A DNA stretch of 64,000 bases from Acidimicrobiia bacterium. Its GTDB lineage: Bacteria; Actinomycetota; Acidimicrobiia; Acidimicrobiales; Poriferisodalaceae. The stretch is taken from assembly GCA_022820925.1 (NCBI GenBank), contig JAJEEO010000012.1, positions 416,594 to 480,593 on the forward strand, written 5' to 3'. The position numbers were made by a program, and so were the translations under genes. The first letter of the stretch is position 1; every line of letters begins with the position of its first letter. The notes beneath the pieces were generated by a model. It saw only the letters and a list, made by a program, of their open reading frames with translations, was not told the DNA's origin and did no database searches. Of this stretch, positions 1-64,000 are shown one piece after another.

Positions 1-1834
1 GCCCAGCATCGACAGGTCGCGCACGGCACCCCGGTCAGCACTGGTGGCCATCGCCGCGTAGGCCCGCAGTGCGGTGCTGACTTGGCGTGGGCGCGGCTCG
101 GCCGGCTGCCAGCCCGCCGCGTCCTGCTCGGCGCGGCGGCGCTCCAGCTCGTCGTCGTCGACTGCCAGATTGATCGTGCGGTTGGGGATGTCGATCTCGA
201 TGATGTCGCCGCTGCGCACCAGCCCGATCAGCCCGCCCGACGCAGCCTCGGGTGAGACATGCCCGATCGACAGCCCGGACGTGCCGCCCGAGAAGCGCCC
301 GTCGGTGACCAGGGCACACGCCTTGCCGAGACCCTTGGACTTCAGGTACGAGGTGGGGTACAGCATCTCCTGCATGCCAGGGCCGCCCCGCGGGCCCTCA
401 TAGCGCACGACTACGACGTCCCCGGCGACGACATCGCCGTCGAGGATGTGCTCGACCGCCTCGTCCTGGCTCTCGACCACATGGGCCGGGCCAGAGAACA
501 CCCAGATCGACTCGTCGACCCCGGCGGTCTTCACCACGCAGCCGTCGGGCGCGAGGTTGCCGTACAGGATCGCCAGCCCGCCGTCAGCGGAGTACGCGCA
601 GTCGACCGAGCGGATGCAGCCCCGCTCGCGGTCGAGATCCAGTGTGCGGTAGCGCTCGGACTGGCTGAACGCCACCTGCGTCGGGATGCCCGCCGGGCCG
701 GCCCGGAAGAACTCGGCCAGCGATGCATCGTCGTTGGTGGCCACGTCCCAGCGCGAGATGGCATCGAACATGGTCGGCGAATGCACCGTCGGCACCTGGT
801 TGGCGATGAGGCCCGCCCGGTTCAGCTCCGCCATGATCCCCATGACCCCGCCGGCGCGGTGCACGTCTTCCACGTGGAAGAACTCCGACGCCGGCGCCAC
901 CTTGCAGATGTTCGGCACCTTGCGCGACAGCCGATCGATATCGGCCATCGTGAAGTCGAGCTCCGCCTCCTGGGCCGCGGCCAGCAGGTGCAGGATCGTG
1001 TTGGTGGACCCTCCCATGGCGATGTCGAGCGTCATAGCGTTCTCGAACGCCTCGAAGCTGCCGATCGAACGCGGCAGCACCGATGCATCGTCTTCCTGGT
1101 AGTAGCGGCGGCACAGCTCGACCACCAGGCGACCGGCCTCGAGGAACAGCTCACGGCGGTCCGAATGGGTGGCCACCACGGTCCCGTTGCCGGGCAACGA
1201 CAGGCCCAGCGCCTCGGTCAGGCAGTTCATGGAGTTGGCCGTGAACATGCCCGAGCACGAACCGCACGTGGGACAGCCCGACCGCTCCATCTCGGCGACG
1301 TCCTCGTCGCTGACCGAGTCGTCGGCGGCCACCACCATCACGTTGATGAGGTCGACCTTCTGCGTGGCCAGCTTCGTCTTGCCGGCCTCCATCGGGCCGC
1401 CGGAAACGAACACCGTCGGAATGTTCAGCCGCATCGCGGCGTTGAGCATCCCCGGGGTGATCTTGTCGCAGTTGGAGATGCACACCAGCGCATCGGCGCA
1501 GTGGGCATTCACCATGTACTCGACGGCGTCAGCGATGAGGTCGCGCGACGGCAGGCTGTAGAGCATCCCGTCGTGGCCCATGGCGATGCCGTCGTCGACG
1601 GCGATGGTGTTGAACTCCTTCGCCACGCCCCCGGCGGCCTCGATCTCACGGGCGACGAGCTGGCCCAAGTCCTTCAGATGGACATGGCCGGGCACGAACT
1701 GGGTGAACGAATTGGAGATGGCGATGATCGGCTTGCCGAAGTCCTCGTCGGTCATGCCGGTGGCACGCCACAAGGCTCGAGCCCCGGCCTGATTTCGGCC
1801 TGCTGTGGAGGTGACAGATCGGTAGCTCGGCATA
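1..1834 (-). CDS. ilvD: dihydroxy-acid dehydratase; C-terminal end runs off the left edge of the window
   Basis: Absent from the ORF track because there is no stop inside the window. Reverse complement of 1801-1834 reads [12 protein letters not shown], the canonical IlvD N-terminus. Reverse translation of 1-450 gives ...[58 protein letters not shown]..., the conserved IlvD/Edd C-terminal block. The + strand ORF 259..1869 is its antisense shadow. Confidence 0.93.
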
Positions 1835-1898
1835 CGTTCAGCCTACGCGGCACGCCCGGATTCCCATAGCCCTACTGGGCAGTAGCCTGCGGCACCCG

Positions 1899-3146
1899 AT
1901 GGCCCCACAGGACGATGCTGCGGACGACGACGCGCCGAAGGACACGATCCTCATCCGGGTGACAGGTCCCGACGGCCCGGGCATCACCACCGATCTGCTG
2001 GCCTTGCTCTCGAATGCTGGCGCCGATGTGCAGGACATGGAACAGGTCGTCGTCCGCCGCCAGCTCACGCTCGGGCTCGCGATCACGGTGCCCGCAGGCC
2101 GAGACCTAGTCAAGGAGGTGCTGCTGTTCGGCTACGAGCGGGGCCTGGAGATGAACTTCGAGGTCGTCGACGCCACGCCGACCCGGCATGCGGAGCGCCT
2201 CGTGGTCACCGCCCTGGCGCCCGAGCTCAAGCCCGCCGACCTGTCGGTCGTGACCGGGGCCATCGCCACCAGCGGCGGGAACATCGACCGCATTCACCGG
2301 CTCTCCCGCTTCCCGGTCTGGAGCTACGAGTTCCTGGTCGAGGGTGCCGAGGGCGACAAGCTCCGCACCGATCTGATCGAGGTGGCCGCTGAGCGCCGGA
2401 TCGACATCGCCGTGCAGCCGCACGGTCTGTCACGGCGTTCGACCCGCATGATCGTGATGGACGTGGACTCGACTCTGATCCGCGACGAGGTGATCGACCT
2501 GCTGGCCGCCGAGGCCGGGCACGAGGCCCGTTCGGCGGAGCTGACCGCCGCGGCGATGGCCGGCGAGATCGACTTCGAGACATCGCTGCGCAAGCGGGTG
2601 AGGCTGCTGACCGGCCAGCCGGTCTCGATCATCGACACGGCCATCGTGCACATGAATCTCACGCGGGGCGCCCGCACGTTTGCCCGCACCCTGAAGCGTC
2701 TGGGCTACAAGGTGGCGATCATCTCCGGCGGCTTCACGCACTTCACCGATCACCTGGCGACGCGGTTCAAGTTCGACCACGCCTACGCCAACGAGCTCGA
2801 GATCCGCGACGGCCGGCTGACCGGTGAGGTGGTCGGCGAAGTCATCGACGCTGAGGCCAAGGCGCGGCTGCTGCGCCAGCTCGCGTACATCGAGGGCGTG
2901 CCGCTGGAGCAGATCGTGGCGGTTGGCGACGGGGCCAACGACCTGCCCATGCTGACAGCGGCTGGGCTCGGGATCGCCTTCAACGCCAAGCCGGTGGTTG
3001 CCGATGCGGCGGACACCACGGTGAACGTGCCGTACCTGGACGCGATCCTGTTCATGCTGGGCGTCACACGGGAGGAAGTCGAAGCCGCCGACGCCTCGAC
3101 GACGCCGCTGCATGCCGAGCGGCCGCTCTCGTCGCTGCTGCCGTAG
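1899..3146 (+). CDS. serB: phosphoserine phosphatase with N-terminal ACT-like regulatory region
   Basis: 415-aa ORF. HAD motifs are present: MIVMDVDSTLI (DxDxT) and VAVGDGANDLPML. The N-terminus ILIRVTGPDGPGITTDLLALLS is ACT-like, as in actinobacterial SerB2. Confidence 0.9.
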   Translation: MAPQDDAADDDAPKDTILIRVTGPDGPGITTDLLALLSNAGADVQDMEQVVVRRQLTLGLAITVPAGRDLVKEVLLFGYERGLEMNFEVVDATPTRHAERLVVTALAPELKPADLSVVTGAIATSGGNIDRIHRLSRFPVWSYEFLVEGAEGDKLRTDLIEVAAERRIDIAVQPHGLSRRSTRMIVMDVDSTLIRDEVIDLLAAEAGHEARSAELTAAAMAGEIDFETSLRKRVRLLTGQPVSIIDTAIVHMNLTRGARTFARTLKRLGYKVAIISGGFTHFTDHLATRFKFDHAYANELEIRDGRLTGEVVGEVIDAEAKARLLRQLAYIEGVPLEQIVAVGDGANDLPMLTAAGLGIAFNAKPVVADAADTTVNVPYLDAILFMLGVTREEVEAADASTTPLHAERPLSSLLP

Positions 3147-3200
3147 CCGTCATGGCTGCATGACCAGACGTGGGCGTCTCGCGCAGGTAACTTCGGCCTC

Positions 3201-3560
3201 ATGGCCGAGGTGACGATCTACCACAACCCGCATTGAAACTCTTCCCGGAACGCCTTGGCGGTCGCCGAGGAAGCTGGAGTCGAGGCCGATGTCGTTCTGT
3301 ATATGAAGACGCCGCCCGACCGGGAGACACTCGAGCACTTGGTGTCGATACTCGAGGACCCCGTCGAAGACCTAGTGCGCAAGGACTCGCAGTTCAAGAA
3401 GCTGAGCCTGAACGCCGACGACTACGTCGACAACCCCGGCGCAGTGGTGGAGCTGCTGAGCCAGCGCAAGGCGCTCATGCAGCGCCCGGTGGTCGTACGC
3501 GGCAACCGCGCCATCGTCGGACGTCCGAAGGGTCGCATCGCCGAGCTCCTGGCCGACTGA
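3201..3560 (+). CDS. ArsC/Spx-family thiol reductase with in-frame UGA at the catalytic Cys position (candidate selenoprotein; alternatively a nonsense pseudogene)
   Basis: ATG at 3201 reads MAEVTIYHNPH, then TGA (3234-3236), then NSSRNALAVAEEAGVEADVVLYMKTPPDRETL..., in the same frame as track ORF 3255..3560. It aligns with E. coli ArsC MSNITIYHNPACGTSRNTLEMIRNSGTEPTIILYLENPPSRDEL, so the TGA falls on Cys12. A stem-loop starts 5 nt after the TGA. Confidence 0.7.
3241..3273 (+). promoter_or_regulatory. SECIS-like stem-loop downstream of the ArsC-family UGA
   Basis: CTTCC (3241-3245) pairs with GGAAG (3269-3273). CGG (3246-3248) pairs with CCG (3265-3267), leaving A3268 bulged. The apical stem is CGC/GCG around loop CUUG (3251-3260). 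Paired by hand, not energy-evaluated. Confidence 0.4.
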
Positions 3561-3577
3561 CTGACACGCACCGGTTG

Positions 3578-4717
3578 ATGACTGACGCCACCGGCGGCGT
3601 ACGCACCCCGCTGTTCGACCTGCACACCGAACTCGGCGGCCGGATGGTCAACTTCGGCGGCCACGCGCTTCCCATGCGCTACGGCGACGGCACCGTGGCC
3701 GAGCACCGCGCCACCCGCACGGCGGCAGGGCTGTTCGACGTCAGCCACATGGGCATTGTCGAGTTGCATCCCTCGGGCGCTGACGAGGTCGGCGATGTGG
3801 CAGCCTGGCTGGAAGGTTGCGTGCCGGGCGCCGTGACCAGCCTCGTGCCGGGACGGATGCGCTACACGCTGTTCACCACGGCGGCAGGCGGCGTGCTCGA
3901 CGACCTGATCGTGTCCTGTCATTCCGATCGGCTGCGCATTGTGGTCAATGCGGTGCGCACCGAGGCCGACCTGTCGATGCTGCGGGCAGTCAACGGCGGC
4001 GACGACGGCGACGTGCGCATCGAGGCGCGCACCGATCTGGCGCTGGTGGCGCTGCAGGGTCCAGCGGCGGCCGGCGTGCTGGCTCGCTGGGTGCCAGAAG
4101 CCGCGGAGCTGGCGTTCATGACAACCGCCACGCTGTCGATCGACGGCGTGGAGTGCGAGATTTCCCGCTGCGGGTACACGGGCGAGGACGGGTTCGAAGT
4201 TGCCATTCCGGCGAGCGCGGCGACCCACGTAGCACGGCTGCTGCTGAGCGCTGACGAGGTTTCCCCCGCAGGGCTCGGCGCCCGCGACACGCTGCGCCTC
4301 GAAGCGGGCCTGCCGCTGGTGGGCCACGAGCTCACCGAGGCGACGACGCCAGCCGAGGCCGGCCTGGGCTGGTCGATCCCGAAGCGGCGGCGGGCCGAGG
4401 GCGGATTCCCCGGTGCGGACATCATCACGGCACAGCTTGCTGGCGGGCCGCCGCGCCAGCGGGTGGGCATCGCAGCCGAGGGCCGCCGGCCGATTCGCGA
4501 CGGCGCCGCGCTGCACACCTCAGACGGCACCGGCATCGGCATGGTGACGAGCGGCGGCTACGGACCGACCACCGAAGCGCCGATCGCCATGGCCTATGTG
4601 GCGACCGAGCATTCGGCTGACGGCACGGAGCTGTTTGCCGAAGGTCGCAAGGGCGCAGAGCCGTGCCGGGTGGCCCCGCTGCCATTTGTGGAGCACCGCT
4701 ACTGGCGGCCGTCGTGA
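3578..4717 (+). CDS. gcvT: glycine cleavage system aminomethyltransferase (T protein)
   Basis: The in-frame ATG at 3578 gives MTDATGGVRTPLFDLHTELGGRMVNFGGHALPMRYGDGTVAEHRATRTAAGLFDVSHMG..., typical GcvT. The upstream extension in track ORF 3233..4717 overlaps the ArsC-family gene and is Arg-rich junk. Confidence 0.93.
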   Translation: MTDATGGVRTPLFDLHTELGGRMVNFGGHALPMRYGDGTVAEHRATRTAAGLFDVSHMGIVELHPSGADEVGDVAAWLEGCVPGAVTSLVPGRMRYTLFTTAAGGVLDDLIVSCHSDRLRIVVNAVRTEADLSMLRAVNGGDDGDVRIEARTDLALVALQGPAAAGVLARWVPEAAELAFMTTATLSIDGVECEISRCGYTGEDGFEVAIPASAATHVARLLLSADEVSPAGLGARDTLRLEAGLPLVGHELTEATTPAEAGLGWSIPKRRRAEGGFPGADIITAQLAGGPPRQRVGIAAEGRRPIRDGAALHTSDGTGIGMVTSGGYGPTTEAPIAMAYVATEHSADGTELFAEGRKGAEPCRVAPLPFVEHRYWRPS

Positions 4718-4787
4718 TGGACAACCCGAGCGATGGCACCGACGATGAACGAGACCGCACGAGGCCCCTTGCACGGAGGCATGGCGC

Positions 4788-7697
4788 ATGAGTGAACCCC
4801 CGGTACCCACGAGCCCAGAAGGGGCGTTCGCCGCACGCCACATCGGCCTGGGGCCTGACGACGTTGCTGTCATGCTCAAGCGGCTCGGGTTCGGCTCGCT
4901 CACTGAACTCGTCGATGCCGCCGTGCCTGCCGAGATCCGGATCGACGAGCCGATCGTGCTCGCAGGCATCGACCGGCCCCTCACCGAGACGGAAGCCACC
5001 GCGGCGATGCGCTGGCTGGCCAATGCCAACACGGCTGTGCACTCGTTGATCGGGCTGGGCTACTACGGCACGCTCACACCGGCCGTCATCCGGCGCGGCG
5101 TGCTGGAGGACCCGTCGTGGTACACGGCCTACACGCCGTACCAGCCCGAGATCTCCCAGGGGAGGCTCGAGGCGCTGCTCAACTACCAGACGATGGTGTG
5201 CGACCTGGTGGGCATGGAGATCGCCAACTCGTCGCTGCTGTGCGAGGGCACCGCTGCCGCCGAGGCGATGGCCATGGCCCGTCGCATCACACGCAGCGGG
5301 CCGGACTGCTTCTTCGTGGACGCCGACTGCCATCCCCAAGTCATCGACGTGGTGCAAACCCGTGCCCAGCCGATCGGCATCGACATCGTGGTGGGCGACC
5401 CGGCAACCGATCTGGCGCCGGCCGAGGTGTATGGCGCGTTGCTGGCCTATCCCGGCAGCAGCGGCGCTGTCCGCAGCCTTCAGCCGGCGATCGAAGCTCT
5501 GCACGACGCGGGAGCGATCGCAGCTGTCACCGCCGACCTGCTGGCGTGCTGCGTGCTGCAGCCGCCCGGCGAGCAGGGCGCCGACATCGTGGTGGGCAGC
5601 TCGCAGCGCTTCGGCGTGCCGCTCGGATTCGGCGGTCCGCATGCGGCATTCCTGGCGACCAGCGAGAAGCACCGGCGCTCGATGCCGGGACGGCTCGTGG
5701 GCGTCTCGGTGGATGCAGCCGGCAGGACCGCGTACCGGCTCGCGCTGCAGACCCGTGAGCAGCACATTCGGCGCGAGAAGGCCACCAGCAACATCTGCAC
5801 TGCGCAGGTGCTGCTGGCGGTGGTGGCCTCGATGTATGCGGTGTGGCACGGCCCCGACGGGCTGGCCGAGATCGCCGGGCGGGTGCACCGGCTGACCGCG
5901 GCGCTCGCCGCCGGCCTGCACAACCTGGGTCTGCGCGTGCGCAACGAGTCGTTCTTCGACACGCTGACGGTGGACGTGCCCGGCGCCGCCGATGGGGTGC
6001 TGGCCGCGGCGCTCGCGGCTGGTTTCAACCTGCACCGCATCGACGCCGACACGGTCGGCGTCTCGCTGGACGAGACCTGCGACGAATCGACGGTCGCGCA
6101 TCTGCTCGATGCGTTCGGGACCCTCGGGGACAGCGAGGCTCATGACAGCGTGTCGGTCGGAGCGCTGGCAGCCTCGGCGCCGTCGGGCATCGCCGACGAA
6201 CTGCTGCGCACCAGCGGGTACCTGACGCATCCCACGTTTCATGCACACCGCTCCGAGACCGAGATGATGCGCTACCTGCGCCGTCTGGCCTCGTACGACG
6301 TGGCGCTGGACCGGTCGATGATCCCGCTGGGCAGCTGCACGATGAAGCTCAATGCCGCAGCCGAGATGACCCCGGTGACCTGGCCGCAGTTCGCCGACAT
6401 CCACCCGTTCGCGCCCCCCGAGCAGTGGGAGGGCTACCGGCAGATCATCGCCGACCTCGAACGGTGGCTCGCGGCCGTCACCGGCTACGACGCCGTGTCA
6501 TTGCAGCCCAACGCCGGCTCCCAGGGCGAGCTGGCCGGGCTGCTCGCCATCCGCCGCTACCACGACGACCGCGGCGACGCCCACCGCACGGTGTGCCTCA
6601 TCCCCTCCTCCGCGCACGGCACCAACGCCGCGTCGGCCGTGATGGCCGGCATGCGGGTGGTGGTGGTGGGCTGCACCGACGACGGCGACGTCGACCTCGA
6701 CGACCTCGACGCCAAGATCGCCGAGCACGGCAATCAGCTCGCCGCATTCATGGCCACCTACCCCTCGACACATGGTGTCTATGAGGATGGCATCCGGCAG
6801 GTCTGTCTCAAGGTGCACGAAGCGGGCGGGCAGGTCTATGTGGACGGCGCCAACCTCAACGCTCTCGTCGGGCTCGCCGCGCCCGGCACGTTCGGCGCCG
6901 ACGTCAGCCATCTCAACCTGCACAAGACGTTCTGCATTCCCCACGGCGGCGGCGGGCCGGGCATCGGGCCGGTGGCGTGCCGCCTGCACCTGGCCAAGTA
7001 CCTGCCCAACCACCCGCTGGCACCCACTGCCGGCCCCGAGACCGGCCCGGGCGCGATCTCGTCAGCGCCGTGGGGCTCCGCGGGCATCCTGCCGATCCCA
7101 TGGATGTACATCGCCATGATGGGCACAGACGGCCTCACCCAGGCCACCCAGACGGCGATCCTGTCCGCCAACTACCTGGCCTCCCGGCTCGGCGAGCACT
7201 TCCCGATCCTGTACCAGGGCCGCTACGGGCTGGTCGCGCATGAATGCATCGTGGACCTGCGGCCGTACTCGGAGTGGGCCAGCGTGGACGACGTGGCCAA
7301 GCGGCTCATCGACTTCGGCTTCCACGCCCCGACGATGTCGTTCCCGGTGGCGGGGACGCTGATGATCGAGCCCACCGAGAGCGAGTCGCTGTCGGAGATC
7401 GACCGGTTCTGCGATGCGATGGCGACGATCCGATCCGAGATCGACAAAGTTGCGGAAGGCGACTGGCCGGCCGACGACAACCCGCTCGCCAACGCTCCCC
7501 ACACGGCCATCGACGTGCTGGCCGACAAGTGGGAGCACCCCTACCCGCGCACCGAGGCCGCCTACCCGGCAGGCACGGGCGTGGCGACGCAGGTGGCAGA
7601 CAAGTACTGGCCGCCGGTCAGCCGCATCGACGGTGCCTACGGCGACCGCAACCTCATGTGCGCCTGCCCCGACCCCCGCGCCTTCGAGACTGACTAA
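4788..7697 (+). CDS. gcvP: glycine dehydrogenase (decarboxylating), single-chain P protein
   Basis: 969-aa ORF with GGAGG 8 nt upstream of the ATG. Contains [23 protein letters not shown] and the PLP-region block [16 protein letters not shown]. Confidence 0.97.
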
Positions 7698-7725
7698 CAC
7701 GCTCGTGCGCGCCTAGCGTCGGGGC

Positions 7726-8442
7726 ATGGCGCGGGTCAACCCATCGGTGCTCGAGATGCCGGACGATGATGCGGCCGGCACGATGCCGTACTTCTCCCAT
7801 ATCGATATGTGGCTGCGCGCCGAAGTAGACGGGCTGAGCGATGAGCAGCTCGATCTCGACGACCAGTCCCCCGACCGGGAGCTGATGTGGTGGTCGATCC
7901 GGCGGCAGATCAGCCACATCGCCTGGGTGTCGCTGATCTTCGCGAAGCGGCGCTGCGGGACGCTGCTGTGGCCCGACGGCGACATCCCCGAGCCCATCGT
8001 ATGGTCCGAGCATCACCAGGGACCCAACAACAAGCACGATCTGCGGCTGGATCCTGAGCTGTTCTGGGACGTGCCCGATCTGCTCGACAAGCTGGACCTG
8101 GGCCTGAGTTGGATGCGCTACGTGGTCGCGTCCCATCCGGTGGAGACCTTCCGCGAGATGGTGGAGTCACGTCACAGCACGCTCTTCTGGGACGACGCCA
8201 TCACGGTGCTGCCCCGGGGTGCTTGGCATGATCCCGACGACGAGCGGATGATCGTGAACACGCTCGAATGCGCGATCTGGATGCTGTTCTACGAGATGGC
8301 CTCGCACATCCGCTCCATTCAGCGGATCAAGGAGATCCAGGGGCTGGCTTCAGCGGTCGAGCTGACGCGCTTCGGCTACCTGCGCCTCCCCCACTACTGG
8401 GGCGAGACCGACGCCCCCGCGCCCAGCATCACCAAGCTGTGA
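7726..8442 (+). CDS. hypothetical protein (possibly a DinB-like helical bundle; not verified)
   Basis: 238-aa ORF with non-shadow composition (W/E/D/I-rich). Its stop overlaps the next gene's start (GTGA). I recognise no catalytic motif. Confidence 0.6.
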   Translation: MARVNPSVLEMPDDDAAGTMPYFSHIDMWLRAEVDGLSDEQLDLDDQSPDRELMWWSIRRQISHIAWVSLIFAKRRCGTLLWPDGDIPEPIVWSEHHQGPNNKHDLRLDPELFWDVPDLLDKLDLGLSWMRYVVASHPVETFREMVESRHSTLFWDDAITVLPRGAWHDPDDERMIVNTLECAIWMLFYEMASHIRSIQRIKEIQGLASAVELTRFGYLRLPHYWGETDAPAPSITKL

Positions 8443-9362
8443 GCCCGAGGATCATTCTCGACTGCGATCCGGGCCACGACGATGCGGTGGCGATCCTGCT
8501 GGCGGCCCGCCACTGCGAGGTACTGGCGATCACAACGGTGTCGGGCAACGCGCCGCTGGAGATGACCACGGCGAACGCGTTGCTGATGTGCCAGCTCGCC
8601 GGGCTGGACATCCCGGTGCACGCGGGCGCGGACCGGCCGCTGCTGGTGCCTGCGGCCCATGCGCCGCGTGCCCACGGGGCGACCGGCCTCGACGGTCCGC
8701 CACGGCCCGACGTGCACCTGGCGGCAGCAAGCAACGACGCGGTCGGCGTCATCATCGAGACGGTGCGAGCTCACGACGACGTGTGGCTCGTGCCAGTCGG
8801 GCCGCTCACGAACATTGCGCTGGCCATCCGCCAGGCGCCGGACATCGTCGGGCGGGTGGCCGGTATCTCGCTCATGGGCGGCGCTGTCGGGCCGGGCAAT
8901 GTCACCCCGACGGCCGAGTTCAACATCTGGGCCGATCCCCATGCCGCCCAGATCGTGTTCGGCGCCGGCGTGCCGCTGGTGCGCATGGCCGGGCTCAACC
9001 TCACCCACCAGCTCTGCGTGGGGCCGGACGAATCCGCCGCCTTGCGGGCGCAAGGCGGCATGGTGCCCGAGTTCGTCGCGAGCCTGTTCGACTTCTATCT
9101 CGCCGGCTACCGCGAGCGTGCCGGGTTGGACGCCGCACCCATGCACGACCCCTGTGCAGTGCTCGCCGTGACCCACCCGGAGCTGTTCGCCTTCGGCACC
9201 CGCCATGTGGACGTGGAAACGAGCGGCGAGCTCACCCGCGGCATGACCGTCGCCGACGAACGGCCCGGCACCGACGCAGTGCCCAACTGCGAGGTCGCTT
9301 ACAGCATCGACGCCGCAGCCGCGCTCGAACTCATCGTCGACGCCGTCTGCAGCTACGAGTGA
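8439..9362 (+). CDS. nucleoside hydrolase (IUNH family)
   Basis: The GTG at 8439 overlaps the upstream stop (GTGA). The N-terminus VSPRIILDCDPGHDDAVAILLA carries the DxDxxxDD nucleoside-hydrolase signature. The upstream part of track ORF 8268..9362 overlaps the previous gene. Confidence 0.88.
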   Translation: MSPRIILDCDPGHDDAVAILLAARHCEVLAITTVSGNAPLEMTTANALLMCQLAGLDIPVHAGADRPLLVPAAHAPRAHGATGLDGPPRPDVHLAAASNDAVGVIIETVRAHDDVWLVPVGPLTNIALAIRQAPDIVGRVAGISLMGGAVGPGNVTPTAEFNIWADPHAAQIVFGAGVPLVRMAGLNLTHQLCVGPDESAALRAQGGMVPEFVASLFDFYLAGYRERAGLDAAPMHDPCAVLAVTHPELFAFGTRHVDVETSGELTRGMTVADERPGTDAVPNCEVAYSIDAAAALELIVDAVCSYE

Positions 9363-9499
9363 GACCGCCCGGTTGCCGAAGCCGCCACCAGTCGCCCACG
9401 AGTACGCAGGCGGAAGGCACGTCTCCTGCCGCGGTGAAGCAGCACCTCCCCCGCCGAGCGGCTCAGGCTCAGGGCGGTCACGTCGGTACCGTTGCCGCT

Positions 9500-10633
9500 G
9501 TGCCGACCCACAGCACTGCGAACAGCCCGGCATTCCGGCTGAGCCAGTACAGCCATGGTGCGGGCTGAGCGTGCAAGCTCGGGCCCTCCGAGCTGGCGCA
9601 GGTTCTGCGCCATCTGACTCCGCCGTCGCACCCGGACCTGCTGGTCGGCACTGACACCAGCGACGATGCCGCCGTGTGGCGGCTCGACGGCGACCGGCTG
9701 CTGGTGACATCGACTGATTTCTTCGCGCCGATTGTCGACGATGCGCGCACGTGGGGGCGCATTGCGGCCGCCAACGCCGCCAGCGACATCTACGCCATGG
9801 GCGCGAACCCACTGTTCGCTCTCAACCTGGCGGCCTGGCCCCGTGATGTGCTCCCGCTGGACCTGCTGGGCGAGGTGCTCGCCGGCGGTGCTGATGCCAC
9901 TGCTGACGGCGGCTGGGTGGTGGCCGGCGGTCACACCATCGACGCGCCCGAGCCGCTCTACGGCATGTCGGTCACCGGCACCATCGAGGCTGCCGGCGGC
10001 CAAACTGGCCTGCTGACCAACGCCGGCGGACAACCCGGCCAGGCACTCGTGCTCACCAAGCCGCTCGGCACCGGCCTGCTCGCGACCGCGCTGAAGCGTT
10101 CCGGCCCTGAAGCCACCGAGCTGGGCGGCGATCTGCACGCGGCGTATGCGGCCGGCGTAGCCGAGATGTGCAGGCTCAACGATGCGGCAGCCGCCGCTGC
10201 CATCAGCGCACGAGCGACTGCGGCCACCGATGTCACCGGATTCGGCCTGCTCGGACACCTGGCAGAGCTCGCTGCAGCCAGCGAGGTGAGTGCCGTGGTC
10301 GATGCCAGGGCAGTACCGCTATTGCCCGATGTCACCGGGCTTGCGACCGGCGGCTTCGTTCCGGGAGGCACTGGCCGCAACCTGGATCACCTCACTGAGC
10401 GTCTCGACGGCGGCGACGAGCTCACCCGCACCGTGCTTGGAGATCCGCAGACCTCGGGCGGCCTGCTGTTCGCCTGCGATCCCGCACGCGCCGGCGACGC
10501 TGTGCGCGAGCTGCGCGACAGCGGCCATGACGCCGCGGTGATCGGCGAACTCGCCGACGGCAGAAGCGGCACGGCGGGATCTATCACGATCGCGGGCGCC
10601 GTCACCGGAGACACCGCAACAGACGCAGGCTGA
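9500..10633 (+). CDS. selD: selenide, water dikinase (selenophosphate synthetase) with in-frame UGA (Sec) in the glycine-rich N-terminal loop
   Basis: Track ORF 8588..9568 ends ...AFRLSQYSHGAG at TGA 9566-9568. The same frame continues ACKLGPSELAQVLRHLTPPSHPDLLVGTDTSDDAAVWRLDG... into track ORF 9674..10633 (STDFFAPIVDD...). E. coli SelD reads [25 protein letters not shown], so the TGA aligns to Cys17; H. influenzae SelD has Sec at this position. The start is uncertain: GTG 9500 is preferred, and in-frame GTG 9434 is also possible. Confidence 0.85.
9576..9594 (+). promoter_or_regulatory. SECIS-like hairpin downstream of the selD UGA
   Basis: AGCTCGG (9576-9582) and CCGAGCT (9588-9594) are perfect reverse complements around loop GCCCT. 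The hairpin starts 7 nt after the TGA. Confidence 0.4.
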
Positions 10634-10641
10634 GGTTCGCC

Positions 10642-11292
10642 GTGGTCGCTTCGCAGGGCACGACAAGCGCCTTCACAACGACCGCCGCGGCAGCAACCTC
10701 CTCGTCGCACGCGGGCGCGCAGCGGCGGGGTGTGTTTCCCGGCTCGTTCAACCCTCCGACCACGGCCCATCTCGCCATCAGCGAAGCCGTGCTCGAACAG
10801 CACCGCCTCGATGTGCTCGTGTGGTCGGTGAGCCGGGTGGCACTCGCCAAGGAGGACGTGCAGCGCCCGCGCCTCGCCGACCGGATCGCCGTGCTCACCG
10901 AGGTCGCGGCGCCGATCGACTGGCTCGAGATTGACATCACCGACGCGCAGTTGCTGTCTGACATCGCTGCGAGATTCGACGTGATCGTGATGGGTGCCGA
11001 CAAGTGGCAGCAGATCCACGATCCAGTCTTCTACGGCAACGATCCAGCACGCCGGGACGCGTCGATCGCTGCACTCCCAACCGTCGCCATCGCAGCCCGC
11101 CCGCCGCACGATTGCCCGGCCGAACTGGTGCTCGACCTGCCCGATTGGGTGGGCACCGTGTCGAGCACGCAGGCCCGCACCACCGACCCGGCACTGATGA
11201 CGCCCGAGGCGGCTCGCTTCGACGCAGAGACCGGCGCGTGGACCGACCCGGCGCGCTATGAGACGTGGTTGGCGCGTCAGCGGGAAGACTGA
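10642..11292 (+). CDS. cytidylyltransferase-like nucleotidyltransferase (NadD/NMNAT-like)
   Basis: 216-aa ORF starting 9 nt after the selD stop, with a GAGG upstream. Contains GSFNPPTTAHL (the (H/T)xGH-type motif) and a C-terminal VSSTQAR (ISSTxxR-type motif). The substrate cannot be assigned. Confidence 0.7.
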   Translation: MVASQGTTSAFTTTAAAATSSSHAGAQRRGVFPGSFNPPTTAHLAISEAVLEQHRLDVLVWSVSRVALAKEDVQRPRLADRIAVLTEVAAPIDWLEIDITDAQLLSDIAARFDVIVMGADKWQQIHDPVFYGNDPARRDASIAALPTVAIAARPPHDCPAELVLDLPDWVGTVSSTQARTTDPALMTPEAARFDAETGAWTDPARYETWLARQRED

Positions 11293-11300
11293 AGGGCACT

Positions 11301-12278
11301 ATGGACGAGATTCTGGATGTCGACCTGCTGGCGTTCGAGCGTGGTTCGACGGCGCAGCGCAGGGCAGTCACCGACGGGGTGATGTCCAGCCTGCGGACGG
11401 GCTTCGTCTACACAGCGCATGATCTCCCGGGCGGCCTGCTCGACGATGCGTACGACGTTCTCAGCGAGTTCTTCGCACTCGAACTCGACGCCAAGCAGCG
11501 CTGCGTCGACACGGAGTCGTTCGGCGCCCGCGGATACACCGGCCGACTCACCGAGACTGCGGCAATCTCCGACGTTCCCGATTGGAAGGAGATGTTCAAC
11601 TGGAGCGACCAGCCGCCCGCCGGCCACCCGCTCACAGTGCACTACGGCCGCTGGTACCGGCCGTCGGTCTTCCCCGACGACGCCATCGACGGCGCCGGTG
11701 CGACGCTCACCGAGTTCCACCGGCGGCTCGTGGAGCTGCAGCGGCGCTTCCTGCGTGTCATCGCGGAGGGCATCGGTGCCCACGAGTCCTACTTCGACAG
11801 GATGACCACCTACGGCACGCACCTGTCCCGGGCCATTCACTACCCGCCGATGTCGGACGCCCCGGGCGGCGGCAGCGAGGGCCACGTCTGGGCAGACGAG
11901 CACGCCGACATCAACCTCATCACCGCGCTTCCCCGAGCGACCGACCGCGGGCTGCAAGTGCGCATCGAGGGCGAGTGGGTCGATGCTGCGCCGCCGGACG
12001 ATCACGTCATCGTGAATTCGGGAATCATGCTCGAGCACGTCACCAACGGCCTGATCGGGGCTGGCTGGCACCGCGTCAAGGCCGACCCAGACCAGCACAC
12101 CAGTCGGCTCAGCGTGGTGCAGTTCTGCCACCCCCGACCCTCCACCATTCTCACCCCGGCGCCGTCCACGGTGACGCCCGAGCGGCCGTGCCGCTACGAG
12201 GCGGTATCGGCCGAGGACCGGCTCGAAGAGGTGATCTGGGAGATCAACCTCATCCCCGACGCCCGCCGTATCGAATGA
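11301..12278 (+). CDS. 2-oxoglutarate/Fe(II)-dependent oxygenase (isopenicillin N synthase-like family)
   Basis: The ATG at 11301 is 9 nt after the previous stop. Contains the family-like blocks HYPPM, ADEHADINLITAL (HxD) and GWHRV. The upstream extension of track ORF 11265 overlaps the previous gene. Confidence 0.8.
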   Translation: MDEILDVDLLAFERGSTAQRRAVTDGVMSSLRTGFVYTAHDLPGGLLDDAYDVLSEFFALELDAKQRCVDTESFGARGYTGRLTETAAISDVPDWKEMFNWSDQPPAGHPLTVHYGRWYRPSVFPDDAIDGAGATLTEFHRRLVELQRRFLRVIAEGIGAHESYFDRMTTYGTHLSRAIHYPPMSDAPGGGSEGHVWADEHADINLITALPRATDRGLQVRIEGEWVDAAPPDDHVIVNSGIMLEHVTNGLIGAGWHRVKADPDQHTSRLSVVQFCHPRPSTILTPAPSTVTPERPCRYEAVSAEDRLEEVIWEINLIPDARRIE

Positions 12279-12296
12279 ACGCGGCTGGACCGCCCG

Positions 12297-13763
12297 CTAC
12301 AGCTCGAGCAGGGCGTTCTCGATGACCTCGGTCAGCGCGGGGTGGATATAGAACTGCTCGCGGGCCATCTGGTCGACGGTCTGGCCGAAGGCCATGCCCT
12401 GTATGAGCTGCTGGATCAGGGTGGACGCCTGGGGGCCGATGATGTGTGCACCAAGCAGCTCGCGGGTCTCGGCATGCGCGATGAGCTTGGCAAAGCTGGC
12501 GGTGTCCTCCATCGCCCAGCCGTAGGCCGTGTGGCCGAAGGGCTTGTTGGCCACCGAGATCGGCAGGCCCTGCGCCCGGGCATCCCGCTCGGTGAGGCCG
12601 ACCGATGCGACCTGCGGGTGCGAGAACACTGCATGCGGAACCAGGTCTTCCCGGACGGTGCGCATGGGGCCCTCGGCTTGGCCCTCGGCCACCAGCAGGT
12701 TGTGCCTCAGCGCCCGCACCTGCGCGTTGGCGAGATGCTTGAGCTGGGTCTCGCTCGACAGGTCGCCGAAGGCCCACACACCCAGCGCCGAGGTGCGGTA
12801 GTACTCATCGGTCAGCACGCGGCCGTCGTCGTCATCCACTCCTGCGAGGTCGAGAGCGAGCTGATCGCCGTTGGGCACCCGACCGGTGGCCACCAGCAGC
12901 ACATCGGCACTCACCGACTCGGCGCTGCCATCGCGGGTGAACTCGACCGTGTAGGAGTTGCCCTGGGCACTCGGCGAGCCGTCGGCTGCGTACACAAAAT
13001 CCGCGGCACCGCCGCGCACTGTGCTGCCGGTCGCGGCTCCGCCGCGCACTGAGCTCACCGTCGCGCCGAGGCGCAGGTCGAAGTGGCGCTGCGCCGCCCT
13101 CGTGAACGCCGCAGACACATCGTCGTCCTCGGCCCGCAGCAGCCGCTCGCCCCGGTTCACCACCGTGACGTCGGTGCCCAGCGCCGAGAACACGTAGCCC
13201 AGCTCGCAGGCGATGTACCCGCCGCCGAGCACGATCATCGAGGTCGGCAGCGAGTCCAGCCGCATCACCGTGTCGGAGGTGTGAAACGGCACTGTGCCCA
13301 GACCCCGGTACGGCGGCACGAACGCACGAGCGCCGGCGCCGAGCACCACATGGCGCCCCGACACCGATTCGGTGCTGCCGTCGCCCATGCGCACCGCCAG
13401 GCGCCGGTCGCTGACGAAGCTTGCATCGCCCTCGAACACGGTGATGTTGGGACATTCGGCGCCGAAGCGGTAGTCGCGCCCGCCATTGGCGATGGGATCG
13501 ATGCGGCCGAAGACGCGATCCCGGATGGCGGGCCAGTCGGCGCTGCCAAAGCTGGCGGCGATGCCGTAGTCGCCCGCCGTTGCGATCGTGTCGGCCACAT
13601 CGGCCGCGTACACGAACATCTTGGAGGGAATGCAGCCCACGTTCAAGCAGGTGCCGCCGAACGTGCCGCGCTCGACGATCGCAATCGACCAGTCGTCGAA
13701 CTCGGGGCCGGGAATGGAATTGGCCGAGCCGGTACCGACGATGACCAAGTCGAAATCTGCCAT
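12297..13763 (-). CDS. FAD/NAD(P)-dependent disulfide oxidoreductase, mycothione-reductase-like
   Basis: N-terminus MADFDLVIVGTGSANS, and GGTCLNVGCIPSKMFVYAA carries the redox-active CxxxxC. The ATG at 13763 is preferred over the TTG at 13775. Confidence 0.85.
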   Translation of the reverse strand: MADFDLVIVGTGSANSIPGPEFDDWSIAIVERGTFGGTCLNVGCIPSKMFVYAADVADTIATAGDYGIAASFGSADWPAIRDRVFGRIDPIANGGRDYRFGAECPNITVFEGDASFVSDRRLAVRMGDGSTESVSGRHVVLGAGARAFVPPYRGLGTVPFHTSDTVMRLDSLPTSMIVLGGGYIACELGYVFSALGTDVTVVNRGERLLRAEDDDVSAAFTRAAQRHFDLRLGATVSSVRGGAATGSTVRGGAADFVYAADGSPSAQGNSYTVEFTRDGSAESVSADVLLVATGRVPNGDQLALDLAGVDDDDGRVLTDEYYRTSALGVWAFGDLSSETQLKHLANAQVRALRHNLLVAEGQAEGPMRTVREDLVPHAVFSHPQVASVGLTERDARAQGLPISVANKPFGHTAYGWAMEDTASFAKLIAHAETRELLGAHIIGPQASTLIQQLIQGMAFGQTVDQMAREQFYIHPALTEVIENALLEL

Positions 13764-13807
13764 GTGCGCAGTCAATCAGCGCTGCTCCCGAAGAGCAGCC
13801 GCCGCCA

Positions 13808-15100
13808 TCACACCAGCGCCTGGTACACGAGCGCTTTCAGCTCCGGGCGGATCGGATGCGTGCTCGACGGCAGGAGCTGGGTGAGGAACACCACGGTGAT
13901 GTCCTCCACCGGATCCACCCAGAACGCCGTTGACGCAGCCCCTCCCCAGGCGAACTCGCCCTTGCTGGAGACGACCTGTGCCTTGGCCGGATCGAGCACG
14001 ACCGAGAAGCCCAGGCCGAAGCCGACCCCGTCGAAGGCGGCCTCGGAGAACAGCGCCCGGCCGCACTCGGTGAGGTCGGTTCCGCCCGGCAGGTGGTTGC
14101 TGGCCATGAACTCGAGGGTGCGGCGGCCGATGGTGCGGACTCCGTCGAGTTGGCCGCCGTTGCGCAGCATCTGGGTGAACCGGTGGTAGTCGCCCATCGT
14201 CGACACCAGTCCCCCGCCGCCGGAGAGGATCTTCGGCGGGCCCAGGTACGCGGAGTTGGCGGGGTCGTCCATCAGCGTCCGCTGCAGACCGGGATCGTCG
14301 GGCCGGTACGGAGGCGGTGCAGCTCCGGTGTTGCCGGCGAAACTGCGTGACGCTGCCGCTGCCGTCGTGTAGTTGGCCGCGAAGCGCTCGGCGTCGGCTG
14401 CGGGCACCTCGAAGCCCGTGTCGGTCATGCCGAGCGGCCCGGTCACGTGGTCGATGAGGTACTCGTCGAGCGGCTGGCCCGAGACGAGCTCGACCACACG
14501 GCCCAGCACATCGGTGGAGTAGCTGTAGTTCCACTCGGTGCCCGGGTCGAACAGCAGCGGCAGCGAAGCGAGCGCCTCGCAGGTCTCCTCGAGATTGCCG
14601 GGCGCACCCCAGTTGAAGCCGTTGGCCCGGTAGAGCGCATCGACCTCGTTCGCGAAGTGGAAGTCGTAGGTCAGGCCCGAGGTGTGGGTCAGCAGGCTGT
14701 GGACGGTGACCTCGCTGGCGGGCTCGCGGGTCTGGTACTGCATCACGTTGCCGCCCGCGAAGACGCGGGCGTTTGCGAACTCCGGGATCCAGCGTGAGAC
14801 CGGATCCTTGAGCTGGAAGCAGCCCTGCTCGTACAACTGCATGGCGGCGACTGACACGATGGGCTTGGTCATCGAGTAGATGCGAAAGATGGTGTCGGAG
14901 GTGACCGGCAGCGATCGCTCGCAATCACGCTCGCCGTAGCGGTGGGCATACGAGATGCGACCGCCGCGGCTCACCAGCACCGACACCCCAGGCAGTCGCC
15001 CATCGTCGACGTAGCGGTCGAAGTGCGCTGCGATGCGCTCTAGCCGCTGGGCATCGAAGCCCACTTCCGCCGGTTCGACGTCTGGCTCGATCGATCCCAT
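13808..15100 (-). CDS. serine hydrolase, beta-lactamase/esterase family
   Basis: Contains FRIYSMTKPIVSVAAMQL with the SxxK motif. The ATG at 15100 is preceded by GGAGG (reverse complement of 15105-15109). The track start at 15112 is a TTG. Confidence 0.85.
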   Translation of the reverse strand: MGSIEPDVEPAEVGFDAQRLERIAAHFDRYVDDGRLPGVSVLVSRGGRISYAHRYGERDCERSLPVTSDTIFRIYSMTKPIVSVAAMQLYEQGCFQLKDPVSRWIPEFANARVFAGGNVMQYQTREPASEVTVHSLLTHTSGLTYDFHFANEVDALYRANGFNWGAPGNLEETCEALASLPLLFDPGTEWNYSYSTDVLGRVVELVSGQPLDEYLIDHVTGPLGMTDTGFEVPAADAERFAANYTTAAAASRSFAGNTGAAPPPYRPDDPGLQRTLMDDPANSAYLGPPKILSGGGGLVSTMGDYHRFTQMLRNGGQLDGVRTIGRRTLEFMASNHLPGGTDLTECGRALFSEAAFDGVGFGLGFSVVLDPAKAQVVSSKGEFAWGGAASTAFWVDPVEDITVVFLTQLLPSSTHPIRPELKALVYQALV

Positions 15101-15306
15101 CACGGCCTCCAATTCGGCGCGCTATGCGCCGTCGCAGGCTAGGCCGCACACACCTTCCAGATGCGTCGGCGCACCATGTCCGGCCGACCCGCAGGCGAAC
15201 ACAAGCCCGCTGTGACATGCAGGACCGCAGCGGCACACGAGTTCACGGACAGAAACGGTTTCCTAAACTACACAGAAACTATGGAAATAGATCGAGAATA
15301 AAGCTC

Positions 15307-15337
15307 TTGACAGCAGGCAAGCAACCGCAACTAGAGT
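15307..15337 (+). promoter_or_regulatory. candidate sigma-70-type promoter in an AT-richer divergent intergenic region
   Basis: TTGACA at 15307-15312 and TAGAGT at 15332-15337. The spacer is 19 nt, at the long end of the usual range. The surrounding 15240-15320 is noticeably AT-richer than the rest of the window. Confidence 0.25.
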
Positions 15338-15414
15338 GCCGCAGACCCGTCGGACGCCCGGCAATGCCACCAGGGCTTCCGGCATCAAGCGATGCAGCGA
15401 GAGGTGAAGCGCCT

Positions 15415-15801
15415 GTGAAGACCACACATGAATTCTGTTTGTTTGTCGACGGCGCCGAACTCACTGTGGCCTCCGTGGTGAAGCAACTCGAACGTGCGGG
15501 GTATTCGCACCCGGCTGCCGCGGCCAGCGCCGGCATCCAGGCTCTCGTGTTCGTCCGGGCAGCGGACCGGCTCGCCGATGCAGTCGAGGCGGTGGCGTCA
15601 GATACCGAACAGATCGAGGGTGTCAGCATCGCTCGTGAATTCCGCACCGGCACGGCGGCTGCCTTCGACCCCCAGACGCTGACTTCCATGAATCCGTGCG
15701 CCGAGGCCGCAGGAGCGGAGACAGCCGGCACGGCACCGGCACGGCCCGCGCCGCCAGTCAGACGTTCACGGCGTCGCAGCTCGGCGATCTCGCTCACCTA
15801 G
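15415..15801 (+). CDS. hypothetical protein
   Basis: The GTG at 15415 is preceded by GAGAGG. It reads VKTTHEFCLFVDGAELTVASVVKQLERAGYSHP.... An alternative in-frame ATG lies at 15364. No motif recognised, and the C-terminal third is Ala/Arg/Pro-rich. Confidence 0.35.
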   Translation: MKTTHEFCLFVDGAELTVASVVKQLERAGYSHPAAAASAGIQALVFVRAADRLADAVEAVASDTEQIEGVSIAREFRTGTAAAFDPQTLTSMNPCAEAAGAETAGTAPARPAPPVRRSRRRSSAISLT

Positions 15802-15883
15802 CAGGCTGGCGGACCCGGGGCAACAACGTGCCGTGTGAGGTCGCACCTAGAGTTCTGCGGTGTGGATGTCGGCGGCAGGCGAG

Positions 15884-16564
15884 ATGGCTGAACAGGAACT
15901 GCTCTCGCGCTTGGTGATCGTCCGCCATGGCGAGTCGGTGGCGATGGCCGAAGGCATCGTCGGCGGGCCCAACGGATGCCGCGGCCTCACCGAGCGAGGC
16001 CGCGCACAGGCCGCTGCGTTGCGGGACAGGTTCGCTGCGGGTCGTGAGCCAGCCGTGGACGTCGTGTACTCCTCCCCGCTGCCGAGGGCACGCGAGACCA
16101 CCGAGATCGTCCTGCCGGCTCTGGGCAGCGGCCCCCTGCGCGGCAAACTCGACGTGCACATCCACGACGACCTCGAGGAAATGCGTCTCACACCCGCCGA
16201 TGGCATGACCTGGGAGGCAGCACGCGAGCACTTCGGGTTCGTCCAGCCGATGAACGAGCCGTACTCCGAGGTGATCCCGGGCGGCGAGAGCCGCGCGGGA
16301 TTCCGCTACCGCGTCGCGCAAGCCCTGAACGACATCGCCGCAGCGCATCCGGCCAAGACAGTGTTCTTGGGATGCCACGGCGGCATCACTTCCGCCGCCA
16401 TGGCGATGGCCTTCGGCATCGCGCCCAGCCATCGGGGTGTCGGCGTGGTCACGGCCGTGACATCCATCACCGAACTGGAGTTGCTGGCCTTCGAGGGACG
16501 ACGCCTGTGGCAGGTTCGGCGATTCAACGACGCCGCGCATCTCGCTGCGGTCGAAGCGGCTTGA
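15884..16564 (+). CDS. histidine phosphatase family protein (phosphoglycerate mutase-like)
   Basis: LVIVRHGES carries the RHG motif, followed by GLTERGRAQA, SSPLPRARETTEI and GCHGG. The ATG at 15884 is preferred over the track start at 15860. Confidence 0.8.
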   Translation: MAEQELLSRLVIVRHGESVAMAEGIVGGPNGCRGLTERGRAQAAALRDRFAAGREPAVDVVYSSPLPRARETTEIVLPALGSGPLRGKLDVHIHDDLEEMRLTPADGMTWEAAREHFGFVQPMNEPYSEVIPGGESRAGFRYRVAQALNDIAAAHPAKTVFLGCHGGITSAAMAMAFGIAPSHRGVGVVTAVTSITELELLAFEGRRLWQVRRFNDAAHLAAVEAA

Positions 16565-16683
16565 ACTGCTGCGCGCGGCGGGGCAGCCTCCCCAAGCGCT
16601 GCAACGCTCTAACTTGGCACTGCCTGTGTTGTTCGACGCGGGGTCGTCGGGCACTAGGTCCGTGAACTCGTGGGGAGGACCAA

Positions 16684-17730
16684 ATGCTGGTTGAGCGAAT
16701 CGAAGCGAAGTGGATCGACGCCTTCTCGTCGGTCTTCGAGCTGTGCGGCGTCGATGACAGCCAGACTGCCGCCATCCTGTCGGAGAGCCAGAGCCGGGCC
16801 GTCAACGTGAACCTGGCGGAGCTGGCGCTGGATCGACTCGGCACGCCGCCGATCCACGTCGTCGTGCCGACGCCGCGCCAGTCCGCACCTGTGCCGGTGC
16901 GCTCCACCGGCGCGTCGGATGCCATCGCCGGCTCGACCGCCGTGATGGCAGCCCTGAGTGCGGTGGACTTCGTGGTCGACTGCACGGTGGAGGGGCTGCT
17001 GCACGCGCCTGAGCTGCCGTCCATCCTGGGCGAAGGCTCCCGGATCCTCATGGTCTCCAACGAGCATCCCGAGGCACTGGAGCGGCTCCTGCCCGAGCCC
17101 GATCTCGAGCCGAAGGTCAAGGTCGGCATCCGCAAGCTCATCGGGGCCTCGGAGATGGCGGTGACTTCGGCGGCAGGCACCGACCTGGTCGTCGACGTCA
17201 GCGGGGCGCCGTGCGGCGGCGGCTGGGGCTACACGTCGCGGCCGGGCACCATCAGCCATTGGCCCGGCGGGCTGTGCCTCGCCTTCCCGAAGGCCGGGAC
17301 GGTCAACGGCACCATCGTGATGGACCGCGGCGACATGAACCTCACGTTCAAGCGGTATATCGAGTCGCCCGTCACGCTGCGCATCGAGGACGACTACGTC
17401 GTTGACGTCGAGGGCACCGGCACCGACGCCGCACTGTTCCGCAGCTACACCGATGCTTGGGGCGACCGTGAGGCCTACGCCACCAGCCACGTGGGATGGG
17501 GCATGAACCCCGGCGCTCGCTGGGACACCCTGTCGATGTACGACCGCAGCCAGACCAACGGAACCGAGCAGCGGGCCTTCGCGGGCAACTTCCTGTACTC
17601 CACTGGGGCGAACGAGCACGCCGGCCGGCACACGCTGGGCCACTTCGACCTGCCCATGCGCAACCACAGCGTGTTTCTCGACGGCGAAGCGGTCGTGATC
17701 GAGGGCCAGCTGCAAGGAGAACTGGCCTGA
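16684..17730 (+). CDS. M29 aminopeptidase-like / 2,5-dihydroxypyridine dioxygenase (NicX)-like protein
   Basis: 348-aa ORF with GGGGAGGA upstream. The length and blocks such as SHVGWGMNPGA and HAGRHTLGHFDLPMRN resemble the NicX/aminopeptidase-T fold as I remember it. The family assignment is unverified. Confidence 0.55.
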   Translation: MLVERIEAKWIDAFSSVFELCGVDDSQTAAILSESQSRAVNVNLAELALDRLGTPPIHVVVPTPRQSAPVPVRSTGASDAIAGSTAVMAALSAVDFVVDCTVEGLLHAPELPSILGEGSRILMVSNEHPEALERLLPEPDLEPKVKVGIRKLIGASEMAVTSAAGTDLVVDVSGAPCGGGWGYTSRPGTISHWPGGLCLAFPKAGTVNGTIVMDRGDMNLTFKRYIESPVTLRIEDDYVVDVEGTGTDAALFRSYTDAWGDREAYATSHVGWGMNPGARWDTLSMYDRSQTNGTEQRAFAGNFLYSTGANEHAGRHTLGHFDLPMRNHSVFLDGEAVVIEGQLQGELA

Positions 17731-17788
17731 GAGCACCCGTCGGCTGTGAGATCCCCGATCGTCACCCGACAGACTGCTGGACCGAATC

Positions 17789-19348
17789 GTGAGCGAACCC
17801 GGGCCGCTGTCAACCGGCGCCGATCTTGCCGCGCGTGTCGAGCGCTGGGCCGACCATCGCCCCGACGCGACCGCGGTGGCGTTCGAAGGCGTCGAGCACA
17901 CATACCGCGAATTCGCCGACCAGATCGGGGCGGCGGCTGCATGGCTCGCTGCGGCTGGGGTGGGCGAAGGCGACCGTGTGGCGTGGCTGGGCCCGAACCG
18001 CCCGGCCGCTCTGCGGCTGATGCTCGGGTGCTCGTGGCTCGGCGCCATCTACCTGCCGCTGAACTCACGGCTGGCACCGCCCGAGCACCGGTGGATCCTC
18101 GACCATGCCGGGCCCAGCCTGCTGGCGACCGATTCGGGATTCGAGCAGCATGCCGAGGCGATCGGAGCGGGCTGCGAGATCGCAGTGGTACCCGACGAGC
18201 CCGCCGGGTTCGACGTGTCCGGCACAGTCCCGCCGCGCCGGGGCACGCCGGCTCACCCGGTGCTGCTCGCCTACACCTCGGGCACGACCGGTCATCCCAA
18301 GGGCGCGCTGCTGGACCAGGCGGCTATGTCGGCGAACGCCGTCAACTCGACCCACGCCCACGACCTCACCAGTCACGACCGGGTGCTCACCACCATCCCG
18401 CTGTTCCACGTGGGCGGGCTCAACATCCAGACGCTCCCGGCGGTGCTGGGAGGGGCGGCGGTGCTCATCGAGCGCGCGTTCGACGCCGGGCAGTTCCTCG
18501 ACGACGTCGAGCAGTGGCAGCCGACCTGGACGGTGCTGGTGCCCGCCGCACTGACCGCTGTTGCCGCCCACCCGCGCTTCGCCACCGCCGATCTCAGCTC
18601 GCTGCGCGGCATCATGACCGGATCGTCGCCCGTGCCCGCGGCTGCCACCCAGCCCTTCTTCGAGCGGGGCGTACCGGTCGGGCAGATCTACGGCTCCACC
18701 GAGACTGCCCCGATCGCGGCTCACCTGCGCTGTGACGAAGCTGCCGACCATCCCGGCTCGTGCGGCAAACCGTCGTCGATGTGCGAAGTGCGGATCGTCG
18801 TCGATGGCGACCGGGATGCCGCCGCGGGCGAGCGCGGCGAACTCTGGGTGCGCGGGCCGAGTGTGCTGCGGGAGTACTGGAATGACCCCGGCGCCACAGC
18901 CGATGCCATCACCGATGGCTGGTTCCACACCGGCGACATCGGGCACACCGATGCCGACGGCTGGATCTTCATCGACGATCGTCGCACGGACATGATCATC
19001 TCCGGGGGCGAGAACATCTATCCCGCCGAACTCGAGGAGGTGCTCTCGGGTACTGATCTCGTCGCAGAATCCACGGTGGTCGGCGTGCCCGACGAGCGAT
19101 GGGGCGAGGTGCCGGTCATCGTGGCCGTTCGGGCGACCGGGCCGGCGGCCGCTTCTGGCGCCGCCGGCGACGCCGAGATCGAGGCCGCCGAGGTCCTGGC
19201 GCTGTTCGATGGGCGCCTGGCTCGCTTCAAGCACCCCAAGGCAGTGTTATGGACCGATCAGCTTCCCCGGACGGCACTCGGCAAGGTCCGCAAACACGAG
19301 GTGCGAGCAATGCTCAACGAGAACCAAGGAATCGGCCGTGGCGTCTGA
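17789..19348 (+). CDS. AMP-dependent acyl-CoA synthetase/ligase
   Basis: Contains the adenylate-forming enzyme signatures LAYTSGTTGHPKGALL, YGSTETAP and GWFHTGDIG...DDRRTDMIISGGENIYPAELE. Confidence 0.9.
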   Translation: MSEPGPLSTGADLAARVERWADHRPDATAVAFEGVEHTYREFADQIGAAAAWLAAAGVGEGDRVAWLGPNRPAALRLMLGCSWLGAIYLPLNSRLAPPEHRWILDHAGPSLLATDSGFEQHAEAIGAGCEIAVVPDEPAGFDVSGTVPPRRGTPAHPVLLAYTSGTTGHPKGALLDQAAMSANAVNSTHAHDLTSHDRVLTTIPLFHVGGLNIQTLPAVLGGAAVLIERAFDAGQFLDDVEQWQPTWTVLVPAALTAVAAHPRFATADLSSLRGIMTGSSPVPAAATQPFFERGVPVGQIYGSTETAPIAAHLRCDEAADHPGSCGKPSSMCEVRIVVDGDRDAAAGERGELWVRGPSVLREYWNDPGATADAITDGWFHTGDIGHTDADGWIFIDDRRTDMIISGGENIYPAELEEVLSGTDLVAESTVVGVPDERWGEVPVIVAVRATGPAAASGAAGDAEIEAAEVLALFDGRLARFKHPKAVLWTDQLPRTALGKVRKHEVRAMLNENQGIGRGV

Positions 19349-20222
19349 CGTCGCCTTTATCGGGCTCGGTGTCATGGGTTTCCCGATGGCGGGCCATCTC
19401 GCGGCGGCGGGTCATCGCGTCGCAGTCTTCAATCGAACCGCGAGCGTCGCGCAGCGTTGGTCAGGCGAGCACCAGGGCCGGTTGGCCGCAACGCCTGCGG
19501 ATGCCGCGGACGGCGCCGCCATCGTGTTCACGTGCGTCGGCGCCGATGACGACGTGCGAGCGGTCGTCTACGGCGACGGCGGTGCGCTCGCCACCATGGG
19601 CGAGGGCTCAATCCTGGTCGACCACACCACAGCCTCGGCCGACCTGGCGCGGGAGCTGTCCGCAGCGTGTTCCGAGCGCGGCGTGGGATTCGTCGACGCA
19701 CCCGTCTCCGGCGGCGAGGCCGGGGCCCAGAACGGTGTGCTGACCGTCATGTGCGGGGGCGAGGCCGCCCACTTCGAGCGAGCCCGGCCTGTCATGGATG
19801 CTTACGCGCGGGCCATCACGCTCATCGGCGGGGCCGGATCTGGTCAGCTCACCAAGATGGTGAACCAGATCTGCATCGCCGGGCTGGTGCAGGCGCTGTC
19901 GGAAGGCCTCGAGTTCGGCCGCCGTGCCGATCTGGATCTCGACGCCGTGCTCGACACGATCTCTCAGGGTGCCGCCGGCTCGTGGCAGATGGCCAACCGC
20001 GGCACCACGATGAAGGCCGGCGAGTTCGACTTCGGCTTCGCCGTGGACTGGATGCGCAAGGATCTCGGCATCGTGCTGTCCGAGGCCGAGCGCAACGGCG
20101 CTCCCCTGCCGGTCACCGCGCTCGTGGACCAGTTCTACAAGCGCATCCAGGAGCTCGGCGGCGGGCGCTGGGACACCTCCAGCCTCATCACGCTGCTGCT
20201 GCCGCCGGAGCATCGCCCCTAG
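19338..20222 (+). CDS. NAD(P)-dependent 3-hydroxyisobutyrate dehydrogenase-like oxidoreductase
   Basis: The GTG at 19338 gives VASDVAFIGLGVMGFPMAGHLAAAGHRVAVFNRT (Rossmann GxGxxG). It overlaps the ligase gene by 11 nt. Confidence 0.85.
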   Translation: MASDVAFIGLGVMGFPMAGHLAAAGHRVAVFNRTASVAQRWSGEHQGRLAATPADAADGAAIVFTCVGADDDVRAVVYGDGGALATMGEGSILVDHTTASADLARELSAACSERGVGFVDAPVSGGEAGAQNGVLTVMCGGEAAHFERARPVMDAYARAITLIGGAGSGQLTKMVNQICIAGLVQALSEGLEFGRRADLDLDAVLDTISQGAAGSWQMANRGTTMKAGEFDFGFAVDWMRKDLGIVLSEAERNGAPLPVTALVDQFYKRIQELGGGRWDTSSLITLLLPPEHRP

Positions 20223-20296
20223 CGCTCCGCCAGGCGCGACAGGTCATCGCTCGCTGAGCCCCGCGACCGGCAGCACCGGCCCGCGGGGACGCCCAG

Positions 20297-21475
20297 TCAG
20301 GGCGTGGGGTGCAGCGGCAGCAGTTCCTGGCCGAGCGCGGCCCGGTAGGTGTTGTGGAAGTGATGCAACGCCGGCTCGTTGCGGCCGAATACCACGTGTT
20401 CGAGCGCCCCGCTGTTGGCTGAACGCTGCTGGCTGGCGCTCATCACGTAGTCCTCGTCGCGGATGACGTTGCTGAATGCCCGCGACGCCTCGGCCATGAA
20501 GTCGAACTCCGCGTCGTCGCGTGCGATGCCGGGCCGCAGGTAGAAGGAGATCTGGCTGGTGTGACGGCCGGGCTCGCTGGGGTGGGGATAGGCCCGCACT
20601 AGGAACAGCACCTCGCGCGACGGGATCAGCTGCACGTTCGGGAACAGCCAGTACACCGGCAGCCCGTAGCGGGTGATATCCCACTCCGACGGCGGCCGCT
20701 CCCGTGCGTCCTCGATGGCTCGACGGCACAGGATCAGCCGGTGATGGCGCCCGAACTCGTCGTAGCACTGCACGTTGCCGTAGAAGTCGTTCGACAGCGT
20801 GTCCGAGTGCAGCACCGGGAAGTGGTACGTCTCGCCGAACGTGTCCATGGCGAGCTTCCAGTTGCAGTCGACCTCGTAGGTGTCGCTGCCCAGCCAGCCC
20901 AGGCTGCCGAAGTCCCACCCGGAGACGTCGGCGGTGAGCTCATCGCCCAGCAGCGCATCGGGGTCGAGCGTGCCGCCGGGCTGGGGGTGCACCCACAGCA
21001 GGCCGTGGCGCTCGACCGCCGGCAACTCCACGAGCCCCAGGTCGTCGCGGTCGAGCTCGCCGAAGTGATCAGACTTGGGCAGACCGACAAGCGCGCCGTC
21101 GGCGTCGTAGGTCCAGTTGTGGAACGGGCAGGCGAAGCGGCGCTTGCGCCCGCGCGGCTCGGTCTCGATGACCACGCCGCGGTGGCGGCAGGAATTCACG
21201 AATGCCCGGAACCGGCCGCCGGGCGACCGCACCAGCAGCATCGGCGTGCCGAGGTCGTCCTGGGTCATGAACGAGCCCGCTTCGGGCAGGTCGCCTGACA
21301 GACCCACCATCTGGGGGTGGGTGTCGAAGAACTCCCGCCGCTCGATGCCTGCAAGCTCGCGGTCGGTGTAGGAGGCCGTGGGGTTGTAGCGGACACCGCC
21401 GGCGTCCACGTTGGTGCCCGAGTCGAGCCGCGCCAGCAGCGTCTTGATGTGGCTGACCTGTTCGGCGTGCTCCAC
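20297..21475 (-). CDS. Rieske [2Fe-2S] ring-hydroxylating oxygenase, alpha subunit-like
   Basis: Contains CRHRGVVIETEPRGRKRRFACPFHNWTY, the CxH-N17-CxxH Rieske motif. Confidence 0.88.
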   Translation of the reverse strand: MEHAEQVSHIKTLLARLDSGTNVDAGGVRYNPTASYTDRELAGIERREFFDTHPQMVGLSGDLPEAGSFMTQDDLGTPMLLVRSPGGRFRAFVNSCRHRGVVIETEPRGRKRRFACPFHNWTYDADGALVGLPKSDHFGELDRDDLGLVELPAVERHGLLWVHPQPGGTLDPDALLGDELTADVSGWDFGSLGWLGSDTYEVDCNWKLAMDTFGETYHFPVLHSDTLSNDFYGNVQCYDEFGRHHRLILCRRAIEDARERPPSEWDITRYGLPVYWLFPNVQLIPSREVLFLVRAYPHPSEPGRHTSQISFYLRPGIARDDAEFDFMAEASRAFSNVIRDEDYVMSASQQRSANSGALEHVVFGRNEPALHHFHNTYRAALGQELLPLHPTP

Positions 21476-21534
21476 GGCGGAAGTATGCCACCGCCCGGCT
21501 CTCGCCCTGCTCCCCGACGAGGCTTCTCAGCTGC

Positions 21535-22434
21535 TCAGCCGCTCAGCCACTCGTTGAACTCGGGCTGCCGCTTGGACAGGAAGGCAGAGACGCCCTCGGC
21601 GGCGTCGGGCAGGTGATCGGTGATCGCTGTCTTGGAGGCAATCTCGTCGAGCGACTGCTCCCAAGTCATCTCCGCGGCCAGCAGGATCGACCGCTTGAGC
21701 ATGCGCATCGATACCTGCGGGCCGTCGGCCAGCTCCGCTGCGAGCTCCGCAGCGGCTGAAGGCAGCTCGTCGTCGTCGACCACCTCGTGCACGAGCCCTA
21801 GCTCGCGCGCAGTCTCGGCATCCACGATCCGCTTGCGCATCATGAAGTCGGTCGCCCGGGCGACGCCGAGATGCTGCACCAGCAGCCACTGACCGCCCTC
21901 GTCGGGCAGCAGCCCGAAGCGCAGCGTCGCCGAGCCCATGCGGGCCGAGCGTGCCGCGACGCGGAAATCGCACGCCAGGGCGAAGCTGAAGCCGGTCTGG
22001 ATGGCGAAGCCGTTGATGGCGGCGATCGTCAGCTTGTCGAGCCGGCGCACGGCGGTATTGACGGCTTGGGAGATCGTTCGCAGGCTGTTGTAGGTGCCCG
22101 CGGCGTTGTGATGGCCTCCGAAGATGTCCGGCATCGCCGAGGGATGTTCCGCCTCGTAGCCGCCCAGGTTGTCTCCGGCCCAGAACGCACGGCCCTGCCC
22201 GGTGAACACCACGACCCGCACGGCGTCATCCATCTGCACCTGGGTGATCAGCTCGATCAGGTCCCGCTTCATCGAGTGGTTCGAGGCGTTCATCGACTCG
22301 GGCCGGTTGAAGGTCACGGTCAGCACGCCGTTCGCGCCGAGCGCCTGCTCGAATCCGAAGTACTCGGTGTCCAAGTAGCCGGCTTGCTCGCTCGGCCTTG
22401 CTTGCTCGCTTGGCTGGGCTTGCTCGCTCGTCAT
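21535..22434 (-). CDS. enoyl-CoA hydratase/isomerase (crotonase) family
   Basis: Contains LTVTFNRPESMNA...VVVFTGQGRAFWAGDNL. The N-terminus carries a short tandem peptide repeat (SEQAQP, SEQARP, SEQAG). The true start could be the downstream TTG in YLDTEY. Confidence 0.85.
   Translation of the reverse strand: MTSEQAQPSEQARPSEQAGYLDTEYFGFEQALGANGVLTVTFNRPESMNASNHSMKRDLIELITQVQMDDAVRVVVFTGQGRAFWAGDNLGGYEAEHPSAMPDIFGGHHNAAGTYNSLRTISQAVNTAVRRLDKLTIAAINGFAIQTGFSFALACDFRVAARSARMGSATLRFGLLPDEGGQWLLVQHLGVARATDFMMRKRIVDAETARELGLVHEVVDDDELPSAAAELAAELADGPQVSMRMLKRSILLAAEMTWEQSLDEIASKTAITDHLPDAAEGVSAFLSKRQPEFNEWLSG
22381..22431. repeat. short tandem repeat (3 units of about 15-18 bp, core GCTTGCTCGCT) at the 5' end of the crotonase gene
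   Basis: Read directly: ggCTTGCTCGCTcgg ccttGCTTGCTCGCTtgg ctgGGCTTGCTCGCTcgt. Confidence 0.6.
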
Positions 22435-22480
22435 GGCTCATTCCCCCTGTGCAGGCAGGCCCGCCACCGGGGCGGGTCGC

Positions 22481-22921
22481 ATGCTGAACCTAGTGAAATC
22501 TCGGCGCATGGGTACGCTGCCCGCCGTGGCTGCAGAGACCGGCGAAGCGGGTGAGGTGCCGGTCGCGCCCGTTGCGCCGTTTGCTCCCTTTGACCGGGTG
22601 CTCATGCTGCGGCTCGACACCGAGACTCCAGCCGGCGAGCAGACCTACTACATCACGCCGTTCGTGACAGACGGCGGGCGGCTCTTCGTGTTCGACGAGC
22701 CCGGTGACCGCAGCGACGCGCTGGAGGATCTGCTGGTCGGCAACCGCACGACGATCAGCTCCGCCTCCACCGGCGAGCTGAGCATCGGCGCCGTCGGGCG
22801 CTACCCGACGTCGGACGAGGAGGCATGGGCGCGTGACGCCTGCTCGGCGCGCTTCTTCTATGACCAGGCCTTGCAGGACCTCGCACAGCTCGGCGGCCTC
22901 GTCACCCTGCACCCCGCCTGA
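22481..22921 (+). CDS. hypothetical protein
   Basis: The frame is open from 22433. The ATG at 22433 shares a CATG with the divergent crotonase start, so the ATG at 22481 or 22508 is more plausible. No motif recognised. Confidence 0.4.
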   Translation: MLNLVKSRRMGTLPAVAAETGEAGEVPVAPVAPFAPFDRVLMLRLDTETPAGEQTYYITPFVTDGGRLFVFDEPGDRSDALEDLLVGNRTTISSASTGELSIGAVGRYPTSDEEAWARDACSARFFYDQALQDLAQLGGLVTLHPA

Positions 22922-22964
22922 ACTCCCGCAACCTGCCCTCGAGCAGGGCTCTAGTGTGCGCTGG

Positions 22965-24035
22965 ATGCGCACAGCGATCGGGTTCGGAGGGCCGGCTTCG
23001 GGCAAGCGGCGCGACTGGGACGAACAGGTCGAGTTCCTGCGTGAGGCAGAACGGATCGGCGTGGACATCTTCTGGTCCGCCGAGGCGTGGGGCATGGACG
23101 GCGTCTCGACGCTGGCCTATCTCGCTGCGGTGACCGAACGGGTCAAGCTGGGCACCGGCATCCTGCAGATCTCCGCACGGGCGCCTGTCATGACGGCGAT
23201 GACGGCACTGTCGCTGGCTGCGATGACCGGTGACCGGTTCATCCTGGGGCTCGGTGTCAGCGGGCCGCAAGTAGTCGAGGGCCTGCACGGGGTGCGCTTC
23301 GCCGATCCGCTGGGCCGGCTGCGCGAGACCGTCGACATCTGCCGGCAGGCGTTCGCCGGCGAGAAGATCAGCTACGACGGCCGCCACCACGTGCTTCCCC
23401 TGCCCGACGGGCAGGGCAAGTCGCTGCGGCTGGCGCAGCCCGCCAATGACTCCATCGAGATCTGGCTGGCGACGCTCGGCCCGCGCTCGCTGCGCTACAC
23501 CGGCGAGGCAGCCGACGGCTGGGTGGGCGTGTGCTTCGTGCCGAGCTGCCCGGAGGCCACCTGGGGCCACGTGGCAGACGCCGCAGCGGCGGCCGGCCGG
23601 CCACCGGGTTCGGTGGCCTGCCAGGTCGGGGGCGCCGTCGAGTTCGGCGACGATCTCGAAGCCCTCATCGAGCCGCGGCGACCGGGCATCGCCTTCACGC
23701 TGGGCGCCATGGGATCGGCCACGGCCAACTTCTACAACGACGCTTACCGCCGCGGCGGCTTCGACGAGGAATGCCGACACGTGCAGCGCCTGTGGCTGGA
23801 CGGCGACCAGGCCGCAGCGGCAGCCGCAGTCCCGGACCGGCTCGTGACCGAGACCAACTTCTTGGGCACGCATGAACAGGTCACCGACCAAGTGCGGGCG
23901 TACCGAGATGCCGGGGCGGATGTGCTGCGCCTGCAGCCCGAAGGGCCAACCGCCGCGGATCGGCTGGACACGCTGGCGGAGATGATCGACATCGTCGGGG
24001 CCGTCAACGCCGAAACCGCCGACGAGCCGTCCTAG
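22965..24035 (+). CDS. luciferase-like monooxygenase (LLM) class oxidoreductase, probably F420-dependent
   Basis: The ATG at 22965 gives MRTAIGFGGP...VDIFWSAEAWGMDGVSTLAYLAAVTERVKLGTGILQISARAPVMTA..., typical of the LLM family. Confidence 0.85.
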   Translation: MRTAIGFGGPASGKRRDWDEQVEFLREAERIGVDIFWSAEAWGMDGVSTLAYLAAVTERVKLGTGILQISARAPVMTAMTALSLAAMTGDRFILGLGVSGPQVVEGLHGVRFADPLGRLRETVDICRQAFAGEKISYDGRHHVLPLPDGQGKSLRLAQPANDSIEIWLATLGPRSLRYTGEAADGWVGVCFVPSCPEATWGHVADAAAAAGRPPGSVACQVGGAVEFGDDLEALIEPRRPGIAFTLGAMGSATANFYNDAYRRGGFDEECRHVQRLWLDGDQAAAAAAVPDRLVTETNFLGTHEQVTDQVRAYRDAGADVLRLQPEGPTAADRLDTLAEMIDIVGAVNAETADEPS

Positions 24036-24092
24036 CTCCGCCCTGCGCCGGCCCACCGGGGCGACCTGTCAGGGCTCGGCCGTGTCACTACG

Positions 24093-24524
24093 GTGGTGCC
24101 CATGGCTGGGCAATCTGAGACAGGTCGCGCTGTCACGTTCACCGAATCTGAGCTGCGCGAGCGGCTGACGCCGATGCAGTACCACGTCACCCAAGAGGCC
24201 GGGACTGAGCGCCCGTTCACGGGCGAGACATGGGACAACCACGATGTCGGCGCGTATCACTGCGTCGTGTGCGGCGCCGAGCTGTTCGACTCGGAGACCA
24301 AGTTCGAGAGCGGTTCCGGCTGGCCGAGCTTCACCCAGCCGGTCTCGGCCGAAGCGGTGGACACCGAGGTCGACCGCTCGTACGGCATGATCCGCACCGA
24401 GGTGATGTGCAAGGCCTGCGGGGCTCACCTGGGACACGTGTTCCCCGACGGTCCCCGTCCGACAGGCGACCGGTTCTGCATGAACTCGGCGTCGTTGCAG
24501 TTTGCGCCCTCCGAGGACGACTGA
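24093..24524 (+). CDS. msrB: peptide-methionine (R)-S-oxide reductase
   Basis: Contains [11 protein letters not shown]...GWPSF...[17 protein letters not shown]...RFCMNSASL. This covers the two CxxC zinc motifs and the catalytic Cys, which is an ordinary TGC codon. Confidence 0.93.
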
Positions 24525-24579
24525 CGACGATGGAGAACGAGTCAGGCTGAAGCGGGCTCAGCACCGGCCCGCCCGGCCC

Positions 24580-25143
24580 TCACTCCAACTCGAGGCTGAG
24601 CTGGGTGGCGATCGGCTCGTCGGGGAACAGCTTCACGACGTCCGCATCGAGCTCGCGCCGCACGCCCGCCACCGGCACCACCGTGAGCATGGCCGCCTGA
24701 CCTTGGCGCAGCAGGCTCAGCACCTGGTCTTCGTCCACCAGCAGCACGTCCGTCCCGCTGATGACGATGTTGGCGGACGCAACCTCGCCGCCAAGCTGGT
24801 CGCGCAGGTACTCGAAGGCCCGGGCAATCGAGCGCAGGTCGATGCCCTGGTCGCGCATCTTCTTCGCGATCTTCAGCTCGACGAGGTCGTTGTAGGAATA
24901 GCGGCGCCGCGAACCGCTGCCGGCTGCGTCGGCAACGGAGGGCTTCACCAGTCCCTTGCGGGCCCAGTGGTCGAGCTGGCGGTAGGTGATCCCGACCAGC
25001 TCGGCGGTCTGCGGGCCCGCGAATCCCTCCGAGAACGCGCCGTCGCCGGACGGTCCCTCCGGAGGCGCTGACGGCGGCGGCGGCTCCAACCCCTCACCTG
25101 ACTGCGGCACCCCAAGGGAGGGCGCAAGCTGCTCGTTGGCCAT
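24580..25143 (-). CDS. MerR-family transcriptional regulator (distal member of the conserved actinobacterial gcvH/FHA/MerR/DUF151/MerR cluster)
   Basis: The ATG at 25143 is preceded by AAGGAG. The helix-turn-helix region reads TAELVGITYRQLDHWARKGLVKPS...RRRYSYNDLVELKIAKKM. Confidence 0.85.
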   Translation of the reverse strand: MANEQLAPSLGVPQSGEGLEPPPPSAPPEGPSGDGAFSEGFAGPQTAELVGITYRQLDHWARKGLVKPSVADAAGSGSRRRYSYNDLVELKIAKKMRDQGIDLRSIARAFEYLRDQLGGEVASANIVISGTDVLLVDEDQVLSLLRQGQAAMLTVVPVAGVRRELDADVVKLFPDEPIATQLSLELE

Positions 25144-25202
25144 CGGACGCTCCTTCGGACTGCGAATCACGGCTCGAATCACGCTGCGAGTCGCCTCATG
25201 AA

Positions 25203-25230
25203 TCACACACCGTGAACTACTGAAGTGTGA
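25203..25230. promoter_or_regulatory. 28-bp palindromic element TCACAC-N16-GTGTGA upstream of the MerR gene (candidate operator)
   Basis: The + strand reads gaaTCACACaccgtgAACTACtgaaGTGTGAtct, about 60 nt upstream of the ATG at 25143. A near-identical architecture occurs at 43776-43803 in the nrdA leader. Three direct GAATCAC copies lie at 25164-25170, 25176-25182 and 25200-25206. Confidence 0.35.
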
Positions 25231-25317
25231 TCTGCCGTGCCACAGAGCGTACGGGGGTCCCTCACCGCGGCGCAAGGGGCCAGTTGGAGGGCACGACCGG
25301 CGGTCGGTCGCCGGGCG

Positions 25318-25851
25318 TCACTCGGGGTCGCTGGCCTCCGCCGTCGGCCCGAAATCGTCGGGCTGCACGTCGTCGAGGAACTGCTTGAACTCGTCGAGGA
25401 GCTCGTCGGGGTCGACATCGGCCGGCTCATCGGGCGGCAGCTCGATGATCTGTCCCGCCTCATCCAGCACAGCCTCGCTGGCAAAGATCGGCGTGTCGGC
25501 GCGCACGGCCAGCGCAACGGCATCGCTCGGGCGCGCGGAGATGGTGTGGGTGGACGACCCGATGGTCACCTCCATCTCGGCGAAGAACGTGCGGTCACGA
25601 AGGTCGGTGACGGTGACCTTGGTGAGCGTCGCGCCGAGGACGTCCAAGATGGCTGCCATGAGGTCGTGTGTGAGGGGCCTCGGCACGCGGATCTGCTCGA
25701 TGCCGCGGTAGATCGCCTGCGCCTCGGGCGTGTCGATCACGACCGGCAGCACCCGTTGCGAGCCGCTCGTCTCCCGCAGCAGCAGCAGCGGGCTCTGCGA
25801 GGGCATCTCCACCTGCACGCCAAGAAGCTCCATCTCGACCATGGAATGCAC
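25318..25851 (-). CDS. bifunctional nuclease family protein (DUF151)
   Basis: N-terminus MVEMELLGVQVEMPSQSPLLLLRE...RVLPVVIDTPEAQAIYRGIEQIRVPRPLTHDLM, a typical DUF151 signature. Confidence 0.85.
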   Translation of the reverse strand: MHSMVEMELLGVQVEMPSQSPLLLLRETSGSQRVLPVVIDTPEAQAIYRGIEQIRVPRPLTHDLMAAILDVLGATLTKVTVTDLRDRTFFAEMEVTIGSSTHTISARPSDAVALAVRADTPIFASEAVLDEAGQIIELPPDEPADVDPDELLDEFKQFLDDVQPDDFGPTAEASDPE

Positions 25852-25896
25852 ACTACTTCGGCCCTTGCGAGGCCTGAGCCGGCGACTGCGGCGCTC

Positions 25897-26859
25897 TCAG
25901 TCCCAGTAGCGGCGGAGCGATTCGCCCATCACTTGCGCACGCAGCCGCTCGCACAGCGCCACCAGCCTTCCCAACGAGCGGCGCGCATCGTCCGCAGCGG
26001 TCGGGCCGGCCGCGTGGATGACCGGTTGGATCCCCTGCTCGAACATTGCGGCGTCGCGCGCCGCCGCATTTCGGACGACCCGCAGATGGCGGGCCTGCAG
26101 GCCGTAGGTGGCGAACTCGCGCGAGATACGAGCGATGAGCAGCGCTCCGCTGCCGTAGCGGGGCTCAGGAGGTTCGAGCGCGAGCGGTGCCTGGGGGTCG
26201 CTGCCCGGCGGGGGCGTGCCGTCGTCGGCGAGCGGCACCAACAAGCCGTACTCGGTCAGCTCTGCAATCTCGGCCAGGCTGAGCCCGCTCTCAGCGCTCA
26301 GCTCCGCGGCGCTGTAGGTGCGAGCGTCGTCGGGCGCAGCCCACGGCGGCTGCGCGACGGCCGCCTCGGGGTCCGGGGATCCGGCGGCTTGAGGCGCGGC
26401 AGCATCTTCGGAGGCGGCTTCACCGGCGGCAGCCTCACCGGCGGCGGCGTCGGGGGCGGCACCTTGGGGGCCGTCGCCGTCGTTGAGTTGACCGGGACTC
26501 GCGCTGCCCGCCTTCGCGAGCGAAGGCTCGCTCCCGCCCACGCCGATGCCCCAGATGTCGGCGAGGTGTTCGCCCCGGTTGATGCGCTCGCCGATAATGC
26601 TGAGCGGCAGGTACTGGTCGCGTTGGCGGCTGAGAATCCAGCGCAGCACCTCGATGTCGTGGGGCCCGAAGCTGCGGTATCCCCCCGGGGTGCGCGCCGG
26701 CGAGATGAGCTTTCGATCCTCGAGAAAGCGGATCTTGGAATCGGTCAGGTCGTCGAATTCGGGCCGCAGCAGGGCCACGACCTCCCCGATCGACAGCCGT
26801 CCGACCGGGGCACGCAGATGTGAGGGCGGGTGGGATTCAGGCTGGGCGCCGGCACTCAC
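25897..26859 (-). CDS. MerR-family transcriptional regulator with a long Ala/Pro-rich linker
   Basis: Contains LSIGEVVALLRPEFDDLTDSKIRFLEDRKLISPARTPGGYRSFGPHDIEVLRWIL. The ATG overlaps the upstream FHA gene's stop by 4 nt. Confidence 0.85.
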   Translation of the reverse strand: MSAGAQPESHPPSHLRAPVGRLSIGEVVALLRPEFDDLTDSKIRFLEDRKLISPARTPGGYRSFGPHDIEVLRWILSRQRDQYLPLSIIGERINRGEHLADIWGIGVGGSEPSLAKAGSASPGQLNDGDGPQGAAPDAAAGEAAAGEAASEDAAAPQAAGSPDPEAAVAQPPWAAPDDARTYSAAELSAESGLSLAEIAELTEYGLLVPLADDGTPPPGSDPQAPLALEPPEPRYGSGALLIARISREFATYGLQARHLRVVRNAAARDAAMFEQGIQPVIHAAGPTAADDARRSLGRLVALCERLRAQVMGESLRRYWD

Positions 26860-27308
26860 AGCCCGACCGACGACACCAGGTACAGCAGCTTGAACTTGCC
26901 GACCTGCAGCTCGTCGCCGCCGCGGAGCGAGATCTCGCCGTCGGTGCGGATGCCGTTGACATAGGTGCCGTTGAGCGAGCCCACATCGCGCAAGGTGTGC
27001 CCGGCCGGGCCGAGCTCGAGCACGACGTGTCGGCGCGAGACGGTGATGTCATCGAGGAAGACATCGCTGTCGGGATGTCGCCCGACCGTGACCCGGTCGC
27101 CGACCAGCTCGAAGCGTGTGCCGGACCGGTGCCCCGAGGTCACCACCAGCTCGGCGACCCCGCTGTAGGGCGGAGCGTCGGTGGCGCCGACTGGTGAGAG
27201 GACCTCCGTGGGCGCATCGGCAGACGAGTCCAGGCGCGTCCCGCAGCCCGAACAGAAGCGCGCATCGTCGGAGTTCGAATACCCGCACCTCGCGCAGACG
27301 ATGGCCAC
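26856..27308 (-). CDS. zinc-ribbon plus FHA-domain protein
   Basis: The GTG at 27308 lies 3 nt downstream of the gcvH stop codon. The N-terminal CARCGYSNSDDARFCSGCG is a zinc ribbon. The FHA core reads VTVGRHPDSDVFLDDITVSRRHVVL...LNGTYVNG. Confidence 0.85.
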   Translation of the reverse strand: MAIVCARCGYSNSDDARFCSGCGTRLDSSADAPTEVLSPVGATDAPPYSGVAELVVTSGHRSGTRFELVGDRVTVGRHPDSDVFLDDITVSRRHVVLELGPAGHTLRDVGSLNGTYVNGIRTDGEISLRGGDELQVGKFKLLYLVSSVGL

Positions 27309-27313
27309 GGCGA

Positions 27314-27715
27314 TCAGACGTCCTCGGCGATCAGCGCGGCGTAGCCGTCGGCATCGAGCAGGGCAGTCATCTCCGCATCGGCCTGCTCGGTGTCCGCTGT
27401 CGGCGTGATGACGCAGATCCACCCGTCGCCGTAGGGCGACTCGTTGACGAGTTGAGGTTCGTCCTCGAGCGCCACGTTGACCTCTGCGATCTCGCCAGAC
27501 AGCGGCGCGAAGATGTCCGAGACCGATTTTGTGGACTCGATCTCGCACATGGCTTCATCGGCGGTGACCTGCGCCCCGACCTCCGGCAACTCCACGTAGA
27601 CGACATCGCCGAGCGCATCCTGCGCAAAGTCGGTGATGCCGACCTGCATGCCGGCATCGACGGGGCGCACCCATTCATGGTCGGCCGAGTAACGCAGCTC
27701 TGCAGGAATCTCCAT
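27314..27715 (-). CDS. gcvH: glycine cleavage system H protein
   Basis: Contains YSADHEWV...GITDFAQDALGDVVYVELPEVG...CEIESTKSVSDIFAPLSG, which includes the lipoyl-lysine motif. Confidence 0.95.
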   Translation of the reverse strand: MEIPAELRYSADHEWVRPVDAGMQVGITDFAQDALGDVVYVELPEVGAQVTADEAMCEIESTKSVSDIFAPLSGEIAEVNVALEDEPQLVNESPYGDGWICVITPTADTEQADAEMTALLDADGYAALIAEDV

Positions 27716-27801
27716 GGCCGCGAAGCTACCGGATAGGTGTCACGCGAATAGCTAGGCCTCGCAGCGGATCGCCCCGCCCGCGCTCCGCTGTTGCAGCGTG
27801 T

Positions 27802-28425
27802 TCAGCCGCTGATGTGGCCGGCGCGGCCCTCACGCACGGCGGTAACGGCCTGGGGGATGTAGCCCACCGCCGACCAGTAGTGGATCGGCAGGCCAGCCGC
27901 CACGAAGACCCAGGCCGCCACTCCGAAGGCATCTGCCACGCCGATGTCGCTGTGAGAGGCCAGAAAGCACGGCACTGCGAACATCATGAGGAACGTGCCG
28001 GTCTTGCCCCACCAGGTCACGTCAATCTTGCGAGCACCGAGCGCCCCCAGCACCAGAGCGGCCACGGCAACGACCCCCTCGCGGAAGAGCGCCAGCACCG
28101 CGATCCACAACGGCAGCGAGCCATCCGCGATCATCACCACGAGCGCGACCAGCAGCAGCAGGCGATCGGCGGTGGGGTCGAGGATCTTGCCGAGCTCAGA
28201 CACCTGGTTGAAGCGGCGAGCGATGAAGCCGTCCACCCAGTCTGTGGCGCCGAGCACGCCGAGCAGCAGCGCAGCACCCCAGCGGTCCTGCGCGCCGAAC
28301 ACCAGCCAGACGAACCAGGGCAGGCAGCACAGCCGCCCGAAGCTGATCAGGTTCGGCACGGTGAACGGCCGCCACCCGACCTCGGGGTCCGACGACGCGT
28401 CCGAGGCCTCGCTCACGCGATGCAC
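27802..28425 (-). CDS. pgsA: CDP-alcohol phosphatidyltransferase (PgsA-like)
   Basis: Contains ATDWVDGFIARRFNQVSELGKILDPTADRL, the DG-x2-AR-x8-G-x3-D-x3-D motif. The protein has multiple hydrophobic segments. Confidence 0.85.
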   Translation of the reverse strand: MHRVSEASDASSDPEVGWRPFTVPNLISFGRLCCLPWFVWLVFGAQDRWGAALLLGVLGATDWVDGFIARRFNQVSELGKILDPTADRLLLLVALVVMIADGSLPLWIAVLALFREGVVAVAALVLGALGARKIDVTWWGKTGTFLMMFAVPCFLASHSDIGVADAFGVAAWVFVAAGLPIHYWSAVGYIPQAVTAVREGRAGHISG

Positions 28426-28481
28426 GGTACTGGCACCGCGCCACGGCGTCGCCGTTCGGCTCAGCCTCTTAGGCTTCGCCC

Positions 28482-28886
28482 GTGGCCACCGTCTTCACCC
28501 GGATCATCGAGGGCGAACTGCCCGGCACGTTCGTATGGCGGGACGAGAGATGCGCAGCGTTCCTGTCCATCAACCCGCTCGCAGCGGGTCACACGCTGGT
28601 GGTGCCGATTGCAGAAGTCGATCACTGGCTGGACGTGCCGGCCGACTTGCAGACGCACCTGTTCGATGTTTCCCGCCGCATCGGGGAAGCGCAGATGCGT
28701 GCCTTCGAACCGGACCGCATCGGGCTGGTGATTGCCGGCTTCGAAGTCCCCCACTGCCACATTCACGTGTGCCCCGTGAACTCGATGGCCGACATGAACT
28801 TCGCCCGAGCACTGCCGATGGCCTCCGCCGACGATCTGGCCGGGCCGGCCGCAGCGATCCTTGCCGAGCTGGCTGCGCCGGGCTGA
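28482..28886 (+). CDS. HIT-family nucleotide hydrolase/transferase
   Basis: Contains FTRIIEGELPG...AAGHTLVVP...VPHCHIHVCP, the histidine triad. Confidence 0.9.
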   Translation: MATVFTRIIEGELPGTFVWRDERCAAFLSINPLAAGHTLVVPIAEVDHWLDVPADLQTHLFDVSRRIGEAQMRAFEPDRIGLVIAGFEVPHCHIHVCPVNSMADMNFARALPMASADDLAGPAAAILAELAAPG

Positions 28887-28901
28887 TCGGCCGGAACCCG
28901 C

Positions 28902-29636
28902 CTAGAAGAGCTGATCCGGCTCGACCGGATCGATAAGGCTCGCGTCGCGATTGCGGACGTTGCCCACCTCACGGCCCACCTGGTGCGAGCGCAGAATCCC
29001 CTCCGCAGCAGGCAGGCACATGGCGGCGAGCTCGTCGACGTCGTCGTTGGCCGGGTCGAGCCACGCTTCCCACTGCGACCGTTCGAGCAGCACCGGCATG
29101 CGGTCGTGAATCGGCGCCATGAAGCCGTTCGCGGCAGTGGTCAGCACGGTCGCCGAGTGCAGCACATTCGGGGGCGCGCCGTCGTCAGCGTCGTCAGCAG
29201 TTTCCTCTGGCGGCGACCAGCGCTCCCACAGACCGGCCATGGCCAGCATTCCGCCATCGGCGCGGGTGATGTAGTGCGGCAGTGGCCGGGCATCTCGGGG
29301 TGTGCCCTTCGGGGCTCGGGGCCACTCGTAGAACCCGTCGGCGGGAACGAGGCAGCGGCGCCGCTTGAACGCACCACGGAATGAGTTCTTGGTTGCGGCG
29401 GTCTCGGAGCGGGCGTTGAACAGCGGCGGGCCCTTGGTGGGGTCCTTCGACCACGGCGGCACCAGGCCCCACCTGAACGTCTCGATCCGGCGGGCGCCGG
29501 CGTTGTCGGTGACCGCCACGATGTCGGTGGTGGGGGCCACGTTGTAGCTGCGGGGTGCGTCGAAACCGGGCAACGGCGTGTCGAAATACGCCGACACCGC
29601 ATCGAGATCAGCCGCCGACACAAAGCGCCCGCACAT
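28902..29636 (-). CDS. SOS response-associated peptidase (SRAP/YedK-like abasic-site processing protein)
   Basis: The N-terminal MCGRF carries the catalytic Cys2, followed by YNVAPT...FRWGLVPPWSKD...FNARSET. Confidence 0.9.
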   Translation of the reverse strand: MCGRFVSAADLDAVSAYFDTPLPGFDAPRSYNVAPTTDIVAVTDNAGARRIETFRWGLVPPWSKDPTKGPPLFNARSETAATKNSFRGAFKRRRCLVPADGFYEWPRAPKGTPRDARPLPHYITRADGGMLAMAGLWERWSPPEETADDADDGAPPNVLHSATVLTTAANGFMAPIHDRMPVLLERSQWEAWLDPANDDVDELAAMCLPAAEGILRSHQVGREVGNVRNRDASLIDPVEPDQLF

Positions 29637-29669
29637 GCGTGAGCTGCCTCGCCGTCCGCCGCCGACCCG

Positions 29670-31352
29670 CTACACGTAGGTGGAGCCCTTCATGGCTCCG
29701 CGGTCCTGGCGGATCTCGACGTTGACCAGCGCCGGCAGGCCCGAGTCGAACGCCCGTGCCAGCGCCGGCGCGATCTGGTCGGGCTCGGTCACGTGCTCGC
29801 CGTGGCCGCCCATGGCCTCGACCACCTTGTCGTAGCGGGTGTAGTTGAGCTCGGTGGCAACCACCCGGTCCTGGCCGTAGAGGCTGGCCTGGGGACGCAG
29901 CATCTGGCCCCACGCCGCATCGTTGCCCACGACTCCCACGATGGGCAGCCCGAATCGCACCGCGGTGTCGTACTCGAAGCCGTTGAGCCCGAACGAGCCG
30001 TCGCCGTAGACGATCAGGACTCGCTTGGACGGGTGTGCCTTCTGCGCCGCAAGAGCGAACGGCATGCCCACGCCGAGCGTTCCCAGCGGTCCCGGGTCCA
30101 TCCAGGTGCCGCGCCTGGGCACCCGGATCACCTTGGAGGCCTGCGCCACGATGTCGCCGCCGTCGCCGATCACGATCATGTCGTCGGTGACGGCGTCGGC
30201 GATCTCGCGGCACAGCCGCAGCGGGTCGATCGGCACCTCGTCGCTGTTCAGCTCGGCGCTGCGGGCCTCATCCAGCTCGGACTCGCGCGCCGCGAGCGCT
30301 GCGAGATGCGCCGATGAGTCCACCGTGACACCGCTCGACTTGAACACCTCCAGCAAGCCGTCGAAGTTCCTGCCCAGGTTGCCGACGAGGCTCACGTCGG
30401 CCGCCCGGTTCTGGCCGATGAGCGTCTCGTCGAGGTCGAGCTGCACGATGCGAGCGCCTGCGGGGATGGCGCGGCCGAACTTCATGCGGAAATCCAGCGG
30501 CGTGCCGGCCAGGATCACCACGTCGGCGGCTGCAAGCGCCTCGGACCGGGTCAACGACAGGAACGAGGGGTGATCCCAGTTGATCTCCCCGCGCGCCATG
30601 CCGTTCACGTAACACGGGATGGCCGTGGCATCGAGGAACGCGGCCAGCGCGCCGCCGCCCTCGCTCCACTTCAGCGACGTGCCGGCCATCACCACAGGTG
30701 TGCGGGCGCCGGCGATGATGTCTGCAGCCTGCGCAAGCACATCGGGCGATGCGGCCGAGGCGACCCGGTAGTCGCGGAACTGCGGCATCTGCACGGCGTC
30801 GAGGTCCACCTTGCCGTGCAGCACGTCCATCGGGATCTCCAGGAAGGACGGCCCGGGCACGCCGCTGAGTGCCGTCCGTACGGCCAGCTCGATGTACTCG
30901 GCAATGCGGCGGGTCTCCCCGCACGCACCTGACCACTTCGTGACCGGACGCATGAGCGACACGTGGTCCATCTCCTGCAGCGAGCCACGGCCCGCGTGCT
31001 TGAACGGCCCCTGGCCGCCGAAGACCAGGATCGGCGAGTTGGCTCGCCAGGCGTTCGCGACGCCGGTGACGCCGTCAGTCACGCCTGGGCCGGCGGTGAG
31101 GATGGCCACGCCCACCTTGCCCGGGTGCAGGCGGGCCCATGCATCGGCGGCGTGCGTCGCGGCTTGCTCGTGGCGGACGTCGACGACCTCGATGCCCTCA
31201 TCGAGGCAGCCGTCGTAGATGCCCATGACGTGCCCGCCCGACAGGGTGAACACGCACTCCACGCCCGCGGCCTTCAGCGCCTTCGCGGCGAGCTTGCCGC
31301 CGTGGGTCTCGGTGGCCGTCACGCCCAAGGCGCTCCGTTCCTTGCCGCTCAT
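29670..31352 (-). CDS. thiamine-diphosphate-dependent enzyme, acetolactate synthase large-subunit family
   Basis: The ATG at 31352 is preceded by GGGAGA. Contains VFTLSGGHVMGIYDG..., RHEQAATHAADAWAR, ILTAGPGVTDG and the TPP-binding block GDGSFGLNGFEYDTA. Confidence 0.88.
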   Translation of the reverse strand: MSGKERSALGVTATETHGGKLAAKALKAAGVECVFTLSGGHVMGIYDGCLDEGIEVVDVRHEQAATHAADAWARLHPGKVGVAILTAGPGVTDGVTGVANAWRANSPILVFGGQGPFKHAGRGSLQEMDHVSLMRPVTKWSGACGETRRIAEYIELAVRTALSGVPGPSFLEIPMDVLHGKVDLDAVQMPQFRDYRVASAASPDVLAQAADIIAGARTPVVMAGTSLKWSEGGGALAAFLDATAIPCYVNGMARGEINWDHPSFLSLTRSEALAAADVVILAGTPLDFRMKFGRAIPAGARIVQLDLDETLIGQNRAADVSLVGNLGRNFDGLLEVFKSSGVTVDSSAHLAALAARESELDEARSAELNSDEVPIDPLRLCREIADAVTDDMIVIGDGGDIVAQASKVIRVPRRGTWMDPGPLGTLGVGMPFALAAQKAHPSKRVLIVYGDGSFGLNGFEYDTAVRFGLPIVGVVGNDAAWGQMLRPQASLYGQDRVVATELNYTRYDKVVEAMGGHGEHVTEPDQIAPALARAFDSGLPALVNVEIRQDRGAMKGSTYV

Positions 31353-31363
31353 GTCGTTCTCCC

Positions 31364-31483
31364 GCTTACGCCAGCACGTGTCCAATGCTGCTGGCTTACA
31401 CCAGCACGTGTCTGATTCTGCTCGGCTAGGCGAGCACGTGCTTGATGCTGCTGGCTTACGCCAGCACGATGTTCACCAGCTTG
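31364..31483. repeat. tandem array of about 30-bp units: three degenerate copies of the leuS 3' end followed by the real leuS end
   Basis: Units on the + strand: 31364-31393 gcttacgccagcacgtgtccaatgctgctg; 31394-31424 gcttacaccagcacgtgtctgattctgctcg; 31425-31453 gctaggcgagcacgtgcttgatgctgctg; 31454-31483 gcttacgccagcacgatgttcaccagcttg. The last unit holds the true leuS stop TAA at 31456-31458. The three extra copies each contain CACGTG. Confidence 0.75.
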
Positions 31484-34341
31484 CCCGGCACGGTCACGAC
31501 GCGCTGGATGACTGCGTCGGCGGTGAGCTGGGCGATGCGCTCGTCGGCCTTGGCGGCGGCTTCGAGATCGGCTGGCGAGATGCCGGCGTCGACCGTGATC
31601 CGGCTGCGGACCTTGCCGTTCACCTGCACCGGCACCTCGATCACCTCGGCCGCCAGCAGCGCCGGATCTGCCCGTGGGAACGGCGCATAGACCACCGTGG
31701 TCGAGTTCCCCAGCTTCGACCACAGTTCCTCGGCCAGATGCGGCACCAGCGGCGCCAGCAGGCGCACCAGCACATCAGCCACAGAACGGGGCGTCGGACC
31801 GCCCCGGCGCGTCAGCTCGTTGTTCAGCTCGGTGATGCGTGCGATCGCCGAGTTGAACCGCAGGTCGGACATGGCGTCGGTGACTGCGGCGATGGTGCGG
31901 TGCACCATCCGCTCGAGGTCGGCATCGGGCTCGGCATCGGCGACCGTGAGCTCGCCGGTCTGCTCGTCGACCAAGCTGCGCCACACCCGCTGCAGCAGCC
32001 GGTGCGAGCCGATCACCGAATGCGTCTCCCAGGGACGGCCTTGATCCAGCGGACCCATGAACATCTCGTAGGTCCGCAGCGTGTCGGCCCCGTAGGCGCT
32101 GTAGATGTCGTCGGGCGTGACCGCGTTGCGCAGGGACTTGCCCATCTTGCCGAAGTGGCGGGTGACCTCGGCGTCGCCCAAGAAGAACTTGCCGCCGCGC
32201 TCGACCACCTCCGACGCCTCCACGTACACGCCCCGGCTGTCCTGGTACGCGGCCGCCTGGATGTAGCCCTGGTTGTACAGCCGGCCGAAGGGCTCGGGAC
32301 CGCTGACGTGACCGAGGTCGTACAGCACCTTGTGCCAGAAGCGGGCATACAGCAGGTGCAGCACCGCGTGCTCGACGCCGCCCACATAGAGGTCGACGCC
32401 CCCGACCCCGCCATCGGGATCTGCCATCCAGAACCGTTCCACCTCGGGATCCACGAGGGCGTCGTCGTTGGTCGGGTCGAGGTAGCGCAGGTAGTACCAG
32501 CACGATCCGGCCCACTGGGGCATTGTGCTCAGCTCACGGCGGTACGTGCGCTCGCCGTCGCCGAGGTCATAGGTGGCGGTGGCCCACTCGGTGGCACGAC
32601 CCAGTGGCGGCTCGGGTTCTGACGATTCGTCGAGCGCCCGTGGCGCCCAGTCGATCAGCTCGGGCAGCTCCACCGGCAGCTCGGCCTCGGGCACTGCCAG
32701 GGGAAGCCCCGTTTCGTCGAACACGATGGGGAACGGCTCGCCCCAGTAGCGCTGCCGGCTGAACAGCCAGTCCCGCAGCTTGTAGGTGACCGTGCGGCGG
32801 CCGCAGTCTCTCTCTTCCAGCCAGCCGCAGATGGCGTCGATGGCGTCGTCCTTCTCTAAGCCGTTCAGGAAATCGCTGTTGATGGCCGGCCCGGGACCGT
32901 CGTAGGCCTCGCCGTCGAAATCCGGCGGCGGCTGCACGGTGCGCATGATCGGCAGCCCGAACGCCTTCGAGAATTCCCAGTCGCGCTGGTCCTCGCCCGG
33001 CACCGACATGACGGCGCCGGTGCCGTAGTCGATGAGCACGTAATCGGCGACGAACACCGGCACTGTCTCGGTGGTGGTCGGTACGCAGCAGTTGACGCCC
33101 AGCCATACGCCGGTCTTGGAGCGCTCGGTCTGGCGCTGCAAGTCGGTCATCACCGCTGCCTGGGCGCGGTACTCGTCGAGTGCCTCGCGAGGCGTGGCGG
33201 CACCCCCGGTCCAGCGCGGATCGGTGCCGGGCGGCCACTCGTCGGCGACCAGCTCGTCGACGAGCGGGTGCTCGGGTGCCAGCAGCATGGCCGTCGTGCC
33301 GTAGATCGTGTCGGGGCGGGTGGTGAACACCTCGATGGCCGGGCCAGAGCTGTTCGCATTGGAGATGGCTGGTTCCGAGCTGCCCGGCTCGGCGTCGACC
33401 GCGAAGCTGATGTAGGCGCCCTCGCTGCGGCCGATCCAGTTGCGCTGCATGATCTTGACGCTCTCGAACCAGTCCACCCGGTCGAGGTCGGCCAGCAGCC
33501 GGTCGGCATACGACGTGATGCGCATCATCCACTGCTTCATCGGGCGGCGGAAGACCGGATGATTGCCCCGGTCGGACCGCCCCTCGTTGGTGACCTCCTC
33601 GTTGGCCAGCACCGTTCCCAGTGCCGGGCACCAGTTGACCGGCGCCTCGCCCAGGTAGGCCAAGCGGTGCTCGTCGAGCTCGATGCGCCGCTCGACATCG
33701 GTCATGTCGGCCCACGCAGCGCCGCTGGTGGTGGACTTCTGCCCGTTCTCGAACAGCTCGATCAGCTCGGCGATCGGGCGGGCCCGCTGCGCGTCGGCGT
33801 CGTACCAGGAGTTGAAGATCTGCAGGAAGATCCACTGCGTCCAGCGGTAGTACTCGACATCGGTGGTAGCCAGCGATCGCTGGTCGTCGTGCCCGAGCCC
33901 CAGCCGGGCCAGCTGGCGCGACATGTTGGCAATGTTCCGCTCGGTGTTGACGCGGGGGTGCTCGCCGGTCTGGCGGGCATGCTCCTCCGCAGGCAGGCCG
34001 AATGCGTCGTAGCCCATCGGGTGCAGCACCACGTAGCCGCACATGCGCTTGAAACGTGCATACACGTCGGTGCCGATGTAGCCCAGCGGGTGCCCCACAT
34101 GCAGGCCCGAACCCGAGGGGTACGGGAACATGTCCATGATGAAGAGCTTGTTCTTGTTGGTTGCCGGGGCTTCCAGCGAGCTGCTTGGATTGGGGGTGCG
34201 GTAGGTGCCTTCGGCCCTCCACCGCTCCTGCCAGCGCAGCTCGATCTCGTTCGCCATCTCGGCGTTGTAGCGATACGGAGGGAGTTCGCTCCCCTCAGCT
34301 GAGTGCGCGACTGCGACATCGGCCGATGAGGGGGGATTCAT
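31456..34341 (-). CDS. leuS: leucine--tRNA ligase
   Basis: 961-aa ORF. Contains FPYPSGSGLHVGHPLGY (HIGH-type motif), FGKMGKSLRNAV (KMSKS-type motif) and a CP1 editing-domain-sized insertion. Confidence 0.97.
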   Translation of the reverse strand: MNPPSSADVAVAHSAEGSELPPYRYNAEMANEIELRWQERWRAEGTYRTPNPSSSLEAPATNKNKLFIMDMFPYPSGSGLHVGHPLGYIGTDVYARFKRMCGYVVLHPMGYDAFGLPAEEHARQTGEHPRVNTERNIANMSRQLARLGLGHDDQRSLATTDVEYYRWTQWIFLQIFNSWYDADAQRARPIAELIELFENGQKSTTSGAAWADMTDVERRIELDEHRLAYLGEAPVNWCPALGTVLANEEVTNEGRSDRGNHPVFRRPMKQWMMRITSYADRLLADLDRVDWFESVKIMQRNWIGRSEGAYISFAVDAEPGSSEPAISNANSSGPAIEVFTTRPDTIYGTTAMLLAPEHPLVDELVADEWPPGTDPRWTGGAATPREALDEYRAQAAVMTDLQRQTERSKTGVWLGVNCCVPTTTETVPVFVADYVLIDYGTGAVMSVPGEDQRDWEFSKAFGLPIMRTVQPPPDFDGEAYDGPGPAINSDFLNGLEKDDAIDAICGWLEERDCGRRTVTYKLRDWLFSRQRYWGEPFPIVFDETGLPLAVPEAELPVELPELIDWAPRALDESSEPEPPLGRATEWATATYDLGDGERTYRRELSTMPQWAGSCWYYLRYLDPTNDDALVDPEVERFWMADPDGGVGGVDLYVGGVEHAVLHLLYARFWHKVLYDLGHVSGPEPFGRLYNQGYIQAAAYQDSRGVYVEASEVVERGGKFFLGDAEVTRHFGKMGKSLRNAVTPDDIYSAYGADTLRTYEMFMGPLDQGRPWETHSVIGSHRLLQRVWRSLVDEQTGELTVADAEPDADLERMVHRTIAAVTDAMSDLRFNSAIARITELNNELTRRGGPTPRSVADVLVRLLAPLVPHLAEELWSKLGNSTTVVYAPFPRADPALLAAEVIEVPVQVNGKVRSRITVDAGISPADLEAAAKADERIAQLTADAVIQRVVTVPGKLVNIVLA

Positions 34342-34425
34342 GCGGCAAAGGATGCCACGGTCACCAGCGAATCACTAAGAGAGAGCCACATTCCCGTCCG
34401 GAAGGCGACCGCTACCCTGCGGACC

Positions 34426-35973
34426 GTGGCCGAGACGCCTCCATCGCAGCACGACACCACGCTCGGCGATCCTGGCTTCGCCGATGTCTCCGAGAGCGAC
34501 TGGGAGGCCGCGGCCGAAGGCGCGCTGCGGGGCAAGCCGCTGTCGTCGCTCCGCACGACGCTGCTCGACGGCGTCGAGACAGCTCCGCTGTACACCGCGC
34601 ATCGCCACGGCACCGAGGCAGACCCTTCTGGGTTGCCCGGCGAGGCACCGTTCACCCGCGGCGCCGGCGCCGCGAGCGGCGCACAGGGTTGGGAGGTGCG
34701 CCAGATCCACGATGTGCGGCTCGCTGGCACGCCCGACGCCGTCGCCGCGGACACGACATCGGGCGTGGATGCCGTCACGGTGGCCCGGGGCTGGGACGCC
34801 GACGGCGACGCTGCCGCACTCGATGCCGCCATCGGCGATGCGGCCGGTGCCGGTGTGACGATCCACCTGCAGTCCGGCGCATCGCCCGCGCACGCCGCGG
34901 CACTGCTGGATGTCTTCGGCAATCATCATGTGGATCTCGCCGGCCTGAACTCCTGGCTCGGTCTCGACCCGGTCGCGGCGGCCGCCAGCGGTTGGCGCTC
35001 GGCCGATGCCGGCGACAGCGCCACGCTCGTCTCCTCCATGTGCAGTGCAGCGCGCAGCGCCACCGACATCGCACAGCGCTCGCCTGGGGCCGTGCCGCTG
35101 GAGGCTGACGGGTCGGTCTTCGCCGATGCCGGCGCCAGCGACGCCACCGAGCTGGCGGCGATGCTCGCGACCGGGGTGGCGTGGCTGCGGGCGATCTGCG
35201 ACCACGCCGACGGACCGGGGCTCGACCCGGCTGCGGCTGCCGGCCTGCTGGGTTTCACGCTGTCCGCAGGGCCCGACGCCTTTCTGGTCACCGCCAAGTG
35301 CCGGGCGCTGCGGATGTGCTGGACCCGGGTGCTGGGCGCCTGCGGGGTCGACCTTGCCGGCGGCGAGGGGCCGCCGATGCGGCTCCACGCCGTCACCGCT
35401 ACGGCCATGCTGAGCGCTGTCGACCCGTGGGTGAACATGCTGCGCGCCACCACGGCCACGTTCGGCGCCGCAAACGGCGGCGTCGACGCCATCACCGTCC
35501 GCCCCTTTGACGCCGTCAGCGCCGGGGCGCCGTCCAGCGGCCTGGGGTGGCGCGTCGCCGCCAACACGCAGCTGATCCTTCGGCATGAGAGCCGCGTCGG
35601 ATCGGTCATCGATCCCGGCGGGGGAAGCTGGTACCTCGAAGACCTGACGAACAAGCTGGCGCACGCAGCCTGGGATCACTTCAGGGAGATCGACGCCGCC
35701 GGCGGAATATGCGCGGCAATGGCCGGCGGCGGTCTGGAGGCATCGATCGCCGCCGAACGGGAGCTGCGCGACGAGCAGATTGCCGCCGGCGAGCACGTGC
35801 TCGTCGGAGTCACCGACTTCGTCGACTCGCAGGCTGAGCAGGCGTCGGGGGCGAACGTTGCCGTCGGCGAGCCAGCCAGCATGCGTGCGGGCGGGCTGGG
35901 CGTGCACCGCTGGGCAGCGCCGTACGAGACTGGGCCGGCGGACGAGGCTGTGACGGGAGAGGCAGGGTCATGA
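34426..35973 (+). CDS. mutA: methylmalonyl-CoA mutase small (beta) subunit
   Basis: 515-aa ORF. The stop overlaps the mutB start (ATGA). The mutase-like N-terminus reads [33 protein letters not shown]. No B12-binding DxHxxG was recognised on inspection. Confidence 0.85.
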
Positions 35974-38276
35974 GCGTCATCGGCGACTTCTCGGACGTCC
36001 AGCTTGACGACAGCGGGCCGGCCCAGGCGCGCTCGAACGGTGCGAGCCGCCCTGGATCATCGACGCCGTCCGAATCATCGGCACGAGCAGCGTGGGCGGA
36101 GCGATTCGCCTCCGAAACCGGCTGCGCCCCCGCTCCCAGCACCACGCCCGAAGGCATCGACATCGCGCCGCTGTACGTGGCCGCGGACGTCGCCGACCTG
36201 TACGACAGCGGCCCCGACGCCGGCGGGAAAAGCCCCGCAGGGCGCACGTACCTCGACGGCTACCCCGGCTTCGCCCCGTACCTGCGAGGCCCGTACCCCA
36301 CGATGTACACGAACCAGCCGTGGACGATCCGCCAGTACGCCGGCTTCTCCACCGCCGAGGACTCCAACGCCTTCTACCGGCGCAATCTGGCCGCGGGGCA
36401 GCGCGGCCTGTCGGTCGCCTTCGACCTCGCAACCCACCGGGGCTACGACTCGGACCACCCCAGGGTGAGCTCAGACGTGGGCATGGCAGGTGTGGCCATC
36501 GACTCGATCCTCGATATGCGCACGCTGTTCGACGGGATCCCGCTCGATGCCATGAGCGTGTCGATGACCATGAACGGCGCGGTGCTGCCGATCCTGGCGC
36601 TGTATGTCGTAGCGGCCGAGGAGCAGGGCGTCGCTCCCGCCCAGCTGACCGGGACCATCCAGAACGACATCCTCAAGGAGTTCATGGTCCGCAACACCTA
36701 CATCTACCCGCCCCAGCCCTCCATGCGGATCATCAGCGACATCTTCGAGTTCACCTCCGCCGAAATGCCCCGCTACAACTCAATCTCGATCTCCGGCTAC
36801 CACATGCAGGAAGCCGGGGCGACCGCCGACCTCGAGCTGGGCTACACGCTGGCCGACGGCCTCGAGTACCTGCGATGCGGCATCGGCGCCGGCATGGGCA
36901 TCGACGACTTCGCGCCCCGACTGAGTTTCTTTTGGGGCATAGGGATGGACTTCTTCATGGAGGTGGCGAAGCTGCGGGCCGCCCGGCTGCTGTGGGCCAA
37001 GCTGGTCGCTTCCTTCGAGCCCGAGAATCCGCGGTCGCTGTCGCTGCGGACTCACTGCCAGACCTCGGGCTGGTCGCTCACCGCCCAGGATCCGTACAAC
37101 AACGTGGTGCGGACCTGCATCGAGGCGATGGCCGCCGTCGACGGCCACACCCAGAGCCTGCACACCAATGCCTTCGACGAGGCGTTGGCGTTGCCGAGCG
37201 ACTTCAGCGCCCGCATCGCCCGCAACACGCAGCTGTTCCTGCAGCACGAAGCCGGCGCCACCCGCGTGATCGATCCCTGGGGCGGCAGCTACTACGTGGA
37301 GCGGCTCACCGCTGAGCTGGCAAAGCGGGCGTCCGCCCACATCGACGAGGTCGAGCAGCTCGGCGGCATGGCCCGCGCCATCGAGGCCGGCATTCCCAAG
37401 ATGCGCATCGAGGAAGCCGCTGCGCGCACTCAGGCCCGCATCGAGGCAGGTCAGCGCACGGTCGTCGGCGTGAACCGCTACAGGTCCGAGCTGGCCAATG
37501 AGATCGACATCCTGCGCGTCGACAACGCTGAGGTGCGGGCCGCCCAGCTAGCGAAGCTGGACCGCCTGCGCACCGAGCGAGACGCCGATGCGGTTCGCCG
37601 CTCGCTGGACGCCCTGCGCGAGGTGGCGCGCAGCGGAGAGGGCAACCTGCTGGCCGCATCCGTCGACGCGGCGCGCTGCCATGCCACCGTGGGAGAGATC
37701 AGCGCGGCGATGGAGGACGCCTTCGGGCGGCACACTGCCCAGATACGCACGATCAGCGGCGTGTACGGGAGCGAGATGGCTGGCGACAGTTCGGGCGACG
37801 CAGTTGACGGCGGCAGCCGTCCGATGGCGGCCGCCGTCGATGCCGTGCGCAGCCGGATCGCAGCCTTCGGCCGCGAGACCGGGCGGCGACCGCGCATCCT
37901 CATCGCAAAGATGGGCCAGGACGGTCACGACCGCGGCCAGAAGGTGGTGGCAACGGCCTACGCCGACCTCGGGTTCGATGTCGACATCGGTCCGCTGTTC
38001 AGCACACCGACCGAGACAGCTCGCCAAGCCGTCGAGAACGACGTGCATGTCGTGGGTGCCTCGTCGCTGGCGGCAGGGCACCTGACGCTGGTGCCCGAAC
38101 TGCGGGACGCTCTGGCGGAGCTCGGTCGGCCCGACATCCTGATCGTCGTCGGGGGCGTCATCCCGACGCAGGATTTCGACGCCTTGCGCGCCGCCGGCGC
38201 CGCTGCGATCTACCCGCCCGGAACGGTCATCGCCGAAGCCGCTGCCGAGATGCTGGACCTGCTCGAGTCCGGCTGA
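35970..38276 (+). CDS. mutB: methylmalonyl-CoA mutase large (alpha) subunit, B12-dependent
   Basis: Contains [59 protein letters not shown]. The C-terminal cobalamin domain reads [15 protein letters not shown]. Confidence 0.95.
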
Positions 38277-38332
38277 TCACCCCGGCTGGCACATTGGCCA
38301 CTTCGCCCGGCCAATCAACTCAGCCGGGCGGC

Positions 38333-38893
38333 TCAGCGGTGGCGGCCGCCGACGTTGCGGATCTTCTTCTTTGCGCGCGCGCCCCGGTAAGCCGCGCTTG
38401 AGGCTGCGCGCATGCCGCGCGGAGCGGCGGCGAGCCGCTGGTCGGCTTCGTCGAGATGGCGGTGGTAACGGCGGTGCACCCACAGCCTCTCGCTGCCCAC
38501 CTCGATCTGACCCCACGCGGAGCCCTGCACATTGAAGGGTTGGAAGCGCTCGACGCGGTCCAGTCGCTCGACGGGCTTGGCCGGCCGCAGCGCCCTCGTG
38601 CGCATCACCACGATGTCGGAATCGGTGAAGCCCAGCAGCCGGTAGCGGGACATGCTCAGCACGGCGACGGTCGCGAACACCGTCGTGGAGATGAGGCTGA
38701 TCTGCAGCCACGGGAGATTGACCGTGAGCACGATGCCCACCAGCGCCCCAACGCCGATGACGAGCAGGGTGAACGGGTGCATCCCTCCCTGCGCGGGCAC
38801 GAGCGCATGCAGGTGGTCGCCCTGATTCAAGAACTGCTCCGCGGGGTGGGAACGGTCCCCTGTGCGCATCCGTTTCAGCAAGCCCACCCGCAC
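38333..38893 (-). CDS. hypothetical membrane protein
   Basis: 186-aa ORF with a hydrophobic stretch, PFTLLVIGVGALVGIVLTVNLPWLQISLISTTVFATVAVL, and a basic C-terminus. The start is uncertain. It lies on the opposite strand between mutB and meaB. Confidence 0.5.
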   Translation of the reverse strand: MRVGLLKRMRTGDRSHPAEQFLNQGDHLHALVPAQGGMHPFTLLVIGVGALVGIVLTVNLPWLQISLISTTVFATVAVLSMSRYRLLGFTDSDIVVMRTRALRPAKPVERLDRVERFQPFNVQGSAWGQIEVGSERLWVHRRYHRHLDEADQRLAAAPRGMRAASSAAYRGARAKKKIRNVGGRHR

Positions 38894-38949
38894 ATTGTGC
38901 CCGAACTGCGGGCCTCCCCAGACAGGCCGTCGCCGCGGCTCGGGGTACC

Positions 38950-39945
38950 TTGCTTGGCGTGGCCCCCGCAGATGTCGCTGAACTTGCCGCTGGTGTGCGC
39001 GCCTGCGACCGCGCCGCCATCGGACGGGCCATCACGCTCGTCGAGTCCCGGCTGGCTGACGATGCCGAGCCGGCCCAGGAACTGCTTGCCGAGTTGCTGG
39101 GCGACACCGGCGGTGCGCAGCGGGTGGGCATCACCGGCGTTCCCGGCGTGGGCAAGAGCACACTCATCGAGACGCTCGGCACGATGCTCACCGGGCAGGG
39201 TCATCGTGTCGCCGTGCTGGCGGTCGACCCGACGTCAGCGCTGCACGGCGGCTCCATCCTGGGCGACAAGACCCGGATGACCGCGCTGGCCAATGACGCC
39301 GCAGCGTTCGTACGCCCATCGCCGACGTCGGGCCAGCTCGGCGGGGTGACGCGGGTGACCCGCGAGACGATCCTGGTGCTGGAAGCCGCCGGGTTCGACG
39401 TCGTGCTGGTGGAAACCGTGGGCGTCGGCCAGTCTGAGACTGCCGTAGCCGACATGGTGGATTTCTTCGCGGTTCTGATGCTGCCGGGCGCCGGCGACGA
39501 CCTGCAAGGCATCAAGAAGGGCATCCTCGAGATCGCTGACTTGATCGCTGTCAACAAGGCCGACGGGGACAACGTCGAGCGAGCCGGCAACGCGGCACGC
39601 GACTACCAGCTCGCGCTGCACATGACCCAGCCGGCCTCGCCGACGTGGACTCCCCCGGTGATCACCTGCTCGGGCCTGACCGCCGACGGCCTCGAGGCGC
39701 TGTGGGGCCACGTCACAGAGCACCGCCGGCTCATGACGGCATCGGGCGAGCTCGCAGCCCGCCGGGCGGATCAGCGGGTGCGCTGGATGCGCTCGATGCT
39801 CACCGAGCGCATGCGCGCATGTCTCGCAACGCGTGCCCAAGACCTGCTCGCCGAACTCGAAGACGAGGTGCGATCCGACCGGCTGACACCCACCGCCGCA
39901 GTCGACCGCCTGATGACAGCCTTCGACGCGTCAACAGCCAACTAG
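38950..39945 (+). CDS. meaB: methylmalonyl-CoA mutase-associated GTPase (MeaB/ArgK)
   Basis: Contains GVPGVGKSTLIETLG (P-loop), VETVGVGQSE and NKAD. The start is TTG 38950 or GTG 38959. Confidence 0.92.
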   Translation: MLGVAPADVAELAAGVRACDRAAIGRAITLVESRLADDAEPAQELLAELLGDTGGAQRVGITGVPGVGKSTLIETLGTMLTGQGHRVAVLAVDPTSALHGGSILGDKTRMTALANDAAAFVRPSPTSGQLGGVTRVTRETILVLEAAGFDVVLVETVGVGQSETAVADMVDFFAVLMLPGAGDDLQGIKKGILEIADLIAVNKADGDNVERAGNAARDYQLALHMTQPASPTWTPPVITCSGLTADGLEALWGHVTEHRRLMTASGELAARRADQRVRWMRSMLTERMRACLATRAQDLLAELEDEVRSDRLTPTAAVDRLMTAFDASTAN

Positions 39946-39955
39946 TTCAGAACGC

Positions 39956-41068
39956 TCAGAAATCCTCGTCGAAGGCGACTTCGCCTTCGATGCCGACCTG
40001 GTAGGCGGCGACGGTGCGCTCGAAGAAGTTCGTGAGCTCCTGCACGTCCTGCAATTCCATGAAGGAAAAAGGGTTCTTGGAGCCGAAGTTTTTCGGCAGC
40101 CCGAGCTGAGCCAACCGCTGGTCGGCCACGAACTCCAAGTAGGACCGGGTGTCGGCAACCGACATGCCGGCCACGCCGCCCGACAGCACGTCGCGCGCGA
40201 ACTGCGTCTCGACGTCGACCGCTTCGACGATCATCTCGCGGATCCGGTCGGCGAGGTCCTGGTCGAACAGGTCGGGCTCCTCGGAACGGATCGTGCGCAC
40301 CACCTCGAACGCGAAGTTCATGTGCGCCGACTCGTCACGGAACACCCAGTTCGTGCCGGCCGCCAAGCCGTTCAGCAGACCCTTCGACCGCAGGAAATAG
40401 ACGTAGGCGAACGCCGCGAAGAAGAACAGCCCCTCGATGCACGCGGCGAAGCAGATCAGATTCAGCAGGAACGCCTTGCGGTGCTCGGCAGTCGAGAGCT
40501 GGTCGAGCGACCACACGCTGTCCATCCAGCGGAAGCAGAAATCGGCCTTGGCGGCGATGGAGGGGATGTTCTCGATGGCCGAGAACGCCGCCGCTCGCTC
40601 GTCGAGATCAGGGATGTAGTGATCCAGCAGCGTCAGGTAGAACTGCACGTGCAGCGCTTCCTCGTACAGCTGCCGGCTCAGGTACATGCGAGCCTCGGGG
40701 CTGTTGATGTGCTGGTAGAGGTTCAGCACCAGGTTGTTGGCGACGATCGAGTCGCCGGTGGCGAAGAACGCCACGAGCCGGTTGATGAGGTGCCGCTCAG
40801 CAGGCGCCAGCTTGCGGTTCAGGTCGACGATGTCGTCGGAGAAATCGATCTCCTCGACCGTCCAAGTGTTGCGGATGGCGTCGCGGTACATGTCGAAGAA
40901 CTGCGGGTACCGCATCGGGCGCAGTGTCAGCTCGAAGCCAGGGTCCAAGATGTTGCCGCTGCGCACAGCGGTCCCGGCGCCCGGGCCGCTCTGCGGCTCG
41001 CCGTCCGCAAGCGGCTCGGCCGGGAGGGATTGGGGCACCAATTCGGGTGCTGACTGCACGAGTGCCAT
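39956..41068 (-). CDS. nrdB: class I ribonucleotide reductase beta (R2) subunit
   Basis: Contains FFATGDSIVANN (Asp ligand), LYEEALHVQFY (ExxH followed by Tyr at the radical position) and FRDESAHMNF (ExxH). Confidence 0.92.
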   Translation of the reverse strand: MALVQSAPELVPQSLPAEPLADGEPQSGPGAGTAVRSGNILDPGFELTLRPMRYPQFFDMYRDAIRNTWTVEEIDFSDDIVDLNRKLAPAERHLINRLVAFFATGDSIVANNLVLNLYQHINSPEARMYLSRQLYEEALHVQFYLTLLDHYIPDLDERAAAFSAIENIPSIAAKADFCFRWMDSVWSLDQLSTAEHRKAFLLNLICFAACIEGLFFFAAFAYVYFLRSKGLLNGLAAGTNWVFRDESAHMNFAFEVVRTIRSEEPDLFDQDLADRIREMIVEAVDVETQFARDVLSGGVAGMSVADTRSYLEFVADQRLAQLGLPKNFGSKNPFSFMELQDVQELTNFFERTVAAYQVGIEGEVAFDEDF

Positions 41069-41118
41069 GGTGATCCTCTGTCTGTGTCAGGTGGTTCTGC
41101 CAAATAGCTCGCGACGCC

Positions 41119-43641
41119 TCATTCGCAGGCTTCGCAGGTCTCGGGGTTCTCCAGCGAGCACGCGACGGCCTCGGCGGCTGCTGTGTCGGCGGCCGTGTCG
41201 ATGACCGCGGCGGCCGAGCCCGCCGCGGCTGGTTCGGGCATGGTCGAGACGGTCGCTTGCGTCGCAGTGCCGCCGTTGAGCCGGGCGCCATTACTGCCCG
41301 ATGCGCTGTCGGTCGTGGTCTGGTTGATGCGGGTGGCCGGCCGGGAGCGCAGGTAATAGGTGGTCTTCAGGCCTGACTTCCAGGCGTGCATGTACATCGA
41401 GGAGAGCTTCCCGATGTTGGGGCTCTCCATGAAGAGGTTCAGCGACTGGCTCTGGTCGATGAAGGCGCCGCGTGCGGCGGCCATGTCGATGAGCGACCGC
41501 TGGGGCAGCTCCCACGCCGTGCGGTACACCGAGCGGAGGTCGTCGGGGATCTCGGCGATGTCCTGCACCGAACCCTCGGCCATCTTGATCTTGTTGGCCA
41601 TGGCCTCGGTCCACAGGCCGCGCTGTTGCAGTTCGCGCACCAAATAGCGATTGATCTGCATGAACTCGCCCGAGAGCGTCTCTCGCTTGAACAGGTTCGA
41701 TACCTGCGGTTCGATGCACTCGTAGCAGCCTGCGATGGACGCGATGGTGGCGGTGGGTGCAATTGCCACCAGCAGCGAGTTGCGCAGCCCGTGCTGGCCG
41801 ATTCGCTCGCGCAGCTCGGCCCATCGCTTGGGTTGGGACGGCTCGATGCCCCACAGGTCGAACTGCAGCTCTCCCGCAGCGGCTCGTGTCTGGTCGAACG
41901 CGCCGTGCGGCCCCTGCTGGCGAGCCAGCTCGCAGCTCGACCAGACCGCCCAGTAGTAGATCTCCTCGGCGATCCGGGCCGCGATCTCGACCGCCTCGGG
42001 CGAGTCGAACGCCAGATTGAGCTGGAAGAACACGTCCTGCAGGCCCATGACGCCCAGCCCGACGGGCCGCCAGCGCTCGTTCGATCGGGCGGCCTCGGGC
42101 GTCGGGTAGTAGTTGATGTCGATGACGCGGTCCAAGTAGGGCACCGCTGTGCGCACCACCTCTCCCAGCGCGTCGTAGTCGACTGTTCTGCCGCCATCTG
42201 GGTCTTCCCGCACGAACTTGGCGAGATTGACCGAGCCGAGGTTGCACACCGCCGTCTCGGCATCGCTGGTGACCTCGAGGATCTCCGTGCACAGGTTCGA
42301 CAGGTGAATGACGTTGCCGGGCTCGCCGGTCTGGTTGGACTTGGCGTTCGAGGCGTCCTTGAAGGTCATCCAGCCATTGCCGGTCTGGGCCAGCGTGCGC
42401 ATCATGCGGCTGTACAGCTCGCGGGCTGACACCTGCCGCTCGTACAGGCCCCCAGCCTCGGCTTCGCGGTAGGCATCGGTGAACTCGTCGCCGTACAGGT
42501 CGGTGAGATGCGGCACCCGCTTGGGGTCGAACAGCGACCACTGCCAGTCGTTCTCGACCCGGCGCATGAATTCGTCGGGCACCCAGTTCGCCAGGTTCAG
42601 GTTGTGGGTGCGCCTGGCATGGTCGCCGGTGGAGTCCTTCAGCTCCAGGAACTCCTCGATATCGGCGTGCCACGACTCGAGATACACGCACGCAGCACCC
42701 TTGCGCCGGCCGCCTTGGTTCACCGCCGCGACCGAGGAGTCGAGCGTCTTGAGCCACGGCACGATGCCGTTCGACAGGCCGTTGGTGCCGCTGATCAGTG
42801 AGCCGCGCGACCGCACCCGGTGCCAGCCGACCCCGATGCCGCCGGCGAACTTGGACAGCTTGGCGATGTCGGAGTAGCGGTCGTAGATGCCTTCGAGCGA
42901 ATCGGTGGGGCTGTCCAGCAGGTAGCACGACGACATCTGCGGGTGAGCCGTGCCCGAGTTGAACAGCGTGGGCGATGACGGCAGGTAGCGCAGGCTGGAG
43001 ATGAGCTCGTAGAACGCGATGGCCTCTTCCGCCGTCTGCGACAGACCGCAGGCGACGCGCAGCAGGAAGTACTGCGGGTTCTCGATGACCGTCCGGCGCT
43101 GCGGATGCCGCAGCAGGTAGCGGTCGTACACGGTGCGCAGCCCGAAGAACTCGAAGTCGCCGTTGCGCTGCGCGATGACCGCATCGTTGAGCTTGCGGGC
43201 GTTTGCGGCGACGAATGCCACCACATCGGGATGGATGAGCCCGCACTCGCCGCCCTCGGAGATGGACTGGCTGAACGAGTAGATGTTCTGGTTCTGGACT
43301 TCCTTGTCGATATAGGTGGCCAGCAGGCGGGCTGCCAGCTTGGAGTAATTCGGCTCCTCAGAGATCAGCGCCGCTGCCGTGCGAATCGACAGCTCGTCGA
43401 GCTCGGTGGTGGTGGCGCCGTCATGAAGACCCGAGATGGTCCGCGTCGCGACCCGCATGGGGTCGACGCCGGCCAGCTCGGTGGCACAGCGCTCGACGGC
43501 GCGCACGATCTTGTTGACGTCGACGGCCTGCATGGAGCCGTCGCGCTTCTGCACGCGCATGCCGGGGGTGTCGGCTGCCTCAGCGTGACGCGCAGCGTCG
43601 GCTGCAGAAGTGTCGGCTGCAGATGCATCGGTGATGCTCAT
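41119..43641 (-). CDS. nrdA: class Ia ribonucleotide reductase alpha (R1) subunit with N-terminal ATP-cone
   Basis: 840-aa ORF. The ATP-cone-like N-terminus reads VQKRDGSMQAVDVNKIVRAVERC. Also contains NLCTEI and a C-terminal CSLENPETCEAC redox tail. Confidence 0.95.
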   Translation of the reverse strand: MSITDASAADTSAADAARHAEAADTPGMRVQKRDGSMQAVDVNKIVRAVERCATELAGVDPMRVATRTISGLHDGATTTELDELSIRTAAALISEEPNYSKLAARLLATYIDKEVQNQNIYSFSQSISEGGECGLIHPDVVAFVAANARKLNDAVIAQRNGDFEFFGLRTVYDRYLLRHPQRRTVIENPQYFLLRVACGLSQTAEEAIAFYELISSLRYLPSSPTLFNSGTAHPQMSSCYLLDSPTDSLEGIYDRYSDIAKLSKFAGGIGVGWHRVRSRGSLISGTNGLSNGIVPWLKTLDSSVAAVNQGGRRKGAACVYLESWHADIEEFLELKDSTGDHARRTHNLNLANWVPDEFMRRVENDWQWSLFDPKRVPHLTDLYGDEFTDAYREAEAGGLYERQVSARELYSRMMRTLAQTGNGWMTFKDASNAKSNQTGEPGNVIHLSNLCTEILEVTSDAETAVCNLGSVNLAKFVREDPDGGRTVDYDALGEVVRTAVPYLDRVIDINYYPTPEAARSNERWRPVGLGVMGLQDVFFQLNLAFDSPEAVEIAARIAEEIYYWAVWSSCELARQQGPHGAFDQTRAAAGELQFDLWGIEPSQPKRWAELRERIGQHGLRNSLLVAIAPTATIASIAGCYECIEPQVSNLFKRETLSGEFMQINRYLVRELQQRGLWTEAMANKIKMAEGSVQDIAEIPDDLRSVYRTAWELPQRSLIDMAAARGAFIDQSQSLNLFMESPNIGKLSSMYMHAWKSGLKTTYYLRSRPATRINQTTTDSASGSNGARLNGGTATQATVSTMPEPAAAGSAAAVIDTAADTAAAEAVACSLENPETCEACE

Positions 43642-43654
43642 CTGCCGGCGCCTC

Positions 43655-43800
43655 GGCCTAGACAGGCACCGAGGTGCGCTGTGCGACGTGTGGTGATCAT
43701 GCCGGTCTCCGTCCCTCTCATCCCGCCGAATGCAGTGCCGTCCCGAGTGCTTGGGAGCGACGGCGACTGCTCAAATCACACTGTCGTAGTTACACAGGTG
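43655..43800 (-). ncRNA. candidate cobalamin (B12) riboswitch in the nrdAB leader
   Basis: The minus-strand leader contains GGCACUG (reverse complement of 43733-43739). It also contains GAGGGACGGAGACCGGCA (reverse complement of 43699-43716), which resembles the B12 box (AGYCMGGAGACCKGCC as I remember it). A terminal hairpin, CCUCGG...CCGAGG (43674-43651), would sequester the GAGG 9 nt upstream of the AUG. The 5' half matches the consensus poorly. A TATAAA -10-like hexamer lies at 43810-43815. Confidence 0.35.
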
Positions 43801-43803
43801 TGA
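43776..43803. promoter_or_regulatory. second copy of the TCACAC-N16-GTGTGA palindromic element, in the nrdA leader
   Basis: The + strand reads aaaTCACACtgtcGTAGTTacacagGTGTGAgg. The minus strand reads ccTCACACctgtgtAACTACgacaGTGTGAttt, to be compared with 25203-25230, TCACACaccgtgAACTACtgaaGTGTGAtct. Confidence 0.35.
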
Positions 43804-43964
43804 GGAACATTTATAGCGCGGACGGCCCAGTGCTGCGAGCCTTGGTCTGATCTCTTGACAACAGGCCGAATACGAGGCCGGCGGCGGCGGTCTGCCGCGC
43901 GTTCCGGCAGCGCCTGAGCTGCACTGCCAGTCGTCTTTCGCCCTGGAGATGCCACACTGCTGAT

Positions 43965-45203
43965 GTGTCCAACACAACGAATCGCATCGTCGTCGTCGGC
44001 GCCTCCCTGGCAGGCGCGCGCGCGGTGCACAGCGTGCGCGCTGCGGGCCATGACGGGCCGCTGACGCTCATCGGCGCCGAGCCGCACCTCCCCTACGACC
44101 GGCCGCCGCTGTCGAAGGAGTTCCTCACCGGCGATCAGGAGCCCGGCTCGCTGGCCCTCGACCCAGACGGCGCCTACCACGACCTCGACGTAGAGGTCAT
44201 GCTGAGCACCCACGCGGTGGGGCTTGACGTGGCGGCTCGAACGGTCGCTGTCGCCCCAGCGGCAGGCGGCAGCGCCGAGACGGTGCCGTTCGACGGCCTC
44301 GTCATCGCGACGGGCGCGGCGGCTCGGTCGTTGCCGGGCACGGAGGGCATCAGGGGTGTGCACACGCTGCGCACCGTCGACGACGCGCAGGCCATCCGTG
44401 AAGGTCTCGACGCGGGCGCGCGAGTGGCCGTGGTGGGCGGCGGCTTCATCGGCTCGGAGGTGGCGGCCTCCGCCAAGGCCCGGGGCTGCGAGGTGACGGT
44501 GATCGAGGCGGCCCCGGCTCCGCTGATGCGCGGGCTCGGAGCAGAGATGGGCACGCAGGTCGGTGCGCTGCACGGTCAGAACGGTGTGGAGCTGCGGCTG
44601 GGCGTCGGCGTGGACGGCGTGCTGGGCGCCGACCGGGTCGAAGCGGTCGCCATGGCCGACGGCAGCCGTGTCGAGGCCGACGTGGTGGTGGTGGGCATCG
44701 GCGTGGTGCCCAACACGGCATGGCTGGAAGGCTCGGGACTGCAGATCGACAACGGCGTGGTCTGCGACGAGATGCTGTGCTGCGGCCCCCCGGGTGTCTA
44801 CGCCGTGGGCGATGTCGCACGTGCGCCCAATGGCTGGCTGGGGCCGCTTCGGGGCTCCGAACCGGTGCGGGTCGAGCACTGGACCGCGGCAGTCGAGCAC
44901 GGCATGGCCGTGGGGCGCAACCTGGTGGCGCCTGGCGAAGCGCAGCCGTACAACTCGGTTCCCTTCGTGTGGTCCGACCAGTACGACGCCCGCATCCAGA
45001 TCGCCGGGCATCCCGACGCCGACGACGAGGTCGACGTGCTCGTCGGCTCAGGCCGTTCCTTCCTGGCCGGCTACCGGCGCAACGGCCGCCTGAGCGCGGT
45101 GATGGCGCTCGACGCGATCAGGCCGTTCGTGCGCTTCCGCCGGCTCCTGGCATCTCACCCGTCCTGGGACGACGCGCTGGAGCTCGCCGCAACCCTCGGT
45201 TGA
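43965..45203 (+). CDS. FAD-dependent pyridine nucleotide-disulfide oxidoreductase, ferredoxin-reductase-like
   Basis: Contains RIVVVGASLAGARAV (FAD GxGxxG), LTLIGAEPHLPYDRPPLSKEFL, VAVVGGGFIGSEVAA (the NAD site) and YAVGDVA. Confidence 0.88.
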   Translation: MSNTTNRIVVVGASLAGARAVHSVRAAGHDGPLTLIGAEPHLPYDRPPLSKEFLTGDQEPGSLALDPDGAYHDLDVEVMLSTHAVGLDVAARTVAVAPAAGGSAETVPFDGLVIATGAAARSLPGTEGIRGVHTLRTVDDAQAIREGLDAGARVAVVGGGFIGSEVAASAKARGCEVTVIEAAPAPLMRGLGAEMGTQVGALHGQNGVELRLGVGVDGVLGADRVEAVAMADGSRVEADVVVVGIGVVPNTAWLEGSGLQIDNGVVCDEMLCCGPPGVYAVGDVARAPNGWLGPLRGSEPVRVEHWTAAVEHGMAVGRNLVAPGEAQPYNSVPFVWSDQYDARIQIAGHPDADDEVDVLVGSGRSFLAGYRRNGRLSAVMALDAIRPFVRFRRLLASHPSWDDALELAATLG

Positions 45204-45216
45204 TCGGCTCCGCCGC

Positions 45217-45588
45217 TTAGTTGACGGTCTGGTCTACCTCGTCACGCTCGGCGTAGAAGCTCATCAGCCCGGCGATCTCCGCCATCTCGGGGATCGGATC
45301 TGGATAGGACCACACGACATCGTCGTAGCTCTGACCGTTCACTGCTACTGACCAGTAGCTGGCATCGCCCTTCCACGGTCAGTGCGTCGACAGCACTGTC
45401 GGCTGGAGCAGCTCCATCTTCACGTCGGAGATCGGCAGGTAGTGGCGAGGCGGCAGCCGTCCCTCGGTCAGCACCAGGGCCGCAGTCGAATCCGCCACGA
45501 TCTCGCCGTCCACCCGGACCGTCACCCGCCCTGGCTCGGGCACGATCGCGATCTCAGGTTTGCGATGTTCTGTCGCCGTCTCGCTCAT
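45217..45588 (-). CDS. DUF427-family protein with in-frame UGA at the conserved Cys of the CP(Y/W)KG motif (candidate selenoprotein; alternatively a nonsense pseudogene)
   Basis: Track ORF 45379..45630 ends ...LQPTVLSTH at TGA (45381-45379). Hand translation of the same frame continues PWKGDASYWSVAVNGQSYDDVVWSYPDPIPEMAEIAGLMSFYAERDEVDQTVN to TAA at 45219-45217. The DUF427 consensus, as I remember it, is ...T.CP(Y/W)KG.A.YWS...VWSY..P. The ATG at 45588 (MSETATEH) is preceded by AAGGGGA, giving 123 codons with U at position 70. Confidence 0.65.
45344..45359 (-). promoter_or_regulatory. SECIS-like hairpin GCUACU-GGUC-AGUAGC downstream of the DUF427 UGA
   Basis: A perfect 6-bp stem with apical loop GGUC lies 19 nt after the UGA. 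The E. coli fdhF SECIS apical region also reads GGUC, with the essential G and U. An outer CCGU/ACGG pairing (45378-45375 with 45338-45335) is possible. Confidence 0.45.
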
Positions 45589-45700
45589 CAGCGCTCCCCT
45601 TCGCCGGAAGTGTGTTGTCACTGCAGGCACATCATGGCACCGCTCTCGCCGGCCGTGCGGCGCGCCCCGTTGCGCGCTGCCCCGCGGGCGCGTCCGACGA

Positions 45701-46309
45701 TCAGTTGATGATCTTGAGTCCGAGCGATTCGCACAGATAGGGATGCTGGCTGCGGATGCGCTCCTCGACCGCGTCCATCCTCGTGTCGTCGTTCAGCGCC
45801 TGCAGCAGCAGAAGCTCGAATGCCGGCAGCTCCAGGCTGCCGCCGACGCGGTTGAGGAAGCCGATCACTGCGGCGGCGCCGGATCGCTCCTGGAATCGCC
45901 GCAGTGCCGCGTCGTCGGTGCTCATGATCTCGCACGAGCTGAAGTAGATGATCCGCCCGCCGGCCCGTCCGTCGAGCGCGTCGGCGAGATCCTCCAGGGT
46001 CACCTTGGTCGAGCCGCTCAGCCAGAGCTCTCCGGGCTTGCCGTGAAATCCGAAGTGCCCGATCTGGTAGTCGCGGTAGCGCTGCTGGGTCCATTTGCGG
46101 ACGTAGTAGAAGAGCTCGGGCGCCGTGCCGATGTCGCGCCGGATGAACTTCAGGCCGCTGAGTTCGCGAATGGTCTGCAGCAGCGTGGCCACGCCGAACT
46201 GCTGGCGGAGATCTGCATCGGAGTCGTCGCCTTCGAATGCAAAGACGCCCGTGGCGAGTCGCCGTGACGCCCGCCCGCCCGGAGCTGCTGCCGGCACATC
46301 CTTTGCCAT
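45701..46309 (-). CDS. hypothetical protein with a caspase/CHAT-like His...Cys arrangement
   Basis: 202-aa ORF with non-shadow composition. IGHFGFHGKPGELWL and, about 35 aa later, RIIYFSSCEIMS resemble the (A/G)HG ... (L/F)S(A/S)C dyad of CHAT/caspase-fold proteins. The family identity is unverified. Confidence 0.6.
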   Translation of the reverse strand: MAKDVPAAAPGGRASRRLATGVFAFEGDDSDADLRQQFGVATLLQTIRELSGLKFIRRDIGTAPELFYYVRKWTQQRYRDYQIGHFGFHGKPGELWLSGSTKVTLEDLADALDGRAGGRIIYFSSCEIMSTDDAALRRFQERSGAAAVIGFLNRVGGSLELPAFELLLLQALNDDTRMDAVEERIRSQHPYLCESLGLKIIN

Positions 46310-46323
46310 GACAAACCCCGCTG

Positions 46324-46401
46324 TGGTCGGGCTGAGAGGATTTGAACCTCCGACCCCTGGTCCCCCAGACCAGTGCGCTAACCAGACTGCGCCACAGCCC
46401 G
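46324..46401 (-). tRNA. tRNA-Pro (anticodon GGG), CCA encoded
   Basis: The reverse complement reads CGGGCUG-UG-GCGC-AGUCUGGUUA-GCGC-A-CUGGU-CUGGGGG-ACCAG-GGGUC-GGAGG-UUCAAAU-CCUCU-CAGCCCG-A-CCA. It has a 7-bp acceptor stem, a 4-bp D stem, a 5-bp anticodon stem with loop CU-GGG-GG, and the T-loop UUCAAAU. Confidence 0.9.
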
Positions 46402-46454
46402 TTCCGCAGGCACGATACCGGTTGGGTCGGATCGAAAGTTGGGCAGCAAGCCGC

Positions 46455-46688
46455 TCAACTGATCCACTGGATCAGCCACACGACGCCTTCCACCGCACGC
46501 CAGCCCAAGTACACGGTCGCCATGACGACGACGAGCCAGAAGTGCCACGGTGCCCCCGTGCGCCCCTGCTGGGACCGGTCGCCTTCGCTGCTCTGACGCC
46601 CGCCGGCGTGGCTGGCTGCGTCAGGAAGCGGGCGGCGGTTCTGCCGCCGGGCGGTCGGGTCGGCGCCGCGCCGCGACGGCGGCCTCAT
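46455..46688 (-). CDS. possible small membrane protein translationally coupled to der
   Basis: The ATG overlaps the der stop (ATGA). The C-terminus APWHFWLVVVMATVYLGWRAVEGVVWLIQWI is hydrophobic, but the N-terminal half is Arg/Pro-rich and could be non-coding. Confidence 0.3.
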   Translation of the reverse strand: MRPPSRRGADPTARRQNRRPLPDAASHAGGRQSSEGDRSQQGRTGAPWHFWLVVVMATVYLGWRAVEGVVWLIQWIS

Positions 46689-48082
46689 CGTCGGCGCACT
46701 CGCAGTTTGAGCGGCGTCTTCGCGAGACCCAGCTCTTCGCGCAGGCGGCGCTCGAGGTAGCGCAGGTAGGTGGCCGGGAGCTCCCGGTTGGCGAACAGCG
46801 TGAACGTCGGCGGCTGCGTTGCGGCTTGAGTGGCGTACAGCACCCGTGCTCCGCCGGGCGCCGGCTGTGCGGACTGCGCGAGCTGGACGATCTCGTTCAC
46901 CTTGGCGGTCGGCGCTCTCGATTCGTACGCCTCCATCGCGGCGGAGACTGCGGGCACCAGCCGATGCACGCCCCGACCCGTCAGCGCGCTGATGCGCAGC
47001 ACGGGCGATTCGCCGACGAAGTGCAGGCGGCGCGCCAGCTCGCCCAGGACGCGCTCACGATGCTCGGCATCCAGCGTCTCCCACTTGTTGAGCAGCACCA
47101 CGATCGGGCAGCCGGCCGCGTCGATGCGCTCGGCCAGACGCTGATCCTGTGCCGTCACCCCTTCGGTGGCGTCGATGACCAGCAGCGACACGTCGCAGGC
47201 GTCGATGGCACGCAGCGCCCGCAGGTTGGCGTAGTACTCGGTGTCGGCGTCGACACGGGCCTTGCGGCGCATGCCGGCGGTGTCCACGAACCGCACCGGG
47301 CCCGCCTCGGTCTCCACAAGGGTGTCGATGGTGTCGCGGGTCGTGCCGGGCCGGTCATGGACGACCGACCGTTCGTCGCCGATGAGCCGGTTGAAGAGCG
47401 TGGATTTTCCGACGTTGGGCCGACCCACGATGGCCACTGCGGGCACCGCCGCATCTCCCTCGACGGGAGCCTCGTTTTCGCTGTCGCTGACGGGCTCGTC
47501 ACGGTCTGCAGTTGCCCTCTCGGCAGAGTCCGCGACTGCGTCGGGGCTGCCGGCGAGGCGGCCGGAGCAGACGTCTTCACCGAGATCGAGCAGGTCCTGC
47601 ACCTGATCCAGCAGATCGCCGACGTTGCGGCCGTGCAGGGCGGACACGGCCCAGGCTTCGCCGAGCCCGAGGCGGTTGAACTCCCAGCGACCGTCGTCAC
47701 GGGCGCGGCTGTCGGCCTTGTTCGCAACCACCAGCGTCGGCCGGCCGCTGCGGCGCAGCATGGCGGCGATCCGGGCGTCGGGCTCGGTGATGCCCACGGT
47801 CACGTCGACCACCAGCAGCAGGACATCGGCGTCGGCCATGGCCCGTTCGCTCTGCTCGGACACCTTGCCGTCGAGCGTGTCACCGTCCGGCGACCATCCG
47901 CCGGTGTCCACCACCATGAAGGGGTGGCCTCGCCAAGCGGCCTCGGCTGCCTTGCGGTCGCGCGTCACGCCAGGCTCGGGCGCCACCACCGCCTCGCGGC
48001 GGCCGACGAGCCGGTTGAACAGCGTGGACTTGCCGACGTTGGGCCGACCCACGATGCCGACGACGGGCAGTCCGGCACTCAT
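46685..48082 (-). CDS. der: ribosome-associated GTPase Der (EngA), two tandem GTPase domains
   Basis: The ATG at 48082 gives MSAGLPVVGIVGRPNVGKSTLFNRL. The second P-loop is VAIVGRPNVGKSTLFNRL, and a KH-like C-terminus follows. The upstream extension of the track ORF is junk. Confidence 0.93.
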   Translation of the reverse strand: MSAGLPVVGIVGRPNVGKSTLFNRLVGRREAVVAPEPGVTRDRKAAEAAWRGHPFMVVDTGGWSPDGDTLDGKVSEQSERAMADADVLLLVVDVTVGITEPDARIAAMLRRSGRPTLVVANKADSRARDDGRWEFNRLGLGEAWAVSALHGRNVGDLLDQVQDLLDLGEDVCSGRLAGSPDAVADSAERATADRDEPVSDSENEAPVEGDAAVPAVAIVGRPNVGKSTLFNRLIGDERSVVHDRPGTTRDTIDTLVETEAGPVRFVDTAGMRRKARVDADTEYYANLRALRAIDACDVSLLVIDATEGVTAQDQRLAERIDAAGCPIVVLLNKWETLDAEHRERVLGELARRLHFVGESPVLRISALTGRGVHRLVPAVSAAMEAYESRAPTAKVNEIVQLAQSAQPAPGGARVLYATQAATQPPTFTLFANRELPATYLRYLERRLREELGLAKTPLKLRVRRR

Positions 48083-49764
48083 CGCGAGACTCCGGCGGTG
48101 CGCGATGTCAGGCTGCCTGCCGGAGACGTCCCGCTTGGCAGAGCCGCAGCAGACTGTGCCCCGGCGGCAGCATCGAGCAGTTCCCGCAGTGCGCTGCCGT
48201 TGGTCGGAACGATCTCGACGGGCCGGGGCAGCTCGGCGGGTGTCATGCCATCGAGGAACTTCCCTCCCGACAAGCACACATCGGGCACCAAGTAGCGATG
48301 CCCTGGCGGTGCCGATGCCAGCACGGCAGCGACATCGACGCCGGCAAGCAAGCCGGTCACCCCGATGTTGCCGCCGAAGAACTGGTTAGGCACCTCGATG
48401 ACTCGCGCCTCGGGCACGCTGGTGATGCTGCCGCCCTCGCGAGACGTCGCTTCGAACCGCCACCGCTTCACCAGCGGCGCCAGCACGGCAGCACCGTAGG
48501 TGCCCGTCAGGATCCCGATGGGACGGTTGGCCGGCTCACCGTCTGTCGGCCGGGAGGTTGTGGAAGGGCCTCGACGGGGTGATGTCCGCAGCGTCACGGA
48601 CACGGGCTTCGGCGTCGACCCGAGACTGAGCGGCAGCCCGTCGAGGTCGATCTCACCGCTGCGGTTCGCGCCATGGCCGGGAACTCGCACGGCCCGGTAG
48701 CCCTGCGCAGGCGCCCCGTCGACCCACGAGAAGAAACCCGCAGCCGGTGCACGCTGCCTGATGCCCCCATCGGATCCGCGGTCATCAACGCGCAGCCCGC
48801 TGTCGCAGCCGTCGTGCCCGCCGCGGCCCCCACTCGTCCCCTCAGCGGCCGCCCAGAATTCCTGGGAGAACGCCTGCGCCATGCCGATGCCATCCTCGTG
48901 CATCGGAAAGTCGCCGTATGTCTCGGCCGCGGGAAAGGGTCGGCCTGCGAGCAGGTAGTACTCGTCGGCGGCGAACACCAAGCGGCGACCGAGCACGTCC
49001 AGATAGTGCTGCTGCCATTGCTCGCACATGTCCACGACAGCCGCAGCTTCTGCGGCCGTGTGCGGGCGCATGGCCGGCTCCCGCTGGTGAGAGCTGACCC
49101 CGAGCGGCACCACCGCGAGCGTCGCCAGCGACGGGTAGCGGTCGAGCACGCCTGCCAGCGTGTCCGCCAGCACCTGCCCGTCGTTCACTCCCGGGCACAC
49201 CACCACCTGCCCGTGAACCTCGATGCCCCCATCGAGCAATGCGCTCAGCCATCGCAGGCTTGTCGCGCCGCGCGGGTTGCGGAGCATCCGGGCCCGCACC
49301 ACGGGATCGGTGGAGTGGATCGACACATACAGCGGTGACAAGCGCTCGTCCAGCACCCGCTCCAGGTCCAGCTCGGTGAAACGGGTGAGCGTGGTGAAGT
49401 TCCCGTACAGGAACGACAGCCGGTAGTCGTCGTCCTTGAGGTAGAGGCTCCGGCGCAGCCCCGGCGGCAGCTGGTAGATGAAGCAGAACTCGCAGTGGTT
49501 GTCGCAGGTCTGCACCCGGTCGAAGATCGCGGCATGCACCTCGGCGCCGAGCGGGACGCCGGCGTCCTTGGCAATCTCCATGACGATCTCGTGCCCGTCG
49601 CGCACCACCTCCAGCGTGGGATCGGCTTCATCGAGCAACAGCTGCCAGGCGATCACGTCGGTCGGGGTGACGCCGGAGATCGACAACACCTCGTCGCCGG
49701 GGGCCAGCCCGGCGATCTCGGCCGCCGAGCCGGGCTCCACCGCCACCACAACCGGCCGGGACAT
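48079..49764 (-). CDS. PDZ-domain plus radical-SAM-like protein (DUF512 family)
   Basis: The ATG at 49764 gives MSRPVVVAVEPGSAAEIAGLAPGDEVLSISG (PDZ-like). It also contains QTCDNHCEFCF (CxxxCxxC). The stop overlaps the der start (ATGA). The first 370 codons of track ORF 48079..50874 are antisense to ispH. Confidence 0.85.
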   Translation of the reverse strand: MSRPVVVAVEPGSAAEIAGLAPGDEVLSISGVTPTDVIAWQLLLDEADPTLEVVRDGHEIVMEIAKDAGVPLGAEVHAAIFDRVQTCDNHCEFCFIYQLPPGLRRSLYLKDDDYRLSFLYGNFTTLTRFTELDLERVLDERLSPLYVSIHSTDPVVRARMLRNPRGATSLRWLSALLDGGIEVHGQVVVCPGVNDGQVLADTLAGVLDRYPSLATLAVVPLGVSSHQREPAMRPHTAAEAAAVVDMCEQWQQHYLDVLGRRLVFAADEYYLLAGRPFPAAETYGDFPMHEDGIGMAQAFSQEFWAAAEGTSGGRGGHDGCDSGLRVDDRGSDGGIRQRAPAAGFFSWVDGAPAQGYRAVRVPGHGANRSGEIDLDGLPLSLGSTPKPVSVTLRTSPRRGPSTTSRPTDGEPANRPIGILTGTYGAAVLAPLVKRWRFEATSREGGSITSVPEARVIEVPNQFFGGNIGVTGLLAGVDVAAVLASAPPGHRYLVPDVCLSGGKFLDGMTPAELPRPVEIVPTNGSALRELLDAAAGAQSAAALPSGTSPAGSLTSRTAGVSR

Positions 49765-49809
49765 GACCTCAGGATAGGAACCTCTCACGGCGTCGGTAGC
49801 GTCACCGTC

Positions 49810-50853
49810 GTGGCTGTGGACCGGGTGCTGCTGGCAGCGCCTCGTGGCTTCTGCGCCGGCGTCGAGATGGCCATCAAGGCGCTGGCCTGGCTCGTTCGCT
49901 CGTTCCCGCCGCCGGTGTACTGCTACCACGAGATCGTCCACAACCGCCTCGTGGTGAATCGCTTCGAGCGGCTCGGCGTGGTGTTCGTCGACGACGTCGC
50001 CGAGGTGCCGGCGGGCCGGCCGCTCATGCTCTCCGCGCACGGTTCGGCGCCCGAGGTCGTCGCCGAGGCCCGCCGGCGCGGCGGCTACGTCGTGGACGCC
50101 GTCTGCCCGCTGGTCACCAAGGTGCACCACGAAGTCCGCGTGCGTGCGGGCAAGGGCTTCCGGGTGGTCTACGTGGGCCACGAGGGTCACGACGAAGCCG
50201 TCGGCACCATGGCGGTGGCGCCCGAGTCGATCTCGCTGGTGTCCGAACCCGCCGATGTGGCAGGCCTCGACGACTTCGACACGCCCGTCGCAGTGCTGGC
50301 GCAGACCACGCTGAGCCACCGCGACTGGTCCGATGTCGCAGCGGCGGCGAAGGGCCGCTTCGGCGACGTGTGGATGCCAGGTCGCTCGGATCTGTGCTTC
50401 GCCACCACGAACCGTCAAGGCGCGCTGGCGGAGATCGCCGCCGGCTGCGACGCCGTGGTCGTCATCGGCTCGGCGAACTCGTCGAACACCATGGCGTTGG
50501 CCAAGGTGGCCTCGGACTCTGGCTGCGGTCGTGTGCTGCGTGTGAACGCCGCCGCTGAGCTGCCCGACGACCTGTCCGGCACCGTGGGCGTCACTGCGGG
50601 GGCATCCGCGCCGGAGGAGCTCGTGGAAGCAGTGATCGCACGCCTGGCGCCTGCCGGGGGGACCACCGAGGTAACGATCACCGACGAGGACGAGTACTTC
50701 CCCCCGCCTCGCGAACTGCGCGACCTGCTCGACGCCATGGAGACCGCTGTCCATGCCAGCCTTGCCGTGCCCGCAGCCGCACGAGTCCGCGCGACGGATC
50801 GATCCACCGCCGCGAGCGACGTGCTGGCCACACTGGCGGCCACCACAGCCTGA
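49810..50853 (+). CDS. ispH: 4-hydroxy-3-methylbut-2-enyl diphosphate reductase
   Basis: Contains RVLLAAPRGFCAGVEMAI, SAHGSAPEV, VDAVCPLVTKVH, CFATTNRQ and SANSSNT. The start is ambiguous among the in-frame GTGs at 49810, 49816 and 49825. The upstream part of the track ORF is antisense to the DUF512 gene. Confidence 0.9.
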   Translation: MAVDRVLLAAPRGFCAGVEMAIKALAWLVRSFPPPVYCYHEIVHNRLVVNRFERLGVVFVDDVAEVPAGRPLMLSAHGSAPEVVAEARRRGGYVVDAVCPLVTKVHHEVRVRAGKGFRVVYVGHEGHDEAVGTMAVAPESISLVSEPADVAGLDDFDTPVAVLAQTTLSHRDWSDVAAAAKGRFGDVWMPGRSDLCFATTNRQGALAEIAAGCDAVVVIGSANSSNTMALAKVASDSGCGRVLRVNAAAELPDDLSGTVGVTAGASAPEELVEAVIARLAPAGGTTEVTITDEDEYFPPPRELRDLLDAMETAVHASLAVPAAARVRATDRSTAASDVLATLAATTA

Positions 50854-50861
50854 CCAGCACA

Positions 50862-50882
50862 GTCTGACCATCACAGTCAGAC
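50862..50882. terminator. candidate bidirectional terminator hairpin between convergent ispH and plsC
   Basis: GTCTGAC (50862-50868) and GTCAGAC (50876-50882) are perfect reverse complements around loop CATCACA. There is no clear U-tract. Confidence 0.35.
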
Positions 50883-50904
50883 GGGGTATCTCGGCCCGGC
50901 GGGC

Positions 50905-51600
50905 TCAGTGGACGTTGGGGGTGCCGACGTCGGCTTGGGCTTGGTCGTAGAGGGCCTGGATGCGCTCGCGCAGCTCTTCGGTGAGCTCGCGTATCGCTCG
51001 CCGTGATGCCCGGCCGCTCGGTCCCAGCGGCGGCGGGTCCATCGGCTCGCCGATGATGAACTTGATGCGCCGGGGGTACATGAACTTGGCGCCTCGCGGC
51101 ATGGCTGCGGCAGTTCCGCCGATGCCGACGGGCACGATCGGGACCTGCGCCCGCGCCGCCAGGTACACCGGTCCGTCCATGAGCGGCAGCACCCGCGGGC
51201 CGTCCTTGCGCTCGCCCTCTCCGAACATCACGACCGGTCCGTCGCCGTAGGTCAGCGCGTCCAGCGCAGTACGCAGCGCCGCTCGATCGGGTGCGTCGCG
51301 GTTCACCGGGAAACAGCCGATCGTCGTGAACAGCCAGCCCGGAAACCGGTACTTCCACATCGAGTCCTTGCCCATCACGCGCATCCGCGCAGGAATCGCG
51401 GCGTGGATCGGCGTGTCGATGTAGCTGCGATGGTTGGGCACCCACACGCACGGGCCGTCGGGCAGGTTCGCCAGCCCATCGACCGAGATGCGGTTCCACG
51501 CCCGGAAGACGCCCCAGATCGCGTATTTCATGATCCGGTAGACCGCCATGTTGAGCGGTCTGTCGCGCAAATCGGTCTCGGGCCCGTCCGCTCCGCTCAT
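50905..51600 (-). CDS. plsC: 1-acyl-sn-glycerol-3-phosphate acyltransferase (LPLAT family)
   Basis: Contains VPNHRSYIDTP (HX4D) and FGEGERKDG. The ATG overlaps the upstream stop by 4 nt. Confidence 0.88.
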   Translation of the reverse strand: MSGADGPETDLRDRPLNMAVYRIMKYAIWGVFRAWNRISVDGLANLPDGPCVWVPNHRSYIDTPIHAAIPARMRVMGKDSMWKYRFPGWLFTTIGCFPVNRDAPDRAALRTALDALTYGDGPVVMFGEGERKDGPRVLPLMDGPVYLAARAQVPIVPVGIGGTAAAMPRGAKFMYPRRIKFIIGEPMDPPPLGPSGRASRRAIRELTEELRERIQALYDQAQADVGTPNVH

Positions 51601-53684
51601 CGGCCTTGGACCATGCTGGGGCGGATCGGTCCGATGAGGCCGGCTGCACGGCGGTACAGCGCCGCAATCGTCTCGACCGCCTCATCCTGGGACAGCTCGC
51701 TCGTGTCGACGATGACCGCTCGAGACGCCACACGCAGCGGCGAGTCGGCCCGCCCCGAATCGAGCCGGTCCCGCTCGGTCAGCTCCGCAGCGAGCGCTGC
51801 GACGGCCCCGTCGTCGTGGCCCGCATTGCCGGCACCGCCCATCGAGTCAGCCTGCTGGGCGAGGCGGCGGCGGGCCCGTTCGGCAGGAGCCGCGGTGAGG
51901 AACACCTTCACCACGGCGTCGGGGAACACCACGCTGCCGATGTCGCGGCCCTCCATCACTCCCCCGCCCACGCGGATCGCCCAGTCGCGCTGGCGCCGGG
52001 TCAGCACCCACCGCACCTGCGGGTTGGCCGCCACCACGCTGACGCTGCGATCCACCTCTGCACCGCGGATCGCCGCCGTGGCATCGGCTCCGTCGACGGT
52101 CACGCGCTGAGCGTCGCCCACGCTGGAAATCTCGATCTCCGCGTTGCGTGCAATGCTCGCTACCGCCGCGAGATCGTCGAGATCGACTCCCGCCCCCAAG
52201 GCCGCCCAGGCCACCGCCCGGTACATCGCGCCGGTGTCGAGATAGTCCATGCCCAGCTCGCCGGCAACTGCTCGAGCCACGCTGGACTTGCCCGAGGCAG
52301 CGGGGCCGTCGATCGCGATCACCTGCACCTGCGGCTCGGCGATCGGCTCGGGCGAGCCCCGGAGCGCCTCGATCACATCGAAGAAGTCGGGGAACGTCTT
52401 GGCGACGCAATCGGGATCGTCGATGTCGATCCCGGCCACGCGCAGACCCATCAGCGACATTGCCATCGCCATGCGATGGTCGCCGTGGCAGTCCACCAAG
52501 CCCGCCCGGAGCGCGAATGGGTTGGCGCGGACGGTGATGCCGTCGACTTCGGCCACCGTGTCGACGCCGCGTTTGGCCAGCTCAGCCGCCGTGTTGGCGA
52601 TGCGGTCGGTCTCCTTGCGACGGATGAACCCGATGCCGCCGATAGAGGTCGTGCCCTCGGCGAACGCAGCCACCGCCGCCAGCGTCTGCGCCGTGTCGGA
52701 GAAGTCGCGCAAGTCGAACGAGCCAGCTTGCAGTGCACCGCTCGGCGGCGCACCGACAGTGATCGCTTCGTCGCTGACGGTGACATCGGCTCCCATCTCG
52801 CCGAGCACCTCGGCGAAGCGCACGTCGCCTTGGATGCTGCGGCTGCCGAGGCCTTCGACCCGCACCTTGCCGCCGCACAGCGCCGCCGCTGCAAAGACGT
52901 AGCTTGCAGCAGAGGCGTCCGGCTCGATCGGGTAGTTCGCGGCGCGGTAGCGGCCCTCGGTCACCACGAAGCGATCTTCGCTGGGTACGACGATGTTGGC
53001 GCCGAAGGCCTTCATGACCTCCACGGTCATGTCGATGTACGGCCGGCTCACGGTGTCGAACGCGGGGTCGATCTCGACGTGGATGCCGTCACGCAGCGGC
53101 CCAGCGAGCAGCAGTCCGGTGGCGAACTGGCTGGAGGTGTCGGCGCGGATCCGCACATGGCGCAGCATTGCTGGCTCGCCGGTGCCGGAAGAGGTGATTT
53201 CGATCGGCAGGCAGCCGTGCTCGCCGAGCTCGCGCACCTTGACGCCCAGCGAGCGCTGCGCCGCGAGCAGGTCGTCCTGCGGGCGTGCGCGCAGCTGGGG
53301 GTCTCCGTCGAGCAGCCAGCGGCCGCCGAGCGCGGCGACGACGGGCAGCACGAATCGGGCAGTGGTACCCGACGAACGCGCGTGCACGACGATGGGTTCG
53401 CCCGCGGATTGCGGGCGCGAGATGCGCCGGCCGCCGATGCCGTCGATAATGAGCCGGCGCTTCCCGCGATTGATCCGCACTACCGCGCCGATGGCGGTGA
53501 CCGCCTCGATCATGGCCTCGGTGTCGTCCGCGAACAGGACACCATCGAGCGTGCTGCGCCCCTCTGCGAGGGCTGCACACAGCACCGCCCTGTTCGTAAT
53601 GCTCTTGGAGCCCGGCAGGACCACAGTGCCCGTGGCGCCGTTGGTGAAAGGGTCGATGACCCCGATCACCCGGCCGTCGCTCAT
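51597..53684 (-). CDS. bifunctional 3-phosphoshikimate 1-carboxyvinyltransferase / cytidylate kinase fusion
   Basis: A single uninterrupted 695-aa ORF. The N-terminal about 440 aa are AroA (LPGSKSITNRAVLCAALAEG...CHGDHRMAMAM). Then VIAIDGPAASGKSSVARAVAGELGMDYLDTGAMYRA is a typical Cmk N-terminus. The junction lies near 52330-52370. Confidence 0.9.
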   Translation of the reverse strand: MSDGRVIGVIDPFTNGATGTVVLPGSKSITNRAVLCAALAEGRSTLDGVLFADDTEAMIEAVTAIGAVVRINRGKRRLIIDGIGGRRISRPQSAGEPIVVHARSSGTTARFVLPVVAALGGRWLLDGDPQLRARPQDDLLAAQRSLGVKVRELGEHGCLPIEITSSGTGEPAMLRHVRIRADTSSQFATGLLLAGPLRDGIHVEIDPAFDTVSRPYIDMTVEVMKAFGANIVVPSEDRFVVTEGRYRAANYPIEPDASAASYVFAAAALCGGKVRVEGLGSRSIQGDVRFAEVLGEMGADVTVSDEAITVGAPPSGALQAGSFDLRDFSDTAQTLAAVAAFAEGTTSIGGIGFIRRKETDRIANTAAELAKRGVDTVAEVDGITVRANPFALRAGLVDCHGDHRMAMAMSLMGLRVAGIDIDDPDCVAKTFPDFFDVIEALRGSPEPIAEPQVQVIAIDGPAASGKSSVARAVAGELGMDYLDTGAMYRAVAWAALGAGVDLDDLAAVASIARNAEIEISSVGDAQRVTVDGADATAAIRGAEVDRSVSVVAANPQVRWVLTRRQRDWAIRVGGGVMEGRDIGSVVFPDAVVKVFLTAAPAERARRRLAQQADSMGGAGNAGHDDGAVAALAAELTERDRLDSGRADSPLRVASRAVIVDTSELSQDEAVETIAALYRRAAGLIGPIRPSMVQGR

Positions 53685-54799
53685 GCCAGATCGCGCGTCG
53701 TGGGGTGGTATCCCTGCCCGGCGAGAGCTGCGAGGAAGCGCTGTGCTTCGGTGCGCGCTACGACAAGCACCAGCACGCCCTCAGCGCCCTCGGGCGAATG
53801 GGCGACTTCGATATCGGCCACGTTCACGTCGCAGTCGGCGGCGAGCATGGTGATCGCGGCGATCTGGCCCTTGCGGTCGGGGATCGGCACCCGCACCTCG
53901 AGGAGTTCCTGGGGCCGCACGTAGCGAGACGGCAGGTTGGTGCGTGCCCGGCGGGCCTGGGTGAGCACGGAGCGCAGCCCCTCGCGGTCGCCGTCCGCCA
54001 CCACCTCGCGCACCTGGTCCAGTCGACCGGACAGCTCGTCGAGCACGGTCACGATGGCATCGCGATTCTCGCCGCAGATGTCCAGCCAGATGCCCGGATG
54101 TCCTGCCGCGATCCGCGTCATGTCACGGAAGCCGCCGGCCGCCAGGCGCAGCAGCGGTGCGTCGTCGAGGGCTCGATCATCGGCGAGGCACATCAGCGAG
54201 GCAGCGGCCAGGTGCGGCACGTGGCTCACGACGGCCACCAGCGCGTCGTGGCGTCCCGGCGTCATCGTCACGACATCGGAGCCGATGCCGGACAGCACTG
54301 CCTGGCACGCGCGCAAGGCCTCATCATCGGTGGCATCGGTCGGTGTCAGCGTCCACACCGCGCCGGCGAACATGTGGGGGTTCGCTCCCTCGACGCCTTC
54401 CTGTTCGGAACCGGCCATCGGATGGCCCGGCACGAACCGTGGATCGGTGATGTCCCGAGCCACCGGGGTCTTCACGCTGCCCGTGTCGGTCACGACAGCA
54501 CCCGCCGCCTCAGAGTCGGCGAGCGCAAGCGCGACTTCATCCGCGAGGTAGGCAGCGGGCACGGCGACCACCCAGAACGTGGCATCGGCATCGGTGCCGA
54601 TGGCATCGAGACAGCCGAGCTGGAGCGCCCGTTGGGCGTGAGCGTCGATGGCGTCGCGTCCGGTGACGTGCCAGCCCGATTTGCGCAACGCCGCAGCGAC
54701 CGACCCGCCGATCAAGCCGGTGCCGACCACCTGGGCGCGCGGCGCTTGGCCGGCGTCGAACGGGGGCGCCCCAGAAGCCGTGCGGGGTTCGGTGGCCAC
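53681..54799 (-). CDS. tyrA: prephenate dehydrogenase with C-terminal ACT-like domain
   Basis: Contains VVGTGLIGGSVAAAL (Rossmann) and FVPGHPMAGSE. The GTG at 54799 is chosen as the start; the upstream extension of the track ORF is implausible. The stop overlaps the aroA-cmk start (ATGA). Confidence 0.82.
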   Translation of the reverse strand: MATEPRTASGAPPFDAGQAPRAQVVGTGLIGGSVAAALRKSGWHVTGRDAIDAHAQRALQLGCLDAIGTDADATFWVVAVPAAYLADEVALALADSEAAGAVVTDTGSVKTPVARDITDPRFVPGHPMAGSEQEGVEGANPHMFAGAVWTLTPTDATDDEALRACQAVLSGIGSDVVTMTPGRHDALVAVVSHVPHLAAASLMCLADDRALDDAPLLRLAAGGFRDMTRIAAGHPGIWLDICGENRDAIVTVLDELSGRLDQVREVVADGDREGLRSVLTQARRARTNLPSRYVRPQELLEVRVPIPDRKGQIAAITMLAADCDVNVADIEVAHSPEGAEGVLVLVVARTEAQRFLAALAGQGYHPTTRDLA

Positions 54800-54878
54800 G
54801 TACCGAAGGGTACCGATGGCTCCTGATCGTCCCCGGTGCGGTCTCGCAGCGCTATCGCCGCACTGATGCGAGCAAAGC

Positions 54879-57800
54879 TCAATCAGCAGGCCCGAGCTCG
54901 GAGACTCGCTCGTCGAGCTCGGCGCGGAACGTCTCGGTCGTGGCCATCTTGATCTCCTCGTAGCCCCGCACCAGCTCGGGCAGGCGGGCGATGGCGATCG
55001 CCTGCTCGTAGCGGGCGGCACCGGCATCGCGTTCGAGTGCCGTCACCGCCGCGTCGATTCCGGCGCGGTACTCCCCGATGAGCGCCCGCTCGGTCCGGCG
55101 CACCTCGGTACGGGCGAAGGGATCGAGCCAGCGGCCCCGAAGGCGCTTGCCACGTGCCAGCAGCGCGAAGAGCGGACGCCACGCCATGCCGAACTGCATC
55201 TTGCTGCTGCGTCCCATGGCCCGCAGCAGCGGCGGGTGCAGCTTCCACGACACCACTCCGCCGGTCGATGCCGCAAGCTCGCGCGCAGCAACATGAGTGC
55301 TCGGATCTGCCATGAGGCGCGCAACCTCGTACTCGTCCTTGTACGCCATGAGCTTGTACAGGCCCGCGGCGAATGCCGCCGTCAGCCGGGCCGAGCCGTC
55401 GCCCGCAGCGCGGTCGGCTTGGGCGACGCGTTCGACTGCGTCGAGGAAGTCCGCTGCCAGGCGCTCGGACTGGTAGGCGCACAGCTCGGCCGCGTAGATG
55501 CGCAGACCGGCTCCCAGTTCGGCAGCGCCGCCGTCGGGACTCCCCTCACCCAGCGCATCGACGAGCTCGTCGATGCGGGCTCCGAGCCGCTCCGGCACGG
55601 TCGCAGCGCCGATTCCGGCGTCCGGTGCCGGAGCATCGAGGTCTGCGGCCGGCACCGCCGCCGCGGCGTCGGTCACGGCCTGCGGATCGGCGATCATCGC
55701 CCGGCCCCAGCGGAACGCCGCGAGGTTCTGGCTGACCGCGACGCCGTTGAGCTCGATCGCCGCCTCCACGCTCGCCGGCGCGATCGGCAGGCCGCCCGCC
55801 TGGGTGGCCATGCCCACGACGAACACGTTCGCGGTGACCGCCGAGCCGCACAGCGCGGTCACCAGCTCACCGACATCAGCCCAGTGGCGCCGTCCCTCGA
55901 CGGTAACGGCCGCCACCCGTTCGAGCAATGCGTCTGTCGAGGGCATGTCGATGCTCGGATCGGCGACCATCGCGCCAGTCGGCGTGGGAGTCGTCGAGCC
56001 GACCACCATCGTGCGGCTGGGATCGGCGACGTCGAGTCCCGCCTCCGACGCTGCCACCAGCAGGTCGAATGCCAGGATCACGTCGGCTTGGCCCGTGCCG
56101 AGGCGTGCCGTGGCCGGACCGCCGAAACGCCGCAGCCGCAGATCTCCCACCACTGTGCCGGCTTTCTGCGAAAGGCCGATCTGATCGAGTCCGCGCACCT
56201 CGAATCCGTCGAACATCCCAGCGGTGCCCAGCACCTGGTTCACGGTCACGACGCCGGTGCCGCCGATGCCGCACATGCGCAACGACACCTCGTCGGAGTC
56301 AGTGAGCGGGATCGGATCGGGCAGGCCTGTTGGCGGCTCGGGACGCTCGACGCCCCCGCTGCCGGCCGGACGGCTCCGTCGCAGCGGTGCGAGCATCTCC
56401 CGCACGGCACTTCGCAGCGGGCCGGGCTCCGACACGGTCATGAACGACGGGCAGTCGCCGTCGAGGCACGAGTAGTCCAGATTGCAGGATGTCTGGTCGA
56501 TCTGGGTCTTGCGGCCGAAGAAGGTGTCGGTCGGTTGCACGGACAGGCAGTTGCTCTTGCGGCCGCAGTCGCCGCAGCCCTCGCAGATCCGCTCGTTGAT
56601 CAGCACTCGCGTCTTCGGCGCCGGCTGGGTGCCGCGCTTGCGATCCCTGCGGGCCTCGGCCGCGCACTGCTGGTCGTGGATCAGCACGGTGACGCCCTCG
56701 ATGGCGGCAAGGAACTCTTGGGCCTCCAGCAGGCGATCGCGATGCCAGACCTCGACGCCCGACGGCAGTGCGCGGCTGCGATAGGCCGCCGGATCGGCGG
56801 TGGTGATCAGCACCTTGGCAGCGCCTCCCGCCAGCAGGCCCCCAGCGACATCGGGCACTTCGAGCTGGCCCGCCGGATCCTGCCCGCCGGTCATGGCGAC
56901 TGCCCGGTTCCACAGGAGCTTGTAGGTGATGTTCACCCCGGAGGCCACGGCGCCGGCGATCGCGAGCTGGCCGCTGTGGAAGTACGTGCCGTCTCCCAGG
57001 TTCTGAAAGATGTGCTGGGTCTCGACGAAGGGCGACATACCGATCCACTGCGTGCCTTCCTGGCCCATGCAGGTGACGCTCACGATGTCACCAACGCGCT
57101 GCGGATCCATGAACAGCGCCATCGTGTGGCAGCCGATGCCCGCACCCACCACCGCCCCGTCGGGCACCTCGGTGGAGCGATTGTGAGGGCATCCCGAGCA
57201 GAAATAGGGCGACCGGCGCTGCTGGGGCGTCAACACCAGCGGGAGCTCGATGCGCACGCGTTCGGGTGCCGGGGCAGCCAGACGGTCGCCGATGCGGGAC
57301 TCCAGGCGGGTGCGAAGCGGCGCCATCAGGTCGTCGGCTGTCAGGGCGCCGAAGGACCGAAGGAGCGCTCGGTCACTCTCGTCGGTCTTGCCGACGATGC
57401 GGGGACGGTGCGACTGATTGTAGAGAGCGTCCTTGAGCAGCGATTCGATGTTGGGGCTCTTCTCCTCGATCACGAACAGCTCGGTGACGCCGCGTGCGAA
57501 GTGTCGCGCCCGTTCTGCGCTGAACGGGATGGGCATGCCCATCCGCACCAGCCGGATGCCGGCATCTCTCACGTCATCGTCGGCATCGAGGCCCAGGCGC
57601 TTCAGCGCCTCGCGCACCTCCCGGTAGGTGATCCCCGAAGCGACGATGGCAATCCAGGCGTCGGGAGGATCGACGGTGGCGTCATTGAGCCGGTTGGCGG
57701 CGGCGTACGCGATCGCCAGCTCGTAGCGGACCTCGACGATCTCCTGCTCGATGTCGACCGTGTGCGGTGTCAGCAGGTACCCGTCGGGGGCATGGCGGTA

Positions 57801-58490
57801 CCGCATGCCGTCGACGGTCGGGATGACCGGATCGAAGCGGTCGGGGTCGAGCACGACGGTCGCGGCGCCGTCGGCGACGTCGGCCACGATCTTCAGGCCC
57901 GTCCACAGACCCGTCGTGCGGGACATCGCGATGGCGTGGCGGCCCAAGTCGAGCGCCTCAGCCGGCGTGCCCGGGTAGAGAACCGGGATGTGCAAGTCGG
58001 CCATCGTGCCCGCAGAACTGGACGGGATGGTGGAGCTCTTGGCGGCAGGATCGTCGCCCGCGATGGCCACAGCTCCGCCGTGAGGATCTGTGCCGGCGAA
58101 GACGGCGTGGCGCAGCGCATCTGAGGCCCGATCGACGCCGGGCGCCTTGCCGTACCAGAGGCCGACGACGCCGTCATAGGTGGCATCGGGCCGGGTGGCG
58201 GCCAGCTGGCTGCCCATGACCGCGGTGGCGGCCTGATCCTCGTTGACCGCAGGCGAGTGCACGATGGGCAGATCGGTCGTGGCCCGGGCAGCCTCGACAG
58301 CGGCGTCATAGCCGCCGAGCGGCGAGCCCGGATAGCCCGAGACGAATGCTGCAGTGCGAAGCCCGCCCCGGCGATCGGCTCGGAGTTGCTCGATGGGCAA
58401 GCGAGCCAGTGCCTGCAGCCCCGTCATGAACGTCGTGCCGCTGTCGTCGGTATAGCGCCCCGACAGCCGGTACGTCTCTGCGAGGCTCAT
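54879..58490 (-). CDS. indolepyruvate:ferredoxin oxidoreductase-family protein (fused alpha/beta, about 1200 aa)
   Basis: The ATG at 58490 is preceded by GGAGAG. It reads MSLAETYRLSGRYTDDSGTTFMTGLQALARLPIEQL.... Ferredoxin-type Cys clusters follow: CEGCGDCGRKSNC and CLDGDCPSF. Confidence 0.9.
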   Translation of the reverse strand: MSLAETYRLSGRYTDDSGTTFMTGLQALARLPIEQLRADRRGGLRTAAFVSGYPGSPLGGYDAAVEAARATTDLPIVHSPAVNEDQAATAVMGSQLAATRPDATYDGVVGLWYGKAPGVDRASDALRHAVFAGTDPHGGAVAIAGDDPAAKSSTIPSSSAGTMADLHIPVLYPGTPAEALDLGRHAIAMSRTTGLWTGLKIVADVADGAATVVLDPDRFDPVIPTVDGMRYRHAPDGYLLTPHTVDIEQEIVEVRYELAIAYAAANRLNDATVDPPDAWIAIVASGITYREVREALKRLGLDADDDVRDAGIRLVRMGMPIPFSAERARHFARGVTELFVIEEKSPNIESLLKDALYNQSHRPRIVGKTDESDRALLRSFGALTADDLMAPLRTRLESRIGDRLAAPAPERVRIELPLVLTPQQRRSPYFCSGCPHNRSTEVPDGAVVGAGIGCHTMALFMDPQRVGDIVSVTCMGQEGTQWIGMSPFVETQHIFQNLGDGTYFHSGQLAIAGAVASGVNITYKLLWNRAVAMTGGQDPAGQLEVPDVAGGLLAGGAAKVLITTADPAAYRSRALPSGVEVWHRDRLLEAQEFLAAIEGVTVLIHDQQCAAEARRDRKRGTQPAPKTRVLINERICEGCGDCGRKSNCLSVQPTDTFFGRKTQIDQTSCNLDYSCLDGDCPSFMTVSEPGPLRSAVREMLAPLRRSRPAGSGGVERPEPPTGLPDPIPLTDSDEVSLRMCGIGGTGVVTVNQVLGTAGMFDGFEVRGLDQIGLSQKAGTVVGDLRLRRFGGPATARLGTGQADVILAFDLLVAASEAGLDVADPSRTMVVGSTTPTPTGAMVADPSIDMPSTDALLERVAAVTVEGRRHWADVGELVTALCGSAVTANVFVVGMATQAGGLPIAPASVEAAIELNGVAVSQNLAAFRWGRAMIADPQAVTDAAAAVPAADLDAPAPDAGIGAATVPERLGARIDELVDALGEGSPDGGAAELGAGLRIYAAELCAYQSERLAADFLDAVERVAQADRAAGDGSARLTAAFAAGLYKLMAYKDEYEVARLMADPSTHVAARELAASTGGVVSWKLHPPLLRAMGRSSKMQFGMAWRPLFALLARGKRLRGRWLDPFARTEVRRTERALIGEYRAGIDAAVTALERDAGAARYEQAIAIARLPELVRGYEEIKMATTETFRAELDERVSELGPAD

Positions 58491-58665
58491 CTGCACTCTC
58501 CGGTGTGTGAAGCTCCGCCGCCAGTCTCCAGCGGAAGCGTCATGCCCATTGTGGTCGCTGGCTGTGACACCGCCAGAACGCGCGAGTGCTGCGGCGGCCG
58601 ATCCTCCCGCAGCAGATCGCACTTGCGCTGCCGCAGCTGGCGGGCGGCTCGGCGGCAGGCTCCCC

Positions 58666-59409
58666 TCAGTTGCCGCTCGGCGCTGCGGCGCGGTGCAGCT
58701 TGCGGACCTCGTCAGCGCTCAGTGGGCGGTGCTCGCCGGGACCCAAGCCCGGATCGACGAGCGGTCCGATGCGCGTGCGCACCAGGCGCAGCACCCGGTG
58801 GCCCACGGCCTCGCACATGCGGCGGACCTGGCGGTTGCGGCCCTCGGAGATCGCGATGCGCAGCATCGAGGGCTGGGGCATCGACACCGTGGCCGGGGCG
58901 GTCATCCCGTCGTCGAGCTCGATTCCGCTGCGCAACTGCGCCAGAGCTCCCCGCGAGGGAACGCCATCGACGTGGGCCAGGTATTCCTTGTCGACGCCCC
59001 AACTGGGATGCGTCAGCCGGTGCGTCAGCTCGCCGTCGTTCGTCACGATGATGAGGCCCTCGGAGTCGGCGTCCAGGCGGCCGACTGGATACACACGCTC
59101 GGTTGCCGGCACCAAGTCGATGACGCAGCGCCTGCCCCGGTCGTCAGACGCTGCGCTGAGCACGCCGGGCGGCTTGTTGACTAGGTAGTGGACCAAATGC
59201 GGGTCCCAGGCGACCACAGCGCCGTCCACCTCGATGCGATCCGAGGCGGCGGCGCGGTCGCCGACCGCGGCGGTCGACCCGTTGACCGTGACTCGTCCCG
59301 CGGCAATCAGCTCCTCGCACGCACGCCGGCTCGCGACGCCGGCGCGTGCCATCACCTTGTGAAGCCGCTCGGTGGCGTGCTCGCCGTCCTGTTGGCCGTC
59401 GGGCGCCAT
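58666..59409 (-). CDS. rluB: pseudouridine synthase (RsuA/RluB family) with N-terminal S4 domain
   Basis: Contains LHKVMARAGVASRRACEELI (S4) and YPVGRLDADSEGLIIVTNDGEL (catalytic Asp motif). Confidence 0.88.
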   Translation of the reverse strand: MAPDGQQDGEHATERLHKVMARAGVASRRACEELIAAGRVTVNGSTAAVGDRAAASDRIEVDGAVVAWDPHLVHYLVNKPPGVLSAASDDRGRRCVIDLVPATERVYPVGRLDADSEGLIIVTNDGELTHRLTHPSWGVDKEYLAHVDGVPSRGALAQLRSGIELDDGMTAPATVSMPQPSMLRIAISEGRNRQVRRMCEAVGHRVLRLVRTRIGPLVDPGLGPGEHRPLSADEVRKLHRAAAPSGN

Positions 59410-59414
59410 GGCGG

Positions 59415-60224
59415 CTAGCCGGATCGGGCAGCCAGACGGTCCATGTCCTCGACCGCGTCGGGGTCCACGTCGAGCTCTGCCAGCGAGGGCAGGTCATCGA
59501 GATCGTCGAAGCCCAGCCGTTCGAGGAACAGGTCCGTCGTGCCGAGCAGCGACGCGTTGCCCGGTCCCGGGTCGCGGCCGATTTCGGCGATGTAGCCCTG
59601 GTCGGCGAGCGTGCGCACGACACCGTCGGCGTTCACACCCCGGATGGCGCTGATCTGCGCGCGGGAGATCGGCTGCTTGTAGGCCACCACCGCCAGTGTC
59701 TCCATGGCTGCTGCGGACAGCCGCCCAGAACGCCGGCCGCCGACGAAACGCTCGACATACTCCGAGCAGGAGGCCGCCGACTGCATCTGGTAGCCGCCGG
59801 CGACCCGTACGACGGTGAAGCCGCGCCCTGCCGCGGCGTACTCACTGGCAAGCTCGTCGCAGATCGCCGCGACCGAGGCGATCGGCGCCGCCGTCACCGA
59901 CGCAAGCACATCGGCCGGCACCGGCTCGGTGGCCACGATCAGCACGGCCTCGATGGCGGCGTAGAGCTCTTGGTCGTCGACCGCACGCGCCCCGTCGAGG
60001 AGGTCGGCTGCGAACTCTGCGAGCCCGTTGGGAGTCCCTGTCGTGCCATTGGACGCATGGCCATTGCCGGCCGGCATCGACGGGTGCTGCGGCGGCCCTG
60101 AGTCCGACTGTGACGGCGGCAGTTCGGGGACTGTCCGCTCCGGCGGCTCGGCGACGGTGCGTCCCTCGTCGCTGACCAATCGCAGGCCGCGATCCGGAAT
60201 CGATTGCGGTCCTCCGGTGCTCAC
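59415..60224 (-). CDS. scpB: SMC-ScpAB complex subunit ScpB
   Basis: The GTG at 60224 overlaps the scpA stop (GTGA). Contains IEAVLIVATEPV...LSAAAMETLAVVAYKQPISRAQISAIRGVNADGVVRTL. Confidence 0.85.
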   Translation of the reverse strand: MSTGGPQSIPDRGLRLVSDEGRTVAEPPERTVPELPPSQSDSGPPQHPSMPAGNGHASNGTTGTPNGLAEFAADLLDGARAVDDQELYAAIEAVLIVATEPVPADVLASVTAAPIASVAAICDELASEYAAAGRGFTVVRVAGGYQMQSAASCSEYVERFVGGRRSGRLSAAAMETLAVVAYKQPISRAQISAIRGVNADGVVRTLADQGYIAEIGRDPGPGNASLLGTTDLFLERLGFDDLDDLPSLAELDVDPDAVEDMDRLAARSG

Positions 60225-61066
60225 GCAGCGTCCTCGGAGTAGCCGCTCGCTGCCACGGGCAGCGTCGCGTCGTCGCCCCCGATCCACTCCACGCCGATGT
60301 CGCCGAAACGCTCTGCCTGGTCCAGCTCGACCAGGCCGGACCCGAACAGCTCGAGCAGCGCCAGGAAGTACACGACGACGACGATGCGTTCGGTCAGATC
60401 GGAGGTGAGCTCGCGGAACGTCATGGTGCCGCTGCGGGTCAGCCGTTCGGCGATCTGGCTCAGCGCCTCGTCCACCGTGATGCCCGCGGCGCGCAGGTGG
60501 CTGATGTCGACACGGGGCACGGGCTTGGGCGCCAGCACGCGTTCGAGCGCCGCGGCGAGGTCATCGCGGGTGGCGCCCTCAAGCAGGTCGGGCGCGAATG
60601 CGATGAACCGTTCTTCGGGACCGGCGCGGCGCGGCCAGCTCAGCGCCGCGGCGTCCCAGCGCTCGCGCAGCAGCCGGGCCGCCTTGCCGAAGGTCCGGCC
60701 CTCGAGCAAGCGGGCCAGTGCGGCGTCCCGGATCCCGTAGGCCGCAAGTTCCTCGTCGAGATCCATCTCGCTCTCCGGCGCAGGCAGCAGCCGGCGGGAC
60801 TTCAGCTCGATCAGCGTCGCCGCGAGCAGCGCGAACTCGCTTGCAGCCTCCATGTCGATCCGGTCGATCCGGCGCTCGCCAGCCGATTCGCCGTTGCGTG
60901 CGCCGCCTGCGGCGCCGGGGAGCTCGACTGCAGCCATCACGGCCACGAAATCGTCCACGAGGCGCGCCAGCGACACCTCCCAGATGTCGACCTCCTGGGA
61001 GACGACCAGCTTCACCAGCACATCCAGCGGGCCCGCGAAGGCCTCGGTGCGAACCTCAAAGGTCAC
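60221..61066 (-). CDS. scpA: segregation and condensation protein A
   Basis: The GTG at 61066 gives VTFEVRTEAFAGPLDVLVKLVVSQEVDIWEVSL, matching the ScpA F.V.L..F.GPLDLL start. The longer track ORF would overlap the trpS start. Confidence 0.82.
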   Translation of the reverse strand: MTFEVRTEAFAGPLDVLVKLVVSQEVDIWEVSLARLVDDFVAVMAAVELPGAAGGARNGESAGERRIDRIDMEAASEFALLAATLIELKSRRLLPAPESEMDLDEELAAYGIRDAALARLLEGRTFGKAARLLRERWDAAALSWPRRAGPEERFIAFAPDLLEGATRDDLAAALERVLAPKPVPRVDISHLRAAGITVDEALSQIAERLTRSGTMTFRELTSDLTERIVVVVYFLALLELFGSGLVELDQAERFGDIGVEWIGGDDATLPVAASGYSEDAA

Positions 61067-61151
61067 GCGGCCCGAAGGTACCGCGACCTGGCAGGACCGC
61101 TCGGGATATTTCGCGGGTTTCTCTCGACGCCAGCCGGTACCGTCCGGCGCC

Positions 61152-62153
61152 ATGACACGAGTGCTCTCGGGCATCCAGCCCACCGGCGACGTCCACCTCG
61201 GCAACTACTTCGGGGCGCTGCGCCAGTGGGCGATCGACCAGCACGACGCCGACGCCTTCTACTGCGCCGTCGACCTGCACGCCGTCACCATCCAGCAGGA
61301 TCCCGAGCAGCTCCGCAGCGCGACGCTGGGCACGATGGCCACGCTGGTCTCGGTCGGGCTCGACCCTGAGGTCTGCACGCTGTTCGTGCAGAGCCACGTG
61401 CCCCAGCACACCGAGCTGTCATGGCTGCTCGAGTGCACCGTGTCATTGGGCGAGCTGCGACGGATGACCCAGTTCAAGGACAAGGCAGCCCGCGCCGAGG
61501 GGGGCGAGCAGGGCGGCGACCATGTCTCCGCCGGCCTGTTCACCTATCCGGCGCTGATGGCAGCGGACATCTTGATCTACGACGCCGACCGGGTGCCGGT
61601 GGGCGACGACCAGCGCCAGCACCTCGAGCTGACACGCGACGTTGCGCAGCGCTTCAACAGTCGCTACGGCGACACGTTCGTGATCCCCGACGCGGCCATC
61701 CCTGCCGTCGGCGCCAGGGTCATGGACCTGCAGAATCCCACGGCCAAGATGTCCAAGTCGGCAGAGAGCCCGCAGGGCTCGGTCGGCATCTTCGAGGATC
61801 CGGCCGACATTGCGCGCAAGTTCGCCCGGGCGGTGACCGATTCGGAGACCGAGGTCCGCTACGACCCCGAGGCGAAGCCGGGCGTCTCCAACCTGCTGTC
61901 GATCCTGGGCGCCGCCACCGGCCGCAGTCCCGCCGACGCAGCCGAGGGCTACAGCCAGTACGGGCCGCTCAAGTCCGACACTGCCGACGCGGTGATCGCC
62001 GTGCTCGAACCCATCGCAGCACGCAGAGCCGAACTCGAGGCCGATCCGGCCGAGCTCGCTCGCATCATCGCCGCCGGCGCCGACAAGGCTGAAGCAGTGG
62101 CCCGCGTCACCCTCGCCCGCGCCAAAGGGGCAATGGGCTTCCTGCCCAAGTAG
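61152..62153 (+). CDS. trpS: tryptophan--tRNA ligase
   Basis: The ATG at 61152 gives MTRVLSGIQPTGDVHLGNYFGAL (HIGH-type motif). AKMSKSAES is the KMSKS motif. Length 333 aa. Confidence 0.95.
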   Translation: MTRVLSGIQPTGDVHLGNYFGALRQWAIDQHDADAFYCAVDLHAVTIQQDPEQLRSATLGTMATLVSVGLDPEVCTLFVQSHVPQHTELSWLLECTVSLGELRRMTQFKDKAARAEGGEQGGDHVSAGLFTYPALMAADILIYDADRVPVGDDQRQHLELTRDVAQRFNSRYGDTFVIPDAAIPAVGARVMDLQNPTAKMSKSAESPQGSVGIFEDPADIARKFARAVTDSETEVRYDPEAKPGVSNLLSILGAATGRSPADAAEGYSQYGPLKSDTADAVIAVLEPIAARRAELEADPAELARIIAAGADKAEAVARVTLARAKGAMGFLPK

Positions 62154-62219
62154 CCGCCGACTGACAGACTGCCGCCACGAAGCCTCTGCAACGAGGCGAC
62201 GCTTCAGAGTCTCCCTCGG

Positions 62220-63050
62220 TTGAGACGGAGAGGATCCGGCGTGAGGAAGCTGGCCGCTGCGGCGGCGATCATCACCGCAATGGTGCTGCTGGGGACGAGC
62301 CTCGTAGGCGCCCACGACCCCAAACCACCTGCGCCCGAATTCGGGACATGCAGCACGGGCGACGGTGCGGTCATCGTCAACAAGGCGTCAGCTCCCGACC
62401 TCATCGCAGCAAACCTCGCGAAAGGCGCCCTCGGCGACGCATGCATCTACGGGCCGGATGAGACACTGCATGATGCAGCATCTCCAATCATCGTCGTCGG
62501 TGGCCCGGCAGCAGTGCCCGAGGCAGGACTGCCCGCGGCTGCACAGCGCATCGGCGGACGAGATCGGTACGAGACCGCCGAGTTGATCGGGGAATGGGCG
62601 GCGAACAGAGCAGCAACCCAAGCAGCGGACGCTGACCTGGTCACTGTCTGCCGAGAGTTCGTCGGGCTTCCCCTTCACTCTGCTGACGTATTCTCGGACG
62701 ACTTCTGGGGCGACGTCTACAAGTCAGAAGTGCAAGGCTCACGAGGCAGTTGGCTAGCGCTGTGCGCCTCCGCCCTGCCCCAATATGCGACGCGCATCTG
62801 CAATCTGCTTGCAGCCGAAGTAGACAGCGTTGGAACCGGCCCGGACGACGAGTACCACGAGCGGGTCATGGACGAGGTGTCGGATCGAGCTTGGCGCTCT
62901 CGCTGCGAACAAGGATGGTCTAGCGCTAACTCGGCGGTTCACCAGCGGATCCGAGCGAAGATCACTCAGCCAGCGACCACATTGCACGAAGAATGTCTGA
63001 ATATCTGCATAAATTTGGTTGTGTTGTGTGACATACAATTGCATGCTTAG
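62220..63050 (+). CDS. secreted protein with a cell-wall-binding-repeat-2-like segment
   Basis: The signal-peptide-like N-terminus reads KLAAAAAIITAMVLLGTSLVGA. GGPAAVPEAGLPAAAQRIGGRDRYETAELIGEW resembles the CWB2 motif. The region is lower in GC than its flanks, and the last about 25 codons (NICINLVVLCDIQLHA) look non-native. Confidence 0.5.
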   Translation: MRRRGSGVRKLAAAAAIITAMVLLGTSLVGAHDPKPPAPEFGTCSTGDGAVIVNKASAPDLIAANLAKGALGDACIYGPDETLHDAASPIIVVGGPAAVPEAGLPAAAQRIGGRDRYETAELIGEWAANRAATQAADADLVTVCREFVGLPLHSADVFSDDFWGDVYKSEVQGSRGSWLALCASALPQYATRICNLLAAEVDSVGTGPDDEYHERVMDEVSDRAWRSRCEQGWSSANSAVHQRIRAKITQPATTLHEECLNICINLVVLCDIQLHA

Positions 63051-63053
63051 CGT

Positions 63054-64000
63054 ATGTTCGCCGAGCTGCTCCGGGACCATCTTCCGGCCCTCGACGATGC
63101 TCTCGATGGCGGATTCGGCAACGGCCGCAGCGAGTCCGTGTGGCACGGCGCCGATCCGTGGACCCTCGAGGGCGATCCCGCCGACGCCAGATCTGCGGCC
63201 GATGCGGTAGGGCAAGGCAGCCCCATCGAGGACCCGGGCCTGGGGTCGTTGAGCTACAACGGGCTGCGAGACCGCATGGTCGAACTGGTAGCTGAGCGCA
63301 ACCGCGTCGAGGGCGAGTACCTCGCCGTGGTGGGCGAGTTGGCTTCGCGTTTCGGCACCCAGGCTGCCGCACATGAGCTGCGGGACCTGACCCGCATGAA
63401 CTCCTCCCAAGCACGAGCCGAGTCCCGCCTGGCCCACAGTCTGGTCGACCACGACATGACCGACACCCTCGACGCGCTGCGAGCCGGCGAGATCCACATG
63501 TCCCACGCGAAGGTCATCGCCCGCGAAGCGCCTAAGCAGCACCGCCGCAGCGAAGTGAGCTTCCTGGGGCTGTGCCGCGCCTATCCCTCCGACACTGTCG
63601 CCAAGCACACCCTGGCCTACGAAAGCCAGCAGGTCTACGCAGACCTCGCCGCCGAAGCCGCAGCCAGCGATCTCAGCCCCATCGACGCCGAGCTGGCGAT
63701 GCAGCGCCATGAGCGCTTCGCGTCCATGCGCATTGGCGACGACGGCATGTGGCATCTGAGAGGCAAGTTCGACTTCCTCACCGGCCGCGAGCTCAACACC
63801 GCGCTCGAGGCTCAACTCCGGTCGCTGCGCCGCCGCGCCGAGTCCGGGTCTGCCAGCACCAGTAGCACCAACTCGGCCCCGCCCGGCGACAGCACAAACG
63901 ACAGCAGTGACCCGGTGCCGACGCGTCGCCAATTGCTGGCCGACGCGCTCAGCGAGCTTGTGGCCGGCACCGCCACTGCGCGCCACGCCAAGAACAACCT
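63054..64000 (+). CDS. DUF222-domain protein (REP13E12-like HNH endonuclease family); 3' end beyond the window
   Basis: Absent from the ORF track because there is no stop in the window. Hand translation from the ATG at 63054 gives MFAELLRDHLPALDDALDGGF...YNGLRDRMVELVAERNRVEGEYLAVVGELASRFGTQAAAHELRDLTRMNSSQARAESRLAHSLVDHDMTDTLDALRAGEIHMSHAKVIAREA.... This is the typical DUF222 N-terminal architecture. The HNH domain would lie downstream of the window. Confidence 0.65.
   Translation, partial: MFAELLRDHLPALDDALDGGFGNGRSESVWHGADPWTLEGDPADARSAADAVGQGSPIEDPGLGSLSYNGLRDRMVELVAERNRVEGEYLAVVGELASRFGTQAAAHELRDLTRMNSSQARAESRLAHSLVDHDMTDTLDALRAGEIHMSHAKVIAREAPKQHRRSEVSFLGLCRAYPSDTVAKHTLAYESQQVYADLAAEAAASDLSPIDAELAMQRHERFASMRIGDDGMWHLRGKFDFLTGRELNTALEAQLRSLRRRAESGSASTSSTNSAPPGDSTNDSSDPVPTRRQLLADALSELVAGTATARHAKNN

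Follow-up and report, generated by a model that had tools for sequence, protein, structure and literature searches.

An ArsC-family reductase gene of Acidimicrobiia with a probable selenocysteine codon at the catalytic position and a predicted SECIS hairpin conserved in related genomes

INTRODUCTION

In a 64-kb stretch of DNA from an Acidimicrobiia bacterium (this whole stretch is referred to below as the window, and all positions are counted from its first letter), a short gene next to gcvT reads as an ArsC-family reductase, except that a UGA triplet stands at the position of the catalytic cysteine. Is this UGA a genuine stop, so that the gene is either decayed or begins only further downstream, or is it decoded? 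If it is decoded, then as which amino acid, and what might the resulting enzyme do? A preliminary description of the locus, based on the window alone, favoured selenocysteine (Sec, U) and considered the gene, here denoted arsC(U), to be probably co-transcribed with the glycine cleavage genes.

The same description mentioned ArsC-like selenoproteins from metagenomic surveys, and this is accurate. In the Sargasso Sea data, Zhang, Fomenko & Gladyshev 2005 (PMC1088965) recognised an 'Arsenate reductase' family with the UxxS motif (14 sequences, COG1393) as a new family of selenoproteins. Under the name 'ArsC 1', a UxxS family matching pfam03960 is represented by 77 sequences in GOS, according to Zhang & Gladyshev 2008 (PMC2398784), and a 2026 review has an 'Arsenate reductase' entry under TIGR00014/UxxS (PMC13188914). 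ArsC selenoproteins as such have thus been known as predictions since 2005. The consulted parts of these three papers make no mention of the serB-arsC-gcvTP...selD context, of the exact SECIS or of conservation across 80 species. A literature search on 'Poriferisodalis' returned no match.

RESULTS

Reading frame and family assignment

The features of the locus are collected in Table 1. The frame of arsC(U) opens with ATG at 3201, continues as MAEVTIYHNPH-TGA (codon 12)-NSSRNALAVAEE... and closes with the TGA at 3558-3560. As the preliminary description had stated, the part of the gene that precedes the TTG at 3255 is invisible to mechanical open reading frame detection: the list has a single entry for it, 3255-3560, with a TTG start and 101 aa.

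Table 1. Coordinates of arsC(U), its neighbours and the associated predicted elements in the window
Feature	Position	Strand	Description and basis
arsC(U)	3201..3560	+	119-codon gene for a putative ArsC-family (YfgD/ArsC-like) selenoprotein, motif U12-N-S-S15 (UxxS)
In-frame UGA of arsC(U)	3234..3236	+	probably read as Sec12, position of E. coli ArsC catalytic Cys12; TGA in 81/81 sequences
Predicted SECIS hairpin of arsC(U)	3253..3270	+	7-bp stem CCUUGGC/GCCGAGG, apical loop GGUC 3260-3263; RNAalifold, covariation
serB-like phosphoserine phosphatase (ACT-ACT-HAD)	1899..3146	+	Pfam; 54 nt upstream of arsC(U); syntenic in 28 loci
gcvT (aminomethyltransferase)	3578..4717	+	Pfam GCV_T, GCV_T_C; 17 nt downstream of arsC(U) stop
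gcvP (glycine dehydrogenase, decarboxylating)	4788..7697	+	Pfam GDC-P, GcvP2_C
selD(U), selenophosphate synthetase, itself a putative selenoprotein gene	9500..10633	+	tblastn; GTG start near 9500 uncertain
In-frame UGA of selD(U)	9566..9568	+	Cys17 position; TGA in 33/33 loci
Two adjacent candidate SECIS hairpins of selD(U)	9576..9611 (9576-9594, 9595-9611)	+	fold, conserved pairing

With cysteine substituted for Sec, the protein matches the Pfam family ArsC (PF03960) over residues 7-115 with 51.9 bits against a gathering cutoff of 24 (E=9.8e-14). Its closest solved structure is 3rdw, a 121-aa 'putative arsenate reductase' that aligns end to end (E=4.9e-19). The R773/E. coli ArsC structures 1i9d and 1jzw also align end to end (E~2e-16); residues 1-118 are collinear with them and residue 12 falls opposite Cys12. 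The Pfam match and these alignments bear out two statements of the preliminary description, namely that the UGA occupies the position of the ArsC nucleophile and that the sequence aligns residue for residue with ArsC. The Spx branch of the superfamily fits less well. The Spx/MgsR model TIGR01617 scores 48.2 bits, below its cutoff of 75.05, Spx structures give far weaker matches (E~1e-7 to 1e-4, the best being 2e-7), and the active-site motif is UxxS with no CxxC. ArsC(U) is thus not an Spx/MgsR protein. The model for glutaredoxin-type arsenate reductases, TIGR00014, gives 94.2 bits for the cysteine-substituted sequence, which is below its equivalog cutoff of 106.05.

Within the ArsC family, ArsC(U) is assigned to the glutaredoxin-type ArsC/YfgD branch. 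It shares with R773/E. coli ArsC the collinear core, the HNPxC/U-xxSR loop and the equivalents of Arg60, Arg94 and Arg107. However, it differs from them in having Sec for Cys12, in length (119 versus 141 aa, with no C-terminal extension), in the location of its gene outside an ars operon and in scoring below the TIGR00014 equivalog cutoff. The short YfgD-like proteins, exemplified by 3rdw, resemble it in length class, in active-site residues and in being encoded by stand-alone genes outside ars operons, but they carry cysteine.

Conservation of the UGA codon and of the sequence upstream of it

A scan of one genome per species yielded 80 related loci with amino-acid identities of 71-98%, distributed among Ca. 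Poriferisodalis, Ca. Poriferisodalaceae, other Acidimicrobiales and one Ca. Microthrix MAG. Codon 12 is TGA in all 80, each from the genome of a different Acidimicrobiia species, and every locus gives one full-length tblastn match with zero frameshifts. Decay of the orthologues, which would have spoken against a functional gene, is therefore seen in none of them.

The codons that precede the UGA are especially informative. In codons 2-11 the amino acids are kept (V4 in 91% of the sequences, T5 in 93%, I6 in 99%, H8 in 100%, N9 in 98% and P10 in 94%), and synonymous variation is ordinary, reaching 1.7 bits. Conserved at the amino-acid level and variable at synonymous sites, this segment must be translated in the frame that starts at 3201, and such selection excludes both a pseudogene and a start at 3255 only. 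The possibility that the TGA is a real stop, and that the locus is either a pseudogene or the source of only a truncated 101-aa protein made from TTG 3255 without the active site, has next to no probability: automatic gene callers do produce 101-, 93- and 85-aa models for most close homologues, but the TGA and the 11 codons upstream of it are conserved in 80/80 loci with synonymous and few non-synonymous changes, the active-site loop of ArsC keeps its H8, N9 and P10 ahead of the TGA, and the truncated protein would keep three invariant arginines without a nucleophile. Because the starts chosen by the callers differ between genomes (101, 93 or 85 aa), there is no consistent alternative start, and the TTG at 3255 itself is conserved because it forms part of a hairpin.

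A conserved hairpin downstream of the UGA

The block GCCTTGGCGGTCGCCGAGG (3252-3270) hardly varies among all the sequences, in contrast to the free drift of the codons on either side. Codons 18-23 (A-L-A-V-A-E) have synonymous entropies of 0.10, 0.48, 0, 0, 0.47 and 0.10 bits, respectively; for the other conserved four- or sixfold degenerate codons of arsC(U) the values are mostly ~1.2-2.0 bits. When RNAalifold was applied to an alignment of 40 sequences, the consensus structure was exactly the hairpin 3253-3270, in which 3253-3259 pair with 3264-3270. Pairing is preserved in 99.3% of the alignment cells, as opposed to 29-70% in controls with a slid 3' arm. Compensatory changes affect two of the pairs: among the 39 distinct sequences, five have A-U in place of G-C and one has U-A in place of C-G. 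G-U intermediates are present as well. From this comparative sequence evidence, the hairpin is the predicted SECIS of arsC(U).

The preliminary description had instead indicated a 33-nt stem-loop at 3241-3273. This is indeed the minimum free energy fold of the window sequence taken by itself (-13.7 kcal/mol, z=-1.28), favoured there over the SECIS hairpin by ~2 kcal/mol. However, it had to be rejected as a conserved element: its outer helix is paired in 59% of cases among the relatives, no better than in shuffles, and the conserved structure is the shorter hairpin within it. The latter emerged solely from comparative analysis, as single-sequence folding of 3234-3300 gave no signal (z=-0.09) and an Rfam scan of the window returned no SECIS match.

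The best point of reference for this hairpin is the SECIS of E. coli fdhF. Both are located within the coding sequence directly 3' of the UGA and both have the identical GGUC apical loop. The arsC(U) element differs in having a perfect 7-bp stem, with no bulged U and no conserved lower stem, and in the placement of its loop, which occupies nucleotides 27-30 counted from the U of UGA 3234 instead of 22-25, i.e. 5 nt further from the UGA.

Cysteine homologues and database annotation

The preliminary description proposed to look for alternation of TGA and TGC at codon 12, and this alternation exists, with TGA in all 80 close loci, TGC in the more distant homologues P0020 and P0040, and cysteine in 34 further clusters. 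P0020, at 73% identity, has its SECIS block fully intact next to the TGC codon. This looks like a recent change from Sec to Cys that left a fossil SECIS, judging from the two sequence features together. P0040, a Gaiellales homologue, has TGC and no SECIS block.

The 120 closest protein clusters fall into three kinds: 67 are N-terminally truncated (85-107 aa), 36 are full-length with cysteine and 17 are full-length with tryptophan at position 12. The tryptophan is simply TGA translated as Trp, a product of gene calling under code 4/25. The truncated calls go under names such as 'hypothetical protein', 'arsenate reductase' or 'ArsC/Spx/MgsR family protein'. Truncated and tryptophan-containing entries alike hide the active-site selenocysteine, which matters both for annotation and for selenoproteome accounting.

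A second candidate selenoprotein gene, selD, and the selenium machinery

A tblastn search with E. coli SelD matched the window at 9530-10576 (43% identity, E=2.5e-72). At the position of C17, where E. coli has SHGAGCGCK, the window sequence reads SHGAG-TGA-ACK. By the same search selD was found in 33 of the 80 loci, at a distance of roughly 5-8 kb downstream of arsC (~6 kb in the window), and the codon at the Cys17 position is TGA in every one of these syntenic copies. The two adjacent hairpins that follow this UGA have 94.8% (9576-9594) and 99.4% (9595-9611) of cells paired in 34 sequences, with little covariation; in the loop of the second, a G is invariant and a U nearly so. In its SHGAG-U-xCK arrangement the predicted product resembles the Sec-containing SelD of many bacteria. 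SelD is a selenoprotein in many organisms (PMC13326102). The presence of selD in the window, itself with TGA at Cys17, indicates that the genome uses selenium.

Searches for the remaining components covered the window and its relatives. E. coli SelA and SelB had no tblastn match in either the 64-kb window or the related loci, which total 1.4 Mb, and no tRNA-Sec was detected by ARAGORN in the window or in 60 loci, nor by Rfam in the window. A sponge metagenome speaks indirectly for their presence in the lineage, as SelA and SelB COGs occur in most of its symbiont bins (PMC5649159, Table S4). A sponge-associated Acidimicrobiia bin of that study has two SelA, one SelB and one SelD, and another Acidimicrobiia bin has SelD only (PMC5649159). 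A GC3-based scan of the window for further genes with in-frame TGA produced adjacent-gene artefacts only; since it flagged neither selD nor arsC, it carries little weight.

Decoding of the UGA

In the decoding scheme that we propose, translation of arsC(U) would start at ATG 3201, UGA 3234 would be decoded as selenocysteine by SelB and Sec-tRNA(Sec) under the direction of the hairpin inside the coding sequence, and the 119-residue product would be finished at the ordinary UGA 3558. Selenophosphate for Sec synthesis would come from the SelD encoded 6 kb downstream, itself presumably a Sec enzyme, and the scheme supposes that selA, selB and selC are present in the genome.

Could the UGA be read through as something else? 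Cysteine might be inserted by means of a SelB-like factor and a tRNA(UCA), or tryptophan or glycine by reassignment or by a suppressor. A few bacteria, in which selC-like tRNAs are known to insert cysteine at UGA, offer a precedent, and 17 database clusters do show tryptophan, which, as noted above, comes from the genetic code used in gene calling. However, arsC(U) itself ends at TGA, so its internal UGA is read without a genome-wide reassignment of this codon. Moreover, the two recoded UGAs of the window fall exactly on the catalytic cysteines of ArsC and SelD, both of which belong to families with Sec forms; downstream of the arsC(U) UGA there is a GGUC-looped hairpin of canonical SECIS type; and the window has a conserved selD, the gene for the enzyme that produces the selenium donor. 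Decoding as an amino acid other than Sec is consequently very improbable.

The selenocysteine reading put forward in the preliminary description is thus supported by several lines of evidence, namely the TGA/TGC alternation, the intact orthologues, the covariation in the SECIS hairpin and a selD gene with its own UGA. We put the probability that arsC(U) encodes a Sec-decoded ArsC-family reductase at about 0.85. That it encodes a selenoprotein at all appears slightly firmer still, the insertion of Sec itself being deduced from these sequence comparisons.

Gene neighbourhood and the pairing with gcvT

The window begins within ilvD, which lies on the minus strand and runs off the window start. 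It is followed by serB, arsC(U), gcvT and gcvP, then by a gene for an unknown 238-aa protein, a nucleoside hydrolase gene, selD(U), a cytidylyltransferase-like gene and a gene for a 2OG-Fe oxygenase. A 536-aa open reading frame at 259-1869 was rejected as a gene, since it is a shadow of the minus-strand ilvD.

The preliminary description had noted the 17-nt spacing between arsC(U) and gcvT and considered the two genes to be an unusual pair, probably co-transcribed. The spacing is confirmed, with the gcvT ATG at 3578 following the arsC(U) stop, and the adjacency is real: of the 80 loci, 41 have gcvT downstream of arsC(U), and in 36 it is within 300-600 nt of the start of arsC. In 33 loci selD is also part of the arsC(U)-gcvT block, so that the order arsC(U)-gcvT-gcvP-...-selD(U) persists across 33-41 loci, in which the neighbouring proteins diverge to as little as ~60% identity. 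In the remaining 39 loci arsC(U) is flanked differently, typically by a P-II gene upstream and an unknown gene of 250-330 aa (e.g. 328 aa) downstream.

Four loci (L031, L050, L057 and L066) have an RF00504 glycine riboswitch (60-64 bits) between arsC(U) and gcvT, which gives gcvT a glycine-responsive leader of its own and argues against the inclusion of arsC in the gcv unit there. As gcvT adjoins arsC(U) in no more than about half of the relatives, and in four of these is separated from it by a riboswitch, the proximity of the two genes is no sign of shared function; the pairing looks positional, a matter of conserved gene order. The Poriferisodalis lineage lacks the riboswitch and has a gap of 17 nt between arsC and gcvT, and co-transcription of the two genes is plausible there. 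Rfam found no glycine riboswitch in the window. A consensus scan, which is a weak tool for a high-GC actinobacterium, detected no terminator between 1700 and 8500 and nothing promoter-like ahead of 8223.

Catalytic residues and likely function

Seven positions, H8, U12, S14, S15, R60, R95 and R108, are invariant in all 81 sequences. The three arginines align with R60, R94 and R107 of ArsC. In ArsC, Arg60, Arg94 and Arg107 surround the nucleophilic Cys12 and make up the oxyanion site. The invariance of their equivalents makes it likely, as far as can be deduced from the residues, that ArsC(U) reduces an oxyanion by an ArsC-like mechanism in which a selenolate is the nucleophile. In such a mechanism Sec12, in place of the nucleophilic cysteine and beside the conserved oxyanion-binding arginines, would attack the bound oxyanion, taken by default to be arsenate, and the selenolate-oxyanion adduct would then be resolved by a thiol/redoxin system. 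As for the reductant, glutathione is not typical of Actinomycetota, a point that weakens the proposal.

Whether arsenate is the substrate in the cell is a separate matter. We lean, by a modest degree, towards ArsC(U) being an arsenate reductase in vivo. None of the genes arsR, arsB, acr3 and arsM was found in the first 25 kb of the window or in the annotated related neighbourhoods, so the case for arsenate as the physiological substrate comes from residue conservation only. The arsenate role is further weakened by the missed TIGR00014 cutoff and by the fact that the closest structure, 3rdw, is a 'putative' enzyme. We take 3rdw to be YfgD-like. We know of no demonstrated activity of 3rdw and of no defined function of YfgD-like proteins.

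These same observations fit the idea that the product is an ArsC-fold selenoprotein with a different task, a YfgD-like housekeeping selenol-based reductase that serves no arsenate detoxification and has as its substrate a different oxyanion or a disulfide, either in a protein or of low molecular weight. It might then be linked to serine, glycine and one-carbon metabolism through the serB-arsC-gcvTP arrangement, or to selenium assimilation through the synteny with selD. The preserved gene order and the 17-nt gap to gcvT with no predicted terminator agree with it. On the other hand, the full ArsC catalytic set of the nucleophile and the R60, R94 and R107 equivalents is invariant, the gene occurs in other contexts in 39 of the 80 loci, and in four loci the riboswitch intervenes before gcvT. 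In addition, arsC genes are often encountered on chromosomes away from any ars operon; such a context is useful for classifying ArsC proteins without strictly defining them. We regard the housekeeping role as rather unlikely, although it is the main competitor of an arsenate reductase in vivo.

A stricter form of this idea would tie the Sec-containing ArsC functionally to the whole serB-arsC(U)-gcvT-gcvP-...-selD(U) block, as a selenol-based reductase of Poriferisodalaceae and related Acidimicrobiales. This is a long shot on the present sequence evidence. If it were true, the enzyme may handle a selenium oxyanion or a selenotrisulfide upstream of SelD, or serve serine, glycine and one-carbon metabolism, and loss of the riboswitch in the sponge-symbiont lineage would have fused arsC(U) into the gcv transcription unit.

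DISCUSSION

The match to PF03960 and the U12-x-x-S15 motif make ArsC(U) a further, well-supported member of the known predicted ArsC selenoprotein family with the UxxS motif. To the extent that the consulted parts of the two survey papers describe the 'ArsC 1' family, ArsC(U) agrees with it in the Pfam domain, in the substitution of Sec for the catalytic Cys, in a SECIS directly downstream whose small apical loop contains a G, in marine origin and in the existence of widespread Cys homologues, and nothing essential differs. The present sequences come from sponge-associated or marine Acidimicrobiia (Ca. Poriferisodalis-like).

What the analysis adds to that family is a SECIS with covariation over 80 species, a sponge-associated or marine Acidimicrobiia lineage, a probable Sec-containing SelD encoded in cis, a putative fossil SECIS in a Cys revertant and the extent of mis-annotation. 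With its near-invariant 18-nt hairpin, the locus may serve as a clean example of a SECIS. For the family, ArsC(U) is a well-defined candidate for finding out what Sec adds to ArsC chemistry. For the organisms, the abundant sponge-associated Acidimicrobiia would have at least two selenoprotein genes, those for ArsC and SelD, within one conserved block.

Sec codon in the relatives of arsC(U)

Among the protein clusters closest to the arsC(U) product, P0020 is a Cys (TGC) orthologue (L083:8001-8360; 73% identity) that nonetheless retains the complete SECIS nucleotide block, GCCTTGGCGGTCGCCGAGG. P0020 appears to have reverted from Sec to Cys recently, leaving the SECIS behind as a fossil. The context of this arsC gene also differs, as it is flanked by a YkuD gene on one side and a DNA_alkylation gene on the other. 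In public gene calls of P0033, P0100 and 15 other clusters the Sec codon is given as Trp (HNPHWGSS...), presumably through gene calling of the contigs with genetic code 4/25. P0100 by itself represents 369 member sequences, and low-GC marine relatives of Sec-ArsC therefore seem to be abundant.

Other genes in the window

The window also contains a second selenoprotein gene, selD, of which the ORF track covers only 9674-10633. Its TGA is kept in 33 of the 33 syntenic loci and is followed on the 3' side by two conserved hairpins (9576-9594 and 9595-9611), either of which is a candidate for the selD SECIS. The gene for the methionine sulfoxide reductase MsrB is an uninterrupted ORF call with no in-frame stop codon; a MerR-family regulator gene adjoins it on the opposite strand. 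A 536-aa plus-strand ORF at 259-1869, which has no Pfam match, was rejected as a shadow of ilvD.

Features of the window and of the compared loci (L-numbers, related loci from other genomes).
Feature	Position	Strand	Remark
ilvD (dihydroxy-acid dehydratase)	window 1-1830	minus	extends past left window edge
Conserved 238-aa ORF	window 7726-8442		next gene after gcvP; no Pfam match
selD, selenoprotein gene	window 9500-10633		UGA at Cys17 position (TGA 9566-9568)
Pyridine-nucleotide disulfide oxidoreductase	window 12297-13775	minus	
MsrB (SelR-domain) gene	window 24093-24524		
Glycine riboswitch RF00504	L031:10575-10671; L050:10096-10197; L057:10497-10599; L066:5341-5438		between arsC(U) and gcvT
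P-II gene directly 5' of arsC(U)	L040:9597-9935; L055:9650-9988; L077:9602-9961; L087:5543-5881		non-gcv context

Genomic neighbourhoods of arsC(U)

Outside the gcv context, a recurring arrangement places a P-II nitrogen-regulatory gene immediately 5' of arsC(U) and a conserved gene of 250-330 aa immediately 3'. Separately, one Acidimicrobiia chromosome (OZ244163.1) has 21 tRNA genes arrayed in 2.7 kb (L035:14237-16940), roughly 4 kb from arsC(U) on its downstream side.

In the window, gcvT and gcvP lie side by side (together 3578-7697), and no gcvH lies between or beside them. The disulfide oxidoreductase may represent either the L-protein or a reductase of the thiol-disulfide type. A glycine riboswitch separates arsC(U) from gcvT in four more distant relatives, and none is present in the corresponding gap of the window, which is only 17 nt long (3561-3577). 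This difference suggests that the sponge-symbiont lineage has lost riboswitch control over gcvTP.

Follow-up and report, generated by a model that had tools for sequence, protein, structure and literature searches.

A gene on the minus strand of the window (the whole 64,000-nt stretch of DNA that was analysed) in all likelihood encodes a selenoprotein of 123 residues that belongs to the DUF427 family, with the UGA at codon 70 read as selenocysteine (Sec) by means of a SECIS element located inside the open reading frame; we put the probability of this reading at roughly 0.9. We are confident that DUF427 is a new selenoprotein family, the confidence applying to the recoding, and we are unsure of the function. 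In the proposed mechanism, a ribosome that arrives at codon 70 would insert Sec rather than terminate, the hairpin GCUACU-GGUC-AGUAGC with its loop 25 nt past the UGA would recruit SelB carrying Sec-tRNA(Sec), and the ribosome would then read on to the true stop 53 codons further. Sec would stand in for the one conserved cysteine of the family, in front of a P-W-K-G turn. Sec insertion of this SelB- and SECIS-dependent kind is well supported at codon 70, the dependence on SelB and the incorporation of selenium being inferred. Features of the window that bear on this reading are listed in Table 1.

Table 1. Positions of Sec-related features in the window.
Feature	Position	Strand	Details
DUF427 coding sequence, candidate selenoprotein	45217..45588	-	123 codons, Sec at codon 70, stop TAA 45219-45217
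In-frame UGA, proposed Sec codon	45379..45381	-	at the position of the conserved Cys in C-P-[WYF]-K-G
Proposed SECIS apical hairpin GCUACU-GGUC-AGUAGC	45344..45359	-	base-identical in 25 distinct Sec-type CDS; 5' arm GCTACT 45359-45354, loop GGTC 45353-45350, 3' arm AGTAGC 45349-45344
Possible extended SECIS	45333..45380	-	GACCGU (45380-45375) and ACGGUC (45338-45333) enclose the apical hairpin; weakly supported
ArsC-like Sec-type gene	3201..3560	+	TGA 3234-3236; MAEVTIYHNPH-U-NSSRNAL
ArsC-like hairpin CCUUGGC-GGUC-GCCGAGG	3253-3270	+	16 nt past the UGA, loop at 23 nt, 7 bp
selD (selenophosphate synthetase), itself Sec-type	9482..10633, start approximate	+	TGA 9566-9568, SHGAG-U-ACK

The reading frame opens with the ATG at 45588, which is immediately preceded by a Shine-Dalgarno-like AAGGGGAG, and runs through 69 codons (ending in ...LQPTVLSTH) to the TGA at 45381-45379 and from there through 53 more codons to the TAA. 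The orthologs begin at the same start, MSETATEH. An earlier, sequence-only reading of this DNA had described the same continuation past the TGA, with coordinates that proved accurate, and had taken it for the C-terminal half of DUF427. This is borne out by the match to PF04248, which crosses the UGA and, with a cysteine placed at residue 70, covers the product end to end (profile positions 1–93 of 93, E = 1.6e-35; 121.2 bits against a gathering cut-off of 22.1). The family motif C-P-[WYF]-K-G-x-A-x-Y is present with U replacing C. As had been anticipated for the alignment to PF04248, the U falls on the conserved cysteine of the family. It aligns with Cys in two full-length orthologs that are 75% identical to the window protein (P0001 and P0002; STHCPWKGDASYWSV), in PDB entry 3DJM, where TACPLKGEASYYS aligns with STH-U-PWKGDASYWS, and in all 43 full-length homologs, in which P, K, G, A, and Y of the motif are likewise invariant. 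The window protein has no other cysteine. The description of this cysteine as invariant holds for the 43 full-length homologs and for the single-domain representatives (34/34), but not for the family as a whole, which comprises 4909 clusters at 50% identity (E ≤ 0.001) and in which 243 of 311 aligned domain instances keep the residue. In tandem DUF427 proteins (P0085–P0234) the cysteine is nearly always found in the C-terminal repeat, and S, D, or H is frequent at this position in the N-terminal repeat. The larger DUF427 proteins proved to be tandem repeats only.

The survey of orthologs, with one genome taken per species, yielded 26 loci, all of them from Candidatus Poriferisodalis or from Acidimicrobiia sponge-associated MAGs. 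Codon 70 is TGA at 24 of these loci (25 of 27 when the window is included) and TGC at the other two. At each of the 26 loci the 53 codons that follow are uninterrupted. A protein search returned 38 ortholog clusters (70–99% identical) that end at ...STH, 36 of which are 69 aa long. All 26 loci share a neighbourhood composed of Der GTPase, tRNA-Pro, DUF427, a convergent ferredoxin-reductase-like gene, and ribonucleotide reductase, so the TGC and TGA genes are positional orthologs, and the comparison of this codon among relatives that the sequence-only reading had suggested thus finds both forms at one position. When the flanking genes are placed in a midpoint-rooted tree, the two Cys loci group together as sister to the Sec loci as a whole, which indicates that Sec and Cys were switched once within this set. 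The Sec genes have a dN/dS of 0.16 (dS 0.49) in codons 83–123 and of 0.21 upstream, in codons 21–69; the part downstream of the UGA is therefore translated and constrained. Conservation of the frame past the UGA under purifying selection across species, as is expected of a bacterial selenoprotein gene, was found both here and in two metagenomic groups (0.09–0.14, see below).

Taken from one window, a lone in-frame stop could mark a pseudogene or an assembly error, but 24 genomes, each assembled independently, and about 38 protein clusters have the same TGA, and the feature is also found in unrelated metagenomic lineages. No decay follows the TGA in close relatives: the frame carries no further disabling mutations and evolves at the dN/dS of 0.16 given above. 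Conservation of the TGA across genomes, together with this ratio, refutes such an origin, and we regard its probability as negligible.

It is also highly unlikely that the UGA truly terminates translation, leaving a half-protein of 69 residues and a downstream half that is either untranslated or separately re-initiated, as in a split gene. This is exactly what gene callers produce in the form of the 69-aa clusters, and the window does have a GTG at codon 83 from which translation could restart. However, only 5 of the 25 Sec orthologs have this GTG and the next start codon is Met102, none being conserved between the UGA and Met102, so re-initiation cannot account for the constraint on the downstream part. 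Termination would also remove residues 71–82 (PWKGDASYWSVA), the best-conserved motif in the family. Codons 71–82 differ between Sec and Cys orthologs almost only synonymously (pS 0.58–0.95, pN 0.036). Moreover, both an AlphaFold (AF2) model of the Cys ortholog and 3DJM are single compact domains in which central strands flank the Sec/Cys site.

In the window UGA is otherwise the dominant stop codon: TGA terminates 33 of its 41 high-GC3 ORFs, and UGA is also the true stop of the DUF427 gene in 18 of 25 Sec orthologs. A local signal must therefore separate the recoded UGA from those that terminate. A change of the genetic code was rejected, since most ORFs of the window end in TGA. The signal that we propose is the hairpin described in the sequence-only reading, which indeed has a perfect stem and a GGUC loop; it starts 19 nt past the UGA, and its loop, which begins with G, starts at 25 nt. 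In the bSECISearch model, the apical loop lies ∼16–37 nt past the UGA and has a G among its first two bases. The geometry of the hairpin, a candidate SECIS, agrees with this model, with an alternative fold also predicted for the region.

Conservation of the hairpin at the nucleotide level is confined to the TGA forms. Codons 76–82 (GCC AGC TAC TGG TCA GTA GCA) show zero base differences across 25 distinct Sec-type coding sequences, and dS among the Sec genes drops to 0.067 in codons 71–82, compared with about 0.5 in either flank. Degenerate columns with an invariant amino acid are also invariant in nucleotide in 5 of 5 cases within the hairpin and in 9 of 48 cases elsewhere (p = 7e-4). The codons that make up the 3' arm are rare, with TCA, GTA, and GCA accounting for 5.9%, 1.9%, and 11.4% of their respective codon families in the window. 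In the two Cys orthologs the corresponding codons are TCG GTG ACG (L018) and TCA GTG ACG (L025), and the stem is broken. In the window sequence alone the hairpin is unremarkable (the z-score is -2.08 relative to dinucleotide shuffles and -0.53 relative to synonymous recoding); these single-sequence scores are not compelling, and the compelling support for it is comparative.

RNAfold and RNAalifold favour a mutually exclusive pairing, in which UGACCGUGG pairs with CUAC-UGGUCA. RNAalifold, applied to 17 Sec orthologs, gave a consensus fold that differs from the hairpin and detected no covariation in the latter, which is explained by the invariance of the whole 39-nt block. Rfam returned no SECIS match at E ≤ 10 on positions 45250–45450 and none at gathering thresholds on the window. 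On indirect grounds we favour the GCUACU/AGUAGC hairpin over the alternative pairing as the probable structure, because the invariance runs to nucleotide 39, through the GTA-GCA codons that are needed by this hairpin only, because its loop distance fits, and because the SECIS of the ArsC-like gene of the same genome has the same GGUC-loop design. The extended SECIS listed in Table 1 folds with -13.8 kcal/mol; in four orthologs, GGC at codon 85 abolishes one pair of its lower stem, and this loss is uncompensated.

The DUF427 gene is one of three Sec-type genes in the 64 kb, the others encoding SelD and an ArsC-like protein, and two of the three have a GGUC-loop hairpin at 23–25 nt. The Sec-containing SelD that the sequence-only reading had reported is confirmed by its in-frame TGA and by a TIGR00476 match of 362 bits (cut-off 125). 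Two candidate hairpins follow the selD UGA (AGCUCGG-GCCCU-CCGAGCU and GGCGCAG-GUU-CUGCGCC), and selA and selB do not adjoin the gene. The ArsC-like gene was found by a scan for UGA-interrupted high-GC3 frames, and its product matches TIGR00014 with E = 7e-27, under the curated cut-off. The ArsC-like (UxxS) and SelD (UxxK) proteins are both of types already established as selenoprotein families in prokaryotes (Table 1 of PMC13188914). The expectation that this organism should decode UGA as Sec is thus supported by two further genes within the window. As to the remaining machinery, selA, selB, and selC are absent from the window and the fetched loci, which together were the scope of this search: Pfam scans of 20 window ORFs gave no SelA or SelB, ARAGORN predicted no tRNA-Sec for the window or for any of 78 loci, and there was no Rfam tRNA-Sec match in the window.

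With selB and selC not seen in the window and fetched loci, and given that selection on the full-length product does not identify the inserted amino acid, UGA might instead be decoded independently of SelB by a near-cognate tRNA (Trp or Cys), with the hairpin stimulating read-through and the full-length protein containing no selenium. Several observations make this very unlikely. The UGA falls exactly on the Cys column, which is the signature of Sec/Cys exchange and not of leaky termination, and in the same genome UGA occupies the position of the catalytic Cys in SelD and in the ArsC-like protein, members of known selenoprotein families, with a similar hairpin. In addition, TGC is only one mutation away, yet TGA has been kept in 24 species. 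SECIS-directed Sec insertion at codon 70 therefore remains our preferred reading.

Sec-type DUF427 genes were also found outside this group of bacteria. Metagenome contigs were searched for a TGA that directly precedes codons for P-[WYF]-K-G-x-A-x-Y, and of the 52 matches about 40 are DUF427 genes with a profile match spanning the TGA. At least six sequence groups can be distinguished among them, and both single-domain (about 120–150 aa) and tandem (254–288 aa) architectures are represented, the Sec-type tandem proteins having Sec in the N-terminal domain and Cys in the C-terminal domain. In the two largest groups, dN/dS after the TGA is 0.09–0.14, and synonymous divergence falls in the first 12 codons. 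Most groups have a hairpin of their own across the same A-S-Y-W-S codons (for example AGGCCAG-GUA-CUGGUCU, CUACUC-CGUGC-GRGUAG with a change of a G-U to an A-U pair, and GCGUCC-UAYU-GGACGC). The folding energy of the whole segment relative to synonymous recoding separated Sec from Cys sites weakly (median z of -0.53 vs -0.02, p = 0.02), and an explicit hairpin test took its place. Of the 33 distinct Sec sites, 30 had a contiguous hairpin of at least 6 bp with a loop start 14–32 nt past the codon, compared with 1 of 39 Cys sites; when groups are counted instead, the figures were 6/8 for Sec and 1/39 for Cys (p = 1.7e-5). Several Sec groups are nearer to Cys forms than to each other, which suggests that Cys and Sec have been exchanged more than once.

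Gene callers cut these metagenomic genes into pieces as well, for example into C-terminal fragments of 165 aa. One metagenomic locus (L097, minus strand, offset 1021) has a stop 10 codons 5' of the TGA and could be either a degenerate copy or an artefact of assembly; it was excluded from the metagenomic counts. Another (L098, 3622-4903, plus strand) contains a 427-aa ORF in which a Sec-type DUF427 domain is fused to a domain of the PEP_mutase/isocitrate-lyase family (PF13714, E = 5e-67), and this fusion is a singleton among all loci.

The AF2 model of the 75%-identical Cys ortholog has a pLDDT of 91.6 and superimposes on 3DJM with TM-scores of 0.81/0.94 and an rmsd of 1.1 Å. After 3DJM, the model most closely resembles Mis18 and Yippee domains (TM 0.57/0.71). 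This likeness agrees with the published placement of DUF427, together with MsrB, in the β-tent fold, without the zinc site (PMC4287342). The two CxxC zinc knuckles are absent: there is no CxxC in the family alignment and no second Cys in the window protein. The Sec/Cys residue is located at the end of a β-strand, directly before the P-W-K-G turn. It would be the functional centre of the protein, acting as a single chalcogen that is most likely redox-active or nucleophilic and that would be regenerated by an external thiol or reductase. A catalytic role of this kind is proposed because Sec/Cys pairs generally mark catalytic redox cysteines. Extended to the whole family, DUF427 proteins may be widespread single-selenol or single-thiol enzymes with redox or nucleophilic chemistry on an MsrB-like β-tent scaffold, which would have undergone independent Cys-to-Sec exchanges, each with a different SECIS in the same A-S-Y-W-S codons, and whose Sec forms would be present in databases only as split or truncated fragments. 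We offer this wider picture tentatively, at slightly less than even odds.

Gene neighbourhoods and domain fusions gave no hint of a substrate. At 28 distant Cys homologs no gene neighbour was enriched, SDRs representing 5 of 104 neighbouring ORFs. In the window, a ferredoxin-NAD(+) reductase-like gene with Pyr_redox_2 and Reductase_C domains (43965-45203, plus strand) converges on the DUF427 gene and ends 13 nt from its stop. It was considered as a partner and set aside, being convergent, syntenic within the genus only, and not found at distant DUF427 loci. In one relative (L022, ∼6400-9800), about 3.4 kb are inserted between DUF427 and this convergent gene, an arrangement seen in that relative only. 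On the other side, the window has a DUF6642 gene (45701-46309, minus strand) between tRNA-Pro(GGG) and DUF427, as do 11 of the 26 related loci; at the loci without it, tRNA-Pro abuts DUF427, and the DUF6642 gene looks like a variable insertion beside a tRNA gene.

The literature on the function of DUF427 is essentially nil, many of the text matches referring to DUF4277 or DUF4278; one fungal DUF427 gene is induced under every stress tested. No link between DUF427 and selenoproteins was found in the papers searched. Neither DUF427 nor PF04248 is listed in a 2026 inventory that covers 119 families of prokaryotic selenoproteins (Table 1 of PMC13188914), and DUF427 is likewise missing from the supplements examined for the studies GOS, Peng 2016, and deep-Sep. 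Its absence from published selenoprotein lists, suggested in the sequence-only reading, thus holds for the lists examined. The window protein has no NCBIfam match at E ≤ 0.01. RefSeq names only the Cys orthologs, and the Sec forms are unnamed truncated products of 69 aa, some of them from NCBI records. DUF427 would thus add to the prokaryotic selenoproteome a family, present among sponge symbionts and in numerous metagenomes, that current inventories and annotation models have missed, its Sec-type genes being stored as fragments of 69 or 165 aa. A crystal structure of a DUF427 protein has been available since 2008 without an assigned function. The Sec/Cys pair singles out one residue as the probable functional centre and hints at redox or nucleophilic chemistry, which makes the function of DUF427 directly testable. 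The different SECIS solutions found on one peptide motif also form a natural series that should be useful for better models of bacterial SECIS elements.

Among known systems, the closest to the window protein are the Cys-containing DUF427 proteins (PF04248), represented by 3DJM (Rhodobacter sphaeroides RSPH17029_0682), the one DUF427 structure that has been solved. The full profile, the C-P-x-K-G-x-A-x-Y motif, and the fold of the ortholog model are common to both, whereas the window gene has Sec at the key position and an RNA hairpin within codons 77–82. With respect to recoding, the gene can be compared with E. coli fdhF, a case of SelB-dependent bacterial Sec insertion in which the SECIS is part of the ORF and comes shortly after the UGA. 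The match of the GGUC loop to that of the fdhF SECIS, claimed in the sequence-only reading, was checked in the fdhF sequence, which reads ...TTGCA-GGTC-TGCA... 18 nt past its TGA. In both genes an in-frame UGA is followed by a short GGUC-loop hairpin, at 25 nt in DUF427 and 18 nt in fdhF. However, the encoded proteins are unrelated, and the DUF427 hairpin has no evident bulged U and no Rfam SECIS match. The ArsC-like and SelD genes lie in the same window and have UGA at the position of a catalytic Cys, and the ArsC-like gene also has a GGUC-loop hairpin, of 7 bp and 23 nt past the UGA; their products differ from DUF427 in fold and chemistry and are listed as selenoproteins, whereas DUF427 is not. 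Finally, MsrB/SelR, Yippee, Mis18, and CULT (β-tent, Mss4-like) resemble DUF427 in fold, with Mis18 and Yippee as the next-best structural matches. MsrB has Sec forms in animals. These β-tent proteins share no significant sequence similarity with DUF427, which is without the CxxC zinc site.
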